IMG/VR virus record: IMGVR_UViG_3300007512_000011
Location: 1-64,000 of that record
Direction: 5' to 3' (one strand)
Origin: a virus
DNA: 64,000 bases
The position numbers were made by a program, and so were the translations under genes. Shown piece after piece: positions 1 to 64,000 of the stretch (positions are counted from its first letter, which is position 1; every line of letters starts with the position of its first letter). The notes under the pieces were generated by a model. The model was not told the DNA's origin. It worked only from the letters and a program-made list of their open reading frames with translations, and did not search any database.

Positions 1-10418: not shown

Positions 10419-10823
10419 CTACTTAAAGCCAATTCCTGGAAACATCATGTTAACAAGGCCTTCTCTGCTGTTCTCAGGCTGATCATCCCCATAAAGCCAG
10501 GAGCTATCAGATCTGTAAACACCCAGTTCTTCTAGGATGCTCTGGATTTCTCCTCTGACTGCTTCCCGAAGCCTTGCTTCGTCAAGTCTTTCTTTCTCAG
10601 CTCGTGCAACCGCCTCACGAAGCTCACCATCATCTATTTCAAGAGTTTCATCATCTGCTTGTGAATCTTCGTTGAGAGTATCTTCGCCACCCTCAGCATC
10701 TAGATATGACTCTAGACCGGGATCTTCTCGCTTACTACGATTTCCTGCTTCTTGCAGCATACCTGCCTGCTCATCACCAGGCAGACCAGCTAGCTTGGCA
10801 AGTCTGTTTATATCAAAATTCAT
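10419..10823 (-). CDS. acidic putative prohead core/internal protein
   Basis: RLAKLAGL motif, several L-x-E sites, LDEARLREAVRGEIQSILEE; ATACTTA upstream. Confidence 0.55.
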   Translation of the reverse strand: MNFDINRLAKLAGLPGDEQAGMLQEAGNRSKREDPGLESYLDAEGGEDTLNEDSQADDETLEIDDGELREAVARAEKERLDEARLREAVRGEIQSILEELGVYRSDSSWLYGDDQPENSREGLVNMMFPGIGFK

Positions 10824-10876
10824 TGCTTATCCTCCAGCATAAATTAAGTATTTAGCTTTGAGAAAAACATCCCTAG

Positions 10877-11230
10877 CTAGTCATCTAGATTCTGACGAAT
10901 TCTAGAAGAAATCGCCTGGCCTTTTTGAACCGCTGTCGAGAGAGGTTCCAATCCCAACGCTACTCTAACCAGATCAAATGTGTAGCCATCAAGATTTTGC
11001 TTCAGCACAACCATGTCCGCATATTGATGCAAATCCCACTGTGACACAGGGACATCCTCACCCTCAAGCCCAGGTTCATAGTCACCTGTCTCACGAGACT
11101 CGAACATGTAGAGGAGACAGGGCATCTCCTCTCCCTCAGGAACAATAACAAACGGAATACTTGATGTCGATCCGTCTGCATTTTCCTCATAAAGAATCTC
11201 AGGGATCCAATTGCTTTCACTCATTACCAC
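10877..11230 (-). CDS. hypothetical protein
   Basis: 117-aa ORF with SD. Confidence 0.7.
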   Translation of the reverse strand: MVMSESNWIPEILYEENADGSTSSIPFVIVPEGEEMPCLLYMFESRETGDYEPGLEGEDVPVSQWDLHQYADMVVLKQNLDGYTFDLVRVALGLEPLSTAVQKGQAISSRIRQNLDD

Positions 11231-11281
11231 TCCTGTCTACCTCGGAATTATTCCATTTATAAACGGAAACGTTTATAGCAG

Positions 11282-12052
11282 CTAGAGAGAAAGCTTTTCT
11301 CTAACATTATCGAATAGCTCCAGCAGCTGGGCTTTTTGTTCTGGAAAGTCTTTGCCCAGCTCGTCGGTCAAAGCACTAAATCCCTGTTGCCATTCTCCAA
11401 ACATGCCATCGATCCATTCAGGAATCTCTTGACTTCTCAGCGCATTTTCAAGAGCAGCTAGATCGCCTGTCACCTCTGCACTATGCTTTGCCAAAAAGTC
11501 AGAGATTTTACTTATATCAACATCAACACCGATAAAGCTGCCATACTTGGTGACCATTTCCTGCAAGTCGGAAGACCTTGAAATATCATTCAACTTACTA
11601 GCAACGCGATCGAGGTCACTTGATAGACTTTTCTTTAAGGCAGAAACATCTCCCATACTTAGATTCTCTGCCTCCTTGCCTGCCACTTCTGAAAAATGCT
11701 CAGCTACAGATGGAAAAATCTCTAGAAAACCCTTGGTGCCCTTTTTATTAATATCTGCTAAAATTTTTGAAAAATCAGCCGCGAGATCACCGCTACCAAC
11801 TCCAAGGTATTGAGCTATTTTTCCTGGCTTCACATCAGCCAGGAACATTGCTGTAATCGCTCCTCCGAATGTCGTTAGAGACTTTGGAACTCTGAAAAAG
11901 AGCCACTGTGCAGGCTCTTGCCCGTATAGCTCATAAAATGTCATAAATTGATTTTCCTGGGCTCTCTGGCCTAGCTGGAAACCCACCTTACCTATCTTCT
12001 CGCTAAGAAGGTCTCTCACAATATGTTTTAACTGTTCACGATCAGAGGACAC
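11282..12052 (-). CDS. hypothetical late protein with L-x-E leader
   Basis: DREQLKHIVRDLLSE leader; start uncertain (12052-12076). Confidence 0.65.
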   Translation of the reverse strand: MSSDREQLKHIVRDLLSEKIGKVGFQLGQRAQENQFMTFYELYGQEPAQWLFFRVPKSLTTFGGAITAMFLADVKPGKIAQYLGVGSGDLAADFSKILADINKKGTKGFLEIFPSVAEHFSEVAGKEAENLSMGDVSALKKSLSSDLDRVASKLNDISRSSDLQEMVTKYGSFIGVDVDISKISDFLAKHSAEVTGDLAALENALRSQEIPEWIDGMFGEWQQGFSALTDELGKDFPEQKAQLLELFDNVREKLSL

Positions 12053-12323
12053 CAAACATCTCCCTTCTCTCTGCAAGTGTACGAAGCTTTAGGTCAACAC
12101 CTGTCTGCTCCCTATAATAATTAATTAGCTCCTTCTCAAAATCATTCAACCACTGCTCCTTTGTCCTCGAATCACGACGAGAAAATCTTTTACGCAGCGG
12201 TGAGGGTATTCCTCGAAGAATCTCCTTCTTGACAGTCACCCAGTCATCGCAATCTCCAACATAGGATGCAACAAAGCGTAGCTGCTCTAAGATCCTATTC
12301 ATTCCTTGGTCAGATGCTTCCAT
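12042..12323 (-). CDS. hypothetical protein
   Basis: Overlaps both neighbours in the operon. Confidence 0.65.
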   Translation of the reverse strand: MEASDQGMNRILEQLRFVASYVGDCDDWVTVKKEILRGIPSPLRKRFSRRDSRTKEQWLNDFEKELINYYREQTGVDLKLRTLAERREMFGVL

Positions 12324-15300
12324 TGTACCTTGAAATTAAGCCCTGTAGTGCCCGAGTCACACTTGCAACCTCATTTGTAGATCCTGGAGAGCTCTCAGCA
12401 GCAATTGATCTTGGGTCTGGAAGATTTAAAGTTGACACAAGCTTAGCAAACTCCTCGCGGTCCCTCTCTGCATCAAGATCAATACCAGACTGTTTTAGTC
12501 TACGTAACGGCGAATTTTTAAGCTGAGATCTGATACCATAGTTTCCACCTCTAAAATTTCTAAAATAAACTGCACCCTGTGCAGGTGAGAAGTCAAAAAA
12601 CTCTGATGATCTGCTGTTACCATTCTCATCTGTTAGTGTGATCTTAAAGTCTGGATGCAGGTGAAACAAGCCTTTTCCCTTCACCTGAACTAGACCTGCC
12701 TTTTTAAGCATGTAATACTTCCGGAGCACATCTGCTGAAACAGTGTAAACAGCAAGCAACGCGCCTGAAATATTCTCTCCCATGCTTCGAAGAGCGGGTA
12801 ATACCACATCCCTATACTCCTCTTTGCTTATCTTAGCGAGGATGCTCTCTATCTCAGGCAGGTCATTCTTAGACCGATAGTCATTTATCACATCCCTTAC
12901 AAGTATCAACCTCCTGTTCACCTCAGCTGCTGTTGGATCCATGTTTATAAGATCTGCAATATCTTGGTTTTGCGGCTTAGGGTTTGAAGCAAAAAACTCA
13001 CCTTTGTCAAAGTCATACTTTAGTGTGGGCTCTCCTGCTTGAGCGTTTGGAAGCTTTACCTCGATGCCGAGCATTCCGCTGGCCATGGGAACATAGACAT
13101 CAGATACAGAGTTATCCTCTCCGCTTTGTACTTGGAGACCAGCTGCCTTGAGATTCTCACCTACATCAATCTCATACACATATCCTGCCTTCCGTTGGCC
13201 TCCGGTGACTCCAGCAATTCCAAAAATCACCATGAGGTCATCGAGATCAGGCATGACATATGCTGGATACTTGCTACTGGGGTTAGGATGCTCATCAGGT
13301 GCAAGCTCAATGATGCCCCTCGTGCGATCAGGTGATAATCTATCGTACATAAGGTTTAATATCTTATTGATATCATGACGATCATCGACACCTGGAGCCA
13401 AGCCAAGCCTAACTAGTTTGTTTGCACCTGACACATTGATTATTTTCTGTATGTCATTTCCGAAAAAATCAGGTGATTTAAGAATGTCAAAGATAACTCT
13501 TGACTTTTCAGTGAAGGATTTCGCGCTCTCATATGTCTCAGAACTCTCGTATAGCAGCTCTCTAACCTTTTGTCTAAAGCGCAGCTCAGCTAATTCACTT
13601 TCTGATGGGGCTTTAGAAATTGTAGCATTGATCACATCGATGGCCTTGCGGGCCTCATCCCTTACCTTCTCCGAGCTGGCATTTAATCTGTGTCCAATAT
13701 ATTCCTCAAATCTTTCTAGAGCTTCTCTAAATTCAGGTGTGTTCGCCATCAGCATATGAGACAAGAGATCCTCAAAGGTTCTGACAGAATTCTTATCCTC
13801 TACCTGCACGCCTAGCTTAGGAAGGTAATCATCAGGATCAGGTATCCTTCCTGATACATCTTCGACACCGTTAACTTTTTCACGTAGTCCGCCTGGAAAA
13901 GCTATTGTGTACTTAATAACCCTGTCTGATGTTGACTCTCTCTCACCTTTTATTTTAGCTAGAAGAGAAAACATTAGCTTATGATATTCACCCTTAACCT
14001 TTCCTTCTCCCCCACCAGAAAGTTCCCAGGATGTATCATCCATGCTAACACTTGGAAACAGGTCAACCTGAAATAATTGACCTGTTTCTGCATCCTTGAC
14101 CATTATGGCGATAAGCTGTCCCACCTTTAACACACGCGGTACACCTTCGACCAATTCATCACTGAGGTATGGCGAACTCAACATCTTTTGGTATAGTGTT
14201 TCCTTATCAGGCTCACTTACAACAAGATCAATATCACCGATCATTTGCTTGTCAGTTGCTGTACTACCCACAGGTAAGAACTTCATGCCTGACGGTTCCA
14301 GTAGATTCTTCTCAAGATCTTGGATTATCCTATCAGCCTGCTGTCTGGATATTCTATCATCTGATGTTGCAACAATCTTATTTCCCTGATCATCCTTCTT
14401 TTTAAAGGCCTTTCCACCCTCGGAGAGAATCTTCATTAAAATCTTATTCACTGTTTCACTTAGATCTTTATCACCTTCTCGGTCTGACATTTTTGCCTTG
14501 CCGTATGAAAAGAATCCACGCAATCTATTAATGGGTGTAAAAAGACCGGTTAACTTATAGGTCTTATTATTGTGTGTAAAGACAATGCCCTCTGTGGCGC
14601 GAGTAAATAAATCTTCATTAGCTTCAAGCCTCGCCAGGGCTACACGAATCCCCTCTAGTGTCTTCTCATCTTCAGATCCCAATCCAAAGTTAAACCCAGA
14701 TTCAAATGCACCCCTAACACCTTTAACAAATCCTAGCAGATCTTCCTGATTACTAGCCTGGAGGGCAAGATCAAGCTTATCAATAATCATAATACCCAGT
14801 CGCTGAATGATATTCTCAAGCGGAACAATTGCTTCTTGAACTACTCTAGTCTTTACTTTGTCGAGCGATCGAAAGCGCTGATAGTCTTCGGGGGATACCA
14901 TCTTCTTAAGTCGTAGTGCAACTTTTCCCTTTCCTGTCATAAATCTGTCAGCGACATCAGGAATCAGATCATCAGGAATAAATTTATATTTCTCACGAAT
15001 AAACTCCTCTAGCCTCGCTTTAACATAATCACCAACTGTATTATTGCCAATTGAAAGCCCAACCTCTCCAACAACTGACTCTAAGTCTTTCTCTAGTTGC
15101 TCAAGTGCACCATCATCCTCTTTAAGACCTTTCATAAGAGAGGCCGTCGGCACCTTGTCCATAGTAAAAGCGTCTGTTGAAGACTCCCGCATCTCTGACA
15201 TGAAGGATGACAGTGCATCCTGGTTAGCAGGCTCTTCTGTCAGAGAAACGGCAAGAACTGTCCTTAGAGAGTCCTCATCATATAAAATTGTATTAGGATT

Positions 15301-16599
15301 CTTTGAAACCATTATCTGTGATACCATCACAACCTCTCCATTTCTAAAGAGTGAATCCTGATATGGTAATGCTACGGGCTCTAGTGCCTCATAGGCAATT
15401 GCAAAACCTTCTGCAATGTTTGATCTATCTCCCGTATATGCAGACATAATCTGATTTAGCGTCATTCCGCCGCCAGCTCCACCTGCTCGAATTAGCTCTA
15501 GCCGTCGATCCTTTGCCCTCTGGCTCTGAAGGTCCATCTTAGTAAAAAATCTTAGCTGTCCATCAACAACTGTGAAAGCTAGAAACTGACCATCCATTTT
15601 TTCCTGAACATTCTCTAGTTTTCCTTCAAGCCCTAGACGGCCAATCTCAATAATATCGCTGAGAGGCATTCCTAGTTCTTCATACAGATTGTATATGTGT
15701 GCTTCCTCACCAGGCTTAGCGGTGTCTTTATCATCTTGCTCTGATAGAATTTTTATAGCAGAAAACTTTGTTGCAGCTCTTTTTATAACAATTTCTGAAA
15801 TGGCTGGCTCATTTATACTGCCCAGAAGAATTTCAATGATCTTGTCCTTTTCATCATTGTTAAGAAAAGGAGGAAGATATCGCTTGGCTTCTTCTGCTGT
15901 CTCTGGAGAAGATGCGAGATCTCTAACTCGAGTACCTCTAACAGACTGCAACTGTGCAATATCCTCGTCAGACAGGTCCTTTCGAGCTTCTCCTTCTAAC
16001 CCAGCATAATATCCCCTTAGTGCATCACGCGCTTCTTCTTCGGCGCGGGCCATTAGGCTATCTAACCTATCTGGATCCAGGTAGTCTTCTGGGCTTTCGG
16101 GAATGGCGCCGCCAAATTGGATCTTTCCCGCTGTCACAAAGTCTTTAAATTTTGGGCTTTTCATGTAAGGCATCATCGAAGATTTATCTCCATAGATAGT
16201 TACCTTTTCATACATGTCGGGATTCTCAACAAACTCCTCAAGATTCTTGAATATCGCTGTTACGGGTGCTCGAACTGCAGCGAGATCTCCCTGTTCATCC
16301 CTGGCCTGACTTTGCACCAGAACTACCTCGACGCCTGGGATTCTATCGAGTGCAGTCTTGTATATTTGAAAGATAGACTCAGCAACTTTCTCGTCATACT
16401 CTCTCTTTGTCTTGCCTATTCTTCTAAACTTCTGTCGAGGTGCCAGCGGCTTACCCCTCTTCCCGTATCTAATGGGCTCCACTTGCTGCATGCCGTAAAA
16501 TAGATACACCTTGTCATTATCGCGTATCGCGTCAGCCAACCTTGCAAAATGTCCAGTTGTGAAGGGCTTGAATCCTCCGCCGTAAAGTCCAAGCTTCAT
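12310..16599 (-). CDS. four-domain protein: HxGH nucleotidyltransferase + KxDG ligase-like + Pol-beta-type nucleotidyltransferase + PD-(D/E)xK nuclease-like
   Basis: GGGFKPFTTGH; EKMDGQ...EGIVF...YKLTG; VGS...GDIDL...FQVDL; YVYE...SDVYV...IEVK. Confidence 0.75.
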   Translation of the reverse strand: MKLGLYGGGFKPFTTGHFARLADAIRDNDKVYLFYGMQQVEPIRYGKRGKPLAPRQKFRRIGKTKREYDEKVAESIFQIYKTALDRIPGVEVVLVQSQARDEQGDLAAVRAPVTAIFKNLEEFVENPDMYEKVTIYGDKSSMMPYMKSPKFKDFVTAGKIQFGGAIPESPEDYLDPDRLDSLMARAEEEARDALRGYYAGLEGEARKDLSDEDIAQLQSVRGTRVRDLASSPETAEEAKRYLPPFLNNDEKDKIIEILLGSINEPAISEIVIKRAATKFSAIKILSEQDDKDTAKPGEEAHIYNLYEELGMPLSDIIEIGRLGLEGKLENVQEKMDGQFLAFTVVDGQLRFFTKMDLQSQRAKDRRLELIRAGGAGGGMTLNQIMSAYTGDRSNIAEGFAIAYEALEPVALPYQDSLFRNGEVVMVSQIMVSKNPNTILYDEDSLRTVLAVSLTEEPANQDALSSFMSEMRESSTDAFTMDKVPTASLMKGLKEDDGALEQLEKDLESVVGEVGLSIGNNTVGDYVKARLEEFIREKYKFIPDDLIPDVADRFMTGKGKVALRLKKMVSPEDYQRFRSLDKVKTRVVQEAIVPLENIIQRLGIMIIDKLDLALQASNQEDLLGFVKGVRGAFESGFNFGLGSEDEKTLEGIRVALARLEANEDLFTRATEGIVFTHNNKTYKLTGLFTPINRLRGFFSYGKAKMSDREGDKDLSETVNKILMKILSEGGKAFKKKDDQGNKIVATSDDRISRQQADRIIQDLEKNLLEPSGMKFLPVGSTATDKQMIGDIDLVVSEPDKETLYQKMLSSPYLSDELVEGVPRVLKVGQLIAIMVKDAETGQLFQVDLFPSVSMDDTSWELSGGGEGKVKGEYHKLMFSLLAKIKGERESTSDRVIKYTIAFPGGLREKVNGVEDVSGRIPDPDDYLPKLGVQVEDKNSVRTFEDLLSHMLMANTPEFREALERFEEYIGHRLNASSEKVRDEARKAIDVINATISKAPSESELAELRFRQKVRELLYESSETYESAKSFTEKSRVIFDILKSPDFFGNDIQKIINVSGANKLVRLGLAPGVDDRHDINKILNLMYDRLSPDRTRGIIELAPDEHPNPSSKYPAYVMPDLDDLMVIFGIAGVTGGQRKAGYVYEIDVGENLKAAGLQVQSGEDNSVSDVYVPMASGMLGIEVKLPNAQAGEPTLKYDFDKGEFFASNPKPQNQDIADLINMDPTAAEVNRRLILVRDVINDYRSKNDLPEIESILAKISKEEYRDVVLPALRSMGENISGALLAVYTVSADVLRKYYMLKKAGLVQVKGKGLFHLHPDFKITLTDENGNSRSSEFFDFSPAQGAVYFRNFRGGNYGIRSQLKNSPLRRLKQSGIDLDAERDREEFAKLVSTLNLPDPRSIAAESSPGSTNEVASVTRALQGLISRYNGSI

Positions 16600-17243
16600 T
16601 CTCTTCTCCTCGGCCAGTGCCCTTGCATCACTCTATATATTTCCTCGACAGCGCCGGGAAAATCTTGCATATTAATTGATAAATGTGCCCGAAGTGTTTC
16701 ACCATCCAGGCGGATATCACACCACTCATTTGACGTTTCACTCTTCTTTGTCGAGACAAGATCACACAGCCTATCAACATGAATTGGCGAGAAGCCCCAG
16801 ATGTCACAGCTAACATTGATCCTCTTTCCCCTAGTCCTGGGTGATATATGAATATGTCCATGAATTAAAAGATCATGATCAGAAAATAGCCTCTCGGGCA
16901 CAGGATGGTGCTGCACTAGTGCTTTTTGTCCATTTGGCAGTGTGTAATTCATCTTTCTATGGCACTCATCAAATCCAACCTCCTTCATCTTCTTGAGACT
17001 CAGATCATGATTTCCCTTTACAAGAACCTTGTAGCCTTTTAGCTGTGACATTATCTCTGGCATTTTTTGCTTACCACACAAAAACATGTCACCCACAACT
17101 ATCACTCTATCATCGTTGCCAACCACACCATTCCAATTGTCAATCAATGCACTATTCATCTCATCAACATTCGAAAATGGTCTATCACAATGCTTGATAA
17201 TATTTCTATGTCCGAAATGTAAGTCTGATGTGAAAAAGTCCAT
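16596..17243 (-). CDS. calcineurin-like metallophosphoesterase
   Basis: SDLHFGH, VGD, GNHD, HGHIH. Confidence 0.92.
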   Translation of the reverse strand: MDFFTSDLHFGHRNIIKHCDRPFSNVDEMNSALIDNWNGVVGNDDRVIVVGDMFLCGKQKMPEIMSQLKGYKVLVKGNHDLSLKKMKEVGFDECHRKMNYTLPNGQKALVQHHPVPERLFSDHDLLIHGHIHISPRTRGKRINVSCDIWGFSPIHVDRLCDLVSTKKSETSNEWCDIRLDGETLRAHLSINMQDFPGAVEEIYRVMQGHWPRRRE

Positions 17244-18502
17244 TAGAGGCCAAACTCCTCCGACATCATTCTAACAGCAGCATCATTCATCTTTAGCAGC
17301 TTCTGGTAGTCTTTCTCATTTAAGCCTCTGGCTTTTTTCTGCTCTACATTTCTTCTAAGATTTTCCTCATAGTGTGCTTTAATGGCATTCATCATATCCA
17401 GCGCGTCATAGTCCCCTCCAGTCTCAAGAGTCAGAGCTAATCCCTTTATTCCCTTCACAAGAGATCTCATGTCTACATTGTCTTTGTCAACACCAGGATT
17501 TCCAACCAAAAGCGGATGAGGATCTAGAGTATCTCCCATAAGGTAGGCAGCAATATCTACCAGAAAATTGCCGATATCTGTACTCACATTTTCAATCTTC
17601 ACATCTTTTTGAAACTTAGCAGGTACTCTCTTTCCCTCCCTAGACTTAATTGCCACCCCCTGGGTACCGACAGACATCACCAGATGGTCACCAAGAGACT
17701 TATATATGTTTCCTATCAGGTATCCCTTGACACCACGCTCTGGTGTATACCTACCCTTCATCCACTCTGCGTATCTCGGATACGTCGTGACTGTGTCTAC
17801 TTGGACTAGCTCTCCACCAGGCAGTGTTACAATGACCATATATGGGCTAGAGCCCGGTTTTAGTGTTAGCTCAATATCAACTTCAGCAGGTCTAGCAGAA
17901 TTTAAAAAATCAACAAACAATTGCTCATATTCTCGCTTGGCTGCATTTTCAGATTGTCGCCTGACTTTCTCATCATCTCCCTCTCGGTGAGTTACGGGAA
18001 GCTCTACCAGATAATCAATATCTCCATATTCTGCACTAGGTCTATCTGCAGCATCCTGTGAATAATAGCTTACAGACCCTACAGGCTTAATTGGCTTCAC
18101 AGGATCATGACCTGTTGACTCAAGATATGAATTCCACTGTCCCAAGAGATTCTCATACACCTTTATTGCCTGGCCCACTAGGGTGGGATTTAACTTTTTA
18201 TCGGAACCGCCGGGAATCTTTAATCCTCCCTCAGCGATCAAGCCGCTTCTAATTCCCAATCTTTTAGCACCATTTCTGAGATATCGAATTGCCTCGATTG
18301 CACTTTGAATTCTGTGTATCTCTTTTCTATTTTGAAGTCTTTTTGGACCACTCCTAAGCGTCCTTTTTAAGTGCTGAAGCTCGTTGATTATTCTATCAAG
18401 GTCTTCGACGTGACTTGTCGAGCCATATTCTGCTTCCGTTCCATCGTAAAGCCTTAGCATAGATTCACGAATAAGCTGTCTTAAAAGCTCTTCTGATCTC
18501 AT
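17243..18502 (-). CDS. Pol-beta-type nucleotidyltransferase with N-terminal leader domain
   Basis: VGSVSYY...GDIDYL...VQVD; leader EELLRQLIRES; LIAE|GG junction. Confidence 0.7.
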   Translation of the reverse strand: MRSEELLRQLIRESMLRLYDGTEAEYGSTSHVEDLDRIINELQHLKRTLRSGPKRLQNRKEIHRIQSAIEAIRYLRNGAKRLGIRSGLIAEGGLKIPGGSDKKLNPTLVGQAIKVYENLLGQWNSYLESTGHDPVKPIKPVGSVSYYSQDAADRPSAEYGDIDYLVELPVTHREGDDEKVRRQSENAAKREYEQLFVDFLNSARPAEVDIELTLKPGSSPYMVIVTLPGGELVQVDTVTTYPRYAEWMKGRYTPERGVKGYLIGNIYKSLGDHLVMSVGTQGVAIKSREGKRVPAKFQKDVKIENVSTDIGNFLVDIAAYLMGDTLDPHPLLVGNPGVDKDNVDMRSLVKGIKGLALTLETGGDYDALDMMNAIKAHYEENLRRNVEQKKARGLNEKDYQKLLKMNDAAVRMMSEEFGL

Positions 18503-18541
18503 AACATACCCCTATTGATAAGTATGATGAGACAACTGTTC

Positions 18542-18754
18542 CTACAGGTCGTTCCTGACAACCCAATCAGGATCAGAATCAACACCATCTAGCGCACCCT
18601 TCACACTTCCATGCACAAACATTCTAATATGGTCATCAGTTATCACATCTTCCTCTGTGAGACTAAACTGACGCCTGACATAAGTTAAAAATTCAGGTGT
18701 CATTTCTATCTCAAGATCTCCACCTGTTGGCAATGTTATTGTTCTTTTTTGCAT
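18542..18754 (-). CDS. hypothetical protein
   Basis: ATG at 18754 with GGAG SD downstream of the promoter. Confidence 0.6.
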   Translation of the reverse strand: MQKRTITLPTGGDLEIEMTPEFLTYVRRQFSLTEEDVITDDHIRMFVHGSVKGALDGVDSDPDWVVRNDL

Positions 18755-18783
18755 GTCGAGCTCCGCATTTCTTTTATGGCTAA

Positions 18784-18813
18784 ATCTTACCACAAAAAAG
18801 AAAAAATTACACG
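18784..18813 (-). promoter_or_regulatory. CGTGYAA-N17-TAnnAT promoter (CGTGTAA/TAAGAT)
   Basis: Motif copy, 17-nt spacer. Confidence 0.75.
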
Positions 18814-18814
18814 A

Positions 18815-19531
18815 CTATCTGCTCATTAACTTTTGAACTCGCCTTCTAATCTCAGCAACACGTTGCGGACCGCCGGGTGTAATTGGAACAGGGGGTGTTG
18901 TATCCTCTGCACCCGCTTTCTCTTCTTCCTCTTCCTCTTCATCCTCAGCTGTTTCAGCAGCAGCCGGTTCTTTTTCTGGCTCTGCTGAAACCTTAGGTTC
19001 AGGAGGCTTAGCACCGCCTCCTGACATAGCAATATTCAAAGGTGGATCACTTGGATCTTGTGCATCAGCCCCAGTTACATTGTTTGTTAAAATTTTTGAA
19101 AACGCACTCATAAATGCCTGCAGTGCTTGTCTCTCTGGTGCTTCTAGCCTGTCAAAGTAGGCACGCATTTGTGCTTTGATTTCTCTGTCATCGACAGATC
19201 GCCCACTCCTTAGTGTCTTAATACTATCTGCAACACTATCGAGTGACACCTCAAGGCCCTCTCCAGAGTCATCTTCCACTGGCTCAGCATCATCAGTCGA
19301 AACAGACTCAGTGTCGTCAGTGGGCTTCGTGGCCTCTTCTTCTTCAGAAGGAAGGCCATCCTGTTCGCTAAGATCGTATATTGACTTATCTTGCTTCATC
19401 TGCTTCTCAATCTGTCCTTGCATTGGATCAGTTGACGAAATTGAGCGTTGTGCCTCCTTGATACTCTCTTCTGCTAAAATTTTGAGAAATAGCTCAACAT
19501 CTCTAGCACTATCAAGTCTTATGTCACTCAT
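18815..19531 (-). CDS. acidic hypothetical late protein
   Basis: FLKILAEESIKE, LSEQ, poly-Glu tract, VAEIRRRVQKLM. Confidence 0.7.
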   Translation of the reverse strand: MSDIRLDSARDVELFLKILAEESIKEAQRSISSTDPMQGQIEKQMKQDKSIYDLSEQDGLPSEEEEATKPTDDTESVSTDDAEPVEDDSGEGLEVSLDSVADSIKTLRSGRSVDDREIKAQMRAYFDRLEAPERQALQAFMSAFSKILTNNVTGADAQDPSDPPLNIAMSGGGAKPPEPKVSAEPEKEPAAAETAEDEEEEEEEKAGAEDTTPPVPITPGGPQRVAEIRRRVQKLMSR

Positions 19532-19698
19532 TTCTTTTCTCCGTACCAGATTCTATTCTGCCAACGTTCACGATATAGCTTATTATATCTTCTTTGAGGA
19601 GTCTCCTCCTCCTGTGTGTGATTTTCATTCTTAGCAGCAGATGATTCCTTTTCACAGATATCATTTATAAATTTTTCAAATTCAAACTCTTGACTCAT
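19528..19698 (-). CDS. small hypothetical protein (56 aa, absent from ORF track)
   Basis: MSQEFEFEKFINDICEKE...RWQNRIWYGEKK; TGAGG SD; ATGA overlap with the next gene. Confidence 0.7.
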   Translation of the reverse strand: MSQEFEFEKFINDICEKESSAAKNENHTQEEETPQRRYNKLYRERWQNRIWYGEKK

Positions 19699-19718
19699 TA
19701 TTGCCTCACATGAATTAA

Positions 19719-20087
19719 TTATGCGGAGTTTTTTGTTGTTACGGTTAATTCTACATGATATGAATCGAGACCTTGTGCCTCAAATCTTGTCTCAAGAACA
19801 TTGACGTTTTTAAATGACAAAACTGGTTCATCAGAAGCATTATGAAGCACATCTAGTGTCACACTGCTTCTATTTCCAAGCATAACAAGTGCCTGATTAG
19901 CGTCACATAAAAATGATATAGAGATAATACCGGGAGAAGATATGATCTTTTGAGGTAGAAAATCAAGAATCCTACCCATTATCTGAAAACGACAGAGAAT
20001 TTCTGAAGGTGCTATATTATCGCCTAGCTGGGAGGCGGGGACTCTTCCCTTGAGAGAGTCACTCATAAAAATTGTGGTGCTAGACAT
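19719..20087 (-). CDS. hypothetical protein
   Basis: ORF overlapping the PCD stop. Confidence 0.55.
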   Translation of the reverse strand: MSSTTIFMSDSLKGRVPASQLGDNIAPSEILCRFQIMGRILDFLPQKIISSPGIISISFLCDANQALVMLGNRSSVTLDVLHNASDEPVLSFKNVNVLETRFEAQGLDSYHVELTVTTKNSA

Positions 20088-20484
20088 CTTCGCTTCTCTC
20101 GATGAAATATTTTGTATCCTCAAATATCTCATCACAAAATTTGGCCAATATTAGATCTTGCTCTGTAACTGCATTTATTGAATGTGTATATGACTCTATG
20201 CTAACCACTCTATGCTCTATTTGAATCAAAGCGTGATGATTCATTCTTTCTTGCTCTAGTAATAATTCATCAATAAAGTATCTCATGTCATCAAATCTAT
20301 CAAATTCAAAACTTTTGGCAATTCTTTCAGGCTCTTGTAAGATGACCCATTCTGGCTTTGAAACCTCGATAGGCAGTGGATCAGGTAGTGTGGTCTTCAG
20401 TGACCCCAGCGTCTGACCCACACTACTTGGCAAAGAACTACCCTCTAGTAATCTTTTGTCCACAAGATCTATCAGCGATTTCAT
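20080..20484 (-). CDS. pterin-4-alpha-carbinolamine dehydratase family protein with N-terminal extension
   Basis: ERMNHH...YTHS...VTEQDLILAKFCD. Confidence 0.82.
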   Translation of the reverse strand: MKSLIDLVDKRLLEGSSLPSSVGQTLGSLKTTLPDPLPIEVSKPEWVILQEPERIAKSFEFDRFDDMRYFIDELLLEQERMNHHALIQIEHRVVSIESYTHSINAVTEQDLILAKFCDEIFEDTKYFIERSEDV

Positions 20485-20485
20485 A

Positions 20486-22255
20486 TTATTTCCTTAAAAA
20501 CTTTCCAGTTCTTTTGGGTGCAGTCTTCAACGCCTTTTCAAGAATTCCGTAAGCTATATCCTCATCTAAAATGACATCTTGAATCTTGTCAACTAGATCA
20601 TTCATATACTGTTCAAAGTTTTGTGTTGTTAGCACTTCATCTGACACCTGCCGCCTGAAAGCACCATCAGCATTCATCTGTTGCATAAATGCTCTCATTC
20701 CGCCCTCCTTTGCTCCTTTTGTCTTTGCAGGATCAAGAATGGACTTTGCAACGCCCTGAATAAATGCAACAACAGCTTCAAATGAATTTCTAACGTTTAA
20801 ATATTGCTGTGAATTAGGGTCCATGTCTCGAGGAACAACTGCTGTGTTCTGGACTCTTAGGTATCCTTCAATTCCATCTCCTGGAAAAGTTGCACTATCA
20901 CCATCTAGCAGTGCATCTAAAACACTGGCTTCATCATCCTCATCGTAGCCTATACTCTCAACATAGTCTCGCATTGTTGATCTGAATAGATCATATGTTA
21001 CACCTGTTATCTGCTTTTGTGCGTTTAGCTTCATTGGATCATATGTGCTTGGAATTTTTTTCTCGCTTGGAAATCCTAGCATTGTAGCATCTTCTGGGTT
21101 GAACCCGAATACCTTAAGATCATCATAAAGAATATTTTGAATATTATTGACCTTTAAGCCTGTCTCATCTGCAATTTTTTCTTTAAGTGCTTGCAGGGCT
21201 TTTTGTGACATCTTGAGATCAACTCCTTCCTGCTCTAGAACTTCATCACGTAGTTGCTTGCGAATCTTTGCTGCCTCATGCGGATTGATTGTCTCTATTG
21301 CTGCAACTGGATCAACAGATTCCTCAGGCTCAGAGACTTCTTGCTCAGTTTCATCAGCAAGCTTTCTAAGCCCTTTTGCATTGTCCTCCATTCCCATTGC
21401 CTCTAGTTCGTCGGCGCGATCTCTAAGGGCAGCAACAAGCTCAAGACCCTCAAATCCAGTCTCCTTTCTAACTTTAGCCATCTCCTTGGCTGGTACACGT
21501 GCTGCTGCTTCTGCTTTTCCCGCAGCAATGTATCCAGAGACTTCTTCTGGTGTCACCTCTCGTTTTGCAAATCTAAGCATCTCATTTGCAACAGCAACCC
21601 TAACGTCCTTTATCTCATCTTCTGAGAGCTTGCTTTTTCGTAGAATGTTCTGAATAACTGAGTTTTTTTGCAGCTGGCTCAAAACTCGAAGCTGTACAAG
21701 TCTGGGTTCTGCAGCTCTTGTCATCGGTTTCCCACTTTCAGGATCAACACCGACAATGTCTTGAAAAAATGCAGGATTCGCAACAATGTAGTCAACTATC
21801 TTATCTGCTGCTTCAGAAACGGGATCTTCTATGGATAGCTTTATATCATCAAGAGATTCATCATCATTATCTTCTAAGAGCAGCCGAACTTTTTCTCGAA
21901 ACAATGTCTCGTCAAGAGTCTCCTCATAAGTCTTAGCATCATGCCTATCTAATGCATTGTCTAAAAGCCTGTGAAGCTTTCTATAGAAAAATTCAATCTG
22001 ATCTGCAGGCACCTCAGCAGATATAACAGAAGCTGCACGACCCAGTTCTTCAACATTTGACGGTATGTATACAGGATCGTCTACAGGGGGCATATCCACT
22101 GATAGCTGCACAGCCATTTGTGGTGTTGGCTCAATAGGCTCATCATCATCTGCACCTGGAATCATATCAATTCTCTCTGATCGATAACTTCGATCCTCAT
22201 TTAAGATCCTTAGAAGTGCTTCTTCCAGGGCACCTTTCTTTACTATGACGCGCAT
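20486..22255 (-). CDS. large acidic late protein with L-x-E motifs
   Basis: LEEALLRILNE, LDETLFREKVRLLLE; GAGGAG SD; ATATTTA at 22273-22279. Confidence 0.7.
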   Translation of the reverse strand: MRVIVKKGALEEALLRILNEDRSYRSERIDMIPGADDDEPIEPTPQMAVQLSVDMPPVDDPVYIPSNVEELGRAASVISAEVPADQIEFFYRKLHRLLDNALDRHDAKTYEETLDETLFREKVRLLLEDNDDESLDDIKLSIEDPVSEAADKIVDYIVANPAFFQDIVGVDPESGKPMTRAAEPRLVQLRVLSQLQKNSVIQNILRKSKLSEDEIKDVRVAVANEMLRFAKREVTPEEVSGYIAAGKAEAAARVPAKEMAKVRKETGFEGLELVAALRDRADELEAMGMEDNAKGLRKLADETEQEVSEPEESVDPVAAIETINPHEAAKIRKQLRDEVLEQEGVDLKMSQKALQALKEKIADETGLKVNNIQNILYDDLKVFGFNPEDATMLGFPSEKKIPSTYDPMKLNAQKQITGVTYDLFRSTMRDYVESIGYDEDDEASVLDALLDGDSATFPGDGIEGYLRVQNTAVVPRDMDPNSQQYLNVRNSFEAVVAFIQGVAKSILDPAKTKGAKEGGMRAFMQQMNADGAFRRQVSDEVLTTQNFEQYMNDLVDKIQDVILDEDIAYGILEKALKTAPKRTGKFLRK

Positions 22256-22290
22256 ACGAGACTCCTCACAGATAAATATCTGCGGTAGTT

Positions 22291-22734
22291 TTAATTTGCT
22301 GAGGCTTGTGAAACTGCCCAAACACCAAAAGACGTCGCCAGAATACCTGTTACAATCCCACCTACATACCAGGCTGATGCTGACGGGCTTCCTCTCCTTT
22401 TAATTTGTGTATTAAGAAGATCAATATGATCATTCTTTACAATTAAAATTTCTTCGCTGCGCTTCTCACAAAAGTCCAATCTGATCTTCTCAACATCAAC
22501 CAGATATTGCATTTCAGCCTCTTTTATGGCTGTTGCCTGCTCTATTTTTATCTGGCATGCTTGCTGTGCGTTCTCAAGATCTATGGCTATCTTGGCTGCA
22601 GCAGCTGTGCTAAATAGTGTTCCAGAAAAAGGAGCTGTATCTCCTACTTGCAAAGTTACTATTTTTTCCTCTTGAGGCTCATCTGCAAATACAACTCCCA
22701 TTGTAGCAATCATTAAAGCTCCAAACAGCATCAT
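22291..22734 (-). CDS. secreted coiled-coil protein with C-terminal TM helix (spanin-like?)
   Basis: Signal peptide, heptad region, WYVGGIVTGILATSFGVWAV. Confidence 0.55.
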   Translation of the reverse strand: MMLFGALMIATMGVVFADEPQEEKIVTLQVGDTAPFSGTLFSTAAAAKIAIDLENAQQACQIKIEQATAIKEAEMQYLVDVEKIRLDFCEKRSEEILIVKNDHIDLLNTQIKRRGSPSASAWYVGGIVTGILATSFGVWAVSQASAN

Positions 22735-23141
22735 TCTACCTCAATCTTAAACCCAGTTAGAGATGCAATCTTCTCTGTGATTGCATCAGGATCATCGATA
22801 TTATCCTTGATGAGTGCTTCCACCTGCTTCTTTTTCTTTGCATCAAGCTTTTTATTTTCGCTCTTATACTTTGACTCAATTGAAGACAGTGCGCTTTGTA
22901 GCCTGCTTTGTGCTGATAGGATACTTTCGACCTCACTCTTATGTGATGACTTCAAGATTTCAACCTCATCACTATGTGCTTTTTGTGCACCAACCAAAAG
23001 AGAGGATATGCTTCTTGTCCTTCTACGTGTCATAATACTGACCACTATAATTGTTGCGACGGCCAGAAATGTTTCCCAGTGCGTCTTTATCCAGAGCACC
23101 AGTCTCTTTACGAGATAGTGTGCTTTTAGATAGAGCATCAC
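22731..23141 (-). CDS. TM plus coiled-coil protein (i-spanin-like?)
   Basis: Single N-proximal TM, long helical tail. Confidence 0.5.
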   Translation of the reverse strand: MMLYLKAHYLVKRLVLWIKTHWETFLAVATIIVVSIMTRRRTRSISSLLVGAQKAHSDEVEILKSSHKSEVESILSAQSRLQSALSSIESKYKSENKKLDAKKKKQVEALIKDNIDDPDAITEKIASLTGFKIEVE

Positions 23142-23326
23142 TAACGACCGTGTCTATAGGCTGTCATCGCATCTACAACGGCCTGGCCACCAATATAGCA
23201 AATTGCAATCATGCCCCAAGTTTCAGAATCAAGACCATCCCAAACCATTAAGCCCGTCGCTGTAGCGAACACTAGAAGCTTTCTAGAAACCACCTTTTCG
23301 AGAACTCGATCAGTGAAACCTTTCAT
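23141..23326 (-). CDS. small two-TM holin-like protein
   Basis: SRKLLV...W...YIGGQAVVD. Confidence 0.55.
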   Translation of the reverse strand: MKGFTDRVLEKVVSRKLLVFATATGLMVWDGLDSETWGMIAICYIGGQAVVDAMTAYRHGR

Positions 23327-23327
23327 T

Positions 23328-23606
23328 CTAGTCCTCGCTGGACTCTGCGGTTGCTTCACTTGCATCATCACTAGTAGTCTCGTTACCGGTCGATGTTGTA
23401 GTTGTCTCATCAGCTGCTGTTGTTGCAGCTGTGGTAGTCTCATCAGCGCTAGTAGTTGTTTCTGTAGCTTCCTCTACAGACTCCTCTAACGCGTCAAGAT
23501 CGGGCTCAACTGTACACTGACCATATGCAGTTGCTATCACAAGCGCACCGCCCACCACAGAAATGTGAACCTTCCACTTGCTCAAAAGTTCTTTTAGCTT
23601 TTTCAT
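23328..23606 (-). CDS. membrane-anchored Thr/Glu-rich low-complexity protein
   Basis: N-terminal TM; repeated ADETTT; GGAGGT SD; GTTTAA-N17-TATAAT upstream. Confidence 0.7.
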   Translation of the reverse strand: MKKLKELLSKWKVHISVVGGALVIATAYGQCTVEPDLDALEESVEEATETTTSADETTTAATTAADETTTTSTGNETTSDDASEATAESSED

Positions 23607-23664
23607 AATATCACCTCCAAAAGCATGACAAATTATAACAAGCTACTAAAAAAGTTAAACTGAA

Positions 23665-23964
23665 CTAATTTATAAGATCATCGTCGTCGTCAGAAAGAAT
23701 CATCATTCCTCGGGTAGAAGCTGACATCTTATCCCTAGGGTGTCCTTTCGTCACAGTGCCCAGCACATGATCAACTATATCTTCTTGCACCTTGGTGTAA
23801 GTCGTTAAAACATATGCTTGATTTACAACAATCTCTTCAAGCTTAAACATTCTTATCTCGAGCTCATTAACAGTCTTGGTTAGCTCTTGAACCTTTGAAG
23901 AAGTTGTAAAAACTCTATCGAATAACCTAGCGAACAACTCTTTTACATTAGTAAACATTTTCAA
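23665..23964 (-). CDS. hypothetical coiled-coil protein
   Basis: 99-aa ORF in operon. Confidence 0.6.
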   Translation of the reverse strand: MKMFTNVKELFARLFDRVFTTSSKVQELTKTVNELEIRMFKLEEIVVNQAYVLTTYTKVQEDIVDHVLGTVTKGHPRDKMSASTRGMMILSDDDDDLIN

Positions 23965-23966
23965 TC

Positions 23967-24254
23967 CTAATCATCTGAGAGCGGGCTCTCCTGCGCAATT
24001 ACATCAAATAGCGACTCTGCATCTGTCTGTGATAGCTTCTTAATAGTCTTACTGCGCTTTCTCTGTGAAAGATCATCAAGAATGTGAATCATATCAGGTG
24101 ACCCTGCTGCTATTTTCTGCGACACTTCCTCAAATACCTCTTGCATGGAAAGCCTCTTCTTAAAGCATGTGATTCTTAACTCTGCGTGAGTGGCACGTGT
24201 AATATTAAAATGTATTGTCTTTTTTGTCTCAAAATCAATGTACTTATCAGACAT
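23967..24254 (-). CDS. ribbon-helix-helix-like DNA-binding protein
   Basis: KTIHFNITRATHAELRITC...SMQEVFEE pattern. Confidence 0.55.
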   Translation of the reverse strand: MSDKYIDFETKKTIHFNITRATHAELRITCFKKRLSMQEVFEEVSQKIAAGSPDMIHILDDLSQRKRSKTIKKLSQTDAESLFDVIAQESPLSDD

Positions 24255-24853
24255 CAGCCACCACCGCCGCCGAGGCCCCCTGTGCCGCCGGCATATGCAC
24301 CTACAGCGTACGGCGCGTCAGGTGTGTCTTCCGCGCCTTCCAGATTAAAATCAAACTGTGTATCAAGTATCTCTCTCATCTGGTTAACATGTGCCTGGTC
24401 GTAATTTTCAAGCAAATAATTTTTCGCTCTATTCAAAATAACTGATCTCACATCAAGCAAAACAGCATTGTTCATTACAAGTCTTGCAACTCTCTTTGTA
24501 AAGGCATCGATGTTTAGAGGAAGCGCTTGAATCTCTTCAGCAGGCTCTGTGGCATCGATCTTTGTGCTATCCTCAGGCTCTGGAACCTCTGGCTCTTCCT
24601 CTTCATCCGGTTCCTCCTCGCCTTCCTCTTGCTCAAACAAAAGATCAACCAGGGATCTAACACGTGTCTCTGAAAGCGCACCCTCAGGTGAAATTGAATC
24701 CTTTTCAAATTTTATCAAAAATGAGTCTATCTGGTCATCAACAGAATCTAGACCTAGCCTAGTCTTATCAGTCTCGTCCTCGGCTGACAACATCTCTTCC
24801 ATTGCCTCAAGAATGAGTTTTCTAATCATTTTTTTATTCATTTCCATCTTCAA
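24254..24853 (-). CDS. acidic late protein with L-x-E leader
   Basis: KKMIRKLILEAMEE; DSVDDQID; LLFEQ. Confidence 0.7.
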   Translation of the reverse strand: MKMEMNKKMIRKLILEAMEEMLSAEDETDKTRLGLDSVDDQIDSFLIKFEKDSISPEGALSETRVRSLVDLLFEQEEGEEEPDEEEEPEVPEPEDSTKIDATEPAEEIQALPLNIDAFTKRVARLVMNNAVLLDVRSVILNRAKNYLLENYDQAHVNQMREILDTQFDFNLEGAEDTPDAPYAVGAYAGGTGGLGGGGG

Positions 24854-25545
24854 GCCCTCAACGCCTTTTGAATCTTATCAGCCTTACGAATTCTCTCTTC
24901 GATGACATTCCAATTAAGTTGCTTCATCATTGCATGCACATATGTTCTTGCATCTCTCAAATAATCTCGATAATAAGCATGTTGCCACACATCCATAACA
25001 ATGACTGGGTAAGAGCCAATTGGAATCTGCAGGCTGTGTAGGTCAACAACACAATTTACATACCTCTGGAGATATGTGCTATAAATGGTCACAGCCCATC
25101 CACATCTAGATGCCATGCAACATGCGATAAAATCCTCCTGCCACTTGTCAAAACCCCCAAAGTCACGAGAAAGTCGCATATAAGAAAGTGAATCCATTGA
25201 TATCTGGCTATGAAGATCACTTATGTTTGAAAAATAAAGCTCATGAAGGTATGCTCCATTCATGTTGTATGCTTCGTCAATCTTCAAGGACCTATACTCT
25301 GAATGATTAGAATTTGCTGCAGACCTATCTGCTGTATCTAGCTCAGCACTCACACGATTGAAATTTTCAACATACCCTTCATACAGCTCAATGTGGTTCC
25401 TCTTATTAGCCACACTTAACAGCTCCGTCGGTAAATTATATTGCTTCAGCTGTGCAACATACGCTTCATTCAGCTCTTCATTTTCATTGAGCCCTAACGA
25501 TTCACGTATGTTATCTCTCAGATTCTTATTAGTAAAGTCTGACAT
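24850..25545 (-). CDS. Fe/Mn superoxide dismutase family protein with N-terminal leader
   Basis: HIELYEGYV, NGAYLHELYF, GWAV, MDVWQHAYY. Confidence 0.9.
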   Translation of the reverse strand: MSDFTNKNLRDNIRESLGLNENEELNEAYVAQLKQYNLPTELLSVANKRNHIELYEGYVENFNRVSAELDTADRSAANSNHSEYRSLKIDEAYNMNGAYLHELYFSNISDLHSQISMDSLSYMRLSRDFGGFDKWQEDFIACCMASRCGWAVTIYSTYLQRYVNCVVDLHSLQIPIGSYPVIVMDVWQHAYYRDYLRDARTYVHAMMKQLNWNVIEERIRKADKIQKALRA

Positions 25546-25844
25546 TATTGCCTCTCATAGTCCTTAAAGTGTTGTTTTGTGATTTCAATTACAAACCCTG
25601 GACGATTACAAATCAATACTGGATTTGGTGGATCAGATAGATCTATTGCCTGAACTGTGTAAGTTACACCTGACTTCTTGTGTCTTATCTTAAGGCCTGG
25701 CTTTACAATGAGTCGTCTATCCTTAGCTGGGCCTACAAAGAGATCTATGCCTTCAAGCACACTAGAGCTTTCACTCTTTATGCGATTCACAATCTGCATT
25801 ATATGATCCTCGGTATAAATTTCCAACAGGCACTCCATTAACAT
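25545..25844 (-). CDS. hypothetical protein
   Basis: First gene after an ATAATTA motif; start uncertain. Confidence 0.6.
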   Translation of the reverse strand: MLMECLLEIYTEDHIMQIVNRIKSESSSVLEGIDLFVGPAKDRRLIVKPGLKIRHKKSGVTYTVQAIDLSDPPNPVLICNRPGFVIEITKQHFKDYERQ

Positions 25845-25889
25845 TCATACTACATTAATTATCGGAAGCCACAGCATTTTTGCCGCCAT

Positions 25890-27134
25890 CTAAAAATCAA
25901 GCCTGATTCTAAATGTCAGATCCTTATCATTGCTTTTCTCTACTGGCCGACTTAGCTTCGCAATTGCAAGCAAATTATCATGTGCATCGTAAAGTCCGAC
26001 AGAAGTCACATATGAAAAAGACTGCTGTATGCTTTCAGATCCTGCCTCGAGAACCTGTATGGCGTTATCATCATCTATGTAGGTGGGATTGGTGGAATAA
26101 TTAAACTCATCAGCAGTCGCTCTACAGAAAATCAGTGTCGAATTTATCTCTGTGGTGTTTTGGAACGTGATTGCTGTCTCAGATCCAGAGCTAAACCTAC
26201 AGCTGCAAATGTGATCAAGAATATCATCAATCGATGCAGATACCATTAAATCAGGTATGAATTTTGCCTTTGGGTTTCCAGAACCTGATGATCCAATTAC
26301 CATTGTGCCTATTGGTGCACGTTCTCCAGGGCTTGTTGAGTTCATCGCATCAATGACACCTGAGACATGCTGACTACCAGATGTAATTCTAGAAAGATCC
26401 AAAACAGCAACACCCTGACGGTAAAACAAGCTGCCGACAGTTGAATTGGACGCAGCTGCATCAATGATGTTTCCAACCCTACCAGAAAATTCGGTCCTTG
26501 CTGTAGCATTGGCACCCACATCAGTAAAAATCGCAGAGCCTGTCTCAGATGTTTTAAACAAATTATAACTTTCACTATGAGGATGATCAGTCAGTGATGC
26601 TGTTGTAAAGAATCGCATCGCAAAGGTTTGAGCTTTTATTCTATCCCTTGCAAAACTACGCCTGAAACTTATGAAGAGAGCCTCATCGACTCTCGAGCCT
26701 GTTGAGCCAATTGGTTCATCTGGTCTACCGCTCGAAGAGAGAAAAAATGGCTCGTCAGCACTGCCCAATAATAGTTGTGAAAATTGTTGGTAGACGTCCA
26801 TTTTCTGATGCATCATCACAGACTGGGACGGGAAAACAAGCTTTCCAACACTATCTTGTGCGAATGCCGAATCCCTCACTGTATCACTGCCGCTAAATAA
26901 ACCAACAGTTATGTCAAATACAGGATTCGCAGACTGTAATCGATAATCACTATCATAAACTGTGTGAAACAGAGAAGATGTGATTCCTGGTCCTATACCG
27001 CCTGTTGTGAATGTATTTCTCTTTTTTCTTGACGTCGAGCCTGACACATACCTTTGAGGAATGTCAATTAGCTGGTGTAAAAGATCCTCTCCCACTCTGA
27101 TATCAGAGGCGGCTATCTCCTTAAATCTAGGCAC
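25890..27134 (-). CDS. probable virion structural (baseplate/tail) protein
   Basis: SGS-rich; C-terminal YVTSVGLYD...LLAIAKLSRPVEK...RIRLDF; ATATTTA upstream. Confidence 0.7.
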   Translation of the reverse strand: MPRFKEIAASDIRVGEDLLHQLIDIPQRYVSGSTSRKKRNTFTTGGIGPGITSSLFHTVYDSDYRLQSANPVFDITVGLFSGSDTVRDSAFAQDSVGKLVFPSQSVMMHQKMDVYQQFSQLLLGSADEPFFLSSSGRPDEPIGSTGSRVDEALFISFRRSFARDRIKAQTFAMRFFTTASLTDHPHSESYNLFKTSETGSAIFTDVGANATARTEFSGRVGNIIDAAASNSTVGSLFYRQGVAVLDLSRITSGSQHVSGVIDAMNSTSPGERAPIGTMVIGSSGSGNPKAKFIPDLMVSASIDDILDHICSCRFSSGSETAITFQNTTEINSTLIFCRATADEFNYSTNPTYIDDDNAIQVLEAGSESIQQSFSYVTSVGLYDAHDNLLAIAKLSRPVEKSNDKDLTFRIRLDF

Positions 27135-27178
27135 TGTTCAAAACTCCAGATCACTCGAATAAGCAATACTCTATTGTA

Positions 27179-27592
27179 TTAAATATCGCCCGGAAGTGTT
27201 AGCTTTTTTACAACAATGTCAGATTCACGAAGAATTTCTAATCCTGATGTGTCCCTGTACTCTTCTGCGTATAGCACTTCATCAATTCCTGTATTAATAA
27301 TTGCCTTTGCGCACATACGACAGGGAGACAATGTGAGATAGAGCTTCTTTCTCTTAGGGTTGTTGTAATCCATCTTAAGAAGAGCATTTATCTCTGCGTG
27401 AAGCATTCCAGACTCACCAGGTGTATCAGATTCAACTTCATTGGGCCCTCCAGAATAGTTGCCATTATATCCGACTGCTAGAACCTGTGTATTGTCATCA
27501 GTCACAACAACTGCTCCAACCTGGTGACGAGGATCATATGACCTTCGAGCAATTCCATAGGCGACGTCTACCCAAATCTCATCCCAGCTCAA
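27179..27592 (-). CDS. dCMP deaminase family protein
   Basis: VGYNG, HAEINA, SPCRMC. Confidence 0.92.
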   Translation of the reverse strand: MSWDEIWVDVAYGIARRSYDPRHQVGAVVVTDDNTQVLAVGYNGNYSGGPNEVESDTPGESGMLHAEINALLKMDYNNPKRKKLYLTLSPCRMCAKAIINTGIDEVLYAEEYRDTSGLEILRESDIVVKKLTLPGDI

Positions 27593-27612
27593 TCTATGAC
27601 CAATAATTGAAA

Positions 27613-28515
27613 TTATTCTTCTTCCTCTTGCTTGTCTTCCGCGTCATCAAATACTTCATCTTCGAAAAATTCAAGATCAGGATCCTCGTCAAAGATCTCA
27701 TCAACTCTCATATCACCCGGCATTTGAAAACCTGATGCCTTGCGATGTCCGCCGCCGCCAAATTCCTTGGCAATCTCAGATACATCAACAGTATCATGAA
27801 AAGATCTCAGGCTCACCTTAATCACCTTGTCATCGTGATCATAATACCAGATCATGGCAAAATCACAGTCAGGAGAAAGTCGAGCTCCGATCTCAGACAT
27901 CCAATGGCAAGAATTTACCACTAGCACATCTAGCTCTTTATACCTTCTTGTTGATGCCTTTTCACAAACCTTTTTAACAACTGTCTTAGAGTAGGCGAGA
28001 ATATATGATCCTCTCTTCACAGCATCATCGAATACAGAGTCATCCTCAAACTTCTCAAACTCTTCAAAGTCAAAAGGAACCATATCAAATGCTGCCGCAA
28101 ATTCCTTCGAATAGGCAAGCTCCCACTTCCAAAGATCTCTATCTTGGATGTATTCAATAAACTTTGGAGGCTCTTTTCCTGGATGAAAGAATTCCCATGA
28201 TAGTATCGCACCAGATTTTGTCATATCAAATATTGTATTTGAAATATCGTGCAGTTCAACTATTGCAGATTTATGATGATCAATAATAATCAACCCATCT
28301 GCATCTTCAATCATCTGCTTTGTTGTTGCGTTATTATAGGAGAAATCAAGAATTGCAACATTTTTCCCCTGCACATCTGGGGGAGGATTTCCGTGCTTGC
28401 ATGCATAATACTCAGCTCTATTTCCTAAAAGCTTCCAGGCTGCATATGCAGCTCCAAAGCCGTCAGAGCAATCTGCGTGATAGATTACTGTATCAATACT
28501 TGTTGGTTCAATCAT
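27613..28515 (-). CDS. DHH/DHHA1 family phosphoesterase
   Basis: DCSDG, LDF, IDHH, SLRS, GGGGHRKASG. Confidence 0.9.
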   Translation of the reverse strand: MIEPTSIDTVIYHADCSDGFGAAYAAWKLLGNRAEYYACKHGNPPPDVQGKNVAILDFSYNNATTKQMIEDADGLIIIDHHKSAIVELHDISNTIFDMTKSGAILSWEFFHPGKEPPKFIEYIQDRDLWKWELAYSKEFAAAFDMVPFDFEEFEKFEDDSVFDDAVKRGSYILAYSKTVVKKVCEKASTRRYKELDVLVVNSCHWMSEIGARLSPDCDFAMIWYYDHDDKVIKVSLRSFHDTVDVSEIAKEFGGGGHRKASGFQMPGDMRVDEIFDEDPDLEFFEDEVFDDAEDKQEEEE

Positions 28516-28516
28516 T

Positions 28517-29077
28517 TTAGTTAAGTTTATTCATATAAATGTGATATTCCCAGCAACGAGGCTCATAAAGCTCTGCTCCTCCCACCGCTATCTCACTCAT
28601 AGTATCATACTTTCTATGAGTGTAATATGCGTCTCGACCCGTTATTGTGCAAACAGCTGGACAGATCTCAATCTTTGTAGCAAAGGGCATCATATCCCTC
28701 ACCTCTTCAAAAACGCTACAGCTCGCTGATAGCTGTAAGGATGAAACAACAACGGTCTTGCCCATTTGAAATAGTTTTATGAGAGAATTAGCAATTCCGT
28801 CTATCATAAAGGCCTCGTCTACTGCGACTATATCGACTTTTTCTTCAGCACCTAGTGTGTGCTTTTCAACATCTAAACCGGTATCTACAGTAACTGCCTT
28901 TAGGCTACCTCCATTGTGGGTGGAGATCTCTCCGCTAGAATATCTATCATCTAACTTTGGCTTAAATGCCATGATCACTTTATTCTGATAGACATACCTA
29001 TCAACCGCTGCAAGGAGCTTTGTTGTCTTAGAGCCGAACATTGGGCCTGTAAAAATAATAAACTCAGGAGAAATCAT
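28517..29077 (-). CDS. tdk: thymidine kinase
   Basis: GPMFGSKTT, DDRY, VDEA, VGGAELYEPRC. Confidence 0.92.
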   Translation of the reverse strand: MISPEFIIFTGPMFGSKTTKLLAAVDRYVYQNKVIMAFKPKLDDRYSSGEISTHNGGSLKAVTVDTGLDVEKHTLGAEEKVDIVAVDEAFMIDGIANSLIKLFQMGKTVVVSSLQLSASCSVFEEVRDMMPFATKIEICPAVCTITGRDAYYTHRKYDTMSEIAVGGAELYEPRCWEYHIYMNKLN

Positions 29078-29490
29078 TCCACCCTTCCGTAATCATCTTC
29101 AAGCCTAACAGGCTTATCTGCCATATTATCTCCAATCTCTATAATTTCACTATCTGCTAAGGCAGAAATTCTATATGGGCAGCAAGATTGTACCATCAGT
29201 GTGTCACCTTCTGCCATTGTCTCATTTTTCATTGGATTTGCAACTGGATCCAAGAGAGAGCATTCGTTTCCATATGTTACTTCTACTGTACCAGATCTAA
29301 CAAATAGCATCTCAGTCTTTCTAGGGTAGTATTTAAGACTTGTTCTTTCACCCTCTCTAATGAACAGAGTCTTGCCGTGGATGCCCTGGAATCCTGACCA
29401 GTTTTGCTCTTCACCCCAGGGCTTTTGATAAATCTTTGTAGGTGTGGCTCTTATGATCCAAGCTGATTTTATGTGCTTCTTGTCTATCAC
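29074..29490 (-). CDS. cupin (mannose-6-phosphate isomerase C-terminal-like)
   Basis: KPWG, RTSL, VRLEDDYGR; the usual metal-binding His residues are replaced; GTGA overlap start. Confidence 0.7.
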   Translation of the reverse strand: MIDKKHIKSAWIIRATPTKIYQKPWGEEQNWSGFQGIHGKTLFIREGERTSLKYYPRKTEMLFVRSGTVEVTYGNECSLLDPVANPMKNETMAEGDTLMVQSCCPYRISALADSEIIEIGDNMADKPVRLEDDYGRVE

Positions 29491-30482
29491 TCTATTCCCC
29501 ACCAGGCAAGTGTTCTCTCTAGACCCTCCCAAAATCTAACCTTTGGCTCATAGCCTAGATCATTTGAAATACTTGAAATGTCAGCACAAGTATGCATTAC
29601 ATCACCAAGTCGCCATGGTGCACCTCTGACAACAGTGTGGCTGAACCTATTCATAAAAAAATCTAAAATTTCTCTATTGGTTGTCTGGTCGCCGCAAGAA
29701 ACATTATAAGTCTTTCCGTAAAATTTCATATCTGATGTTGCTGCAAGAACATTGGCGTCAACAGCATTATCAATATAACACAGATCTCTTGATTGACTTC
29801 CATCTCCATCACTTCTGAGAGGTTTATTGTTTTTCGTTGCATGACACCATGCAGAGACTGCTGTCGAGTAAGGTGAGTCACCATACTGTCCGGGGCCAAA
29901 AACATTAAAGTATCGCAAGCACACGATATCAAGATCATAAAGCTCACCAAAGAGACGTGCAATATCTTCAATTGCGCTCTTCTGCCAGGCATATGGAGAC
30001 TTAGGGTTTCTTACAGTTGTCTCTGCTGTGGGGAGAATATCTGCTCCCCCATACACAGAAGAGGAAGAAGCCCAAACTATTCTACTAACACAATCCCGGC
30101 AGGCCTCGAATAATCTAACTGTCCCAGCGATGTTTACATCTGTTGTGATTCCTGGATTTTCAACAGAAAAAAGAACCCTGGGAATTGCTGCCTGGTGGAA
30201 AACTACGTCATACATTTCTGATCTTATGTTTGATATCACAGCAGGATGCGCAAAATCTCCCTGAATTACATGCACATCTGATGTCTCTCTTGGTACACAT
30301 GATTCGTAAAAGTTTGAAAGCAAGTCAGCGAGAATAACTCTCATGTTTAAGCCTTCAAGAAGCTCTAGATGCCCATTTGACATGTCGTCAACAATATCGA
30401 CCTGCCAACCCTCTTTTACAAGTCGATGTGTCAGATTTGATCCGATGAATCCACATCCCCCTGTTACAAGTGCTCTTTTCAT
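29487..30482 (-). CDS. NAD-dependent nucleotide-sugar epimerase/dehydratase
   Basis: GGCGFIGS, ASSSSVYG, YAWQK (YxxxK), LRYFNVFGP. Confidence 0.93.
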   Translation of the reverse strand: MKRALVTGGCGFIGSNLTHRLVKEGWQVDIVDDMSNGHLELLEGLNMRVILADLLSNFYESCVPRETSDVHVIQGDFAHPAVISNIRSEMYDVVFHQAAIPRVLFSVENPGITTDVNIAGTVRLFEACRDCVSRIVWASSSSVYGGADILPTAETTVRNPKSPYAWQKSAIEDIARLFGELYDLDIVCLRYFNVFGPGQYGDSPYSTAVSAWCHATKNNKPLRSDGDGSQSRDLCYIDNAVDANVLAATSDMKFYGKTYNVSCGDQTTNREILDFFMNRFSHTVVRGAPWRLGDVMHTCADISSISNDLGYEPKVRFWEGLERTLAWWGIE

Positions 30483-30497
30483 GTAATTTACTCCGTT

Positions 30498-31403
30498 CTA
30501 AATAATATGTGCAGAATTTAAATTAAATCGTAGTCTGGCCTGACTACAACCTTTTCCTATCTTCTTCCAGCATTCAGATGCTAAGAAATACAAAAACCTC
30601 AAATCATGCTCAAAAAGCGTCTTCACATTACATGATCGAATCACGACGTGAAAATCCATTGTTGCATTTCTTTGGCTCACCTGAATAAAGGATATGCAGG
30701 AATCTCCTGTAAATACGAATCGTCTAGATGATAAATCTTCTTTTCGATTGTACACATTATTGCCCGCAAGTTCATTATCTATTTTCTCTAACACCGATTG
30801 ATAGATCTCTTTATAGTATTCTGTCTCTGGTTCATAATCAAGAATACCTGAATCTGCTTCTTCGAACTTACCTGTATCGTATAGTGTAAAACACAGAGGA
30901 AATATCTCATTTGTCGGTGATTCACTAACAGACTGGATTACCTCACTAGCGACCTCTTTAAGCATTGCTCTTTCTTTTACATCAAGCAGTGCAACTATGC
31001 TTTCAGCGAGGTCTTCTACACCTACTTCTCTATTAACGTGAATAATATTGGGTAGGCTCTTCATGCTATTGAATCTAGCTGTAAAAATATCGTGGACCTT
31101 CTTAATAGAGGCATGATCATGAAGTGGATCACCACGACTAAGAAATCTTCTCTCAATAACACTCCAGGGCAGATCAAGTAACACGTATCTATTATTGAGA
31201 TTGTGCACCTCATTATGCAAATCAGCATCAACGAAAGCAAGAGATCGCTTATACAGTCCACCAAACACATCACGAGAAAGCTGTGATCTATCCATTAGAT
31301 GCCATCGATAATCTGACACATCATGTATTTGTCCAATCAATGTTGTCTTTCCGGAGCAATCCGGTCCTTCAACAAATAGTGTTTGAGTTGGGTATATTAG
31401 CAT
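30498..31403 (-). CDS. dNMP kinase fused to a truncated thymidylate-synthase-like domain
   Basis: EGPDCSGKTT and MDRS; SSRR...SCISFIQ...RSCNVKTLFEHD...SAHI. Confidence 0.78.
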   Translation of the reverse strand: MLIYPTQTLFVEGPDCSGKTTLIGQIHDVSDYRWHLMDRSQLSRDVFGGLYKRSLAFVDADLHNEVHNLNNRYVLLDLPWSVIERRFLSRGDPLHDHASIKKVHDIFTARFNSMKSLPNIIHVNREVGVEDLAESIVALLDVKERAMLKEVASEVIQSVSESPTNEIFPLCFTLYDTGKFEEADSGILDYEPETEYYKEIYQSVLEKIDNELAGNNVYNRKEDLSSRRFVFTGDSCISFIQVSQRNATMDFHVVIRSCNVKTLFEHDLRFLYFLASECWKKIGKGCSQARLRFNLNSAHII

Positions 31404-31411
31404 GTCTGTTA

Positions 31412-34400
31412 TTATACATTAATTTGCTTCATTTTGTAAGCAGAAGTTGAACAGCCCCAGGCCTCACTGGATGCCACCTCGGCAAGCCAGATTGTATACA
31501 GGTCAGGGAGTTGATTGAACCTACCCCACACACGGAGCCACACACTCTCAGAGCTGCTATCGCAGACCTTTAAGCGATAAAATATCTTTCCATTCTTTGT
31601 TGTCCTTTCTTCAATTGACTGAATGCAGAACCAAGAGACATCCTTCTTGTTTCCTTCCATTTTAGTAATAGGCTTTACTTGTGACTTTTCAATTTTTTTC
31701 ATCAACGCGGGAGGAAACACTATCTCTTCATCTGCTCCTGCCATGAGATCCACACTAAAGGCTATCTTGGTTGATCGAGACCAATCAGGCTCATCAAAGG
31801 TCTCTCTTATCTTCTCAGGAATAAATTCTGGAACTCGACCTGTCTCCTTCATCATTTTCTTTGCAGCTGTCTTTGACATTCCAAATCTTCCCTTCTTGAG
31901 AAGATCGTAATTACCAACTATGACTTCATGAAGCTGTCTGTGATTTTTAATATCACCACTTGACATCTCTTTCAAAGCTCCAAATGCCTCAACCTTGCAC
32001 AGAGAATCGAAGCAAGTCTTATTCATCTTTGAGGGACGCCACTGTCCTTCTTCATTAAAAAGCATCTGATCTATGCATGTGAATGGTCGTCGGGACATAA
32101 TTTCCTGAACTGCTGACTTGCCCACACCCTTGATCGCTGTAAGGGGTGGAACAAAGCCCTTTCTCTTCTCACTGTACACCCAGACATCTGAGGATGTATT
32201 AATATCGGGCGGTAAAATCTTGTAGCCTAGTGATTTTATCTCGGCCATAATTTTTCCAAATTTTGGTGAACCATTCCATGTTTGAAGACAGGTCGCAAGC
32301 CACTCCTTCTCATAATGTGTATGTAGCCATGCTGAGTAATACGAGTCAACAGCGTACGCTACAGCATGTGATTTATTAAACCCATAGGCAGAGAATGCTT
32401 CGATTGTCTCGTATAGCTTAATTGCTTTATTCTCATCCATTCCAGACAGATCAGTTGCACCCCTCACAAATGTTTCTCGAAGCTCAATGCGCTCCCTTGC
32501 CTTTTTCTCATTCATGTCAAGTGACTTCTTCACAAGAGTCTTTCTCATCTTATCAGATGCACCCTTGTCAAACCCACAGAGCTTCTGCGCAATAAGCATA
32601 AACTGTTCCTGAAAAACAACAAAGCCTCGACTCTCCTTCAGTATTTCCTCAAGAACTGGGTGATCATATGTGATTGAATCGAGGGACTTTCCAGCTGCGA
32701 CATACTTTTTGTGGACGTTTGCTGCAAGCGGACCAGGCCTGTAAATTGCTGTGATGGTTGCGAGATCCTCAATAGATCTTGGTTTAGCTTGCACACAGAA
32801 CTTCCTGGCTCCAGAATTTGTAAACTGAAAGATCTGGACAAACCTACCGCCGTGATAAATGTACTCCCAGACACTCTGATCATCCATCTTATGATAGCGA
32901 CTATTTAGATTCGCATCAAAGAATTCATTGATCTGATCGAATGTAGGTTCTTCAATACCTTGATTTCTCAAAATCAGTCTAATGCTATCCTCGACCATCT
33001 TTAAAGTTGCCAGGCCAAGAAAGTCAAACTTTAAGAACCCATTTTCTTCTAGATGTCTGAAGTTCATTCCTTCAGACCAGGGTGTTTGCAACTCTCCTCT
33101 GACCTTGATGACGGGCATGTGACTCTCAAGATCAGGACAAACGAGAACCCCTCCTGCATGGCGCCCTATTGATCTTGGTTCCATAAATAGAGTTTGGATG
33201 TGCTCTGCAATTTTTGGATATTTCTGCATGAACTGACGATATGATTCGCTATACTTCATACAATCTTCATGTGTCAACACATAAGTTGACTTTTCCTCAT
33301 GATCACCCATTGCACGCGGCATAACCTCTCTTTCAAGGGGCCCTGTTAGCACATTCACTTCTTCAAAGGGTATTCCAAAAAATTTTGACACATCTTTAAT
33401 CAGTGACTTAAGCTTTAGTGTGTTAAAGTTTGACACCGGAATTACAGAATCCTCTCCAAAGAGCTCCCTTGCAACATCAATTAAGACATCCCGATCTCCA
33501 ACATCAGAGTCAATATCAGGCCACGCCACTTTGTGAAGCCCTAGAAATCTCTCAAAAAGCAAGTTATATTGTATTGGGTCTATGTGTGTGATTCCAAGAA
33601 CATAATTGACAAGGCTTCCGCCGCCGGATCCTCTCGCTGGACCGAGAAGCGTACGGGACTTAGACTTTTCAAATACTTTTGTCAGGGTTAGAAAGTAATT
33701 TTCAAATCCGAGCTCCTTAATAACAGAAAGCTCTTCCTTAATTCGATCAACATATTCGGGATCTTGGTGAAAATTATCTTTCACCATTCCATCTTTTACC
33801 TGCCTAACAAGCTGTGTGAATGCAGAGCTTTTAGGCGTGCTAAAGTTTGGAAGCTTTGCCTCGCCATCAAACCACACTTCTTTACACTGATCCCATGCAA
33901 TATCGTGCGATCTTTCAATTGCAGACTTAACAAGCTCCTCACTGCCCTCATAAAAGTCGTAGTGATCATAGCTGTGGCGAAATTCATCCCACATCTGCTG
34001 TGCATTTTTTGGATACAGCTCACACTTGAGATCCTCCTTCTCAGGTAAAGTGGGCATTTCATCCCCTCGAGATCCCATTCTTCCCAGTAGTTTATACATT
34101 TCACGAGCTTCCCATAAGTCTGGGTTGCAGTAATGTGAATCAGCTGTTGCCACAAGTGGAACGCCAGTTTTTTTAGAAAGCTCTATTAGACATCGATTCG
34201 CTAAGTTTTGTGCCTCGAGCTTATTAAATTGCAATTCAAGAAAGAAATTCTCACGCCCTACAGCATCGACAAATCGATCCGTCATGTTCTCAAGCTTTGA
34301 CATAACAGCAGAGAGCACAGCGGGATCATCAACGAGAGAAGGTGTAAGATCATCAAATTTTGCATCCGGGAATTGCTGAAAAATTAATCCTGATGGCCTA

Positions 34401-35014
34401 CCTCCCACACACGCAGTTGACACAATCAGTCCCTCAGAGTGCTCTTTTAGCATTTTGTAATCAATTCTCGGAAAACGATAAAATCCTTCCTTATATGATC
34501 GCTTCACCAGCCGAAAAAGATTTTGTAATCCGACATAGTTTTTTGCCAACACGACAAGGTGATAGCGCCGCTTCCATTCAGGATATGTTCCTCTTTCTGA
34601 TTTAGATTCATTCTCATTTTCGATGACAAGCCCTTCATTGTCATCATCTTTTTCAATCACAGCACGTTGCTTTTTAGCTTCCCGCTCTAGTCTCACTGAC
34701 TCTCTGTGAGCTTCATAGTCATTTCTCCACTCATCGAGATCATCAACAAAGTAGCATTCGCAACCATAGACATGCTTATATTGCTGCCCTTTTGATTTTA
34801 GCTTCTTTGCATAATTGTGAGCATGAGCTGCTGAATTCATGTGACCATGATTTGTCAGAGCAAAAGCATTCATTCCATTTTCAAGAACAAAGTCTATGTG
34901 CTCATTCGGATACCCTAGACCGTCATAAACACTTGACCCATCATGAGCATGCAGCCCGACAAATCTTTTTGGAGGACCACAAACACCATCTAAGCTCTTC
35001 TTAAATTTTCCCAT
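31412..35014 (-). CDS. dnaE: DNA polymerase III alpha subunit
   Basis: PHP domain (HAH, ADSH), RGSGGGSLV, PDIDSD, KFDFLGL, YGFNKSHA. Confidence 0.96.
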   Translation of the reverse strand: MGKFKKSLDGVCGPPKRFVGLHAHDGSSVYDGLGYPNEHIDFVLENGMNAFALTNHGHMNSAAHAHNYAKKLKSKGQQYKHVYGCECYFVDDLDEWRNDYEAHRESVRLEREAKKQRAVIEKDDDNEGLVIENENESKSERGTYPEWKRRYHLVVLAKNYVGLQNLFRLVKRSYKEGFYRFPRIDYKMLKEHSEGLIVSTACVGGRPSGLIFQQFPDAKFDDLTPSLVDDPAVLSAVMSKLENMTDRFVDAVGRENFFLELQFNKLEAQNLANRCLIELSKKTGVPLVATADSHYCNPDLWEAREMYKLLGRMGSRGDEMPTLPEKEDLKCELYPKNAQQMWDEFRHSYDHYDFYEGSEELVKSAIERSHDIAWDQCKEVWFDGEAKLPNFSTPKSSAFTQLVRQVKDGMVKDNFHQDPEYVDRIKEELSVIKELGFENYFLTLTKVFEKSKSRTLLGPARGSGGGSLVNYVLGITHIDPIQYNLLFERFLGLHKVAWPDIDSDVGDRDVLIDVARELFGEDSVIPVSNFNTLKLKSLIKDVSKFFGIPFEEVNVLTGPLEREVMPRAMGDHEEKSTYVLTHEDCMKYSESYRQFMQKYPKIAEHIQTLFMEPRSIGRHAGGVLVCPDLESHMPVIKVRGELQTPWSEGMNFRHLEENGFLKFDFLGLATLKMVEDSIRLILRNQGIEEPTFDQINEFFDANLNSRYHKMDDQSVWEYIYHGGRFVQIFQFTNSGARKFCVQAKPRSIEDLATITAIYRPGPLAANVHKKYVAAGKSLDSITYDHPVLEEILKESRGFVVFQEQFMLIAQKLCGFDKGASDKMRKTLVKKSLDMNEKKARERIELRETFVRGATDLSGMDENKAIKLYETIEAFSAYGFNKSHAVAYAVDSYYSAWLHTHYEKEWLATCLQTWNGSPKFGKIMAEIKSLGYKILPPDINTSSDVWVYSEKRKGFVPPLTAIKGVGKSAVQEIMSRRPFTCIDQMLFNEEGQWRPSKMNKTCFDSLCKVEAFGALKEMSSGDIKNHRQLHEVIVGNYDLLKKGRFGMSKTAAKKMMKETGRVPEFIPEKIRETFDEPDWSRSTKIAFSVDLMAGADEEIVFPPALMKKIEKSQVKPITKMEGNKKDVSWFCIQSIEERTTKNGKIFYRLKVCDSSSESVWLRVWGRFNQLPDLYTIWLAEVASSEAWGCSTSAYKMKQINV

Positions 35015-35057
35015 TTACCTTCCAGGTAGGAGCATAAACATTACTCCTTTCATAAAC

Positions 35058-36949
<1,892 letters not shown>

Positions 36950-37009
36950 TCACGTCTCCTTATGACGACAGTATAAATGTAGACACCAAATTTAGAAAGA
37001 AAACCCTTT

Positions 37010-38044
37010 TTATTGCTCTTTTTGAATTTTTTTCAAATTCAAAATCAGGTCTCTCTCCTGTTTGGTTATTTCAGTGGGCACTTCAAGACAGAGATGCACC
37101 ATTTGATCACCTATAACACCCTCTCTCTTCATTCCCTTTCCAGACAATTTAACTACTGTGCCGTGCTGTGTACCGGGTGTCACCTTAAGAGAAACTTCAC
37201 CTGATAGTGTCTCAACAGTGACAGTTCCACCTAGAACAGCAAGCGGATACGAGATGTGCTTACGACAGTGTAGATCGTTCATCTCTCTCTCAAACTTAGG
37301 ATGAGGAACAACATCAACTCTAATGTATAGATCACCTGGCTGATTCGATGCTGGATGATGATTTCCTAGATTCTGAATTCTTAATCTTTCTCCGCTCATG
37401 ATTCCTACAGGAATGGTGAACTTTATCGCTCGAGGCTCTTGAACTCTTCCCAAGCCCTTACATGACTTGCACGGATTCTTAATAGTACTTCCGGAACCCT
37501 GGCAGTGACCACAAGTCATTGATATATTTAGAAAAGCAGCAGTGTGATGCATCTTACCAGAGCCGTTACAGTTGGGACAAGTCTGAACATCAGATGGATC
37601 TCTAATGCCCGCACCGCTACATTTGTCACATATGATCAAACTGTTATAGGTTGTCTGTTTTTCAATGCCTGAAAATGCTGACTCTAGAGAAATAGTCACC
37701 AGTATTTCAACATCCTCGCCTACTTGTGGACCCGAATCTGGCTGGCTATGCCCGCTAAAGAAAGATTCAAATCCAAAGTCTTTAAAGAAGCTTTCAAAAA
37801 TGTCATGTGGGTTATCTGCAAACGTCGTAAAATTTCGTGTACCTCCCAGATCATATTGCTTTCTTTTCTCGGGATCAGATAGCACCTCATATGCCTCAGA
37901 TGCTTCTTTGAACTTTGCTTCTGCATCTGGATTATCTGAATTTCTATCAGGATGATATTTTAATGCTAGCTCTCTATACACTTTCTTGATATCATCCTGT
38001 GATGCACTCTTGTCAACTCCTAACACACTGTAAAAATCAGACAA
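37010..38044 (-). CDS. dnaJ: chaperone DnaJ
   Basis: J domain with HPD; four CxxCxGxG motifs; C-terminal domain. Confidence 0.96.
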
Positions 38045-38055
38045 GAAAGTACCCT

Positions 38056-38496
38056 CTACTCTATTGATCCATAGTAGGGTTCAAAGAGAAGCTCATTGCT
38101 ATCATTGCATCTCGAAAGATAATCATCAAGATCCTGAAATGATGTACAGACCTTTATGCCTGATTGTGCGAGCATCAAATTAAATGTGGCACCACCAGGA
38201 AGGCCTGCACAAAAATATACAATAGGTGTATCTGAATGATATGCTACACCAGCTTCGAAGATGCTTCCCATATCCTTGTCACGTGTATTACAAATCACAA
38301 AATCATTTCCAAGAATGTGCTCTACATTTCCCTCAAATGTATCCTTCTGTGTTTGCAGATCAGCAGTTGGAGGACAGATGAAAAAATCTTTCGGTGAAAA
38401 ATATTCATAGCCATTTTTTGTTAATAGCTCTTTGATGGTTTCAACCTCCTCAAAAGCTGCAGGTGTGAACCAAGAACTTGCGATATATGCTTTCAT
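38056..38496 (-). CDS. nucleoside 2-deoxyribosyltransferase / nucleotide N-hydrolase family
   Basis: [24 protein letters not shown]. Confidence 0.85.
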
Positions 38497-38498
38497 TA

Positions 38499-39479
38499 TT
38501 ATTCCTTTGTATTCTTATAGGCTGTTTCAAGATTAGTAATTTCATCTATCAGTCCATTCCAAATCTGACGAAACTTTGTGTTTCCCTCAGACTCCTCAAC
38601 GGGCGGATTTGTTCCATTTAGGTCATATCGATGTGCCTGATAGATTGTATCATTTGGATGATATTCTATGTGCTTATCACTATCAGAATCAGGCCAGTAT
38701 AAATTTGTACCTGTTCCAGATCTCAGATTTCTAATATAATGCCAGGCAGGACCTGTCAGTGCTTTTGTACCAATAACAGCACTAGCTTCAGGGAGGACCT
38801 TGATAATTTCAAGAGCCATTTTCGCTGCAATGAGATTATCAACTGCAGGCTGAATTTGCTTATCAGCCCGCTGCTTAACAAGCCCGATAATATCCTTTAG
38901 ATTAAACCTTCCGTAATAAAATGTTGACAAACACTTTGGCAAGATTGTACGAGCATCCATCATGGAAATCTGATTGGTATCAACCATGTCGGCATAGAGC
39001 TGCTTGGCATCGTCAACATGACGCTTCCATCGACGATAAAGCTCAGGACTATTTTCAACCGAAGAAGGAACAAGGCATGGCTCATGATGCAAGAATCTAT
39101 CACCTGTACACTGTGCAGCAAAAGATCCAGCTCGATGTCGAATTAGATGAGTCACGGTCTGCAAATCAATGCCGGCAAACTTAAAGGTAAAGCTGAAGAT
39201 CTCCATTGGTGTCGGCAATGCACGAAAGCAAAGCACATCCTCGAGATTTTCACTAAGCTCTAGCTGTGAAGCTCCTGAAGGGTTTGTGTAGTCTGGTTGA
39301 TCCGCCCACGTTGCCTTCACAAATCTCCACGCGACATCTCTCATCTGCTGGGGAGTTGGGTGATCTACAAGCTCAATATCTAGTGCATCGAGATCATTTA
39401 AGAATTGCGTTGTTGGATCTTCATCAAATCGAAGCGCCATTGGCAATTTTACAGGTTCAAGGTTTTTATCTTGTGGCAT
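38499..39479 (-). CDS. ThyX-like flavin-dependent thymidylate synthase homolog (Ser-to-Cys variant)
   Basis: HLIRHRAGSFAAQC; DARTILP; R...QIQ. Confidence 0.78.
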   Translation of the reverse strand: MPQDKNLEPVKLPMALRFDEDPTTQFLNDLDALDIELVDHPTPQQMRDVAWRFVKATWADQPDYTNPSGASQLELSENLEDVLCFRALPTPMEIFSFTFKFAGIDLQTVTHLIRHRAGSFAAQCTGDRFLHHEPCLVPSSVENSPELYRRWKRHVDDAKQLYADMVDTNQISMMDARTILPKCLSTFYYGRFNLKDIIGLVKQRADKQIQPAVDNLIAAKMALEIIKVLPEASAVIGTKALTGPAWHYIRNLRSGTGTNLYWPDSDSDKHIEYHPNDTIYQAHRYDLNGTNPPVEESEGNTKFRQIWNGLIDEITNLETAYKNTKE

Positions 39480-39509
39480 ATGAGAATCCTTTGTAGTAAT
39501 TTTATGCTG

Positions 39510-40451
39510 TTAGAGAGAATGTTTATTTAAAAAGAGTCGTAAAAAATCTTTTGAGTCATCATACATTGATATGTTTTCGCGACCCTCTAGTTCAGTGTTA
39601 TATGATGTTCTTGGAGAATAGACATGAATACCGTGCTTTGCATACTCAGCTGCATGCTTTGCTGAATCATCGATTGCACAGACGACTTTTCCAGAATCAA
39701 AATAATCTGACTGTGTGAGCCATCTATACTTTTCAGAGCTAAAGCTAATTCTATCATACTGCAAGCCCGACTCATTTATCCAGTGAAAAGTATCATAACA
39801 ACAAAGCAAATTTTCATTAGGACGGGCAGTCAGTATATGTACCCAATATCCTGCATCTTTAATCTGATTTATAGCAGAGATCATCTTCTTGTTTGGTGCC
39901 AGATTGCGTAATTCTCTTTCTCTGATGAAGTCAAAAAAGACCTTTTCCGGATTTAACCCAGCTGCTTTTACCTCTGATGTTGTATAGTATTCAGAAGAAT
40001 TTCTATCGATCTTAAGATTATGATTTTTCTCCAACCACTCTATAAATCCCGATCTGAATTCTATTATGACATCGTCCAAGTCAAGAATTATTACCTCTTG
40101 GCCCTCCCATTGGCTCTTAGATGATTGATAACGGGTGTGCAAAAAGAGGTCTTTGTCATGAAACGCAGAGACAAACTGATCACTCGAAATGTCCCACAGA
40201 TTCAAGATAGCCAAAATATATCGAAATACATCAACAGACTCATACAGAATTTTCGTTTTATTGACAGGTACGATTTCACTAGTGTGATCTTTATAGTTTA
40301 GCCCAGACACTAGAGAAGAGACCTCTGCGTGCAATGCTAGAGAAAAAGACTTTGTAGTCTCTTCTTTCTGCTTCTCTGAAAGCTTGTCAGAGCTGTAGAA
40401 CAGATCATTAAAAACTCTCTGTCTACTAAAAAGGTCGTCGATGGTTGACAA
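39510..40451 (-). CDS. all-alpha dUTPase/MazG-like domain fused to a HAD 5'-nucleotidase
   Basis: LHAEVSSL, YESVDVFRY; LDLDDVI, LTARP, IDDS. Confidence 0.78.
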   Translation of the reverse strand: MSTIDDLFSRQRVFNDLFYSSDKLSEKQKEETTKSFSLALHAEVSSLVSGLNYKDHTSEIVPVNKTKILYESVDVFRYILAILNLWDISSDQFVSAFHDKDLFLHTRYQSSKSQWEGQEVIILDLDDVIIEFRSGFIEWLEKNHNLKIDRNSSEYYTTSEVKAAGLNPEKVFFDFIRERELRNLAPNKKMISAINQIKDAGYWVHILTARPNENLLCCYDTFHWINESGLQYDRISFSSEKYRWLTQSDYFDSGKVVCAIDDSAKHAAEYAKHGIHVYSPRTSYNTELEGRENISMYDDSKDFLRLFLNKHSL

Positions 40452-40452
40452 T

Positions 40453-40839
40453 CTAATATCCGTCTTTTAATCTACTGTGGATTATTTCATCTTTTAAAAC
40501 ATAAGCCTTGTATAGATCATCTGCATCATAGCCGGCAAGGATTATCAGTGAGAAAAAATAATTGAAAGCATCAACTATCTCTTCCAGGAACTCCCTATCA
40601 TCGAATTCTTCGATATTTGTAACCCGATGTGGTTTCCAGTTTTTCAAATGCTGCAAAGCCTCAAACATTTCCTCTACACCGCGCAGTGCCATATCACGAC
40701 AAAGCTGCTGATTTTCTTTTTTCTTTAGATCAATCGGCAATTCTGGATATGCTTCTGGGAAGCTTTTTCTCAATTCCTGCATGAATGACTTCCGAAGCTC
40801 AAACATGCTAATCAGCCTGTCTTTCATCTTCCTCGGCAT
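40453..40839 (-). CDS. all-alpha dUTPase/dCTPase family pyrophosphatase
   Basis: EEMFEA, NWKPH, EEIVDAFNY, K...R...GY. Confidence 0.82.
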   Translation of the reverse strand: MPRKMKDRLISMFELRKSFMQELRKSFPEAYPELPIDLKKKENQQLCRDMALRGVEEMFEALQHLKNWKPHRVTNIEEFDDREFLEEIVDAFNYFFSLIILAGYDADDLYKAYVLKDEIIHSRLKDGY

Positions 40840-41056
40840 CCTGAATTTGTGAAACCTCTTCTAGCAATTGTGACACTTGATTCTCAGAAACTTCTCTGTA
40901 CTCAGGTGTTAACACTAGTGTGCTGTCATCTAGTTCAGAGCTTGTCACTCTAATCATTCTAAGATGATCAATCACGTCTGTTCCGGTGATAATAGCTAGT
41001 TGCACCAGCTTTGCCACCTGGCCTATTACCTCATCTGAAAGTTTATATTCTTCCAC
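40808..41056 (-). CDS. hypothetical protein
   Basis: AGGAG SD; LVQLAIITGTDVIDHLR. Confidence 0.7.
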   Translation of the reverse strand: MEEYKLSDEVIGQVAKLVQLAIITGTDVIDHLRMIRVTSSELDDSTLVLTPEYREVSENQVSQLLEEVSQIQDAEEDERQAD

Positions 41057-41065
41057 GTCTTTCTC

Positions 41066-41872
41066 CTAATTTTGAACCTCGGGAACCCAGTGTGTAGTTC
41101 TTCCGTCAGAAGTTCTTTCCTTGATTACTTGATTACCGATTGGATCAACATCCTGATTATAAACAGCAAATCTTCTAGTGTATTTGCCAGAATTTCCATC
41201 AAAATCTTGATATGTGGAAATAGTTGCACCGCCAGTCCTATAAGACTCACGGATAGTTGATTTTATGCTTTTATTTAAAGCAGAAATCTCTCGATCACTA
41301 AGACTACTACAAAGTCTATGGGGAGAAATTCTGGCCATATATAGTGATTCTGCTTTTAGATAATTTCCAACCCCTGCGATCACAGATTGATCCATTACTG
41401 CCTGGACAATAGTTTTATTCTTTCTTTTTCTTAGAGCATTTTTAAATTCAAAATCAGTTATATCTTGTGATAGCATATCTGGGCCTAGCTTTGTGAGCTT
41501 GCGACACAAGTAGTCATGACCTTTTACAAACCTTAGTGTTCCAAAGTTACGCATATCATTAAAGAAGATCTCATCATCTTCAATGGTTAATTTAACCCTA
41601 CTATGTTTCGTCGCCCCTGACTGCCATGTACCTGACATTCCCAATGTGCTCCAGATGCTCCAGCCTTCATCTAGCTTAAAGTAAATAAATTTTCCATGAC
41701 ATTCAACAGAAGTTATCATTCTTGGTAAATTTTTGATAAGATCAAATGATCCCTCTGGAGGGCCGTGCCTTGTGTATCTTCCACTTAACAAATCAATCTT
41801 AAGTAAACATTTTTCTGTGAGCCTCTCTGATAAAGCGTCAACGATATGTCTAACTTCTGGACCCTCTGGCAT
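41066..41872 (-). CDS. Fpg/Nei family DNA glycosylase with cysteine-free C-terminal finger
   Basis: MPEGPEV, HGKF, LGMSG, DMRNFG, GVGNYLKAESL, GRTTHW. Confidence 0.92.
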   Translation of the reverse strand: MPEGPEVRHIVDALSERLTEKCLLKIDLLSGRYTRHGPPEGSFDLIKNLPRMITSVECHGKFIYFKLDEGWSIWSTLGMSGTWQSGATKHSRVKLTIEDDEIFFNDMRNFGTLRFVKGHDYLCRKLTKLGPDMLSQDITDFEFKNALRKRKNKTIVQAVMDQSVIAGVGNYLKAESLYMARISPHRLCSSLSDREISALNKSIKSTIRESYRTGGATISTYQDFDGNSGKYTRRFAVYNQDVDPIGNQVIKERTSDGRTTHWVPEVQN

Positions 41873-41917
41873 AAAAACCCCTGTAGAAATGTTACCACTT
41901 AAATTCAAAGTGTTCAA

Positions 41918-42577
41918 ATGAAAAGAGTAATCATTTCCGATACACACATAGGCAGTCAATTCTACAAATCAAGTGAGCTATTAAGCTTTTTAACAAGTGA
42001 AAGCTATGATCAGCTTATTCTAGCCGGAGACATTATTGATTTCATAAAAATCCCGGTCTTTACCAATCGGTGTAAAAAGATTCTAGAAACAATCGATTAT
42101 CAGAAAGAGATCATCTATGTAGTCGGAAATCACGATGAAAGCTTAGTCGGTCTAATAGGAGACAACCTTTTTGGCATTAACTTTGTCAAAAAATATGAGT
42201 TTGAAGAAGGAGGCAGAAAATTTAGAATAGAGCACGGTGATGAGTACACCAAAGGTGCACTGCATAATAAGCTCTTTGTAACACTTCTGTCTGTCATCCA
42301 GAACATTCTTGAATTCACATTTAAGTTTGACTTTACTACATGGTGGACAGGAATTCAGATTAAGCGTCACAAATTACGAAGCGTCATTCATGTGCTTAGG
42401 CACAATGAAGATGTGGATGTCTTTATAATGGGACACACCCATAATCCTGAAGCGTTAATATGGGTGGACGAAGATCAACATATTAAGACTTATATTAATG
42501 CTGGCGACTGGGTCACTCATCAAACCTATGTCACTATTATTGATAGTATCGCTCGATTACGAAAGTTCGAATCATAG
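41918..42577 (+). CDS. metallophosphoesterase, LpxH-like family
   Basis: SDTHIG, GDIID, GNHD, HGD, GHTH, NAGDW; the only plus-strand gene. Confidence 0.88.
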   Translation: MKRVIISDTHIGSQFYKSSELLSFLTSESYDQLILAGDIIDFIKIPVFTNRCKKILETIDYQKEIIYVVGNHDESLVGLIGDNLFGINFVKKYEFEEGGRKFRIEHGDEYTKGALHNKLFVTLLSVIQNILEFTFKFDFTTWWTGIQIKRHKLRSVIHVLRHNEDVDVFIMGHTHNPEALIWVDEDQHIKTYINAGDWVTHQTYVTIIDSIARLRKFES

Positions 42578-42596
42578 CATCTCATCTAATGCATGT

Positions 42597-43031
42597 TTAA
42601 GCAACCTGAGCAGTTTGATTTTTTAACCATGTGTGATAGTCATTTAGGGCATTATCTCTGGGTTGCACATCTTTCCAATCGCCTAAGCAAAAAATACGAT
42701 AAGCATCGGAAGCATACTTTCCGATCCCGTAGAGAACTTCTGGGTTATCCCTCCACTTCTTGTTGATGTAATCATCAGACATTCTCACCAGGGCCTTAGA
42801 TCGTCTCTGTGACAATCCTAGCGGCTGTATCATAGTCTTGACATCTTCAAGATTTGCATTCGACGCTGCTTGTGGAGTTGGGTATTTTAGAAAAAATTCC
42901 CACATATACGGTTCTGCATCAACCCTTTTTGTTAGGTTGCAAAAGATACATGCGACAAATATTTTCCAGGGATCCTGCCAAAGATGCTCTTGAATGAGAT
43001 TGTAAGGTGAGCGTGGGGGCTGCCAGGACAT
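42597..43031 (-). CDS. MBD4-like HhH mismatch DNA glycosylase
   Basis: WQPPRSPYNLIQEHLWQDPWK, PLGL, LYGIGKYASDAY, P.D..L..Y. Confidence 0.88.
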   Translation of the reverse strand: MSWQPPRSPYNLIQEHLWQDPWKIFVACIFCNLTKRVDAEPYMWEFFLKYPTPQAASNANLEDVKTMIQPLGLSQRRSKALVRMSDDYINKKWRDNPEVLYGIGKYASDAYRIFCLGDWKDVQPRDNALNDYHTWLKNQTAQVA

Positions 43032-43046
43032 AATATCTCCTGAGTA

Positions 43047-43076
43047 ATTTTAAATCATACACTGCATTTTTACACG
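43047..43076 (-). promoter_or_regulatory. CGTGYAA-N17-TAnnAT promoter (CGTGTAA/TAAAAT)
   Basis: Motif copy; the -35 element overlaps the upstream stop codon. Confidence 0.75.
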
Positions 43077-43726
43077 TCTTCAGACCAGCCTCTCATCTCT
43101 GCAAAAGCATTCATTAACTCAACTTTTTCCTCTGGGCTACTAAGTGCCCATGTCCAAATTAGCGTCATTTTTATTTCTTCTATCTTACCTTCTAAGTCAA
43201 AAATTTCAGAATTGAGATACTGGGCTAGATCTTCTCCATCACTAGGCATCTCAACACCTAGCTCCGATGCAGCTTCAACCAATCCAGAAAAATTCCCGCT
43301 TTGATATGCATCAGTTGCAAGCGTGTAGAGGGAAACCAATTTTTCTCGTAGTTTTTCACTAAGACTATCTGGAACTTTATCAGGATGAGTTATAACTGCC
43401 ACATCTCTGAATAGCTGTTTGGCCCATCTGGGCTGATTTTTTGCAGAGGATGTATCAGAGATTTCTAAATCTTCAATCTCCTCACGATCACTCTCGCTGG
43501 TGGTCAGCACTTCCTCAGCCATGGGGTCAGAGTCATTTGTGTCATCTGTATCTAATGAGGCATCAGAAATCTCGTCATCCTCAGCACCCATTTCTTTCTT
43601 TTTTGTAATAGCGTCAGTAAAGAACTCTATTTTTGCCTTTTCGTATATTTGCTGGCACTCTGCAAATTCTTCCTTGAGATACTTTATTTGATACACAAGC
43701 TTATGAATCTTGTGGCTATGGGACAC
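43070..43726 (-). CDS. protein with internal J-domain-like HPD motif
   Basis: KQLFRDVAVITHPDK...ATDAY. Confidence 0.65.
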   Translation of the reverse strand: MSHSHKIHKLVYQIKYLKEEFAECQQIYEKAKIEFFTDAITKKKEMGAEDDEISDASLDTDDTNDSDPMAEEVLTTSESDREEIEDLEISDTSSAKNQPRWAKQLFRDVAVITHPDKVPDSLSEKLREKLVSLYTLATDAYQSGNFSGLVEAASELGVEMPSDGEDLAQYLNSEIFDLEGKIEEIKMTLIWTWALSSPEEKVELMNAFAEMRGWSEDV

Positions 43727-43763
43727 AATCTATCTCGATTTCTGTAATATGCGTTGTGCCGAT

Positions 43764-44252
43764 TTATTCACTTGTGCGCTCTTCAAAATGCCTTATGTCT
43801 TTTAACTTTTCTGGTCTCGTTCCTGCTTTGCGACGATTTAAATTTTCACCATTTTCAACACGCTCTTGCACACGATTGTGTGCTTCGATCTCTGTCTGCT
43901 TCTCTACTATATGCTCATCTATTGATTGTGCGTATACCTGGAAGCCTTCGACCATGCCTATTCTCTTAGAGAGAATATGTCTTTCATTTGACACGTACTC
44001 AACTGAGTAGCTCTCTAGCTTTTGCAGCGCAGAACGTGCAATTTCAGCCCTTTCTTCAAGAGATTCAGCATCTTCTAGCTGTTCTCTAGTGCTTTTAATA
44101 AAGGCAGAAATTGCAGCACAAGGAACGCTTACTGACTCGAGACGTATCTGATCAATTTGCACCTGTCTTGACACTTTTTGAATGTTCTCATCAAGCCCGA
44201 CACGAACATCTTTCAGAACATTGATATGGTATTCTAAACTACTACTTGACAT
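43764..44252 (-). CDS. hypothetical helical protein
   Basis: GAGGA SD; 162 aa. Confidence 0.65.
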   Translation of the reverse strand: MSSSSLEYHINVLKDVRVGLDENIQKVSRQVQIDQIRLESVSVPCAAISAFIKSTREQLEDAESLEERAEIARSALQKLESYSVEYVSNERHILSKRIGMVEGFQVYAQSIDEHIVEKQTEIEAHNRVQERVENGENLNRRKAGTRPEKLKDIRHFEERTSE

Positions 44253-44284
44253 TTATATATCCTCAAATTACACATCATAATCAT

Positions 44285-44321
44285 AAATAAATCGTCCCCG
44301 GAGTTAAACCCCGGGGACGAT
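44285..44321 (-). terminator. intrinsic terminator
   Basis: ATCGTCCCCGG/CCGGGGACGAT stem followed by TTTATTT. Confidence 0.85.
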
Positions 44322-44344
44322 AATAATCATCAATTTTGTTAGCT

Positions 44345-46849
44345 CTATCTGTTGATTTCGAATGTCGTTATGACATCTCCCTCCTCAAGATTGAAGAAGA
44401 ACTTAATTGATCCTGTCGTTGTACAACCAATGCCGACTGAATAGTCACCATTTGCAGCGCTTGTTCCAGATTGCATGTACTGACCGTTTAGGTAGACATC
44501 CAGCGCTCCGTATGGATCATGTCTAGCTTTAGTGTTGTTGAAACCTGTCTGTGATGTAGCTCCATCACCATGGATGATGATCTCAGATCCATTTGAATAA
44601 GTTCCTGTGACATTGTAAAAGTTTCTAGCCTTAGATCCTGACGGTGACAAGTCGACCCCAGTCACACCTATAGTAATCGCAGTGTTTGAACCTGAGGTTA
44701 TTACGATATTTGATCCTGCCTCGATGAATGACTTGCCGTTGGATAGACGTGTTATCGATCCACTAATTCCTTCTGGGAATCGAACACCTGTTGCTGCTGG
44801 AGATCTAATTGCTCCTGTTACAGTGAATGAGGATACATTACCTGATACGTAGAGACCTGATGTTCCTACTCCTAGCACCTGTGTACCATTTACCTGTAGG
44901 TTAACTCCTGTCTTTCCATCTAGGGTCAGCAACCCTGCATCTGTTTCTATCTCAGTGGCAACTGATGATTCAATGACCTTGGCTACATTGCTCCGAATTG
45001 TTCCAGTTAATTCAAATCCTGAGACTGATCCTGAGAGATAGACACCTGCAGGTCCGACTGAGAGCTGTGTTGCTGTGTCGACAACCAGATTAACTGCTGT
45101 TGTACCGACGAGGCCTAATGAACCGGCCTTTGCCATGATCTCTGTTGCAGCTGATGACTGTATTGCTCTAGCAGCACTTGTCTTAATTGTCCCTGTGACA
45201 CTAAAGTCTGAGACTGATCCAGAGAGATAGACACCCTTGGGTCCGACTGAGAGCATTTGAGCGCCGTTGGCCTGAAGGGCTACACCAGATTTACCGTCTA
45301 ATGTAAGAGCTCCGGCAGCTGTTTCTATCTCTGTCGCAATTGATGACTCTATAACCTTGGCTGCACTGTTCTTAATCGTTCCAGTTAGATTGAAATCTGA
45401 GACTGATCCTGATAAGTAGGTAGCGAATTCCGAGGCAATCCGGGTTATTGAGAGCAATCCAGCTGTCTTGTTAAACGAGAAACCTGGATCTCCACCAAAA
45501 TCACCACCGTCATTAAACTGAACCGAAGTGTTTTCTCCTCCGGGATCTGCTGTACCAGTCGTAGCTGAAATTGTTAGAGCACCTGAGGAGCCTGTGTTGA
45601 TCGTGATGTTTGTCCCAGCGATCATGTACTCAGATCCATTGGCCAGGGTCGTAAGAGATCCACTTAGTTTATCAACGAAGACTGATCCAGAGAGATGAAG
45701 CGGACTGACAATTGCGCCTGAGACGTATATGTTCGGTGGGGCCTGGCCTCTTGTGAGTGATGAACCACTCAGGTCTCCTAGCACAATTGATCCCGATCTT
45801 AGTCTAATGTATGAACTTCCGCTGTATTGCAGCTGAACACCGCCAGCGCCGTCTACATCAAATGATCCTGCGAGTGTTTTTATTGTAGTTCCAGCAGATG
45901 CTTGTAGTGCAACGGTTGCATCACTCTTTATTGTTCCTGTGACAAGGAAGTCAGAGACTGATCCAGAGAGGTAGACACCTGCAGGTCCAACAGAGAGCAT
46001 CTGTGTTCCATTTGCCTGAAGTGCTACACCAGTTTTGCCGTCAATAGTTAGTGCACCAGCAGTTGTTTCTATCTCTGTCGCAACTGAGGACTGAATGACC
46101 TTAGCAGCGCTGTTCTTAATCGTTCCAGATAGTGCGTAGTCTGAGACTGTTCCAGATAGTTGAATCTGCGTGCCTGCTGCACCTATTCCTACATTTCGCC
46201 CGGTGTCAATGGCTATTACAGTTGTTCCATTTTCCTGGAGGTTTATGCCTGTCTTGCCGTCAATAGTTATTGCACCAGCTGTGGTCTCAATTTCTGTAGC
46301 AACTGAAGATTGGATGACCTTAGCAGCACTATTTTTAATCGTTCCAGATAGTGCAAAGTCAGAGACTGTTCCAGACAGATATATGAATGTCGTCGCCGAG
46401 CCAACTGCTACATTTCTGCTTGTATCAACTGTTATGACTGCGGTGCCATCTTCTTTAATGGTTACACCGGTCTTTCCGTCAAGTGTGAGTGCACCAGCTG
46501 AAGTTGAAAAGTTTGATGCAGCACCTGCGTCTAGTGACAACGCACCGCCGGCGTCAATTGTAATGGCAGCACCTGCATCAATATCAATTCCGCCAGAGCC
46601 ATTTGATGCATCTAGGGCAATAGCACTGCCATGTGCAGCAGTTCCAGTTAGCTGATAGGTTGCGTTACCATACCACGCAGTTGTTCCCTTCATATCTTTG
46701 AATAACGCGCGTACGTTATTGAGATCTTCTTGAAGGTTTGATGCAGAAAGCAACCCAGACCCGATTGTGACAGCATCAACCGCGGTGGTTGACATATCAA
46801 TTGAGCCAGTAATTTGTTTTTGTCTAAGTTTTGTGACCGATCCGGACAT
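44345..46849 (-). CDS. repeat-rich tail fibre-like protein
   Basis: Gly/Ser/Thr-rich; about six ~63-aa repeats; C-terminal VYLNGQ domain. Confidence 0.75.
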   Translation of the reverse strand: MSGSVTKLRQKQITGSIDMSTTAVDAVTIGSGLLSASNLQEDLNNVRALFKDMKGTTAWYGNATYQLTGTAAHGSAIALDASNGSGGIDIDAGAAITIDAGGALSLDAGAASNFSTSAGALTLDGKTGVTIKEDGTAVITVDTSRNVAVGSATTFIYLSGTVSDFALSGTIKNSAAKVIQSSVATEIETTAGAITIDGKTGINLQENGTTVIAIDTGRNVGIGAAGTQIQLSGTVSDYALSGTIKNSAAKVIQSSVATEIETTAGALTIDGKTGVALQANGTQMLSVGPAGVYLSGSVSDFLVTGTIKSDATVALQASAGTTIKTLAGSFDVDGAGGVQLQYSGSSYIRLRSGSIVLGDLSGSSLTRGQAPPNIYVSGAIVSPLHLSGSVFVDKLSGSLTTLANGSEYMIAGTNITINTGSSGALTISATTGTADPGGENTSVQFNDGGDFGGDPGFSFNKTAGLLSITRIASEFATYLSGSVSDFNLTGTIKNSAAKVIESSIATEIETAAGALTLDGKSGVALQANGAQMLSVGPKGVYLSGSVSDFSVTGTIKTSAARAIQSSAATEIMAKAGSLGLVGTTAVNLVVDTATQLSVGPAGVYLSGSVSGFELTGTIRSNVAKVIESSVATEIETDAGLLTLDGKTGVNLQVNGTQVLGVGTSGLYVSGNVSSFTVTGAIRSPAATGVRFPEGISGSITRLSNGKSFIEAGSNIVITSGSNTAITIGVTGVDLSPSGSKARNFYNVTGTYSNGSEIIIHGDGATSQTGFNNTKARHDPYGALDVYLNGQYMQSGTSAANGDYSVGIGCTTTGSIKFFFNLEEGDVITTFEINR

Positions 46850-46915
46850 CTTGTTTTATCTTTATAGATGTGAGGTTAAATTTAAAAACGGACGTCTACG
46901 GAAACTTATACGTAC

Positions 46916-46948
46916 TAAACCTACTTTACGTGTTAAACCTACATTACG
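46916..46948. repeat. tandem 15-bp direct repeat (period 18) in the 5' leader
   Basis: taaacctactttacg / taaacctacattacg. Confidence 0.75.
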
Positions 46949-47026
46949 ATTTGGCTTCTTACACTTTTAAATATATCTGAACAACTAGAAAATAAGATTA
47001 TTTTGAAAAATGTGAAAGTTTTTATC

Positions 47027-47254
47027 TCAAGATTTATACAAGATTTTTTTAAGCGTGCGAACGTGATTATCGAACTTAGAAAAGTCACTATTGACAAAAT
47101 CAATGCTTAGCATGTGACCTTTTTGACCAGGATCATCGAATACAAATTCAAACTTTCCGGAAACACGAGTCGCACTAATTAGCGGTAACCCTCTCATCAC
47201 TAAGAAGGCTGCTAAAGCCAAATCTGACGTTTTATACTGCGTAGTTGTGTTCAT
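47027..47254 (-). CDS. small phage protein (DUF5659-like)
   Basis: YKTSDLALAAFL...G..L...FEFVF. Confidence 0.6.
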   Translation of the reverse strand: MNTTTQYKTSDLALAAFLVMRGLPLISATRVSGKFEFVFDDPGQKGHMLSIDFVNSDFSKFDNHVRTLKKILYKS

Positions 47255-47279
47255 TATCCTATTCCTAATTATTACCGAC

Positions 47280-50200
47280 CTATGTTGACTTAGAATATGT
47301 TGCAATTAGTTGATCACTTGTCTGCGGAACTGATTCTCCAGAAAATGTTATTGTCTTATTGCTTAATGTGTAATCTAGTCCAGATCCAGATGTCTGTAAT
47401 TGACCATTTACAAAAAGCATAACTGTTCCATCTTCAGGTGAATTTGCTAATGTAAAGTCTGTATTTGATCCGTTTATTGATCCACCCGGTGTCTCATTAA
47501 AGACTACATTTGATGTAGAGGAAACTGATACGGTTACTTGTCCTGCGGTACCTGTTGTAATTGTCACATTAGATCCAGCATTGAGATAAGCTGTGCCGTC
47601 TGCTAGTGTTGTCAGTGATCCACTTATCCCCTGTGATACATGAAGTGCACCGCTGACCATAGTGTCTCCGCCGAATACTGCAGTACCTTTATCGGTTGTT
47701 CCCTTCGATCCAATTGAACCTGAGACAAAGAACGCAAGGTCTAGCGCATTTCGAGGCTGCATGTCGGGGGACCCTATTCCTGAACCTGATAGGAAAATTA
47801 CTTGACGGTTTGCGGTGCCATAATGATCTCCAAGCCTCAGTATTTCTTCAGTGGACGAACCATTAAATACGTCGAACCTTAGATCATTGGTGCCTGATTC
47901 GTGTGTAATCGTAGCACCGACAGCGCCCGCTGCACCTTCAAAGCTTATTTTACTATCTTGACTGTTGGCGCCTCTTCTCAGTGTGTATTTTGGACTTTCG
48001 GCATTTAATTCCACCTCTGTCCCTGTAAAGGTAAAAGCCGAGCTCCCTCCAAATGATCCGCCATCGTTAAACTGGACCTGAGTGTTTCCTCCACCAGGAT
48101 CTGCTGTGCCAGTTGTAGCTGAAATTGTTAGTGCACCGGATGAGCCCGTATTGATTGTGATGTTGGCACCAGCTATCATGTACTCAGTACCATCAGCTAG
48201 TGCTGTCAGTGATCCACTAAGTTTACTAGCGAAGACTGAACCAGATAGATGCAGATTACTTTGAATAGCTCCTGAAATGTAGATATTTGGGGGTGCGACA
48301 CCTAGTGTATTAGATCCGCTAAGGTCTCCTATTGTGATTGATCCGGAGTTTAGCTTTATGTAAGAGCTTCCGCTATATTGTAAATCAATACCTGATGCAC
48401 CATCTAGTGTAAGTGTACCAGCTCTTGTCTCAATTTCGGTGGCAACTGATGACTCTATGACCTTTGATGCTGAATTCTTGATTGTTCCAGTTAGGTTGAA
48501 ATCTGAGACTGATCCTGAAAGCTGAATCTGCTTGCCTGCTGTGCCGATTATTACGTTTTGTCCATTATCGATGGCTATAAGAGTTGTACCATCTTCCTGA
48601 AGATTTATACCTGTTTTACCGTCTAGTGTGAGAGCTCCTGCTTTTGTCTCTATCTCAGTTGCAACTGAAGACTCTATGACCTTTGATGCTGAATTCTTAA
48701 TTGTGCCTGTTAGAGCAAAGTCAGAGACAGAGGAAGAAAGATAAGTTCCAGCAGGACCAACAGATAACACAGTTGTCCCATTTGCTTGGAGATTCACGCC
48801 AGTCTTGCCATCTAGTGTCAGTGCACCAGCATCTGTCTCGATTTCAGTTGCTACAGATGACTCTATAACCTTGGCTGCACTGTTCTTAATCGTTCCAGTT
48901 AGATTGAAGTCTGAGACTGATCCTGAGAGATGAGCATTGTCAGTCGTGTGCAGCTTTCCAGCTGTGAGCAGATTAGAAGTCTTATTAAATGTGAGTCCTG
49001 CGTCTCCTCCGAAACTATCATCATCATTAAACTGTACCTGTGTATCTGTTCCTGCAACAGAAGCTGCTGTCGTAGAGATTGTTAGAGCACCGGATGATCC
49101 TGTGTTGATCGTAATGTTGGTGCCGGCAATAATGTATTCAGTGCCGTCTGTCAGTGTTGTTAAGGATCCGCTTAGCTTGCTAGCGAAGACTGAACCAGAA
49201 AGGTGTAGTTTGCTTTGTACTGCTCCTGAGATGTAGATGTCAGGGGATGCGACACCTAGTGTATTTGAACTACTCAAATCACCGATTATTATTGATCCTG
49301 ATCCTAGTTTCAGATACGAGCTACCACTATACTGGAGATTCACACCTGCTGCACCGTCTAATGTGAGAACACCTGCTCGTGTCTCAATTTCAGTTGCTAC
49401 AGATGACTCTATAACCTTGGCTGCACTGTTCTTAATCGTTCCAGTTAGAGAAAAATCAGAAACAGAGGATGAGAGATACGTTCCAGCGGGTCCTACAGAA
49501 AGTACTGTTGTACCGTTAGCCTGTAGATTGACTCCTGTCTTGCCGTCCAGTGTTAAAGCACCTGCTGTTGTTTCTATTTCAGTTGCTGCTGATGACTGGA
49601 TGACCTTGGACGCTGAGTTCTTTATGGTCCCTGTTAGAGTAAAATCTGACACTGATCCTGAGAGATGAACATTGCCAGTGAATGTTGTTCCTGATACCAG
49701 CTGGGCAACGACATTTGGATTAATTGCAACAGTTATATTGCTGCCGGCGCCTCCATCAGTAAGCTTTAATCCAGATCCTGCTGCAAGAACCCTCTCGTTT
49801 GACAGAGACCCTGTAGCGGATAAGACAACATATTGTGCAGCCTTATCAGCACCACCGCTGCCTCCGGTTGCTGTTGAAGCAATTGTTATCGCACCGGACG
49901 ATCCAGTTGTTAATGTAATACTAGAACCTGCAATTAGGTACTCTGAGCCATCTGCAAGAGTTGTAAGTGAGCCACTTAGCTTATCAGCAAAGACTGATCC
50001 TGAAAGATGTAATTCACTTTGCACAGCACCAGAAATATAGATGTCTGGGGGTGCAACCCCCAGTGTGTTTGAACCGCTCAGATCTCCTATTGTGATTGAT
50101 CCGGAGTTTAACTTAATATATGAGCTACCGCTATGCTGGAGATCGATTCCTGCTGCACCATCTAGTGTGAGTGTACCCGCACGTGTCTCAATCTCAGTGG

Positions 50201-52757
50201 CAACTGATGACTCTATGACCTTTGATGCTGAATTCTTGATGGTGCCTGTTAGCGAGAAGTCAGAGACAGAGGAAGAGAGATAAGTTCCAGCAGGCCCTAT
50301 GGCAAGAATTGTTGTACCATTAGACTGCAGGCTGACTCCTGTCTTACCATCTAGTGTCAGAGATCCTGCTGTTGTTTCAATTTCAGTTGCAACTGAAGAT
50401 TCTATTACCTTCGCTGCACTGTTTTTTATTGTTCCAGTGAGTGAGAAGTCAGAAACAGAGGAAGAAAGATAAGTTCCAGCAGGGCCAATTGATAGTACAG
50501 TTGTGCCATTTGCTTGGAGGTTCACACCTGTCTTGCCATCAAGGGTCAGCGATCCAGCATCTGTCTCTATCTCTGTTGCAACAGAAGATTCAATCACTTT
50601 TGATGCAGTGTTCTTAATTGTTCCCGTTAGAGCAAAGCCAGAGACAGTTCCTGAGAGGCTTGTTTTAGCAGTTACATGTAGCTTACCAGCAGATAACAGG
50701 TCAGAGGTCTTGTTAAATGTGAGACCTGAATCGCCTCCGAAGGCTCCACCGTCATTAAACTGAACCTGTGTATTTGAACCTCCAGGGTCTGCTGTGCCGG
50801 TCGTAGCTGAAATTGTTAGTGCACCATCTGATCCTGTATTGATCGTTATGTTGGTGCCGGCAATCATGTACTCGGTGCCATCAGTTAGTGTTGTAAGTGA
50901 ACCGCTTAAGCCTTTTAGTGATGTGACTGATCCTGATATAACTGAATCACCACCAAATACTGCAATTCCCTTTGTTGTTGAATCCTTGGCACCTATTGAG
51001 CCGGAAATAAAGAGATATGTGTCACCTCCACCTGCTGAATTAGCTCCAAGCATGACCTGATCAGAACCAGCATCTACGAATACAGCATGTGTCTGATTAT
51101 CTGATTCTACTCTGAAATCGTTTGTGGCATGACCGTCTTCATTGAAAATCACACCAGCTGAACCTACTGAGATCGCGACATCATTTGTGTTGTGTATCTT
51201 AGTGTCAAAATTAGATTCACCGCGATTTACATGGAAAACATTTGCATTCGCATCAACGAATAGTGCCTGTGTCTCTGATGTAGATTCCACCCTAAAGTCG
51301 ACGTCTACACCGCCGTCATTAATAATAACAGCATCTTGAGTACCGTCTTCCTTGAGGAAGATCATGTCCCGGCCACCTGCGGCAAAGTATACGTTATCAT
51401 CTGTGAATCTGATGTAAGTGTCAGAATCACCTTCGTGATAAATGTATTGGCTTGCATGGATATTTCCACTGATAACAGTGTCTCCACCAAATTCTGTAAC
51501 TCCTTTTGTCGTTGAATCCTTGCCGCCTATAGATCCTGACACAAAGAATGCGGCATCAACACCTGGTGGAGTGCTAGTTGCGCCGCCGCCTGAAAGGATG
51601 TATACAGAACCTGTGTTTAGCGCTATGTAAGTGGTTCCACTGTACTGTAGATCAATGCCCGCTGCACCATCTAATGTGAGAGCTCCTGCTTTTGTTTCAA
51701 TCTCTGTGGCGACTGAGGATTCGATGACCTTCGATGCTGAGTTCTTGATGGTTCCTGTTAGAGCAAAATCAGAAATCGATCCTGAAAAATGAACGTTATC
51801 CTCGAAAGTCGTACCCGACACAATCTGTGCAACAACATTTGTGTTGATTGCTAGTGTTACTTCATTTCCAGCTCCGCCGTCTGATATTGTTAATCCTGAA
51901 TCTGCCTTAAGAACTCTTTCATTTGCTAGGGAGCCTGTTGCGGATATCACAACATACGTTGCACCCTTGTCAGCTCCACCTGATCCTCCACCAGTAGAGT
52001 TTATTGTGATCGCACCGCTAGAACCTGTTGACAGTGTAACATTGTCTCCAGCAACAAGATAGGGAGTACCGTCTGTTAGCGCTGTAAGTGATCCACTTAG
52101 TCCACTGTTAAACTTTGCTGTCCCAGTTGCTATGAATTCAGAAATTGTGCCTGAAAAATGAACACGGCTATCAAATAGTGTCGACGAAGCAGAGACGTGA
52201 AACTTTGGTCCTTTAATTGCTCCTGTGAGAACAAAACTTGAGACATTTCCAGAAATATGCAAATTACTGCTAAATTTCACACCAGCTGTGAAATCAGTTC
52301 CAGAAACCAGTGAAGGAATGTCGTTATAGTTAATAGCTAGTGTTACATTGCCGCCAGCACCGGCATCTGTCATTGCTATACCTGATCCGGCTGCAAGAAC
52401 TCTTTCATTTGTCATCGAAGCGGTTGCTGCCATGACAACGTACTGAGCTTCACGATCAGCATTCCCGCCGCCTGTTTGAGCACTTATGTGAATGAAACCT
52501 GTAGAGCCTGTTGTGATGATGATATTGTCACCACCCTGAATATAGTCTGTTCCATCCTTTAGACTTGTGAGTGATCCTGTTATTCCGCCCGAAGCTATTA
52601 AGACACCCTTTGTGATAAGATCGCTCTTAAATCCTTCACTGTCAAGACCGATCTGGAGCTTGTTTGGAGAGATTATTCTGTCAATCTTCTCTGTAAGCTT
52701 TTTTTGGAGGACTATAAAGTCACTCTTTTCGAGATCTTTTTTCTTTTCAGAAGGCAT
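47280..52757 (-). CDS. large modular tail fibre-like protein
   Basis: Nine TGTIKN..KVI.SS.ATEIET repeats, SGSLT.L.DG repeats, QVQFND.G.FGG repeats; C-terminal ETP.G.INGSN..FTL / LFVNGQ domain. Confidence 0.78.
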   Translation of the reverse strand: MPSEKKKDLEKSDFIVLQKKLTEKIDRIISPNKLQIGLDSEGFKSDLITKGVLIASGGITGSLTSLKDGTDYIQGGDNIIITTGSTGFIHISAQTGGGNADREAQYVVMAATASMTNERVLAAGSGIAMTDAGAGGNVTLAINYNDIPSLVSGTDFTAGVKFSSNLHISGNVSSFVLTGAIKGPKFHVSASSTLFDSRVHFSGTISEFIATGTAKFNSGLSGSLTALTDGTPYLVAGDNVTLSTGSSGAITINSTGGGSGGADKGATYVVISATGSLANERVLKADSGLTISDGGAGNEVTLAINTNVVAQIVSGTTFEDNVHFSGSISDFALTGTIKNSASKVIESSVATEIETKAGALTLDGAAGIDLQYSGTTYIALNTGSVYILSGGGATSTPPGVDAAFFVSGSIGGKDSTTKGVTEFGGDTVISGNIHASQYIYHEGDSDTYIRFTDDNVYFAAGGRDMIFLKEDGTQDAVIINDGGVDVDFRVESTSETQALFVDANANVFHVNRGESNFDTKIHNTNDVAISVGSAGVIFNEDGHATNDFRVESDNQTHAVFVDAGSDQVMLGANSAGGGDTYLFISGSIGAKDSTTKGIAVFGGDSVISGSVTSLKGLSGSLTTLTDGTEYMIAGTNITINTGSDGALTISATTGTADPGGSNTQVQFNDGGAFGGDSGLTFNKTSDLLSAGKLHVTAKTSLSGTVSGFALTGTIKNTASKVIESSVATEIETDAGSLTLDGKTGVNLQANGTTVLSIGPAGTYLSSSVSDFSLTGTIKNSAAKVIESSVATEIETTAGSLTLDGKTGVSLQSNGTTILAIGPAGTYLSSSVSDFSLTGTIKNSASKVIESSVATEIETRAGTLTLDGAAGIDLQHSGSSYIKLNSGSITIGDLSGSNTLGVAPPDIYISGAVQSELHLSGSVFADKLSGSLTTLADGSEYLIAGSSITLTTGSSGAITIASTATGGSGGADKAAQYVVLSATGSLSNERVLAAGSGLKLTDGGAGSNITVAINPNVVAQLVSGTTFTGNVHLSGSVSDFTLTGTIKNSASKVIQSSAATEIETTAGALTLDGKTGVNLQANGTTVLSVGPAGTYLSSSVSDFSLTGTIKNSAAKVIESSVATEIETRAGVLTLDGAAGVNLQYSGSSYLKLGSGSIIIGDLSSSNTLGVASPDIYISGAVQSKLHLSGSVFASKLSGSLTTLTDGTEYIIAGTNITINTGSSGALTISTTAASVAGTDTQVQFNDDDSFGGDAGLTFNKTSNLLTAGKLHTTDNAHLSGSVSDFNLTGTIKNSAAKVIESSVATEIETDAGALTLDGKTGVNLQANGTTVLSVGPAGTYLSSSVSDFALTGTIKNSASKVIESSVATEIETKAGALTLDGKTGINLQEDGTTLIAIDNGQNVIIGTAGKQIQLSGSVSDFNLTGTIKNSASKVIESSVATEIETRAGTLTLDGASGIDLQYSGSSYIKLNSGSITIGDLSGSNTLGVAPPNIYISGAIQSNLHLSGSVFASKLSGSLTALADGTEYMIAGANITINTGSSGALTISATTGTADPGGGNTQVQFNDGGSFGGSSAFTFTGTEVELNAESPKYTLRRGANSQDSKISFEGAAGAVGATITHESGTNDLRFDVFNGSSTEEILRLGDHYGTANRQVIFLSGSGIGSPDMQPRNALDLAFFVSGSIGSKGTTDKGTAVFGGDTMVSGALHVSQGISGSLTTLADGTAYLNAGSNVTITTGTAGQVTVSVSSTSNVVFNETPGGSINGSNTDFTLANSPEDGTVMLFVNGQLQTSGSGLDYTLSNKTITFSGESVPQTSDQLIATYSKST

Positions 52758-52858
52758 TTAACTTATCTTAAACTCTGGTATCACGAAGACGGCACACTAC
52801 CAGCAATAAATATTCTGGTAAGCTGATAAGTCGAATCAGACCTTAAATCATGCTGTAA

Positions 52859-54739
52859 TTAAATGCCGACATACTTGTCAATAATTGCCCAACCGTTTCC
52901 AGCACCGAGACAGATTAAAGTATGGCTAGTTTGATTTTCAATGCTTCCTATATTAGATGCTGCTCCGTCGATGACTGCACCATTTCTTGCTATTGTCAAT
53001 GAGTTGCCACCGCCGCTTCCCCCTGAGTCGAGTCTTTTTATGATGTATTTTCTTCCTACAATTGCATCTGCTGCTGGTGGTAATGTTAGTGTTACATTGC
53101 CTCCATTACAATCTGCAATTGCTACAGTGTGAGTCTCATCAAGTGCATGATTGCTAGCAAAGCTTGAGACCAGAAAACCAACAGATCCGCTAACCTGGAG
53201 TGTTGAACCTGGATTTGGAGCATTGATCCCAACTCTTCCAGATCCTGTGACAACTAAAAGATCAACGTAGCTATCAGAGCGAAGAGAGAGGAGGTTATCA
53301 GTATCTGTGCCAACAATCTGTACAGTCGCTGTTGGACTGTCGGTTCCAAACCCGAATGTTCCTTCACTTTCATCAAAATAGAAACCCGTCGTTGTATTGT
53401 TACCGTATAGATGAAAGTCTCGATTCGTTGTGTCAAGCTTGTTTTTGCCGGAATGAGCCATCAACGTCATGAAAGCGTCACTATTCGTGGTAGTGCCCAT
53501 CATCAGCTTGAGCCCGCCGCCAACCTCGAGATCTATCCGATAGTTACTAGTCGTATCATCAAGACGTAAAACAGAATCCGCGCCCACTATGTGTAGGATT
53601 TCTGCTGGAGAACCTGTTCCAATTCCAAGATTGCCCGATACAACTAGATCTCCGCCAAAGGCTGCGTGATTAATAGTTCCGCCGATTGCACCAGACACGA
53701 ACCAGTTCACGTCTGATCCTGGTGTACCTTCCTTAAAGAAGGATACAGTGTCTAAGGTTGGGTCTATATTAAGAACATGAATCTCAGCAGATGTGTCGAC
53801 TCTCATTCCGTACATAGAGTAAAAAGTTCCACTACTAAATAAATCTCCTCCAAAGACTGATGTTCCTCTAGCAGTAGTTCCTCGAGACGATATTGAACCT
53901 GAGACAAGGAAGTTTGTATCGGTTCCGGAAACTGTGTTGGATGCTATGGAAATCGAATCATTTCCCGCATCTACAAATAGCATGTGATTATTATTGTCAC
54001 TTTCTACACGAAAATCATTTGTAGCATGTCCGTCGTCGTTTAAAACTACACCGGCAGAATTTACTGTAAGTGCTAGATCATTTGTATTGTGAATTTTTGT
54101 TTGGAAATTTGACTCACCATGATTAATGTGAAATACTTCATTGCCAGCGTGGAGATATAAAGCTTTTGTTTCATTAGGCGATTCTACTATAAAATCAACA
54201 TCGGCGGCATTATCATTAAAAGTAATTTTATCTTGGGAACCATCTTCTACTATCGAAACAAAAGTAACGCCGCCAGCAACTAATTCCATTTGATCATTAG
54301 CCGGCATTCCAATGTATGTGTCACCATCCCCTCGACGTTTTAGATAATCCCTAAAACTTAAATCACCATTAACTGTGAGTGCCTCTACTTGTGTCGGAAT
54401 TCCACCTGCTGATGTTTCACCGATTGCAACTTTTCCATCACCCCGGACCCTGAACACTGTTGTTATCCCAGATTCCACATCAAATAAATTTGTTCCAGTT
54501 CCACTTCCATCACTGGTTACCTTTAGTCCGTGACCTTGACTATTTTGATCATTGTCAATAACAGCCGCATATTTGCCTGAAAGACTGGTGTATAAATCTA
54601 AAGCCGGGCTAGATTCAGCTCCTGAAACTACCATGCTTCCTGTTACAATTACAGTTCCATTACCACAATCAGTACCGCTTACAATAATTCCTTGGTTAAA
54701 CCGCAGGGTGGTGATACCGAAGTTTCTCTTTGTTGCCAC
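52859..54739 (-). CDS. tail fibre-like protein
   Basis: DFRVESD modules shared with the neighbour; GIGT..P...LH repeats; C-terminal TLTLP...IKR...IDG domain. Confidence 0.75.
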   Translation of the reverse strand: MATKRNFGITTLRFNQGIIVSGTDCGNGTVIVTGSMVVSGAESSPALDLYTSLSGKYAAVIDNDQNSQGHGLKVTSDGSGTGTNLFDVESGITTVFRVRGDGKVAIGETSAGGIPTQVEALTVNGDLSFRDYLKRRGDGDTYIGMPANDQMELVAGGVTFVSIVEDGSQDKITFNDNAADVDFIVESPNETKALYLHAGNEVFHINHGESNFQTKIHNTNDLALTVNSAGVVLNDDGHATNDFRVESDNNNHMLFVDAGNDSISIASNTVSGTDTNFLVSGSISSRGTTARGTSVFGGDLFSSGTFYSMYGMRVDTSAEIHVLNIDPTLDTVSFFKEGTPGSDVNWFVSGAIGGTINHAAFGGDLVVSGNLGIGTGSPAEILHIVGADSVLRLDDTTSNYRIDLEVGGGLKLMMGTTTNSDAFMTLMAHSGKNKLDTTNRDFHLYGNNTTTGFYFDESEGTFGFGTDSPTATVQIVGTDTDNLLSLRSDSYVDLLVVTGSGRVGINAPNPGSTLQVSGSVGFLVSSFASNHALDETHTVAIADCNGGNVTLTLPPAADAIVGRKYIIKRLDSGGSGGGNSLTIARNGAVIDGAASNIGSIENQTSHTLICLGAGNGWAIIDKYVGI

Positions 54740-54813
54740 AAAAACCTCACAGCGCTATGACACATGCGCAATATATTAAATATCACAGAGGTTATTAATT
54801 GGGCCGGCTATTA

Positions 54814-55758
54814 TTATTCAGTGTCCATACAGTATATCGGCTCATTCTTAACAGCATTAAGAAGATTCGGTAAATCTAAGCCGGCACAATCTTTTTTTGA
54901 CTTAGTGAAATTATAATGATTACAGAATCCATGAAACTTTCCCCTCTCGCAGTCTTTGTGAACACCTGTTTCAATATGCCCGTTTGAATTTTTAGGATAC
55001 TCTAGAGGAATTCCGTGGCCAATGTGGATAGCCTTCCATAGGGCCTTTAACGCTTCAAGTTGCACTGGGTAAAAATCCAAAAAGGGATCTAATTTCTTTC
55101 CGTGAACCCAGGCATTCTCCTGTATCGGCCTCTCCCCGAAGCCATGGTTGACATACCAATCTTGATACTTGAGATAGTACGCATTTGATATCTCAACTCC
55201 AATCCCTTTTGTGTTTCCTCCTTCAAATCGAGGTATGCCAGCATGCCATGCTTTATGCTGGGTATCTAGCATCTGAAAGATTGTTCCATCATTATCGATA
55301 AGAAAATGAACTGATACCTTGCGGTTATTTAAAACTCTCGCACAAGACTCTGCGCTGAGACATACGTCCCAGTGGTTTACAAAGAATGTCGGTTTTCGAT
55401 CGGGTTTCCCAGAATAATCAGTGTAGCAACCTTTTTTCGATTTAAACCCACTGGGCTCATCCCAAAGAATGACATTATTCCACTCGATCGGAATAAATGA
55501 TCCGTTGTGGACAATGTGTTTGTCACCAGAAGTAGATACATGTCTTCTTGACTTGTAAGATGAAATATTTGCCTCTCTCTCTGTCCAAATCCTTCTGTAC
55601 GTCGCAGGACCCACTAAGCCATCTGCTGTTAAACCATTTTTTTTCTGCCACTTCTGAACTGCTTTTACCAGGTTGACATCAAATTCATCACAGCCGAACC
55701 ACGCGGGATTCCACCCAAGACTGGCTGCGCTTGAACTATTGTAAAAATCCTTATCCAT
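54814..55758 (-). CDS. N-acetylmuramoyl-L-alanine amidase with peptidoglycan-binding domain (endolysin)
   Basis: AVQKWQKKNGLTADGLVGPAT; NHWD, SVHFLID.DG, AWHAG, GVEI, HY...K.DC. Confidence 0.88.
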   Translation of the reverse strand: MDKDFYNSSSAASLGWNPAWFGCDEFDVNLVKAVQKWQKKNGLTADGLVGPATYRRIWTEREANISSYKSRRHVSTSGDKHIVHNGSFIPIEWNNVILWDEPSGFKSKKGCYTDYSGKPDRKPTFFVNHWDVCLSAESCARVLNNRKVSVHFLIDNDGTIFQMLDTQHKAWHAGIPRFEGGNTKGIGVEISNAYYLKYQDWYVNHGFGERPIQENAWVHGKKLDPFLDFYPVQLEALKALWKAIHIGHGIPLEYPKNSNGHIETGVHKDCERGKFHGFCNHYNFTKSKKDCAGLDLPNLLNAVKNEPIYCMDTE

Positions 55759-56185
55759 CTTTATCTGATCCTGTATCCTTGAGAGATGCTAGGGATGACC
55801 TGTCTTTATATTTTTTCTTAACTTTGTCACTTATAGGAATGGCTTCTCCGTCGCCGTCGACCCTAAGGTAGGTTATCTCTGTTTCACAAACTGCTTTTTG
55901 TGTGCCATTGTATGGGCTGTGCCTGCGAGCTTCAAGTCTAATAATAATAGATGTGTTTCCAACACTTAAAACCTTACCATATATCTTGATAAGATGACCG
56001 GGTCTAACTGGTTTTTTAAAAATGCATTCTGCCATCTTTAGTGTCACCATTCTAGGTGTGTCACAGCACTGGCCTGCATATGCTCCACCTGCTTCATCGA
56101 GCCATGAAAGCATCACGCCTCCAAATAAATTACCGTGGACACCAATATTTTGCCCCTTGCATATGTGAGTTGAAATAAGCTCCAT
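55751..56185 (-). CDS. hotdog-fold acyl-CoA thioesterase (YciA-like)
   Basis: HGNLFGG.MLSWLDEAG, FKKPV, VGNTSI. Confidence 0.88.
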   Translation of the reverse strand: MELISTHICKGQNIGVHGNLFGGVMLSWLDEAGGAYAGQCCDTPRMVTLKMAECIFKKPVRPGHLIKIYGKVLSVGNTSIIIRLEARRHSPYNGTQKAVCETEITYLRVDGDGEAIPISDKVKKKYKDRSSLASLKDTGSDKDG

Positions 56186-56193
56186 TTAAGTAC

Positions 56194-56796
56194 TTATTCA
56201 AAGTCTATATCAACAGAAATCTTAATATTGAACTTTGGTACTCTCAGCTGATTTGCAAGACCGTGCTTTTTAGTCTCGTCGGGATCTAAAAACCAGTCAG
56301 CATGTCCTTTTTTATGCACGATTTTCAGAAAATAATCATCTCTCTTGCCACAGTTTCTTGCCATCATTGTGTAAACAATGTTGTTTAATCTCTCTGTTTC
56401 CTCAGCAGATGCCTTGAGCTCTTCGACCTTTCCCCTTTCCATTGATGATACGTCATGTATCATCACAGTGGCATTCGGATCCATAAATCTCATTCCATCT
56501 GTACCGAAGGAAAACAAGATAGCACCACAAGACATCGCCTTGCCCTCTACAATAGTTGCTATTGGTAATTCTGAATGCTTTACTGCGCTAATCATTGACA
56601 TCAAGCTATAGACTTGACCGCCGTATGAATCAATTACGACTGGAATGACTTTTTGACCAGTGTTGTGAGCCTGTGCAATCTCCTGGCTAAATGTCTTTGC
56701 AGCATCTTCATCGAACTTATTGACTCGAATTATAACAGGATTTTTTCTTAGCTCAACTTCTTTTATTTCTGGTGATATTTCTGTTGTCCACTTCAC
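56194..56796 (-). CDS. clpP: ClpP-family protease
   Basis: IDSYGG, AMSCG (Ser), MIHD (His), DWFL (Asp). Confidence 0.85.
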   Translation of the reverse strand: MKWTTEISPEIKEVELRKNPVIIRVNKFDEDAAKTFSQEIAQAHNTGQKVIPVVIDSYGGQVYSLMSMISAVKHSELPIATIVEGKAMSCGAILFSFGTDGMRFMDPNATVMIHDVSSMERGKVEELKASAEETERLNNIVYTMMARNCGKRDDYFLKIVHKKGHADWFLDPDETKKHGLANQLRVPKFNIKISVDIDFE

Positions 56797-56808
56797 ACTT
56801 TTCTCACT

Positions 56809-59274
56809 TTAACCGCACTTAGAAGAACCGCACGATTTACATGTAACACATCCTTCCTGGTAAATAAGCGAACGTTCAGCATGACAGGTATCACAAACCT
56901 TATCCTCATGTGCTCTCTCACCATTCTTAATGTAACTTTTCAACACCCTTGCTACAACCCGAGAAAAAGAAAATAAATCAGCGTCCTTATCCTTTTGTAG
57001 CTGTTCAACAATGTAGTGAATTGGCGCACCGTGGCGTAATGCCAGTGAAATTGTTCTAGTAAACCCAGCATGATTGGGATTGTCAAAGACAGAAACAACA
57101 TCTTTAATCACAAACTCATCACCATTTTTTCCAATTCTTAAATCGTATATAGAATTTTTTGTCTTTCTTGGGTGCTTAACAATAATTCCAAAAGAGTGTT
57201 TCTTTGGTATTTCAATGTACTTTTGGAGACCACCAATTACCTCATAAGGTCTTCCGCCGAGCAAGCCCACAAGGATTGTCCAGGCTTCACCCTTAATTGT
57301 GGCATGATGAATATTACAAGGTAGCTCACTGGGCCTGACGGGTGCATCGTGTGTTTTAAATCTAGTTTTCTTCTTTCGACTTCCTGAGACTAGCACACCA
57401 GATCTGCACCCATCTCGATAAACAGTCACACCTTTGCATCCGGATCTCCACCCCGTTATATAGATCTCCTTAACCGTCTCAACATCAGTATCAGTAGGAA
57501 TATTTGTGGTATTTGAAATTGCATGACATACCCACTTCTGGGCAGCTGCTTGCATTCTTACCTTATTGATCCAGTTAATTTCATTGGCAGTAGATTTATG
57601 ATACGGAGACTTAGATGGATCATCCTCATTTCCTGTGATATTCATCCACTGTTTGTACCCGTGGTGATACACATTATACTCCTGCCACTTGTCTCCGACA
57701 TCATCGATAAAATCTACACTAGCATTGACATCCTGACCAGTTATTTTCTTTCTACGTGTGTAGCTAAGAAGATATGCAGGTTCAATTCCGCTTGTTGTCT
57801 GCGTAAGGGTTGACACAGATCCTGCAGGAGCTGTGGTTGTCAATGCGATATTTCTACGTCCGTGTCGCTTACACATTTCATAAACGTCAGGTGCTGCCTT
57901 CCACACTCTGCGCAAAAACTCATGATCCTCTTCTCGTGAATGGTCATGAACTGGAAATGAACCCCTCTCTTCTGCAAGATGACATGAAGATCTATATGCA
58001 TTAATGCACAGCGTCTTATAAATTTTTTCAACAATCTTAATAGACTTATCAGACCCATACTCAACTCCCAAAGAAGCGAGTGTATCTCCTACAGCAGTTA
58101 CTCCTAATCCCGTGCGACGACCTTTGAGTGCCATATCCTTAATCTTTACCCAGAGATTTTTCTCAATTGCCTTGACCTCGTCGGTCTCCGGATCTGCATC
58201 AATCTTAGCCAAAATTTTATCGACCTGCTCAATTTCAAGATCAATCATATCATCCATGAGCCTTTGTGCTTTTTGAGTTACCTCAGACATACCCTCAAAA
58301 TCAAATTTTGAATCTGAGCCATATGGATTTAAAACAAACGAAGATAGATTTATTAGCATTAATCTACATGAATCATATGGGCTCAAAATTATTTCACCGC
58401 AAGGGTTGGTTGAAGTTGACCCAAATCCAATATCTGCATAGGCATCAGAGGGTGTGAGATTGATTGCATTATCCCAAAAGAGCAATCCAGGCTCTGCAGA
58501 AGCATGTGCTGACGAAACTATCTCATGCCAGATCTCTCTTGCATCATCCATTACAGTTATTTGTGGAGAATCTTCATCTACTGGAAAGCGTAACTCAACA
58601 TCACTTCCCTTTTCCACTGCCTTCATAAATTCATCAGACAGTCTTATCGAAATATTGGCGCCTGTAACACGATCAAGTTTTCGCTTAATCTTAATAAAAT
58701 CTCGAATTTGTGGATGATGGACAGATATTGTCAGCATTAATGCACCGCGTCTTCCACCTTGCGCGACTTCTCGACATGAATTAGAATATCTGTCCATAAA
58801 TACTTCAATTCCATCAGTTGTCTTTGCTGCATTACCAGTCCCAAGACCCTTGGGCCGAATTGTGCTAAGATCAAAGCCCACGCCGCCGCGGCGCTTTGCA
58901 ATCTGAACCAGCTCCTGATCTGTCTTTAGTATTCCGCCGTAAGAATCACGTGGCGACTCTATGACAAAGCAATTGGATAATGATTGAATAAAGTGATCAT
59001 TTCCAATGCCTGACATCGGACTTCCCTGTGGAACAATATATGTGAAATTCTTGAAGAGGCTGTAGATTTCTTCTTCTGTCATTGGGTTGGGATACTTTTT
59101 CTCAATTCTGGCAAATTCTGAAGCTAAGCGTCGGTGCATATCATCAGGTGTGACTTCGAGATAATCTCCCTCCTTGTCACAGAGAGCATACTTTGTCGCA
59201 AAAACATTTGCTGCAAGATTATCATCACCAAAATATTCCAAACTTCTTCTGATAACTTCATCAAACTCTGCCAC
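56809..59274 (-). CDS. nrdJ: class II (B12-dependent) ribonucleotide reductase
   Basis: LSNCFV, GGRRGA, TNPCGE, APAGS, KGVTVYRDG, C-terminal EGC..C..CG.SKC; no beta subunit nearby. Confidence 0.9.
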   Translation of the reverse strand: MAEFDEVIRRSLEYFGDDNLAANVFATKYALCDKEGDYLEVTPDDMHRRLASEFARIEKKYPNPMTEEEIYSLFKNFTYIVPQGSPMSGIGNDHFIQSLSNCFVIESPRDSYGGILKTDQELVQIAKRRGGVGFDLSTIRPKGLGTGNAAKTTDGIEVFMDRYSNSCREVAQGGRRGALMLTISVHHPQIRDFIKIKRKLDRVTGANISIRLSDEFMKAVEKGSDVELRFPVDEDSPQITVMDDAREIWHEIVSSAHASAEPGLLFWDNAINLTPSDAYADIGFGSTSTNPCGEIILSPYDSCRLMLINLSSFVLNPYGSDSKFDFEGMSEVTQKAQRLMDDMIDLEIEQVDKILAKIDADPETDEVKAIEKNLWVKIKDMALKGRRTGLGVTAVGDTLASLGVEYGSDKSIKIVEKIYKTLCINAYRSSCHLAEERGSFPVHDHSREEDHEFLRRVWKAAPDVYEMCKRHGRRNIALTTTAPAGSVSTLTQTTSGIEPAYLLSYTRRKKITGQDVNASVDFIDDVGDKWQEYNVYHHGYKQWMNITGNEDDPSKSPYHKSTANEINWINKVRMQAAAQKWVCHAISNTTNIPTDTDVETVKEIYITGWRSGCKGVTVYRDGCRSGVLVSGSRKKKTRFKTHDAPVRPSELPCNIHHATIKGEAWTILVGLLGGRPYEVIGGLQKYIEIPKKHSFGIIVKHPRKTKNSIYDLRIGKNGDEFVIKDVVSVFDNPNHAGFTRTISLALRHGAPIHYIVEQLQKDKDADLFSFSRVVARVLKSYIKNGERAHEDKVCDTCHAERSLIYQEGCVTCKSCGSSKCG

Positions 59275-59297
59275 AATTTCTCCAATTAAAACGGCCT

Positions 59298-60668
59298 TTA
59301 GCCTTCATTTATTTCTTTCCATTTGCTTCGCAGCAAACCTTTCATCGCGTCTCGGTCAGATGACATTATCTCATTCAAGGACATTTCAGCGTCTTCTTCT
59401 AAAATAACTAATTTAGACCTTGACGTATCGAGATTTATCGGAAACAAAATTCCATCTCGGCCCGCTCTATTTTTTGCAATGAATAGTCGACCAGCTCCCG
59501 AGGCCTTTTCTATTGGCTTACGAGAAAGGGATAATACAACATCTGCAACCATTGCCTTGCCATATGCCTCTGACATGTTCTCTAAACCCACCACTGAAGA
59601 ATTTGCCGATTCTCGATTTGCCTGTGATGCTGTCCAAATCGGTATATTCATATCCATTGCCAAATTTCTCAATTCTTCATAAATCAATTTGAGCTCATGC
59701 CTTAAATTTTCATACTTTCTGGACGATCTCATGATGTCTGCGTAATCAATAATTATCAAACTTGGAGCAAAAGACTTGAGTAAAACCTTCTCAATATGGT
59801 TTCTCAAAGTCATCACAGAGGCAGACCCGGTTGGAAAGGACTTTATAATTAATCGACCCAAGTCTGATCCCTCATATTTCTTTAAAACTTCATCTTTTCG
59901 ATCAATGACCTCATGGCTAGGAACATCTGTCAAGTTCGAATCATATCTCAATCCAACTGCTGTTTCTGACAACTCAAATGTGTAGTGAATCACATTCTTA
60001 CCTACCCTTAATGCTTCACATCCTGTGTGAACCAGAAAGTGAGACTTGCCCACACCAGTGTTGGCAATGATCACGCCTATCTCCCCCCTTCCTAGCCCAC
60101 CATTTAAAACTGTCTTCTTGTCAAGATGAGCTAATCCTGTCGGGCATGTTATTCTTGAAATCGTTTCAAATCTAGCACTAGCGTCTATAAAAAAATCATG
60201 ACCAAGGCTCGAGGGAGTTCCTACTGCCAAGGCATCCTTCATTAAATCAACAACACATTCATATTTGTCTGTAGAAACCATTTCAACCGCTTTTTCAAGT
60301 GCTGCTCGAAGTGCCTGTTTCCGACAAAAATCAAGTGTCTTATCTTTTACAAATTGTAAGTCTCCAACATCAGGATTCGTCTTAATTCGGTGCAGAAAAT
60401 CTACGATCTGATCTCGTAAGAGAATGTCTGCACCCTCCTTTAGATCATCTCTCACTATTGTTATAAGCAGAGAGAGTGTCGGAAATGCCTTGTATTTTAG
60501 ATAATAGTTGAAATATCTCTCAGTAAGATACCTGAGATATTTTACATCAAAGTACTCCGGAGTCATCATCTCAGTCATTTGTGCTGACCATTTTTGATCA
60601 GTCAAAAAACACTGAAAAATCTTTTCTTCGAAGCTTTTTCCGTACTGTTTAAAGTGTGCAACAGGCAT
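59298..60668 (-). CDS. DnaB/gp41-type replicative helicase
   Basis: ANTGVGKS, FELSE, IIDYADI, WTASQANR, AKNRAG. Confidence 0.92.
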   Translation of the reverse strand: MPVAHFKQYGKSFEEKIFQCFLTDQKWSAQMTEMMTPEYFDVKYLRYLTERYFNYYLKYKAFPTLSLLITIVRDDLKEGADILLRDQIVDFLHRIKTNPDVGDLQFVKDKTLDFCRKQALRAALEKAVEMVSTDKYECVVDLMKDALAVGTPSSLGHDFFIDASARFETISRITCPTGLAHLDKKTVLNGGLGRGEIGVIIANTGVGKSHFLVHTGCEALRVGKNVIHYTFELSETAVGLRYDSNLTDVPSHEVIDRKDEVLKKYEGSDLGRLIIKSFPTGSASVMTLRNHIEKVLLKSFAPSLIIIDYADIMRSSRKYENLRHELKLIYEELRNLAMDMNIPIWTASQANRESANSSVVGLENMSEAYGKAMVADVVLSLSRKPIEKASGAGRLFIAKNRAGRDGILFPINLDTSRSKLVILEEDAEMSLNEIMSSDRDAMKGLLRSKWKEINEG

Positions 60669-61639
60669 TAAGATTTCTTTGTGCTGATGTAATTTAGAGC
60701 CAAAAATACTCTATCAACATTAAATGTCTGAATGCCTTCGTGCAAAAACATTCTCATCATCTGCATTTTATTCTTGGCTGGGCTGAAAGTATCAACAGTT
60801 TCGTTTATTCTTTTAATTTGCGATGCAGCAAGGTTAGAGGTGTCTAGATAAATTAGCTTCCAGTTTCTCTCTATTTTCGCCTTCGAACTAATAATTCTTT
60901 GAAAAACCTTCACCTTACTACCTTCCTGAATAGCTTTTTCAGCTTGCTCAACTATCTGATTGACATTTATGCTTTGCTTTCCAGCTAGATCTGGAAATCT
61001 CTTGGCCACAGTTTTAAACCCAGCACCTTTTACTCCGTCTATATTGTCTGATGCGTCACCACAGATTGATTTTGCTAGACAAAAATTGGTAGGTGATATT
61101 TTAAACTTTTCTGTAACCTCCTTTGAGGTTACCATCTTTTTCCATGTGGGTGAGTAAATAATAGTCTTGGAGTCTAGAAGTTGGTAAAAATCATGATCAG
61201 ATGAAACCACAAGCTTTCTCTTATTTGGAAACTTATATCGACACAGGTACCCTATAACATCGTCTGCTTCACACTCTGGAACGTAGATCTGGCAAATAGG
61301 GATATTTCCAATAAGTGAGACCAGAGTTGAAATTTGATGATTTCTATTTTGGACTGTATCAGGCAGGTCTTTCTCATAATACCTGTTAAGCTTTGCGGGT
61401 CTCCTGTGCTGTTTATACTCTTTAAAAATCGCCCGCTTTCGAGTTGATCCGCCACCTTCCCATACAATAATTGTTTGCTCTGGCTTATATCGCTCAATCA
61501 GATCAACAACAGCATAGAGAAATCCAACAATTCCACCAACGTGACCACCATTAGCGTTGACAGCAGGATGTGCAACATAGTGCCTTGTAAACAAATTCAA
61601 GGCATCTACAATTAGAATTACCCGGCCTTCATCGGTCAA
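60668..61639 (-). CDS. 5'-3' exonuclease / flap endonuclease (T4 RNase H-like)
   Basis: IVDALN, YKQHR, EADDVIG, SSDHDFYQL, GDASDNIDGV. Confidence 0.92.
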   Translation of the reverse strand: MTDEGRVILIVDALNLFTRHYVAHPAVNANGGHVGGIVGFLYAVVDLIERYKPEQTIIVWEGGGSTRKRAIFKEYKQHRRPAKLNRYYEKDLPDTVQNRNHQISTLVSLIGNIPICQIYVPECEADDVIGYLCRYKFPNKRKLVVSSDHDFYQLLDSKTIIYSPTWKKMVTSKEVTEKFKISPTNFCLAKSICGDASDNIDGVKGAGFKTVAKRFPDLAGKQSINVNQIVEQAEKAIQEGSKVKVFQRIISSKAKIERNWKLIYLDTSNLAASQIKRINETVDTFSPAKNKMQMMRMFLHEGIQTFNVDRVFLALNYISTKKS

Positions 61640-62802
61640 TCTGTTGCCTCGAGACTACACTCACTCATAGCATCTGCTAAAGATTTCATCTCTTCATAGG
61701 ACTCTGTATCTATTTCTAGATTATCTTGATTAAACTTTTTCACCATTGCATATTCTAAGAGATCATCTATGTAAGCTGTATATTCGGGATTTCTCATTAT
61801 TTCACCAAACTTTGGCTTATGAAACTTCTTCTCAATAAGAATTTCACCAGTTTGTGTGTCTGTTACGGTTAGGCGCTTCCAAGAACCTGTTCCTGATACA
61901 GAGACCTCCTTTCCCTTGATCACTTCTGGCCCATGCTTTCTTAGCAGATCGAATATCTGCTCATGCTCCTTAATACCCACACCGAAGTGAATCTCAAAAT
62001 TAATCTTTCTAAAAGGAGGGGCGACCTTATTCTTAATGGTCTTAGCAGAAACATGAATACCGATCACATCATCACCATCCTTAATCTGCTGGCCAGCTCC
62101 TAGCTTGATTCTTGTGGAGGCATGAAATGGAATTGCCTTTCCTCCCGGTGTCGTATCAGGATCACCATACATCACTCCGATCTTAGTTCGAATCTGATTA
62201 AGGATTACAAATAGAACATTTTGATTTGCAATCACCCCTGTGATCTTTCTCATGCCCTTAGAAATCGCACGAGCTTGTAATCCGATGGACTCCTTATCAT
62301 AGTCTCCAATTAGCTCAGCCTTGGGTGATGATGCAGCAACAGAATCCCAGACAATGGTGATTGGCACATCCTTATCCATCGCCTTTGCCTTCATAATAGT
62401 CGCCTCTGCAATAGAGAGAACCTCTTCCGTGCAATGAGTGTCAACATACACAAATCTCTTTGACACATCAACGCCTAGCATCTTTAAGTTTTCTACAGAA
62501 GTCGCATTTTCTGTGTCAATATAAACAACAATTCCACCCATTTTTTGGGTTGTTCTAGCAATCTGTGTGGCTATGTGAGACTTTCCAATGGACGGTGGTC
62601 CAAAAACCTCTACAATTCTCCCTTCAGGAAGACCTCCACCCCTTCTATTAGAGCAAATATAGTCAAGCAGCTTTGACCCTGTTGAAATCCACCGCTCAAC
62701 ATGAGTCGGTGAAATATCCTGGCTGAGATTGTATGCTACCTGCGTGCCATGCTCCTTGTTTAGAGCATTAATTAAGTCTACAGTAAAATCCTGATTTGAC
62801 AT
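61636..62802 (-). CDS. recA: recombinase RecA
   Basis: ISTGS..LD, GGLPEGRIVE.FGPPSIGKS, DSVAA, GLQAR, NQIR, GGKAIPF. Confidence 0.95.
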   Translation of the reverse strand: MSNQDFTVDLINALNKEHGTQVAYNLSQDISPTHVERWISTGSKLLDYICSNRRGGGLPEGRIVEVFGPPSIGKSHIATQIARTTQKMGGIVVYIDTENATSVENLKMLGVDVSKRFVYVDTHCTEEVLSIAEATIMKAKAMDKDVPITIVWDSVAASSPKAELIGDYDKESIGLQARAISKGMRKITGVIANQNVLFVILNQIRTKIGVMYGDPDTTPGGKAIPFHASTRIKLGAGQQIKDGDDVIGIHVSAKTIKNKVAPPFRKINFEIHFGVGIKEHEQIFDLLRKHGPEVIKGKEVSVSGTGSWKRLTVTDTQTGEILIEKKFHKPKFGEIMRNPEYTAYIDDLLEYAMVKKFNQDNLEIDTESYEEMKSLADAMSECSLEATD

Positions 62803-62848
62803 TCTTTCTCCACTCATTATCTTACAGTGACAGAACAGGTATGTTCAA

Positions 62849-62872
62849 GGCGGGGTGCGTGATGCACCCCGC
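62849..62872. terminator. GC-rich hairpin between ssb and recA
   Basis: GCGGGGTGC/GCACCCCGC stem; weak U-tract on the coding strand; abuts TTGAAC-N18-TAAGAT. Confidence 0.55.
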
Positions 62873-62884
62873 AAAAAACAGAAA

Positions 62885-63649
62885 CTATTCGTCGTCGATG
62901 AGATCAGCAAAGGCCTCATCGATGCTCTTGTAGTTAGATTCAGCTGAAGCCGATGTCTCAGAAAGTGTGGTGCCCACATCTTCTTCAGCCTCATCATCAT
63001 CACTCAGCCAGTCATTGATAATCTTTGAGAGCTCATCATAAGACTTGCACTGATATGTCTCGGTTACATCTGGAATACTAGAAGTCCACTCTTTTGCCCG
63101 ATCTGTATCTTCAGACAGAAGAGATTGCTTGCCTCGTGGGCGAACCTCAGTCATCGACCATTGCCGACCAGGCTGCTTGGTGCATGTGACCTTGATATCA
63201 CGGCCTGTTTGTGGATCTGTGATATCTCCGTAGTCCTCATCAAGCATCAGTCCCAGAAGATTCTGATAAACAGTCTTACCAAAACCCCAGATCTGAACAC
63301 CCTTGTCCTCCTCTCCTCGGACAACAACGGGCGCGTAAGTACGCATCTTAGGATAGAGCTTCTTAGCGAGCTCATAGGATTCCTTAGAACCTTCCTCACG
63401 AAGCTTTGTAATTAGCTCCTGAATCGGATCAGGATCATTGAACTGATAAGGTGCCAAAAGACCCCTCTCATTTCCAATGTTATAGTAGAACCACAACTCC
63501 TTAAATGGTTGGCCATCATTATCTGGGAAAGATAGAAGACGTACTGTGTGCTCCTCTCCCTCTTGTGGTCGCCACATAAGGGACCTATTTCTATTTGTTC
63601 CGCTTAGTCTGTCAAGCTTTTTACGGATTGCATCAAAATCAACTGCCAT
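62885..63649 (-). CDS. single-stranded DNA-binding protein, gp32-like
   Basis: VRLL.FP, DPI, WGFGKTVY, DITDP.TGRDI, acidic tail IDEAFADL; placed next to recA. Confidence 0.8.
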   Translation of the reverse strand: MAVDFDAIRKKLDRLSGTNRNRSLMWRPQEGEEHTVRLLSFPDNDGQPFKELWFYYNIGNERGLLAPYQFNDPDPIQELITKLREEGSKESYELAKKLYPKMRTYAPVVVRGEEDKGVQIWGFGKTVYQNLLGLMLDEDYGDITDPQTGRDIKVTCTKQPGRQWSMTEVRPRGKQSLLSEDTDRAKEWTSSIPDVTETYQCKSYDELSKIINDWLSDDDEAEEDVGTTLSETSASAESNYKSIDEAFADLIDDE

Positions 63650-63750
63650 TGTTCCTCCAATTTTTAATGTTCAATGTGTAGTTTTTGCAATATGCAAATA
63701 ATATTATGCTTAATTTTAGATCAATGTTCAAATAATTTTATGTTTTATGC

Positions 63751-63999
63751 TTAGTTTTTCTTTTTCTTTTTTCGCTTGCTGCCAGACTTCTCTGCAATTC
63801 CCTTTGCCCACTTTTCTGCCGCTGTATAAATAAGTGCTGGATCCTGTGGGTTTACAAGAGACCCACCGTAAAATGCTGCATTTTTCTTGGCCTGGGCCAT
63901 GTATGTCTGCCGAGAAGGACTCTTTCCTTGCGGACCTGTGCCCAAAGGAGTAACTGGACCGCCGCCGATGGCGCTGGTGCCGGAGGCCTCTCCTATCTC
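63751..63999 (-). CDS. partial hypothetical protein (open to the window edge)
   Basis: Frame is open from 63999: EIGEASGTSAIGGGPVTPLG... Confidence 0.6.
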   Translation of the reverse strand, partial: EIGEASGTSAIGGGPVTPLGTGPQGKSPSRQTYMAQAKKNAAFYGGSLVNPQDPALIYTAAEKWAKGIAEKSGSKRKKKKKN

Positions 64000-64000
64000 G

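Follow-up and report, generated by a model that had tools for sequence, protein, structure and literature searches.

What does a conserved gene block in an uncultured marine phage do when it combines two polymerase-X-like enzymes with a ligase, a nuclease, a phosphoesterase and an NMNAT-like enzyme? We addressed this question in IMG/VR record IMGVR_UViG_3300007512_000011, a 115-kb contig, of which the stretch analysed here (the window) covers 64,000 nt. An earlier note on the window had proposed that the block restores tRNA ends or nucleotide cofactors destroyed by host defences, or modifies host targets at entry.

The block consists of five translationally coupled ORFs at 17243-18502, 16596-17243, 12310-16599, 12042-12323 and 11282-12076 on the minus strand, as are all features given with coordinates below. 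The run of five overlapping genes seen earlier is thus borne out, with successive overlaps of 1, 4, 14 and at least 11 nt, and the ATACTTA motif said to precede it occupies 18519-18525, with the ATG (18502) of the first gene, P0001, 17-23 nt downstream. ATACTTA is not enriched in the window (3 copies versus 7.8 expected). In the contig, each of the three coding-strand copies precedes an ORF start by 23-37 nt. For ATANTTA, 17 of 33 copies fall in the 60-nt zones ahead of starts, which make up 5.7% of the strand. Since copies of both motifs cluster in this way, a promoter-like role for ATACTTA is plausible from sequence. From the position of the following copy (10845-10851), upstream of 10823, the transcription unit would also take in a conserved 117-aa gene (10877-11230; 47-91% identity at 16 syntenic loci), which is probably its final gene; a strong terminator is located at 10398-10374. 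Among the smaller products, the 93-aa P0004 (12042-12323) gave no family match in family-profile searches, and its syntenic homologues (49-94% identity, 15 loci) are encoded downstream of a P0003 homologue. P0005 (~256 aa, 11282-12052, with a likely GTG start at 12052 behind AAGGGAG) is variable, being conserved at related locus L001 only, plus weakly at L013.

The 419-aa P0001 protein and the third domain of P0003 (D3) had been taken for paralogues. BLASTP did not detect this relationship; hhalign confirmed it (probability 94.6%, E 7e-8, 139 columns), bringing together the EGG, GS, GDID, QVD and VKG motifs of both proteins. In an AF2 model, P0001 begins with a leader (LLRQLIRE) and a helical hairpin (residues 1-91, 18230-18502; helices 29-51 and 59-87, pLDDT <50 at residues 6-12 and 84-92) ending in I89-A-E91/GG, where the slash marks a candidate cleavage point; this module is a separate ORF of ~105 aa upstream of D1 at loci L002-4, L006 and L048. 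Residues 92-345 (17468-18229), in which GS143, D161, D163 and D236 are invariant across the family, match family-X polymerases in palm and thumb. VIA-align gave Z 10.1 with Pol beta (184 residues aligned), 10.0 with ASFV PolX (170/176 aligned) and 9.5 with TdT, Pol lambda and Thermus PolX, and Pol lambda provided the best Foldseek matches. The C-terminal helical domain (residues 346-419, 17246-17467; model helices 345-361, 367-391 and 396-417) gave no match. D3 (P0003 residues 728-1018, 13546-14418; invariant G778, D789, D791 and D846) is a second family-X-like module, with a Foldseek match to Pol lambda at E 2e-5, VIA-align Z of 8.0-10.3 against family X and an HMM alignment of GS...GDIDL to the catalytic Pol lambda motif GS...GDVDV. 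For both paralogues, the likeness to family X spans palm and thumb (Z 8-10.3, 160-197 residues aligned), whereas other Pol-beta NTases reach Z 7.8 at most over ~95 residues: CCA-adding enzymes are more remote (Z 5.8-5.9), CD-NTases match the core only (Z ~7) and MenT1, which matches the D3 core (Z 7.6, 92 residues aligned), ranks below family X. RlaP-type PF10127 matched none of 40 NTase family members. As modelled, P0001 and D3 therefore resemble minimal family-X polymerases, and the earlier suggestion of CCA-adding enzymes or cyclic-nucleotide synthases loses ground, since family-X DNA polymerases are much closer.

The second domain of P0003, D2 (~residues 290-716, 14452-15732), was assigned to the Rnl-type ATP-dependent ligases from VIA-align and its motifs. 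Motifs I (K334-x-D-G), IV (E670-G-I-V-F) and V (K679/K682) are invariant; the domain carries a ~170-aa helical insert and is without an OB domain. Its nearest structures are all RNA ligases, namely NgrRnl (Z 7.8), T4 Rnl2 (7.3), Trl1 (7.0), Rnl3 (6.9), REL1 (6.6) and T4 Rnl1 (6.3, as for ASFV ligase), although Z values of 6-8 fall in the range where chance fold resemblance happens. Upstream of it, D1 (residues 1-266, 15802-16599) is an NMNAT-like nucleotidyltransferase of the HxGH/CTP_transf_like type with a second motif, VRGTxVR. Its atlas neighbours are PF01467 clusters, PF01467 was detected in 8 of 47 fused relatives, one relative carries the JGI label NMNAT, and its profile matched NadM/NadR NMNATs at E 0.02 in the motif region only. 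The 215-aa P0002 (16596-17243) is a binuclear metallophosphoesterase (phrog_547, E 1.8e-48; Aquifex aq_1665, 1xm7, E 8e-9; Metallophos_2, 24.4 bits, slightly under the cut-off). Its best named relative, weakly, is PdeM, the ligase-associated DNA-damage phosphoesterase, which is the top NCBIfam match (TIGR04123, E 3.5e-5) at a score far below the family cut-off. The KxDG, HxGH and phosphoesterase motifs pointed out earlier are all present and conserved, HxGH reading TxGH in this copy (TTGH, with HTGH in relatives).

An alpha/beta region (residues 1019-1131, 13207-13542) follows D3; complex I subunits were its sole VIA-align matches (Z ~7) and were judged uninformative. The last domain, D4 (residues 1132-1393, 12421-13206), adopts the PD-(D/E)xK nuclease fold, and its E...D...E-x-K pattern is conserved (RKAGYxYE, SD[IV]Y, GIEVK); Z values, within the same range of chance resemblance, were 7.2 for I-Ssp6803I, 6.9 for HhaI and 6.3-6.7 for Hjc. 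In relatives, D4 is swapped for other D...ExK variants. The first reading of the sequence had overlooked this nuclease, as well as base-excision glycosylases elsewhere in the window.

Modules D1-D4 occur separately or in many fusion orders in more than 2,100 metagenomic protein clusters, and no curated family takes in any of them. Of the 2,104 clusters, the top 150 representatives include 51 with D2 alone and 16 with D3 alone, and fusions comprise D2-D3 (14), D2-D3-D4 (8), D1-D2 (at least 7), D1-D2-D3-D4 (5) and D3-D4 (4), plus permuted orders. Co-occurrence of the genes in relatives, a check set in advance, was observed: the D1-D2-D3 triad is present in 19 related viral contigs, in 9-10 of which the 419-aa gene and the phosphoesterase gene are found together. 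In the cultured phage Atu_ph07, an RNA_ligase-like gene (PF09414) overlaps a D3-like gene, and the pair adjoins a primase/helicase gene.

We consider it fairly probable that the block encodes a generic polynucleotide end-repair kit for healing, filling and sealing breaks. Ends would be cleaned or created by the metallophosphoesterase and/or the PD-(D/E)xK nuclease, P0001 and D3 would append the missing nucleotide(s) at the 3'-OH, and D2 would seal the nick via a lysyl-AMP intermediate on Lys334; the fused NMNAT-like domain may supply or recycle the adenylate cofactor, the least understood step. The earlier logic of end healing, nucleotide addition and ligation is strengthened by the folds, the conserved catalytic residues and the recurrent independent fusions. 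Its T4 Pnk/Rnl1 form did not stand, since that scheme is kinase-based and neither a polynucleotide kinase nor a Walker A motif was found in the block or the contig.

That the broken polynucleotide is the phage's own DNA is a tentative proposal, to which we give somewhat less than an even chance; the kit would act on gaps that the phage's Fpg and HhH-GPD glycosylases leave or on breaks that host nucleases introduce. Fpg leaves 3'-phosphate gaps, whose repair then needs a phosphatase, a gap-filling polymerase and a ligase. Genes for Fpg/Nei, an HhH-GPD glycosylase and SOD are present in the window; the glycosylase genes lie more than 20 kb from the block, and Fpg occurs in only 2 of 5 fragmentary relatives. 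DNA ligases are also farther from D2 than RNA ligases, and D2 has no OB domain, both of which argue against a DNA substrate. The pairing of an RNA-ligase-type sealer with PolX-type fillers would make sense if the chemistry tolerates ribonucleotides, as in bacterial LigD.

RNA is the next candidate substrate, although we regard it as unlikely. The phosphoesterase would strip 2',3'-cyclic or 3'-phosphates left on tRNA by host anticodon nucleases, the PolX-like NTases, acting as RlaP does, would restore one or two lost nucleotides and the Rnl-type ligase would reseal the tRNA, a scheme close to the main idea of the first reading. In line with it are the RNA ligases nearest to D2 and the RNA_ligase matches (PF09414) of 3 of 47 distant relatives and of the Atu_ph07 neighbour. 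RNA ligases are known to work with a Pol-beta NTase that appends 1-2 NMPs to RNA after damage (PMC12776372) and, in jumbo phages, with phosphoesterases, and ligase-nuclease fusions occur among phage Rnl2 proteins (both PMC7824862). RNA ligase, Pol-beta NTase and phosphoesterase together form an established phage RNA-repair pattern (PMC7824862, PMC12776372). However, the match of the NTases, thumb included, is to family-X DNA polymerases and not to RlaP, the fused D4 has the fold of a DNA enzyme, and the window holds a single tRNA gene. The missing 5'-kinase, the lack of an AAA_33 kinase in the contig and the lack of Tpt1, 2H or RtcB context also count against RNA repair; since the contig is ~38% complete, such absences prove little. 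On balance, phage DNA is slightly favoured over tRNA.

All three domain junctions of P0003 are conserved [L/I/M]-x-E sites within disordered linkers. The D1/D2 candidate processing site (L285-S-E287/Q, 15736-15747, conserved in 27 of 32 sequences) lies inside a linker of pLDDT <50 and is homologous to the leader end of D2-first relatives; that at D2/D3 (L725-S-E727/GG, 14416-14427, 34 of 34), likewise in a linker with pLDDT <50 (model residues 441-463), has a second site, L713-S-E715, just upstream; and that at D3/D4 (L1016-Y-E1018/S, 13543-13554, 27 of 31) is followed by a variable acidic linker (pLDDT <50 at model residues 743-755). Relatives have leaders of 7-19 residues ending in [L/I/M]-x-E or start exactly with Met-Gly-Gly. 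Stand-alone D3 proteins start with M-GG in 14 of 21 cases and have a leader ending in [LIVM]xE/GG in 5, and in the P0001 family, a leader ending in [L/I/V/M]-x-E/GG is found in 111 of 120 members and an M-GG start in 8. A ligase protein and a PolX-like protein share an identical leader, and the P0005 N-terminus (SSDREQLKHIVRDLLSE/K) is of the same type; P0003 and P0002 themselves begin without a leader. The tripeptide is a common one (26 in P0003 versus ~22 expected), and conserved helix ends could mimic such sites. Genes for a T4 gp21-type prohead protease and a gp23-type capsid are likewise present; cleavage by T4-family prohead proteases falls after Glu within short motifs, and the propeptides that target T4 proteins to the head span 10-20 residues (PMC5694885, PMC9026906). 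Because of the conserved junctions, the leaders and the protease gene, proteolytic maturation and packaging into the capsid are plausible, with a likelihood that we place somewhat below even, and the idea of action at entry gains support.

These leaders and junctions would be unexpected for replication enzymes, and a replication/recombination set without a role in host conflict, in which D2 is the phage's only ligase for Okazaki fragments and nicks and the PolX-like enzymes and nuclease process primers, flaps and genome ends, is improbable. Neither the contig nor five related contigs yielded a further DNA or RNA ligase family, genes of replication and nucleotide metabolism abound in the window (DnaE-type polymerase, DnaB, RNR, TK and DHH), and the Atu_ph07 pair lies next to its primase/helicase gene. 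However, with these contigs 29-58% complete, a canonical ligase may sit elsewhere, close relatives can do without the 419-aa gene and the phosphoesterase, and a distribution this patchy and modular is usual for accessory genes.

Head packaging would also suit injected effectors, with NTases that block host tRNAs or RNAs by nucleotide addition like MenT toxins and a nuclease that attacks host DNA at entry, amounting to takeover rather than repair; packaged, protease-processed T4 enzymes that act on host targets, such as Alt, are known (PMC9026906), and MenT1 is among the D3-core matches. We find this reading very improbable: the MenT match is to the shared NTase core, a toxin scheme offers no obvious role for the ligase and phosphoesterase, and the recurrent NTase-ligase fusion argues for sequential action on one substrate. 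Least probable is the second idea of the first reading, that D1 rebuilds NAD+ lost to host NADases while the Pol-beta NTases make or cap signalling nucleotides, since, although D1's best named relatives are NMNATs and HIGH-type NMNATs belong to known phage NAD+ pathways (PMC7824862), the D1 matches are weak and confined to the HxGH motif, D1 is repeatedly fused to the ligase and not to NAD enzymes, a Nudix or kinase fusion and a Nampt or NAPRTase partner in the contig are missing, the NTases resemble templated polymerases and PADLOC gave no matches.

We return to a kit for healing, filling and sealing broken ends, in which the T4 gp21-type prohead protease probably cuts the modules apart at the conserved [L/I/M]-x-E sites. 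If this is true, the enzymes would be packed in the head and would enter the cell together with the phage DNA.

The source of the window is a linear IMG/VR contig of 115 kb, of which the window covers the first 64 kb with nearly all genes on the minus strand. Since CheckV estimates the contig to be ~38% complete, the whole phage genome is probably ~300 kb in size. The five open reading frames described in the earlier note were found as reported, each gene overlapping its successor on the minus strand: P0001 (17243–18502, 419 aa), P0002 (16596–17243, 215 aa), P0003 (12310–16599, 1429 aa), P0004 (12042–12323, 93 aa) and P0005 (11282–12076, or starting at a GTG at 12052 that is preceded by an AAGGGAG Shine-Dalgarno sequence). 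An ATACTTA sequence is located 17–23 nt upstream of the first ATG of the block. This heptamer is rarer than chance in the window (three copies against 7.8 expected), and on the coding strand of the contig its three copies all sit 23–37 nt upstream of ORF starts. Among copies of the looser ATANTTA, 17 of 33 fall at most 60 nt upstream of a start, a zone amounting to 5.7% of the strand. From its placement, ATACTTA is plausible as a promoter-like element. Between 10 and 20 kb, one terminator alone is convincing: a strong intrinsic-terminator-like hairpin at 10398–10374 (minus strand; 11-bp stem with seven GC pairs, and a T run) that comes after a 134-aa gene. Given this terminator and a next ATACTTA upstream of 10823, the transcription unit appears also to include a conserved 117-aa gene (10877–11230, minus strand).

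P0003 divides into modules where its relatives show natural gene fission: an HxGH, NMN adenylyltransferase (NMNAT)-like module (D1, residues 1–266), a ligase module (D2, ~290–716), a nucleotidyltransferase (NTase) module (D3, ~728–1018) and a C-terminal nuclease module (D4, ~1132–1393). The proposal that P0001 and D3 are paralogues is borne out by profile–profile comparison (E 7e-8, probability 94.6%), which brings all the motifs listed in the earlier note into register; the relationship is visible by profiles only, as BLASTP of P0001 against P0003 gave no similarity. Residues G142-S143, D161, D163 and D236 are invariant in P0001, as are G778, D789, D791 and D846 in D3, and both proteins possess the hG[GS] motif and three catalytic carboxylates of the Pol-beta NTase core. 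In the P0003-family profile, GS...GDIDL aligns to the catalytic GS...GDVDV of Pol lambda.

Structure searches against the PDB were performed with AlphaFold2 models of P0001 (pLDDT 89.7) and of P0003 residues 267–1429 (pLDDT 78). For both D3 and P0001 the top ranks were taken by family X polymerases, in agreement with Foldseek, and these predicted models matched family X over palm and thumb (D3, Z 8.0–10.3 with 159–197 residues aligned; P0001 residues 96–345, Z 8.3–10.1 with 168–206 aligned). Pol beta gave Z 10.1–10.3 with the two proteins, Pol lambda, TdT and Thermus PolX ~9.5 and Pol mu ~8.4, while ASFV PolX reached Z 8.8 with D3 and Z 10.0 with P0001, 170 of 176 residues being aligned in the latter case. 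TUTases, CD-NTases, MenT and CCA-adding enzymes aligned at Z ≤7.8 over a ~95-residue core only; a CCA-adding or cGAS-like identity therefore ranks below family X, since its alignment is confined to ~90 residues of core. At the sequence level, Pfam had no match for P0001, D3 or 40 family members, the NCBIfam PolX model stayed far under threshold (E 0.029; 12.9 of the 426 bits required) and RlaP (PF10127) was not matched at E ≤0.5 in 40 P0001-family members, nor in P0003. We conclude that the D3 and P0001 NTases are PolX-like as judged by their modelled folds.

D2 carries ligase motifs I (K334-M-D-G), IV (E670-G-I-V-F) and V (K679/K682), which are invariant or nearly so in 34–35 sequences. Its predicted model adopts a covalent nucleotidyltransferase fold that aligns over 172–206 residues, at moderate Z values, with NgrRnl (Z 7.8), T4 Rnl2 (Z 7.3), Trl1 (Z 7.0) and Rnl3 (Z 6.9), followed by REL1 (Z 6.6), Rnl1 (Z 6.3) and ASFV DNA ligase (Z 6.3). 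The domain contains a ~170-residue helical insert and no OB domain. Pfam RNA_ligase (PF09414) had no match in P0003 or anywhere in the contig, and was reached at E ≤1e-3 by just 3 of 47 distant relatives. By modelled fold and motifs, D2 is a predicted Rnl-type ligase. D1 has a predicted HxGH/CTP_transf_like fold, with GGGFKPF(T/H)TGH and a second, ISxT-type motif VRGTxVR conserved in 15 sequences; in this copy, Thr replaces the first His of HxGH. The sole named relatives of D1 are the NadM and NadR NMN adenylyltransferases, matched weakly over 37 residues (E 0.02); the NCBIfam model cyt_tran_rel, which has a cut-off of 27.7 bits, gives 16.5, and PF01467 is absent from this copy in Pfam searches and present in 8 of 47 relatives. 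D4, which had gone unmentioned in the earlier note, is a predicted PD-(D/E)xK nuclease domain: its model matches I-Ssp6803I (Z 7.2), HhaI (Z 6.9) and Hjc (Z 6.3–6.7) at moderate Z, and its clade keeps an E...D...E-x-K pattern (RKAGYxYE, SD[IV]Y, GIE[VI]K). The motifs of P0002 (SDLHFGH, GDMF, GNHD, HH and GHIH) form the pattern of a calcineurin-like binuclear metallophosphoesterase. Within the block, P0002 alone is recognized by Pfam and PHROGs (phrog_547, E 1.8e-48; Metallophos_2, 24.4 bits, cut-off 27), and its best NCBIfam match, a weak one, is PdeM, a ligase-associated DNA-damage enzyme. P0001 and P0003 matched nothing in Pfam, PHROGs or PADLOC, or in NCBIfam above cut-off.

Relatives of P0001 and P0003 are numerous in metagenomes, several coming from marine Tara data. 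The D1–D2–D3 triad is kept within one conserved neighbourhood in 19 of 61 IMG/VR loci, where the syntenic order is a 611-aa gene, a pterin-4a dehydratase, a 238-aa gene, an 83-aa gene, P0001, the phosphoesterase, P0003, P0004, three small genes and GroEL. P0001 and the phosphoesterase occur together in 9 of the 19 triad loci and are missing in the closest, 1145-aa clade. In the window, the block is flanked by the pterin-4a-carbinolamine dehydratase (20080–20484) and GroEL chaperonin (8295–9908) genes, both on the minus strand and both with conserved synteny in related contigs. A portal label for the 611-aa upstream gene was considered and dropped, its one trace being a faint Herpes_UL6 match, with PHROGs, PDB and Atlas all empty.

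A D2–D3 profile searched against 1.84 billion representatives matched 2,104 clusters. Among the top 150 of these 2,104 cluster representatives, we counted D2 alone (51), D3 alone (16), D2–D3 (14), D2–D3–D4 (8), D1–D2 (at least 7), the complete D1–D2–D3–D4 (5) and D3–D4 (4), and the permuted orders D3–D2 and D2–D1 were also present. Eight of 47 fused relatives matched CTP_transf_like in Pfam and three matched RNA_ligase. That the modules have fused independently argues strongly for a single pathway shared by the HxGH enzyme, ligase, PolX-like enzyme and nuclease. Two relatives of P0003 (P0026 and P0030) have a ~229-residue, Cys-containing insert between D2 and D3 that ends in L-x-E|GG (the bar marks a proposed cut).

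Fold relatives in BFVD include giant-virus PolX proteins, phage RNA ligases and one protein of P-SSM2, though the D2–D3 profile finds nothing in P-SSM2. Searches of GenBank phages with the block (megablast) and with P0001 and D3 (tblastn) gave no match, and P0003 matched two records only, via D1–D2. In the cultured jumbo phage Atu_ph07, a 324-aa RNA_ligase-like gene overlaps a 277-aa D3-like gene. Adjoining this pair are eight tandem paralogous genes of ~255 aa, all with M[RK]W.QLTE starts (locus L067; MF403008, 44090–50592); their interpretation as an NTase array was dropped, as they have no relation to D3.

As to the substrate, we tentatively favour phage DNA over RNA, at somewhat less than even confidence. 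This preference is based on the PolX thumb and the PD-(D/E)xK nuclease, on the weak resemblance of P0002 to the DNA-damage enzyme PdeM, on the failure to find a polynucleotide kinase and on a search of this contig and five related ones, each incomplete, that gave no second ligase. It is also based on other genes encoded in the same window, namely a full Fpg/Nei glycosylase with three Pfam domains (41066–41959), a small HhH-GPD glycosylase (42597–43031) and a superoxide dismutase, all on the minus strand. Base-excision initiators, as both glycosylases would be, are unusual in phages. Fpg leaves one-nucleotide gaps bearing 3'-phosphates, whose repair takes exactly three activities, phosphatase, gap-filling polymerase and ligase, and the two glycosylases may feed the polymerase–ligase block.

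RNA repair of the Rnl/RlaP kind is the alternative, and we consider it unlikely. It draws on D2 being of the RNA-ligase type and on RNA ligases being documented partners of the RlaP NTase and of phosphoesterases (PMC12776372, PMC7824862). RlaP adds one or two NMPs onto damaged RNA 3' ends ahead of ligation (PMC12776372), and CthPnkp heals 2',3' ends with a binuclear metallophosphoesterase (PMC3675462, PMC2190708). The block shares with T4 Pnkp/Rnl1/Rnl2, Pnkp-Hen1 and RtcB/Rnl+RlaP the combination of a Rnl-type ligase, a Pol-beta-superfamily NTase and a phosphoesterase. However, it differs from these sets in having no polynucleotide kinase, in NTases that have a PolX thumb and are not RlaP, and in the nuclease and HxGH NTase fused on. 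No Walker A motif was found in P0001–P0005, and AAA_33 had no match in the contig (14 of 14 control genomes were positive), a distant kinase gene being possible given the ~38% completeness. An analogy to T4 Pnk/Rnl1, drawn in the earlier note, fails since the P-loop 5'-OH polynucleotide kinase partner was not found; the repair logic put forward there is supported, with the NTases now PolX-like and a nuclease domain added.

Two DNA repair systems offer close parallels to a DNA-directed block. In viral base-excision repair, ASFV Pol X, a minimal polymerase of palm and thumb, is partnered by the ligase and AP endonuclease of the same virus. The block resembles it in the palm and thumb, the GS motif, the three-Asp set and the pairing of a viral polymerase with the virus's own ligase. 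In contrast, the block proteins have no detectable sequence membership in family X; there are two paralogues with extra N- and C-terminal helical modules; the ligase belongs to the Rnl type and has no OB domain; and no Xth/Nfo-type AP endonuclease was seen. Bacterial LigD, an enzyme of non-homologous end joining, combines ligase, polymerase and phosphoesterase on a single chain, adds ribonucleotides and seals 3'-ribo nicks. Here too, a phosphoesterase that cleans ends, a polymerase that adds nucleotides and a ligase that uses ATP would be physically coupled. The likeness is one of function only, and no module of the three shares homology with its LigD counterpart: LigD has a primase-type (AEP) polymerase, a PE domain of another fold and a ligase equipped with an OB domain. 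Ku was not found. Ribonucleotide-tolerant chemistry like that of LigD would reconcile an RNA-type ligase with a PolX-type filler. By analogy, the block may operate in the manner of LigD or of ASFV base-excision repair, the alternative being RNA repair of the Rnl/RlaP kind; by sequence it is a member of none of these families.

Outside the window, the contig encodes a gp21-type prohead protease (contig positions 95406–96017; PF03420, E 1.3e-26), also present in two of five related contigs, and a gp23-type major capsid protein (89934–91889; PF07068, E 4.6e-68). Together these indicate a T4-like head module, despite a DnaE-type replicase. Several L-x-E sites lie in the N-terminal part of the capsid protein. 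The cleavage rule of T4 itself is L/I-x-E. Proteases of this family cleave after the Glu of short motifs, and the head-targeting propeptides of T4 are 10–20 residues long (PMC5694885, PMC9026906). T4 internal proteins and Alt, and ejection proteins of giant phages of the phiKZ/SPN3US type, bear N-terminal propeptides of 10–20 or ~100 residues that finish with a short x-E motif and are cut by the gp21-family protease, and the enzymes enter with the DNA (PMC5694885, PMC9026906).

Comparable sites occur in the block. The best-conserved [L/I/M]-x-E tripeptides of P0003 fall at three domain junctions, with E287|Q conserved in 27 of 32 sequences, E715|T in 29 of 33, E727|GG in 34 of 34 and E1018|S in 27 of 31, all located in linkers of pLDDT <50 in the AlphaFold2 model. 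In P0001, I-A-E91|GG lies inside a low-confidence stretch (residues 84–92). The leaders of 111 of 120 P0001 relatives end in [LIVM]-x-E (L in 75, I in 30, V in 4 and M in 2) directly before an invariant Gly-Gly, and 8 of 120 begin M-G-G; these leaders consist of 7–19 residues (type M..LRQLIR..L.E) or of a ~90-residue hairpin. Stand-alone D3 proteins start with M-GG in 14 of 21 cases and with a motif-bearing leader in five, ligase-first proteins split likewise into leader-bearing and leaderless starts, and one leader is identical between a ligase protein and a PolX-like protein. The P0001 hairpin also exists as a free-standing ORF of ~105 aa in five loci (L002, 9615–9938; L003, 9663–10001; L004, 9693–10001; L006, 9615–9935; L048, 9668–9988), with the same leader type at its start and an end mostly near L-x-E. 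These hairpin genes lie directly upstream of the HxGH gene, in relatives without the PolX-like part and phosphoesterase.

P0005 and several nearby proteins begin with the same kind of leader, and 5 of 13 matches to a loose form of the motif fall within the first 25 residues, a region making up 7.5% of all residues. The leader type h-[RK]-x-h-h...h-x-E was also seen at 24254–24853, 20486–22321 (from Met23) and ~7870–8251 of the window and at ~94930–95415 of the contig; among such proteins without assigned function, one adjoins the protease gene. Proteins sharing this leader may together be internal proteins of the head. A leader may also be present on the Fe/Mn superoxide dismutase (24850–25545, minus strand), whose N-terminus is extended by ~28 residues with NIRE|S, LNE|N and LNE|A sites among them.

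From these sequence patterns, proteolytic processing and head packaging of the block's proteins is a serious possibility, if one we hold at clearly below even. Counting against it, P0003 and the phosphoesterase have no N-terminal leader, and the [LIM]-x-E tripeptide is common. Like T4 internal proteins, Alt and the phiKZ/SPN3US ejection proteins, P0001 and most of its relatives have an N-terminal leader ending in a short x-E motif; unlike those systems, the putative cargo would consist of nucleic-acid repair enzymes, one a four-enzyme polyprotein. We know of no described example of such cargo. That P0003 is a true polyprotein, with the prohead protease cutting it and P0001 at the conserved [L/I/M]-x-E sites in the maturing head and the products being ejected with the genome, is a reading we hold to be less likely than not. 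The cuts would release a ligase, two PolX-like polymerases starting with Gly-Gly, a nuclease and an NMNAT-like enzyme.

If the polyprotein reading is true, no earlier example of a nucleic-acid repair kit delivered by virions would exist, and incoming DNA or host-inflicted damage would be mended before any phage gene expression. Should the leader and protease-site evidence hold, phage heads would have a new class of cargo, and a leader ending in [LIM]-x-E would be a simple rule by which this lineage's packaged proteins could be recognized. Two of the enzymes are possible reagents, one being a compact polymerase and the other a ligase that lacks an OB domain. To our knowledge, tailed phages have essentially no described polymerases of the family X type. 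The orphan PolX-like and Rnl-type ligase families together span at least 2,104 metagenomic clusters (50% identity), and include unannotated genes of cultured phages, namely Atu_ph07 and probably, by fold, P-SSM2. Fused repeatedly to an HxGH enzyme and to a nuclease, they would define a widespread, predicted break-repair module, which could explain the tolerance of large marine phages to oxidative or UV damage or to host nucleases.
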